From Reclinomonas americana ATCC 50394 (taxonomy: Eukaryota), in NCBI GenBank assembly GCA_048213135.1, contig PS015113.1, forward strand, positions 55,964 through 75,963: DNA of 20,000 nt, in the 5' to 3' direction. Made by a program: the position numbers and the translations under genes. The notes below the pieces were generated by a model that was given only the letters and a program-made list of their open reading frames with translations, was not told the origin of the DNA and did not search any database. Below are positions 1 through 20,000 of the stretch, piece by piece. Each line of letters starts with the position of its first letter. Position 1 is the stretch's first letter.

Positions 1-16
1 TGTGTTGTGTGCGCAG

Positions 17-219
17 CGTTCCTCAGCAAGCGCAAGGAGGGCACAGTGAAACACTTTTCCAATGCAGGGTTTGGTGGACGCGGATTCAAGTTTGACGAGA
101 CGGAGGAGAAGGCGAAGCGTGAGGCGAAACGACGCGAGGCACGCGCGATGGGCTTGTTGACGGAGGAGGACGCCGAGAGCGACCACGAAGACGACAAGGG
201 TGGCGACGAGGACGGTGAT
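17..219 (+). CDS. DDX46: Internal exon of the DEAD-box RNA helicase DDX46/Prp5 (region after the helicase core); partial
   Basis: Acceptor ...gcgcag ends at 16. The exon reads FLSKRKEGTVKHFSNAGFGGRGFKFDETEEKAKREAKRREARAMG followed by an acidic tract. GFGG(K/R)GFKFDE is, from recall, the characteristic Prp5/DDX46 post-helicase motif. The exon runs into the gap at 220. Confidence 0.8.
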
Positions 220-431
220 NNNNNNNNNNNNNNNNNNNNNNNNNNNNNNNNNNNNNNNNNNNNNNNNNNNNNNNNNNNNNNNNNNNNNNNNNNNNNNNNN
301 NNNNNNNNNNNNNNNNNNNNNNNNNNNNNNNNNNNNNNNNNNNNNNNNNNNNNNNNNNNNNNNNNNNNNNNNNNNNNNNNNNNNNNNNNNNNNNNNNNNN
401 NNNNNNNNNNNNNNNNNNNNNNNNNNNNNNN

Positions 432-3400
432 CCGTCATGCAACTCTCCGCAGAAGCAGCGGCAGCAGCAGCGCCACTGTCGGTGGCTGATGCAAGCAGCG
501 CGCTCAGGTCGTCATCCTGTACACAGACAGGAAGAGTCAGTCATCGTTGCGAGACGTGGGTGGCACAGCACATGCTCCAACCGACCGAAATGTCTCGACC
601 GAGCACCTTGAACACGGCGCGCACGTCGTCACGCTGCAGCTTGCCACCGCATCCCACGGCCACGGTCGACACTGCATTGGCAATGCTCTGCGCCACCTCC
701 GGGTCGACCGAAGCCAGTGAGTTTGCGATCTGCAACGAGAGAGAGGAGTGAGATACGTAGAGGAGACTGTCCCTCTCGGTGCCACTCGACCAACCGTCGT
801 CTCAGCATGGCGCAAGCGATCGTGGCACAATTCGAGCAACGATCGATGCAACGTCAGCACGGCGCGGGCATTCTCCACAGCCAGCATGTCTTGCAAGTGG
901 TGTCGGGCATCGGTGCCGCTAAAGCTGTCGACGTACACTTGCAGTGCAGCCAGTGACCGTGTCAGATCGGGCGATTGCAGGTCGTGGATGCACAGCTGAA
1001 TCGTGTGCAGCAACAACTGCGGGAAAATGTCAAAGTGAGTGAGGGAGAGGCGCGCGACTTTCGTGTCTCGTGTCTCTCACCTCGACGTCGCCACCTATGG
1101 TCTGCAGCAGATTGGCGCGCACGGCGCGAATGCGACTCCTTGCGTGTGAGATGTGAATCTCTTGCTCCGTCTGCACCTCTTCGTCTGTGCACGACAATGG
1201 TGAGAAGCGAGACGGGGAGTGTACGACATCCATACCCACAAACCATCGTCATCGCTGTTGCCACGCATTCTCGCAATGCTGGCAATCGTGTCGTGCACCT
1301 GCCGATTCAGTTCGCCCGAGTCCCGCAGTGCTCCCTGCGCGAACGGTGGGTGATTGATAGGCACAATCAGTAGACTCTCGTTTGACTCGATCACCAACCT
1401 GCAGCTCGGCAACATGTGACTCTGATGATGCAGAGGATGACTCGGACGACTTGATGGCCTCGTTGAGGATCGCCACTTGCGCCAACACAACATCCTCCAG
1501 CAGAATCTGCAGCGGCTGCAGACGCTGGGAGTTGGCGGGTCGCGACGGATCCAGAATCGCCAGCTGATTGCGAATGTCCGAGATGCAGTGTGCCACCACG
1601 GCGCGCAAAATCCACTGGTCGTCGCCCGCACCCTTTTGCGCCGCAGCGAGAGCCGGTGACGCAAACTGGACAGGCACCAAAAGTACAAAGTTGAGTCACA
1701 AACACACAGAGTACGGGATCGAGAGTGCGATACATGCCTTTTCCAACTGGAGCAAAATCCGATTGCGTGCATCGACCAGCGCATCCGAAGCCCACTGTGT
1801 GAAGGCAATGTGAGCACAAACTACACGTTTCATACACGCAGTGGTGCGCCAATAACAAACCGATCGATCCATTTCGCACTCGGACTGCAAAAAATCGGGC
1901 AGCGCCGACCAGGCCGACTGGAAGCGGTGCCAGTGTGTGGCGAAATCCTGCGTCAACCGAATAACATCGACGGCGCTGGCCGGCTGCGTGGAACCAAACA
2001 GTTCGCGGCACCACTTCATCGTCTCGTCCGACACCTCGTCAAAGTCGTCGCGTGTGGTGGTCGTTCCTCGTCCGTGTCTCGCCTCGGCCGATCCGTTCGC
2101 ATGCCTGCGCGTTGTCGGCGAAGTATATGAGACACACTTTTGCACTTGACCACAGAAGCAATCTCCAAAAACACACGCACCCATTGTGCAAACTCTGCAC
2201 GGGCATGTGCTCCACTTGTTCCGCCAGCACCGCGAATTTCTCCTCCAGCACCGCCAAGTCAAGGTCTGCATCGGGCACAAAGACCGGCAACCCTCTCGAC
2301 GACCGATGATCATTGCCGTGCTGCAACAGCGACTGCATGCGCCACAGGCCGCTCACGGCCACTGGTCGACAATCGTGTGCAAATCGTCGCTGGAAGCTTC
2401 GAATCGCGGCAACATCGGCATCAGAGCCAGCACCACCATGTTGAGAGATTACCGCCCGGGACTCCTCACCCCACTGTTGCAAGAATGCTTGGAGCTGCAG
2501 TGCACATGAGACACATACGCGGAAGCACAGCTGGAGGCAAGAAAAAAGCAGCGCACCTTCTTGGCCACAGCCGTGTACGAGGGTGCAAGCTCAGTGGCTT
2601 CCACCAGCGTACGGAAATGGCGTGTGACCAGCTCGGCAGCACTGCGCTGTTGAGATGACAGGCCGTGTGCTGCGGGGGGTGGTTCAACGTACGAGTCGCG
2701 GACGGACTTCCGAAAATCCTTCATGGTGCGTTTGAGACCGACAACAAGATCGTGGCCTTGCAACTGTGTGCATATCATGCATGAGTCATGGTGGGGAGGG
2801 CACTCGTGACAAGAAGAAACGCGCACACACCAAGGCCTTGAGTCTTTCGATTTCGGCGAGTAACCGTCGGTTTTCCTCGCGCAATTCCTCAATCTCGGCC
2901 GACAGAGTGTCGTTGCCCGAGGCTGTCGACAGATGATGTCAGCACTATGCGTAATGCGCAACGAGCGACGCAGAAACTACGGACCTTGTGAGCGCAGGCG
3001 CGAGTTCTCGGTCTCGAGTTGAAGCACTTTGTTGGCGAGGTCTTCGAGTTGCTGCTTGCGCGATGCAGATTTCGCTTTCTTGCTCGCCTGCATCGCCTCC
3101 AGCTCTTTCTGTAGTCTCTCCACCAACTCCTGCGAGGCGATGTGCGTGAGAGGAATGCACATCATGTGGTGCCAGAGAGCTAAAGAGGGGAAAGGCTCCA
3201 CCTTCAACGGCAGCAGCTTTCGTTGGCTCTCCTCAAACTGGCCGCTGAGTGCAGCCAGCTGCTCCGTGTAGCGGGTGTTTTCGACACTGCACACAGACGT
3301 GATCAATGTCAGGTCAACGTCTCGGAACAAAAACAAGAGAGCTCCCGCCGAGACGCAACTGCAGTTCGTCCTTCTCCTTGCGCGTCTGCAGGAAGAAGAG

Positions 3401-5788
3401 AGAGTGAGGAGAGGAGACGACAGCAACAGAAGGCGAGCGGGGAGGATGCACGAACCGAGGTCAGCTGCTGCTGGAGAGACGTCACGGCGCCAACGAGCTC
3501 CGTCAATGCCGCTTCCTCGTCAGATGCGTGACCTGGCCTCGGACCGGCTCCTACTGCACTGCCGAGAGCCTCCAAGGCCGCCCGTTGTCGTTGCAGTGTG
3601 CCGCGTAGCGTGTCGCGCTCACTCGACACCTACGATGCACACGCAAATGTCAATTGAGAGAAGCAACACAATCGACAATATGAATGCAACACTCACCGCC
3701 GCCAATTGCGTCTCGGCTGCAGTCAATCGGGATCGCATCTGCACGTGTTTATGTGAGTCGACGGTGCGCAATGCAAACCTCGGTGAACATCCTCACCGCC
3801 TGCTGATCACCCGCAGAGCCGACTTGACGATCGCGCTCTGCCGACAACTCCCTCTCCAGAGCCGCAATGCGCTGATTCGCCTGCAGCAGACAACATGTCG
3901 GCAACAGCACACTCACACACACGTCTATCATAAACCACTACAAACCTCAGTCAAATGTGACGTGCAGTCAGAGCATGAACGCTTGGAGGACTCGAGTTCC
4001 TTTTGCAATCGCGCCACTTCCTCACCACCCTGCATGTCGATCAAGGATGAGTGTTGGTGCTTCACGCAGGACCTCGACGGAATGTGCAACAACTGACCTT
4101 GGAAACCTCGGCGTGCAACATGGAGGACGACTCAATTGCCTTTTGCAGCTGGCCCTCCACCTCCAGCAGCGTCGCGCTCGACACTGCCTCCTCGCGGAGC
4201 TGCGGCACACATACAGAGTATGTGAGCCAAGAGAAGGACACCTACGAGGAGACGGCAGCACGCGCGCACCTTGTCGAGCTCGACTTTCAGCTGCGAACAC
4301 TCGCCCTCCGACTCCAGCAATGCCTGCTGCAAATCACGAACGCGGGTCTCGGCCGAGTCGTTCTCTTCCGCGGAGCCCGCAGCGTTGTCACGCAGCTCGC
4401 TCAACTCCGCCTGCAACGACGCTCGCTCGGCCTGTCACCACTCCATCGCTCAGTATGCGAGAAGAAGGAGAAGAAGAAGAACACGGTTAAGTATGCGCAG
4501 CGCACCTGCAAGTCCACCACCTCCTTGGCCGCATCCTCCGCCTCTTGGCGTGCCTGCAGTGCAGCATCAGCCTCTTGCTCCAGTTGTTGCTTCCTGCAAC
4601 GAGGCGCGTGATTATGAGTGCGTGAAGGGAGAGACAGCAACTGATGATGTAAGTGCAGTGTGGCACGCAACAGCTCGGCCACCTCACGGCTACTGCGCTC
4701 GGCCTCGTAGGTCTTCTCGCCCGCCAATTTGCTGGCCTCGTCCAGCTTCTTCTGCACAGCATCGAGCTCCTGTCGCACCCGCTGCTCGGCCTGCCGGTGC
4801 GCGTCGACTTTTTGCGACAACTCGGCCTGTGTGCAGGAAGAGTGAGCAGCCGCCATTTCGGAAGGGAAATTGATCAATGATTCGTGCCGACGCAACAAGT
4901 CGACCATCGAATTCGGCCTTGAGTTCTTCTCGCACTCGCCGATCGGTCGCATCACGCTCCCTCTGCACAGCGGCGTCCACAGACGCGGTCGATGACACAG
5001 CCTGCACATCCAGCTGCGCTCGCAGGTCGGCCAGTTGCTTCTGCAACTCCTTGGTCTGCGACACCCATCGCATTGGTGAGTGCGACGCAGCACACAGACA
5101 ATCAACAGAGACTGACGCTCACCTGCGATGCTGCCTTTTGTTTCTCCTCTGTGAATGCCTCCTGCGTCCGTCGATGCGCTGCGTGCGACTCGTCGAGCTG
5201 TACTTGCAGCTCGGCGACCTTGGATTGCAGTGCAAACTCCTCCAATTGCGACGCCTCTGCCTGCTTCTTGTGATCGCGGCGCAAGTCGCGCAGCTCGCCC
5301 TGCGCGTCAGAAGTCAGCATATGGACCACTGCTGAAAGGTGGACATCTTGCGGAATCACCTGCAGTGCGTCGATTTCGGCGGACTTTTCCTGCAGGCGCG
5401 CACGCAGTTGTACCACGCGCTCATCCGCCGATGCCGATTGCTGCGCAACGGGCGTGTATAAGCGAGCAGGCTCGCTACTTGATCACCAAAACACACGCAC
5501 GCACCGCCTTTTCCGTCTCAGCGAGGCGCGCACGCAGGTCAATCACTTCGCGGCGCGTCACGTCCAACTCGCCGTGGAAGTTCTCGTAGTAACGAATCTT
5601 TTGCTCCAGCTCGTCGTTCAGCTTACCAAAGCGACGCCACTTGTCCTCCGCATCGGCGCGCCCTGCCACAGCCTCGTTCAACTGCCGGTCGTGTGCGTCT
5701 TGCTTGGTGCGATGCTTGTTCAGGTCGCGCATGTAGCGGTTCAGGCGGTCTTGCAGGGAGCTGTGAGGAGGGGAAAGGGAGTGAGGGA

Positions 5789-5843
<55 letters not shown>

Positions 5844-7850
5844 GAGGAGGAGAGAGAGAGACGNNNNNNNNNNNNNNNNNNNNNNNNNNNNNNNNNNNNN
5901 NNNNNNNNNNNNNNNNNNNNNNNNNNNNNNNNNNNNNNNNNNNNNNNNNNNNNNNNNNNNNNNNNNNNNNNNNNNNNNNNNNNNNNNNNNNNNNNNNNNN
6001 NNNNNNNNNNNNNNNNNNNCGACTGCGTTGAGCTACGAACGCAAGAGAGAGTGGGGCGTGCACAAAGGCGCACCTCATCCACCGGATACAGATCCAGCAC
6101 CGACTCCACAGTCTCGATCTTGCTGGCGGTGCGTGGCGATCGCATCGGCGAGGTGCGACGTGGGCTAGCCGCCGCACTTTCGCCAGCAGCTGCCCCGGCC
6201 GCCGCCGAGGAACTGCTGCCGCTCGACGACAGCAACGCGCGTGGTGACATCATCTTTGGCTGCTCGTAGCGCAATCCCGAGTGCAGCTTGCCGCGCACAC
6301 TCGAAATCACTGCCGAGGCGGCCGAAACGTCCTTCAGCCGATCGCGCGGAGACATGCCAGCCGGTCGCGGCTGCGACAACTCCAGCGTGCGTGGCGAGGC
6401 GGCCACAGTCGACAGACCAGCGGTGCGTGCTGCGCGCTTGGCGCGCTCCTCCGGTGTCCTGCCTGGTTTCGGCGCCTTGCTGGCCAAGAACGCAGCCGTG
6501 GTGCGCTCGGTGACCGACACATGCGGCTGATTGCCCCACATTGACTTCTTCTTGCGACCCGACACTGGGGCGGCGGTGGGCGACGATGCCTCGGATGGTG
6601 GCGCACTGGAGGACGGATCCGACGAGGCTGGCTCGCTGTCCGAGTCCACAGCACGCCTCGTGCGCGACAGATCCACTGCGACATGTAAGAGAGAAGGCCA
6701 ACGAACGAGAGGAACAGACTGCGGGGAGGCGACGCAACAAGTGGGAACGACTGGCGCGGCACGGGCCGGTACCGCCGTCACCTCGGGGGATGTTTTGCGC
6801 ACGGTGGGCACGGGCAGCCGCGATCGCGGTGATCCCATGCCCGCAGGAGCGGCAGGCGACGCCTGAGGAGCAGACGTCGGCTTGCGAGCTGGCGACGGCT
6901 TCACCGGCTTGGCCAGCGACGACGGTGGTGGACTGCCCATGGACGACAGTGCCAGCGCCGGCACGAACGACGGTGCAGACACTGGTGCCGAAGGCGCCCC
7001 GGAACTCACCGACGATCCATCATCGAGAATGCCATCATCGTCCAGGGCGTGCGAGTGGCGCTCCGATGCTGCTCGACAAGCAGGGGAAGAGAATGAGCAA
7101 CGACGAAAGCAGAGCTGCGCGTGCGCGACCAGCAACGCACATCCATGTGACATATCGCCCGACGCAGAGCGCTGATGCTGTTGAATCGCTGCACGACGAC
7201 GATCATCATCAGCAATCGCCTTCCCCCGTTCTGACAAGCACAAGCACACCCACACACCTCGCGCAAAATCCGCAACCACATCGCTCTCCGCATCCTCCGC
7301 AGCCGCCGTGACAGACATCGCAGGCGCACGAGGCGACGAGTCTGCCCATGCACAGAGAGAGAGACAGAGAGAGTGAGACAATGAACTGTTGTTTGAGCAC
7401 ATGCAACATGCACGCAACTCGTCTTGGGCACTGGCGGAGGCAACGGTGGAGGCGAGCGTGGAGAGAACTTGGGGACCGGAAGCCTTTACACAAGAGCAGA
7501 GTGAGCACGCACTCACACACAGACAGAGAGACACACACAGTGAGTGAGAGACCTCGATCCCGGCGATCTCAAATACGATGCCGATGCAGGCGACGATTTC
7601 GGTTGATTCACCAGCGCATGCAGCTCCGATGCAACTTGACGAACCTTTTGCAGCACACACACACACACATAAGACAGTGTGTGAGAGAGAGAGACAGAGG
7701 CAACACAGTGGGTGGAGTAAACGAAACTGCGTCGTCTTGTGACGAAGTTCGCCTGTGTGCGCGTGTGCAGAGTGAGCAATATGAGTGTGTGAGCGAGTGT
7801 GTGTGCGCGCGTAACTGCGGTTGTCGACCGCCGCTGTCTTGCTCAGCCAT
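432..7850 (-). CDS. Large multi-exon protein (more than 30 introns): Ser/Pro-rich disordered N-terminus, long coiled coil, helical C-terminal region ending in a degenerate EF-hand/calmodulin-like segment; 3' end lies in the gap
   Basis: Putative ATG at 7850 (MAEQDSGG). Exons join in one frame through GT(GC)-AG introns, e.g. 7342-7418, 6676-6738, 4827-4896, 4594-4671, 3287-3359, 1666-1737, 730-794, 517-585. The coiled coil spans about 5760-2830 (ELEQKIRYYENF, LQLETENSRLRS, IEELREENRRLLAEIERLK). The last exons read GGKLQRDDVRAVFKVLGRDIS|DDDLSALLA. Continuity across the gap 5864-6019 is assumed, and the first exons are less certain. Confidence 0.75.
5791..5862. repeat. (GA)n microsatellite, intronic, next to an assembly gap
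   Basis: Directly visible. Confidence 0.95.
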
Positions 7851-8067
7851 CTCTCCTTCAGTGAGAGAGAGAGAGAGCGGACCTGTCATGACCATCACAC
7901 GCGCGCACACACAGACGCACACACACGCATGCACAGGTGAGTAGACACGATGAGAGAGAGAGGACAGTGTGCATGTGGATGCACGCTCACCACAGCACAG
8001 CACGCGTACTTTGATAGAGGACAGTGGCTCACACTGTCACTCTCTGTCACACACACTTGCAAAGAGA

Positions 8068-9370
8068 ATGAGGACGCGCTTCTTGCCTGGTCTGCTGCTC
8101 GGTGTCTCAGTGATGGCCACATTAACTGTGGTGTTGCTCATGCCAAGAGAAGTTGAGTGAAAGAAGAGAGAGACAAGAGAGAGAGCGAGAGGCAAGAGGG
8201 AGAGAGAGAGAGAGACACACACACACACACACACATGCCCGCACAGAGAGAGAGGGAGGTAGAGAGATAGCTGTACCTCTCATACGCTTGTGAGGCTGCT
8301 CATTCCAAGAGCGTGAAGAGAGAGACAAGAGAGATACACACGCACGCACACTCTCTCTCTCTCACACACACACACATACCTGTGCCTCACACTCACTTGT
8401 GATGCTGCTCATTGCAAGAGAGACGCACTTGCACTCACCTTCTCTGATTCTCTCTCTCTTTGTGTGTGTGTAGACTTCTGGTTCTGCGCTGTGTTTGTGT
8501 GAGTGTTGTCGCGTGGAGGACTGCACTGTGGCGGTGAATGGGACGATTCCAGTGGATTCGTGCTCGGCCTGCTCCGTGTCCATGTGCAAGAGTCATGTGG
8601 TATGCAATGAGGATCGCAAGGCGCGCTGCATTGATCGAAACAATTGGTGAGGCGGAGAGGGGAAGAGAGGGGCGAGAGGGAGAAGGGAGGAAGCAGTTGT
8701 CGCTCCATTTCGTTCTTGTCCTCATTGTGTTGGTCTTTCGCGCTCTCTTTGTTGTGTGCTGCTGCTGGTTCTGCCTCGCGCTGCAGCATGTCATCTCGTT
8801 CTTCACACTCTTCTGTGTGTGCTGCTGTTGATCTTTGCTGGCTGTCTGCTCTATCTTCTGACTACTGCTTCTCGTTCCCTGTCTTATGCGTGCTTCTGGC
8901 TGTTTTCGCCCGTCTGCAGCGTGTGCTGGTCGTGGCCTCTCGTTCTTCACACTCTTCTGTGTGTGCTGCTGTTGGTGATTCTGCAATCTGTTTGCACGTC
9001 GTCTCCTTCCCTTCTACATCGTCGTCTGCGATCTTCCCTACTCTTCCTTCGTGCTCCATCTCATCCACTTCGTCGGCATGCTGCCCCTTGATTCGTCTTG
9101 TTCTCCTCGTCTGTGTCGGTCTTCACTCGCGATCCACTGCTGATTGACTGACTCCATTTTGCCTATCTCTCTCTCTCCATCGCAGGTGGTACCAGGTTTG
9201 TGTCATTGTCCACCCCTCCCTCCCATCCCTCTTGCTTTCTGTCGCACTCACCCCGGCACTGGCAGTTCGTGACCTACTCCTTCTTCGTCTCACTCGCCAC
9301 GCTACTGGTGGTCTCGGCGCTCAGCACCACACGGCTGCGCGAGAAACTCAAGTTGCCGCGTCATGCATGA
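8068..9370 (+). CDS. Small (123 aa) Cys-rich single-pass membrane protein with N-terminal signal peptide/anchor
   Basis: Exons 8068-8151, 8474-8646, 9186-9195 and 9266-9370 join in frame: MRTRFLPGLLLGVSVMATLTVVLLMPRE|TSGSALCLCECCRVEDCTVAVNGTIPVDSCSACSVSMCKSHVVCNEDRKARCIDRNNW|WYQ|FVTYSFFVSLATLLVVSALSTTRLREKLKLPRHA*. It has 10 Cys, an NGT sequon, a TM helix and a basic tail. Confidence 0.8.
8794..8974. repeat. Direct repeat of about 37 bp (2 copies) inside the 539-nt intron of the Cys-rich gene
   Basis: tctcgttcttcacactcttctgtgtgtgctgctgttg occurs at about 8794 and about 8938. Confidence 0.85.
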
Positions 9371-9390
9371 GAAGAGCCGCACGAACGCCT

Positions 9391-12300
9391 TCACTTACTG
9401 ACGCCACCACCGCTGCTGCTGCTGTCGTACTTTGTAAACTTGTTGACAATGTCTTCCACCACGGTGCTGATGAGTTGGGCGTCTTCGCCGTCCGTTGGCT
9501 TCTGGCCGTGACCGGCGGCCGCCACACGTCGTGCACGGTCCAAAATGTGTGAGGCGGCAGTGGAGATGGCAGCGAGACGCTCGTTGGTCGGCGCCGTGGC
9601 ACCCCACTGCACGTACTGATCGAGTGACCACTCCAGAGCCTCCATGGGGGTGGCATAGCTGTGGAGTGTGTGAGCGGCAGCGTAGAGATCGCACGCACGT
9701 GCAAGCACACGCAACATTTCGCGAGGAACACGTGACAGCAGGTGCTGACACACGGTGACTGGATGCAACAAGTTCTTGCTGACCAGCTGTGAGACGCAGA
9801 AAACGTAAGTCAGCATCGAGTCCTGCCACCTTTCGGCCGTCACTTAACGCACCTCGGGCATCTCCAATACGGCGCTCGTGTCGGTGAACAAGAGACCCTT
9901 GAGTGCTTTCAGCTCGACGTACTGCGGCCCGAGGGCCTTTGCACTGGCCAGCGTGCTCAACGACAGCTCACACTCGGACAGGTCGGCCGCCATCTGCAGC
10001 TTGATGTCCTCCCGACACGACGGTGCCGTGCTGAGCAGGCAAACAAAGTGTCGCAGCAGGTTTTGCGCCACGTACGCCAACGTGTCCTTGTATGCAGGCG
10101 AATTGCTGGCGACACAGTGAGCACGCAGCAAAGGATTCACAACACCCTGTGTGACCGTCACGTACCGATCGTACTCGGCCAAGTAGGCGTCGTGGAACAC
10201 AGTCACCTTCAGGCTAAAATCGTGCATGTAGCGCGAGCCCGACTCGCCCATGGTCACACCACTGCGTCGACACACGGTGAGAGTGAGTTGGAAGGCTCTT
10301 CCCGATACACACAACGCACCCCATATCCGAGCCGCTGTGCATGCGATTGAGCACGCGCGTCAGGGACTCCTCGGCGCGCTGCACAAGCGGCAACAGAATG
10401 CGCCGCTGCACTTTGGCGATTGGCGAGATGAGCCTGCTCACGTCCACATTGCTGCGGGCGCACGCGGCGTGCGTCTGCAGCGTCTTCACCAGTGCATCGC
10501 TGAATGCACCGAGCACGTTGAAGAGGTTGGCATTCTGACGCTGCGCCTGTGTCGGTTGCGCCACCACGGCCGCAGCAGCCGTGTTGCCGCCCTCCTCGGC
10601 CAGTGCATCCAACAGCATGCGTGTCGCATCGGGGCTGGTCACGATGCGCTCCTCTGCACGCACCAAAAAGTGATGCACAACGCGCGGCAGACCGGCCAGG
10701 TACGGTTCCACTAGCGACGGGCTCTCACGATGCACCGTGTCCAACTCGTGCTCCACCACCGTCAGCAGCGTTTGCACGTCGACAGAGAGTGGTATCTGCA
10801 CGGCGAGGTTGGCGGTGACTGCTGGACACGATCGACAGGCTGACACGCAACTCCTTGTGCAAATGTGGCGTCCACTTTGCTGCACAGATCCGTGACGCAC
10901 GTGTCAAAGTATCTGTGATCGTAGTTCACCAACAGGCGCCTCGTCCAGTCCGGTCCATCCACTGCCGCTCCCGAACTGTGAGACGAGGGGGAAGATGAGT
11001 GTGAGGGCACGGGGGGTGATTCACAGTGGTCCTCAAAAGAACGCACCTGCCGATTCCGCCACCGCTGCCACCACCACTGCTGTGGTCTGTTGTCGACGTG
11101 GTGCGCTCCGATAGCCGCGACTGCTCCACAAACTCATTGTGCAGCGACTCGACCACACGGTGGAGGGTGGGGTAGTGCGTCGACAGGGCACTGGACATGG
11201 GGTCATCTGCATCGAGAAGATGAGCTGCGTGTGTGAGCAAGCATCACGAGACTACACTGCGACTTGCCTTTCTGAGCAGCTGCGACGGCTCGTTGAATGG
11301 CTGACTCTACGACACGACGGAAGCGTCCAGTCATGGTCTCACCGGCGGCCTGAATCACAAGGTCAGTCAGCACAGTCATCCTTGATGGTATGCAGACGCA
11401 GACACACATGTCACACGCACATCGCCCTGCAGCACGGCCGCCAGAAACTGCGTGTGCGTGTCCGGATCGCGCTTCTTCTCGAGCACGCGTTCCAGCTGCA
11501 CCACGTGATAGAAAATCTCTCGCAGCGACTTGAACGCCTTCTCGATGCCAATCAGGAGGAATGTGAAGGCCGAGGAGAGGGTTCGGCCTTGCAGTTTGCC
11601 TGAGAGACGTGTGAGAGACAAGAAGAGCACAGTGCTCGTTGCATCGTTCCACAAACCAGTCGATGAGAACGCCACATCCAACAGACTCTGCACCGCCACC
11701 GTCTTCTGGTGGCACACATCACCGACCATGGTCTTCAACGCCGACAAGTTGAAAGCCACCTGCAACGCCGAGCCGACCTCGGACAGATTCTGCACCACGT
11801 GTCAGCCCTCGCAAAACTCCCTCACCGACGCCCGCTCGTCGTCCAACGCAACAGACACAGTGAGGGCGGCCTCCAGTGAATGCCGCGCGCGTTGCAGACA
11901 CGCCACTCGCACCGACTCCAACCACGGCTTCTCCACGACCACCACACGCACCCCATCCATGCTGACAACTCCCGCACCATCCACCGCCGCCATCGCATCC
12001 TCATCGGTGCCGGCCACCAAACTATCAATCTCCGCCAACACACGCGCCGCACGCGACACATCCTCCAGATCCGACTGCGAANNNNNNNNNNNNNNNNNNN
12101 NNNNNNNNNNNNNNNNNNNNNNNNNNNNNNNNNNNNNNNNNNNNNNNNNNNNNNNNNNNNNNNNNNNNNNNNNNNNNNNNNNNNNNNNNNNNNNNNNNNN
12201 NNNNNNNNNNNNNNNNNNNNNNNNNNNNNNNNNNNNNNNNNNNNNNNNNNNNNNNNNNNNNNNNNNNNNNNNNNNNNNNNNNNNNNNNNNNNNNNNNNNN

Positions 12301-12654
12301 NNNNNNNNNNNNNNNNNNNNNNNNNNNNNNNNNNNNNNNNNNNNNNNNNNNNNNNNNNNNNNNNNNNNNNNNNNNNNNNNNNNNNNNNNNNNNNNNNNNN
12401 NNNNNNNNNNNNNNNNNNNNNNNNNNNNNNNNNNNNNNNNNNNNNNNNNNNNNNNNNNNNNNNNNNNNNNNNNNNNNNNNNNNNNNNNNNNNNNNNNNNN
12501 NNNNNNNNNNNNNNNNNNNNNNNNNNNNNNNNNNNNNNNNNNNNNNNNNNNNNNNNNNNNNNNNNNNNNNNNNNNNNNNNNNNNNTGTGTGGAACGAAAG
12601 ACAAGAGTAGAGGCGAGGTGTGTGTGCGAGGGTAAGGACGAAGGGTAGGAGGCG

Positions 12655-12701
<47 letters not shown>

Positions 12702-12916
12702 CGTGAATGCGTGAATGCATGCATCTCTCTCTCTCTGTTTGCACACATACCTCTGTGCGTAATCTTCTCTCCAACACTTGCTCACTGGCACGCAGTCTGC
12801 GCAGCTCATCGTCACACCGCGAGGAGCTCAGCGTGCGTCGCACAAAGTCCGTGTGAGAGAACGAGTCGCGCGCAAACTGGCGCACATACTCTGCACAAAA
12901 CGACCTCGTGTGAGCG

Positions 12917-12958
<42 letters not shown>

Positions 12959-12999
12959 AAGAGCACACCATCGTCTTCGTCTCTTCTCTCTGCAGTCAT
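9391..12999 (-). CDS. COG5: Conserved oligomeric Golgi complex subunit 5 (multi-exon, interrupted by gap 12082-12585)
   Basis: ATG at 12999, first exons 12969-12999 and 12751-12890. Recognisable COG5 motifs: NLSEVGSALQVAFNL, LERVLEKKRDPDTHTQFL, HYPTLHR, SRYMHDF, TPMEALEWSLDQYVQW. Introns include 11790-11852, 11225-11267 (GC-AG), 10796-10851 and 9659-9715. Stop TGA at 9391-9393. Confidence 0.9.
12657..12700. repeat. (GT)n microsatellite in a COG5 intron
   Basis: Directly visible. Confidence 0.95.
12921..12956. repeat. (GA)n microsatellite in COG5 intron 1
   Basis: Directly visible. Confidence 0.95.
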
Positions 13000-13059
13000 C
13001 GCGTGTGTGTGTGTGGAGAACGAAATTGCACTCTCTGTGTCTCTCTCTCTTTGTTGCTC
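13000..13059. promoter_or_regulatory. Putative bidirectional promoter/5' UTR region between COG5 and the cupin gene
   Basis: Only 60 bp separate the two divergent ATGs. Function is inferred from gene geometry alone. Confidence 0.5.
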
Positions 13060-13365
13060 ATGAAGCTCAGGCAGCTCAGTGAGCTGCCCGACGAAGGTGT
13101 CTCTCACAATGAGGCAATCCGCAAGCGCACTATGCTGCGATACAATGAAGTCGCAGGCATCACAGTTGCTTGTCACACACAGAGTCTCTCACTTGTGCCC
13201 TCTCTCTCACTCTCTGTGTGTGTGCGTTAGAACTTTGCGCGATCGACCTTCCCGCCTCTGGCAGTGGCCTGTGCGCACTCGCATGCTGACATGACAGAGT
13301 GCTTTGTGGTTGAGCGGGGAAGTGGCGAGATGCTGGTTGATGGAGTGGCGCATGCACTGAGTGCT
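13060..13365 (+). CDS. Cupin-domain protein (Cupin_2-like, bacterial/cyanobacterial-type family); 3' end lost in gap
   Basis: Exons 13060-13164 and 13231-13365 give MKLRQLSELPDEGVSHNEAIRKRTMLRYNEVAGIT|NFARSTFPPLAVACAHSHADMTECFVVERGSGEMLVDGVAHALSA. This contains cupin motif 1 (HxHxxxxExxxVxxGxG). The N-terminal VSHNxxIxKxxML is recalled from small cyanobacterial cupins. The next donor is at 13366. Confidence 0.85.
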
Positions 13366-13530
13366 GTTGAGTAAGGGGAAGAGAGAGNNNNNNNNNNNNN
13401 NNNNNNNAGAGAGAGAGAGAGAGAGAACGAGGGGGGAGAGATCAAGGAAAAAGGGAGAGCGAAGACAACGCAAGTGAGAGAGAGAGAGAGAAAGAACATG
13501 AAACCCCCATCCCTGAATCGATCACGCAAC

Positions 13531-14623
13531 ATGCAAACAGAATCCACGGTTGTACCACGGGCACTCTGGCCGGCGATCCTGCTTGCCCACATGCCGAAAC
13601 GTGCAATCGGCGTTGTTGCACTTGGTGTACTCCATGTAGAACTGACACGGCGGCATGCGGTTCAGATCGTACTCGTGCAGGTACTCGCACTCATCACCCT
13701 AACGACGCACGAGGGTGAGTGAGTAACAAAGAGAGCAAGGGAGAGAGAGGGGAGAGAAAGCTGACCTTCTTGCACAGTCCGCGCAACCAATGCTTGCACA
13801 CAACTCGTCGAATGAGAGACACCAGCCTGCGAGAGAAGAATGTGTGAGTGAAACGAAGAAAGCGAGAGAGTATGAGAGTGAGAGAGAGAGAAGGGAGAGT
13901 GAGAGACAGGCAGAGATTGCGAGAGAGAGTATGAGAGTGCAAGAAACAAGACGCTCAAGAGGAGAGAGCGACAGAGAGAGAGAGAGAGAGTAAGAGAGTG
14001 AGAGAGAGAGAAAGAGAGACAAAGAGAGAAAGAGAGAGATAATGAGACAAAGAAGAGAGACAAAGTGAGAGAAAGAGAAAGAAAGAGCGCTGTGAGAGTA
14101 AGAGAGACAGAGAGAGAGAGAGAGAATGCAAGAGAGAGTGAAAGAGAGCGATAATGAGACAAAGAAAGAGAGAGAGAGAGAGAGCAACAGAGAGAGCAAG
14201 AGAGAGAGAGCAAGAGAGCGTCAGAGATGCAAGTCAAATTTGGACTCTCTCTCTCTCACTCTCCCCCTGTTGCACACACATGCACACACGAGTTCCACAA
14301 TGCATGTGCACACGTGTGCTTGCATGTGTGTGTGCATTGTGAAAAGAGACACAAGAGAGAATGCGCGCGCAAAGTCATCACCCTTTCTCCCTCACTCCTC
14401 CCTCTCTCTTTCCCCTTCTTCCACTACTCAACTTGGTGTGCTTCATCGGGCACTTCTCCGCCCTCTGACAGTACCCGCGCAGGTAGTACGGGCACACTCC
14501 AATCATCGCCGCCTCGTTGCCTCCTCGCCGTGACGAACCCTCCACCATGGTCGTCGCCGCATCCTCATTCTCCAGAAAGCGCTCAAACGCAAACGCAAGA
14601 ACCCGCTCTCGCTCGTACTCCAT
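13531..14623 (-). CDS. CPSF4: Cleavage and polyadenylation specificity factor 30 kDa subunit (CPSF30/YTH1), CCCH zinc fingers; 3' part missing (gap)
   Basis: Exons 14433-14623, 13766-13826 and 13531-13698 give ...VCPYYLRGYCQRAEKCPMKHTK|LVSLIRRVVCKHWLRGLCKK|GDECEYLHEYDLNRMPPCQFYMEYTKCNNADCTFRH...ECPWYNRGFCLH. VCKHWLRGLCKKGDxCExLHEYD is the diagnostic CPSF30 ZF2 sequence. Confidence 0.95.
13830..14260. repeat. Degenerate GA-rich low-complexity tract expanding CPSF30 intron 1 to 606 nt
   Basis: Nearly pure A/G on the + strand, with internal repeats such as gagagtatgagagtg and gataatgagacaaagaa. Confidence 0.9.
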
Positions 14624-15014
14624 AAAAGTGTAAATGTGACTCCGATATGACAAGGGACAGAGTGCAAGTGTGGTGCATGATTGTCGTGCGTCGCGGATGC
14701 ACGTGAGTCAGTGACTGTGCTTGATAGCTCCGCACAGTGGCGATTTGCAAGAGGCGCGCGATCGCGATCGACGTCGACGTACGTCGGAGTCCGGATTCGG
14801 GACGTCCACTCTGGCCAGCGCTCGTACGGTGCCGAGTGCATGGTAGCACCCTCGTACCGCATGCAATCGATGTGCAGGAGTGGACTGCAAACAGCATTGA
14901 TTGAGACCCTGTGCAACAGTTTAGTTGCACACGACGTCGAGACTTGGTACATATGCATGTTGGCGAGCACTGGCAGATGCTCATTGTTGTATGGATCAAT
15001 GAGGTTTTTCTTAT

Positions 15015-15020
15015 TTATTT
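15015..15020 (-). promoter_or_regulatory. Possible AATAAA polyadenylation signal overlapping the stop codon of the PAN-domain gene
   Basis: The minus strand reads GTG TAA ATAAATAAG, an AT-rich patch in otherwise GC-rich DNA. Confidence 0.4.
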
Positions 15021-15783
15021 ACACCTTTAATCCTGAACTGCAATCGCCACTCGTCGCGCACACAGTATTAGTGACCGGCGGCACCACTCCCGCTTTGAGG
15101 CAGCACGTTCCCGTTGAAGACGTGTATGTCCAGCTCCCGCACGCCGCCTCGGCGGAGCACGCCACCGAGCAAGCTTGTGGTCCTCCGTACAAGTCGCTGT
15201 TGCAGCTCACATCGACTCCACCTGTTCGAGCTGCATGCACACGATACACACCACTTTTACATCAGCACAGGCATTGAAGGATTACGTGACAGCACTCACA
15301 CACACAAACCAGAATAGATCTCAAAGTTCCAGCTGTCGTACTTGGCCGCGAGTGTTTTCTTGCCCGACGACATGCAATAATGGGACCCGCAGATGTTGCT
15401 GGTCTCAGCATTGGCCACTGTGGCTGGGACAGTGGACTGGAAACTCTCAACCATGAGCACATCATGGCGCGTACAAAACCACATTGCGAACATCCAACAA
15501 CGTAATTAACCTGGAGTTTGCACAAATTGACACCGTCCGCGTTGCTGGCCGCTGCGCCATCCAAAAACGTCCATGATCGACACACCGGGTCGCGATCACA
15601 CAGGTCGCAGCACGCCAACTCGTGCACAACTCTCATGTACACCGCATGCACGTTCCCTGGCCGGTCGACGGCTTCGATTGCGCACACCTCCAGACCCACT
15701 GTCGCACGACGCACCACGCATAAGTCGAAGCGATACAAGCCCCAGATTGTGCAGCTCAGACAAAAAACAGTATAGTTCTGCAT
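15019..15783 (-). CDS. 3' exons of a protein with two PAN/apple-like domains; 5' structure unresolved
   Basis: Exons (up to 15783)-15511, 15310-15436 and 15019-15230 join in frame: DRPGN...ACCDLCDRDPVCRSWTF...CKLQ|STVPAT...|...ACSVACSAEAACGSWTYTSSTGTCCLKAGVVPP...SG. Both domains fit the CxxxCxxxxxCxxW(T)x..CxLK apple pattern. Confidence 0.75.
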
Positions 15784-16239
15784 GGTACAGGGTTCCTTGT
15801 CTTGCGCGAATCACGATCCAATTCATCGCAATGTCTCGCTCACACGCTCACTGCAGCTGTGACCCTTTTCACAACACTGCTGGTTCTACGACGAATGAAC
15901 GGGAAAGGATACGATCAGTGAGAGACTTTCCATCAATGTCTCTTCTCATGCTGCTCTGGCCATATGCTCCATCGTCTGCATAACGCCTGCAAGCGTGTGC
16001 AACAGAAAGACCACGGGAACACAACAACCAAAAAACGCCCACCAACAAACCTGGCCCCTCAAACTCGCGCACAACGTTGCATGACATTTCTGAACATCAG
16101 TCAACACCACACAGCACACGCACAGCAGAAAGTCAGCATTTTTCTTCCGCGAATCAAACAGCAGAACTTGAAGGGTCTCTCTCTTCCTCTCTCTCTCTCT
16201 CTCCCTCTCTCTCTCACACACACTCACACCACGCTACTG

Positions 16240-19200
16240 CTACTGGAACAAACCTATCGCTCGCGAAACCGTCAGCGTCCGCGTCACCGTCAGACTCGGC
16301 AAGTTCGTATTCGTGGCAGAAACCGTCACACTCAGCCACCGACCAGTCCGCCCAGCCGCAGTGATGCGCAGTTGGTTGCCTCCAGAAATGTTGAACCAGG
16401 CACCGTGTGGTCCGCCCACTATCGAAAACGTGTACGACTGGCCAGTGACCACGGGCGACGGCACGCTGAGCGTGCCTACCACAACCTGAGCAACTGATGG
16501 TGACGTATATGTTCCCGGAGTCAGGTTGATAAATACTGGTGCGGGTGGCATAACCACGGTCACAAGCACGGTGCCTGTGGCACTCAGAACACCACCTGTG
16601 CCCTGTGCTCCGCCAGAGTTGCCATCGCTGAAGGTCCACCGCATCAGCGCCGTCGACGCAGGTGCAGCACTGGGGTTTGTGTACGCAATCTGTTGCATCG
16701 CTGCATTCACAAGCGCGTTTGTCGCGCTGGCATCGAATGTGAGCACAAGCGTGCCGCCACTGTTGGTCGTGACTGTACCAATGACCGTGCCGCCAACGGT
16801 ACACGTGCCGCCCTCAGTTAGCGCTCCAAGAGTGCCCATGCCGGAAATCACGTCCTGCACACTGGCGCCACCATCACGCGCCACCGTGAATGTCGCACCG
16901 GAAAAGTTGTTGAGAAGGCTCAGTTCGGCGTCGGAGATTGTCATGCTGCTGACGAGCGCAATGCTGCTGCCGCCTGAATAGTACGTGGCAGAAGTGCTGA
17001 CCGAGGCGGCGACCGGCGCGTCGTTGATGCTGGTCACCGTCAGCGAGGCAGTCTGGGTCGCTGTACTGAAGGCCGTCAGCCCACCGTTCGAGCTCGTGTC
17101 TGCCTGCGCCCCTGCTGCACCTCCGTCAGTCTGGTCCCAGGCACGGAAAGTCACCCCCGCTGCGCCACCAATGACAGTGTCTGGCAAGAACCGAACCCTG
17201 TCAGTGTCTCGCAACAACAGCGCCGCCGTGTTGCTCAGGACGCCAGGCATGTTGCTCCATGAGCTGCCGTTGTCCAGCGAAAACTGCCATACGCCACTGC
17301 CTGCGACACTGACACCCGTCACGGCAACGCCCTTTGCCGACGCGCGCGACGCATCGGGATCCGTCACGCGTCCGCTGATGACAGCCGACACCAAGTCGCC
17401 CGAGTTGCTCGTCTGATCCTCGGTGATGGCACTCAGTGCGTTTGCTCCAGTCAGTGCCGGAGCGGTGTTCGCGCTTGCGGTAATGGACCACATTTTGGAG
17501 GTGATCAACCAGCTGCGGGCGGTANNNNNNNNNNNNNNNNNNNNNNNNNNNNNNNNNNNNNNNNNNNNNNNNNNNNNNNNNNNNNNNNNNNNNNNNNNNN
17601 NNNNNNNNNNNNNNNNNNNNNNNNNNNNNNNNNNNNNNNNNNNNNNNNNNNNNNNNNNNNNNNNNNNNNNNNNNNNNNNNNNNNNNNNNNNNNNNNNNNN
17701 NNNNNNNNNNNNNNNNNNNNNNNNNNNNNNNNNNNNNNNNNNNNNNNNNNNNNNNNNNNNNNNNNNNNNNNNNNNNNNNNNNNNNNNNNNNNNNNNNNNN
17801 NNNNNNNNNNNNNNNNNNNNNNNNNNNNNNNNNNNNNNNNNNNNNNNNNNNNNNNNNNNNNNNNNNNNNNNNNNNNNNNNNNNNNNNNNNNNNNNNNNNN
17901 NNNNNNNNNNNNNNNNNNNNNNNNNNNNNNNNNNNNNNNNNNNNNNNNNNNNNNNNNNNNNNNNNNNNNNNNNNNNNNNNNNNNNNNNNNNNNNNNNNNN
18001 NNNNNNNNNNNNNNNNNNNNNNNNNNNNNNNNNNNNNNNNNNNNNNNNTCCACCAATGTTCTGGTTGAATGCCGTCGCTCCCTGAAACATGTTCGACATG
18101 TTGGTGACAACAGCAGTGTTCCACCCGCCAATGCTCTGGTTGAACGCCGTCGCCCCCTGGAACATACTCGACATGTTGGTGACGGCAGTAGTGTTCCACA
18201 CGCCAATGTTCTGATTGAACGCTGTCGCTCCCTGAAACATGTTTGACATGTTAATGACGGCAGCAGTGTTCCACCCGCTGATATCACCATTGAAAACTGT
18301 CGCTCCATAAAACATGTACGACATGTTGGTGACGGCAGCGGTGTTCCATCCGCTAATGTTCCGGTTGAATGCCGTCGCCCCCTGAAACATGTTCGACATG
18401 TTGGTGACGGCAGCAGTGTTCCACCCGCCGATATCACCATTGAAAACTGTCGCTCCACTAAACATGAATGACATGCTGGTGACAGCGGCAGTGTTCCACG
18501 CGCTGATATCACCATTGAAAACTGTTGCTCCATTAAACATGAATGCCATGTTGGTGACGGCAGCAGTGTTCCACCCGCCAATGTTCTGATTGAACGCCGT
18601 CGCCAAACGAAACATACTCCACATGTTGGTGACGGCAGCGGTGTTCCACCCGCCAATGTTCTGGTTGAACGCCGCCGCCCCATAGAACATGCTCGACATA
18701 TCGGTAACGGCAACAGTGTTCCATCCGCTAATGTTCTGATTGAAGGCCGTCGCCTGGTAGAACATGCTCGACATATTGGTGACGGCAGCAGTGTTCCATC
18801 CGCCAATGTTCTGGTTGAAGGCCGTTGCCCCCTGGAACATGCTCGACATGTTGGTGACGGCAGCGGTGTTCCACCCGCCAATGTTCTGATTGAATGCCGT
18901 CGCCCCCTGGAACATACTCGACATGTTGGTGACGGCAGCAGCGCTCCACCCGCTGATGTCACCATTGAACGCCGTCGCCCCACGGAACATGGTCGACATG
19001 GTGGTGACGGCAGCAGTGTTCCACCCGCTAATGTTCTGGTTGAACGCCGTCGTCCCGTAGAACATGCTCGACATGTTGGTGACGGCAGCAGTGTTCCACC
19101 CGCCAATGTTCTGGTTGAACGCCGTCGACTGGAACATGCTCGACATGATGGTCACCGTCGAAACGTCCCAGTTCCAGTTAGCTCCCGCGCCCGTCAACGC

Positions 19201-19949
19201 AGTGCAGCCCGAAAACGTGCTAGTTAGGCTGTTGGCGTTGGCTAGGTACGGTGTGTCGGTGGCGGTGACCTGTAAATTGGCGCAACCGGCGAATGCGCTG
19301 ACAAGGTCGGTGAACGCCACATTGCCCCACTGACTGATGGTGCTCAGCTTCAGCCGATCACCACTGTTGTTGAACTTGAGACCCGCAAACTTGCCCACAA
19401 TCGTCACAGTGTAGGTGCCACTGGCGGCGTACGTCTTCGTCACCGTACCGGTGGCCACTTGCGAGCTTCCATCGCCCCAAAACACTCTGAAACTGTTGGT
19501 CGCGCCGCCAGCCACTGGCAGCTGCAACTGGTTGCTGGCAGTCCCCGCTTTGGTGGTGTCGAAAACCAAGACGTGGCCAACGGTGCGCGCAGTTGTTTCG
19601 TCAGACGCCACCGTCAGTGTCACCGAGGCAGTGGCCGTGTTGATGCCGTCAGTAACACGATAGTCAAAGCTCCGCACACCGGCAGCTGGCACCGACACAT
19701 TCAGCCGCTTGTCGCTGCGTCGCGTGACAACGCTGCCGTCAGCCAGAGTTGCCGTGCTGCCTGCGCTTGGCAGATTGAAGACCGTGCCCCCGAATGCCGT
19801 GTCGATCACTGCCGTGACCACCAGGCCCACCCCGGTGTCGTTGGCAAGCACGTTGACCACCATCGGCACACCCGCGATAATAGTCGCCGCATCCGCCACC
19901 GCGAGCACCGCGCGCACAGTGACGGGGCGAGTACTCGAAGATGATGTCT
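16240..19949 (-). CDS. Giant exon encoding a BspA-type/DUF285 repeat surface protein with Ig/cadherin-like and PKD-like domains (bacterial adhesin architecture); 5' part lies outside the window
   Basis: Acceptor CCCTGTTGCAG ends at 19950. Domain order: Ig/cadherin-like (VNVLAND...FDYRVTDG); PKD-like (VFWGDGS...YAASGTYTVTI); ISQWG cap; at least 15 repeats of WNTAAVTNMSSMFxGATAFNQNIGG; gap 17525-18048; cadherin-like repeats (NTAPAL..ITED, WQFSLDNG, FRAWDQT, INDAPV). Ends either at the stop at 16240 or at a donor at 16253. Confidence 0.9.
18049..19170 (-). repeat. Coding tandem repeat, 75-bp (25-aa) unit, 15 visible copies, continuing into the gap
   Basis: The unit TGGAACACTGCTGCCGTCACCAACATGTCG...TTCAACCAGAACATTGGCGGG recurs every 75 nt. 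The first unit is 24 aa. Confidence 0.95.
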
Positions 19950-20000
19950 CTGCAACAGGGAATGAAACAACGACAATCCATGAGGATAAAGCAGAAGAAG

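Follow-up and report, generated by a model that had tools for sequence, protein, structure and literature searches.

A putative shifted-register class of 5' splice sites at exons without a terminal G in a 20-kb genomic window

Pairing of U1 with 5' splice sites outside the usual register is documented in humans, where all validated non-canonical registers together make up about 1.5% of 201,541 sites (Tan et al., 2016, PMC4856993). In the shifted-register sites of Roca and Krainer (2009, Nat Struct Mol Biol 16:176), as related by Tan et al. (2016, PMC4856993), the consensus behind the GU begins one base further on than usual, and U occupies +3; G+1 faces C9 of U1, U+2 is mismatched with C8, and cleavage stays at the GU even though U1 is bound one step away. 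The human examples described there are rare individual sites, illustrated by a long A/U-rich match of the CAGUCAAGUAU type (Tan et al., 2016, PMC4856993). In the bulged registers, an extra U beside the GU likewise displaces the downstream consensus by one base (Roca et al., 2012; Tan et al., 2016, PMC4856993), and 68 sites with a bulge at +2/+3 and 51 with a bulge at +3 are predicted among the 201,541 (Tan et al., 2016, Table 3, PMC4856993). A different precedent is the division of donors into AG//GU and //GURAG classes, described for U5/U6 (PMC9803359, PMC11732430) and for LUC7 (PMC11842720), in which exon and intron strength trade off and both classes share one register. A search of the literature on the heptamers described below and on shifted or bulged registers outside mammals, covering papers without their supplementary files, turned up no lineage in which a shifted class is common.

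The window analysed here, a single intron-rich 20-kb stretch of DNA, contains predicted donors that resemble these systems and depart from them. In mammals, shifted and bulged U1 registers count as rare exceptions; here roughly one predicted intron in four has such a layout, under a simple rule, a base other than G at exon position -1. The GU, the consensus displaced by one base and the U at +3 are shared with the human shifted-register sites, and the pairing proposed below would be shared as well. The class is unlike them in its GC-rich core UGCGU, its weak predicted pairing with standard U1, its strictly non-G -1 base and its frequency: 13-15 of 53 predicted donors, against about 0.03-1.5% of human sites in comparable registers (Tan et al., 2016, PMC4856993), in line with the rarity in mammals stated in the original prediction. 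For the bulged registers, a dependence on the -1 base is not described in the available text of Tan et al. (2016, PMC4856993), whereas G(-1) is excluded here. The intron consensus is tighter where the -1 base is not G, much as in the trade-off between AG//GU and //GURAG sites, but here this consensus itself has moved by one nucleotide. The sample is this one window, which is the basis for both "pervasive" and "lineage-specific", the terms of the original prediction.

Independent re-splicing of seven gene segments, each yielding an open reading frame, gave 53 donors, all predicted from sequence and chosen among candidate GTs with the motif already known. The -1 base is G in 36 of them and A or T in 17. 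None of the 36 is shifted, compared with 13 (strict definition) to 15 (loose) of the 17 (Fisher exact p = 2.8e-9). The strict class, defined by T at +3, G at +6 and T at +7, comprises nine GTTGCGT, three GTTGAGT and one GTTTCGT; GTTACGC at 7815 and GTTGCTT at 13165 are the looser additions. Thus, 13 of the 15 shifted sites match U+3, G+6 and U+7, and 12 read GUUG[C/A]GU. The other two non-G donors, T|GTGCGT at 7140 and 11420, keep the ordinary register. Three doubtful sites (2707, 1707 and 16123; Table 1) were either omitted or kept out of the non-G count; were all of them real, the exceptions would become 5 of 20 instead of 2 of 17. The re-splicing comes close to the original tally of about 54 donors (about 37 with G and 17 without, the latter divided into 15 shifted sites and two exceptions), and both the estimate of about a quarter of introns and the tie to a non-G -1 base hold within the window. 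The class does occur on both strands, as had been claimed, but in six genes rather than in five unrelated ones. Donors reading GTTTGT, GTTCGT, GTTGGT, GTCCGT and GTACGT are all among those predicted, positions +3 and +4 being loosely constrained.

Table 1. Predicted donors without G at -1, and doubtful sites, in the 20-kb window
Position	Strand	Type	Site	Gene and predicted intron
1707		doubtful	T|GTGTGT	alternative to donor at 1776
2707		doubtful	A|GTCCGT	treated as exon
3353..3359	-	shifted	gca|GTTGCGT	coiled-coil gene; 73 nt; stop 43 nt into read-through
4665..4671	-	shifted	gct|GTTGCGT	78 nt; in-frame, stop-free
4890..4896	-	shifted	ctt|GTTGCGT	70 nt; length shifts frame
6732..6738	-	shifted	ctt|GTTGCGT	S/P-rich gene; 63 nt; in-frame, stop-free
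7135..7140	-	exception, T at -1	gat|GTGCGT	72 nt; in-frame; codon score -0.40
7412..7418	-	shifted	cga|GTTGCGT	77 nt; keeps ORF open from ATG 7850 to 6074
7721..7727	-	shifted-type, uncertain	gca|GTTTCGT	83 nt; required by open frame of gene B model
7809..7815	-	looser shifted, uncertain	gca|GTTACGC	63 nt; in-frame, stop-free; codon score -0.56
8152..8158	+	shifted	gaa|GTTGAGT	small secreted/membrane protein gene; 322 nt; stop 6 nt into read-through
9709..9715	-	shifted	aat|GTTGCGT	COG5; 57 nt; in-frame, stop-free
10845..10851	-	shifted	gga|GTTGCGT	COG5; 56 nt; chosen by donor-blind gene finder
11415..11420	-	exception, T at -1	gat|GTGCGT	COG5; three stops in read-through
11846..11852	-	shifted	tct|GTTGCGT	COG5; 63 nt; stop 48 nt into read-through
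13165..13171	+	looser shifted, without G at +6	aca|GTTGCTT	cupin-like gene; 66 nt
13366..13372	+	shifted	gct|GTTGAGT	cupin-like gene; TAA two codons on; intron enters N gap, acceptor absent from assembly
13524..13530	-	shifted	cat|GTTGCGT	CPSF30-like gene; intron enters N gap 13388-13407, acceptor absent from assembly
14426..14432	-	shifted	caa|GTTGAGT	CPSF30-like gene; 606 nt, (CT)n-rich; stop 52 nt into read-through
16123		doubtful	T|GTGCGT	beyond curated genes

Every heptamer listed in the original prediction is present where it had been placed. GTTGCGT occurs nine times, on the minus strand only (Table 1); dinucleotide shuffles give an expectation of 4.45 on both strands, with 9 of 200 shuffles reaching nine copies, and at least nine on one strand has a Poisson probability of 5e-4. 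The raw count of GTTGAGT is not above chance, as 87 of 200 shuffles reach its four copies, three of which are the donors at 8152, 13366 and 14432. The fourth, at 1690 on the plus strand, is antisense to a gene. GGTTG[AC]GT has no copy on either strand of the window, the base preceding GTTG[AC]GT being A, C or T in 13 of 13 cases ([ACT]GTTG[AC]GT). On the sense strand, 12 of 13 copies of H|GTT[GA][CA]GT are predicted donors, one is internal to an intron and none lies in an exon; the ordinary hexamer H|GT[GA][CA]GT is found at two donors, with eight copies in exons and seven in introns.

We put at roughly one half the probability that the shifted sites, as read from the sequence, are genuine GT-AG introns in which the organism's ordinary signal (G|GUGCGU, G|GUGAGU) has moved one base inward (H|GUUGCGU, H|GUUGAGU) and is recognized in a shifted U1 register. 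Both classes would then be one motif in the U1-pairing frame, G-[G or U]-U-G-[C/A]-G-U, with a nearly obligatory G opposite C9 of U1. Where the exon supplies this G, cleavage would follow it; where the exon does not, the G+1 of the intron would lie opposite C9, U+2 would be mismatched with C8, the remaining consensus would pair one step on, and the spliceosome would cut at the sole GU available. When donors are aligned in the U1 register, G is opposite C9 (register -1) in 51 of 53, which fits shifted-register recognition as originally predicted, and so does the tighter core of the shifted sites: 13 of 15 have G at register +3, against 21 of 38 among canonical donors. At their true -1 position, eight of the 15 shifted sites have A and seven have T; none has G or C. 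This composition resembles that of canonical donors at -2 (A 22, C 8, T 6, G 2; n = 38) more than that at -1 (G in 36 of 38), yet T is enriched relative to -2 (p = 0.03), and the seven Ts cannot pair with U10 of U1. Shifted-register binding by U1 and a genome-wide extent of the class are both our inferences; the cause may be a bulged register, a change in the U1 snRNP or a variant snRNA.

The standard U1 5' end reads ACUUACCUG, and standard U6 has an ACAGAGA box. Duplexes folded in ViennaRNA with a human-type U1 11-mer, which may differ from the organism's own U1, and with energies that ignore snRNP proteins, average -1.8 kcal/mol for shifted sites and -6.75 kcal/mol for G(-1) donors. Deleting T+3 in silico strengthens this pairing in 13 of the 15 shifted sites, leaves it equal in two and weakens it in none. 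In the same folds with human-type U1, G+1 is paired with C9 in six sites, with C4 in two and with C8 in none, and is unpaired in seven. The original suggestion that G+1 stands in for the missing G-1 is therefore not energetically favoured with a standard U1 5' end. Because the shifted sites are weak and are never weakened by loss of T+3, simple U1 thermodynamics fails to explain the preference for T. A broader claim is more tentative, with the odds somewhat against it: a dual-register 5' splice-site code in which G opposite C9 is nearly obligatory and about a quarter of introns, wherever the coding sequence is unable to provide it, supply it internally, so that the cut falls a base upstream of where U1 is in register. 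If true, such a code would imply a changed U1 snRNP (a variant 5' end, a second U1, or altered U1C/Luc7 contacts), since standard U1 would bind shifted sites poorly, and a transfer to U6 able to accommodate an additional nucleotide.

Protein comparison bears on the shifted sites in the COG5 gene. Against a profile built from 45 of 120 listed relatives, the model with all three GTTGCGT junctions scores 121.1 bits, compared with 103.4-117.0 for eight alternatives at those junctions. At 9715, these are retention (112.9) and other donors (103.4-103.6); at 10851, where a frame change makes an intron necessary, three other donors score 111.4-111.5; at 11852, the donors at 11858 and 11912 score 117.0 and 109.4, and a perfect G|GTGCGT at 11951 scores 104.9. 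The codon score of the intron at 9715 falls at the first percentile of exon windows. A pairwise alignment to a single relative, P0004, leans to retention at this site (337 against 325 when spliced). An exhaustive protein search with COG5 returned four proteins, of which the sole close one, P0001 (70% identical, 108 aa, from an ENA contig), is a fragment that spans the junction of the exception at 11420 at the expected spacing, about one residue off. In word-index protein searches, two COG5 pieces yielded no relatives, and a first metagenome scan for close relatives found none. The ESM Atlas returned bacterial DUF285 clusters only.

A second metagenome scan yielded six loci for CPSF30 (48-62% identity), usable as protein comparisons only. 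The spliced junction at 14432 aligns with these relatives with a 3-residue gap. Read-through at 13530 ends two codons on (GTT GCG TGA), within zinc finger 4, where the relatives go on ...GFCKHG. On the plus strand, the in-frame GTs upstream of 8152 lack G at +5, and the ORF is open from ATG 8068 to its stop; the intron at 13165 is necessary because of an in-frame TAG at its acceptor. The donor at 3359 is the sole in-frame GT choice for its acceptor and was also picked by the donor-blind gene finder. The intron at 4896 is needed because its length changes the frame, and the only alternative with G at +5, cga|GTGCGAGA at 4935, likewise lacks G at -1. Where a putative intron behind GTTGCGT lacks stops, its codon usage is non-coding and ranks below 99-100% of exon windows: the intron at 4671, again chosen by the donor-blind gene finder, scores -0.25 (below 99%), and that at 6738 scores -0.66, under every exon window. 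The intron at 7418 scores -0.74 in a low-complexity gene whose frames are weakly constrained. The acceptor at 7727, AAAAG, is weak.

Some or most of these sites might instead be plain coding sequence, such as the Leu-Arg codons TTG CGT, or be neighbours of the true donors, with the association arising from motif-picking during hand-splicing. TTG and CGT are common codons here, four introns (4671, 6738, 7815 and 9715) are both in-frame and stop-free, and the P0004 alignment favours retention at 9715. A dynamic-programming gene finder blind to donors recovers three of the nine GTTGCGT donors, although it is too noisy to serve as a standard; given donor scores, it prefers the shifted donors but has extra freedom by construction. 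The best acceptor score 45-120 nt downstream (median 6.7 for donors; median 3.4 and 90th percentile 10.4 for exonic GTs) does not separate donors from exonic GTs because introns are so dense. Such an artefact is nevertheless very unlikely, given that GTTGCGT favours the gene-bearing strand 9:0, that most sites need an intron on account of stops or frame changes, that the COG5 profile backs all three COG5 sites, that the stop-free segments have non-coding codon usage, and that G precedes none of the 13 [ACT]GTTG[AC]GT. Four other readings were rejected. U12-type introns have the consensus [AG]TATCCTT at the 5' end and a TCCTTAAC-like branch site near the 3' end; the donors here read GTTGCGT or GTTGAGT, and their 3' regions resemble those of other introns (CTCAC/CTGAC-like motifs, then CAG). 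An introner or transposon-derived family was rejected on mean pairwise similarities of -0.17 within shifted introns, -0.15 within canonical introns and -0.16 between them, with no outliers. A GC donor three nucleotides downstream (GTT|GCGT) would read T|GCGTNN against a strong consensus of AG|GCAAGT, and the three GTTGAGT sites have GA there, which excludes this in-frame donor as a general alternative. Movement of both borders by one base (TT...AGN) gives no consistent 3' end, the base after the acceptor being G in only 5 of 13.

Two further explanations accept the introns and differ on how they are recognized. In a bulged-U or asymmetric-loop register, G+1-C8 and U+2-A7 would pair, U+2 or U+3 would be looped out, and G+4 to U+7 would occupy the usual +3 to +6 places. 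The intron side fits, human 5' splice sites are established to use a register bulged at +3 (or +2) (Tan et al., 2016, PMC4856993), and the loose +3/+4 positions seen here suggest that the middle of the helix may be an internal loop tolerating an extra base. This arrangement is unlikely, however: it predicts G|GUUGCGU as the best site, and the window holds none, nor any G|GTTG[AC]GT; it accounts neither for the absence of G(-1) in 15 of 15 shifted sites nor for the constancy with which G occupies register -1 (51 of 53 donors); T is the sole base ever inserted; and the G+1-C8 pair forms in 0 of 15 sites in duplex folds with human-type U1. A lineage-specific component might alternatively read the second class through partly different machinery, be it a U1 or U6 variant able to pair with GUUGCGU or an altered contact of U1C, Luc7, Prp8 or U5. 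In its favour, the predicted binding of standard U1 to shifted sites is poor and would improve if the T were absent, yet 13-15 of the 17 non-G sites carry this T, and classes of 5' splice site served by different factors are known for U5/U6 (eLife 2022, PMC9803359) and LUC7 (Nat Commun 2025, PMC11842720). We consider it improbable, as one motif in one register accounts more simply for the fact that G(-1) and the extra T exclude each other, and nearest-neighbour energies ignore snRNP proteins.

If about a quarter of introns do use the shifted register, they would constitute a natural system for the uncoupling of U1 binding from cleavage-site choice, and would show coding constraints shaping splice signals. 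Gene finders trained on a single donor matrix would then overlook or wrongly place about one in four introns of this genome. An Rfam scan of the window at gathering thresholds returned no match. The window also contains a true GC-AG intron, AAG|GCAAGT, at 11267.

Within the window, donors whose consensus lies one base further into the intron (GTTGCGT, GTTGAGT and similar, hereafter shifted donors) are tied to a last exon base other than G. As a pattern among 53 predicted donors, this association is confirmed and far beyond chance (Fisher p = 2.8e-9 for shifted register against the -1 base). Genes were re-spliced by hand from the sequence, and a script check found GT-AG introns, with one GC-AG exception, and an open frame in every model, among them one of 1,195 residues with 25 introns and one of 427 residues beginning at ATG. 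None of the 36 donors with G at -1 is shifted. The 17 with A or T at -1 comprise 13 with T+3/G+6/T+7, two looser sites (GTTACGC and GTTGCTT), and two ordinary T|GTGCGT sites at 7140 and 11420 (minus strand). This independent tally is nearly identical to that of the original prediction, whose nine GTTGCGT coordinates are matched exactly, all on the minus strand. The tally leaves out the initial 450 bases, the PAN-domain gene and, with these regions, a candidate T|GTGCGT at 16123. Also left out is an in-frame intron candidate, A|GTCCGT at 2707, whose segment looks coding by codon usage (15th percentile of exon windows). An intron near 1776/1707 is doubtful, as it may start at G|GTCGAT (111 nt) or at T|GTGTGT (42 nt). 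Counting the three doubtful non-G sites as genuine would raise the exceptions to 5 of 20. Position +3 of the 38 ordinary-register donors (585-12968) is not restricted to purines, being T in eight (GTTTGT, GTTCGT, GTTGGT) and C in six, and their -1 G is unusually constant (36/38).

GTTGCGT occurs nine times, on one strand only. Shuffling predicts 4.45 copies over both strands, at least nine being reached in 9 of 200 shuffles, and the Poisson probability of at least nine on one strand is 5e-4. The raw count of GTTGAGT (four) is not above chance; three of these are in the sense orientation of a gene and the fourth (1690, plus strand) is antisense. No copy of either motif in the window is preceded by G. 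A sense-strand census finds H|GTT[GA][CA]GT (H is A, C or T) at 12 donors, nowhere in exons and once inside an intron; the ordinary hexamer H|GT[GA][CA]GT is found at 2 donors, with 8 exon and 7 intron copies.

Because donors were curated with the motif known, evidence independent of the motif was sought. Most shifted sites need an intron, since reading on would hit a stop codon or the length of the intron alters the frame (3359, 4896, 7418, 7727, 8152, 10851, 11852, 13165 and 14432). Behind GTTGCGT at 4671, 6738 and 9715, stop-free segments have codon scores below 99-100% of exon windows. When all in-frame alternative donors are listed, almost none has G at +5, and those for 3359 include no other GT. 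CPSF30 relatives span the 14432 junction with a gap of 3 residues. Shifted introns resemble other introns in length and 3' end and are no more similar to one another than any other intron pair, ruling out copies of a mobile element. A downstream-acceptor score does not separate donors from exonic GTs, and a donor-blind gene finder recovers 3 of 9 GTTGCGT donors, performing about equally poorly on ordinary donors.

The COG5 gene offers further comparisons. Against a family profile constructed from 45 plant and algal COG5 proteins, out of 120 listed, the hand-spliced model scores 121.1 bits. Other donors for the 11852 intron reduce this to 117.0, 109.4 or 104.9 bits, the lowest arising from 11951, a perfect G|GTGCGT within an exon; other donors for the 10851 intron give 111.4-111.5 bits. 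The 9715 intron scores 112.9 bits if retained and 103.4-103.6 bits with other donors, and pairwise alignment to a single relative (P0004) leans against its splicing (retained 337, spliced 325). A protein fragment from a metagenome contig (P0001, 70% identical to the COG5 product) spans three other junctions, one of them a T|GTGCGT exception, with spacing near that expected. This 108-aa fragment, from a 1,692-bp ENA contig and compared with 11206-11660 (minus strand), is uninterrupted at the three intron positions, suggesting either a relative without these introns or a contig derived from spliced RNA. The GC-AG intron also lies in COG5 (11206-11267, minus strand; 61 nt) and has a classic strong donor, AAG|GCAAGT; the GT-only alternative lies 12 nt downstream and is a poor site, T|GTAGTC. 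The profile does not discriminate between them (121.1 versus 121.3 bits), and the length of P0001 agrees with the GC version. Donors of perfect ordinary type, G|GTGCGT or G|GTGAGT, also stand within exons at 11951, 10663 and 7009 (minus strand) and are apparently unused. The donor motif by itself is therefore insufficient, and the short intron as a whole is probably required for recognition.

Aligning donors by their presumed U1 register, with register -1 assigned to the actual +1 base of shifted sites, merges both classes into one motif. Register -1 is G in 51/53 donors, +2 is U in 52/53, and +5 is G in 48/53; +1 is G in 38 and U in 15. The shifted core is tighter, with G at register +3 in 13/15 sites versus 21/38 ordinary ones and C or A at +4 in 15/15, as expected if it compensates for the +1 mismatch. 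Shifted sites carry only A or T at their true -1 position; neither G nor C occurs there. A shifted U1 register, in which U1 would bind one step off and the only GU present would be cut later, is the best-fitting reading of the predicted class, with a probability of roughly 0.5. That G is nearly constant, be it exonic or intronic, suggests a need for it at the U1 stage and not during catalysis.

U1 binding offset from the cut in this way has been described for a handful of human sites as the shifted register, which Tan et al. (2016; PMC4856993) credit to Roca and Krainer (2009). The same paper reports 3,119 of 201,541 human sites (1.5%) in validated non-canonical registers, with 68 and 51 predicted sites in the bulge +2/+3 and bulge +3 registers, respectively. 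Two-class 5' splice-site models (U5/U6, LUC7) describe a trade-off inside one register, whereas the class in the window is displaced. No lineage with a common shifted class was found in the literature covered, which lacks most subscription journals.

Other explanations fit less well. That the shifted class is a modelling artefact is improbable. The predicted junctions have good, if indirect, support. A bulged-U register would produce identical intron-side pairing, but it leaves unexplained both the exclusion of G at -1 and the absence of G|GTTG[AC]GT from the window, and is considered unlikely. Pairing energies complicate the shifted register itself. In ViennaRNA duplexes with the U1 5' end in its standard form (11-mer as given in Tan et al., 2016), G(-1) donors average -6.75 kcal/mol, with G+1 always on C8. 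Shifted sites average -1.8 kcal/mol; in these, G+1 falls on C9 in 6/15 and on C4 in 2, is left unpaired in 7, and does not pair with C8 in any. Predicted pairing becomes stronger in 13/15 sites when the extra T is removed in silico and stays equal in 2. Simple U1 thermodynamics therefore leaves the T preference of non-G sites unexplained. The preference would come from snRNP proteins that give the G:C9 pair great weight, from a divergent U1 in this organism or from another component that reads the class; a lineage-specific factor seems rather doubtful.

The window is eukaryotic, has ~57% G+C excluding its five N gaps, and is dense in genes with many short introns, mostly 56-83 nt, which carry a CTCAC/CTGAC-like motif and then CAG at the 3' end. 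Rfam returned no matches within it at gathering thresholds.

Genes predicted in the window and the source of their domain assignment
Gene	Position	Strand	Source
Long coiled-coil gene	454-5760	minus	
S/P-rich gene	6074-7850	minus	
Small signal-peptide/membrane protein gene	8068-9368	plus	
COG5 gene	9390-12999	minus	Pfam
Cupin-like gene	from 13060	plus	
CPSF30-like CCCH zinc-finger gene	13531-14623	minus	Pfam
PAN-domain gene			Pfam
Large DUF285 repeat ORF	16243-19998	minus	Pfam

The DUF285/BspA-like ORF runs for >3.7 kb and is intronless except for an N gap; adjoining genes have ~1 intron per 170 nt. Its closest ESM Atlas clusters are exclusively bacterial, and it may have been transferred recently or result from a chimeric assembly. 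The cupin-like and CPSF30-like genes are convergent; each ends at a donor (13366 and 13530, respectively) and enters a shared 20-N gap (13388-13407), and the assembly lacks their 3' parts. Rare long introns (322-606 nt) at 13827-14432 (minus strand), 8152-8473 and 8647-9185 (both plus strand) are full of microsatellites of the (CT)n/(GA)n and (CA)n types, and GTTGAGT is the donor in two of these three.
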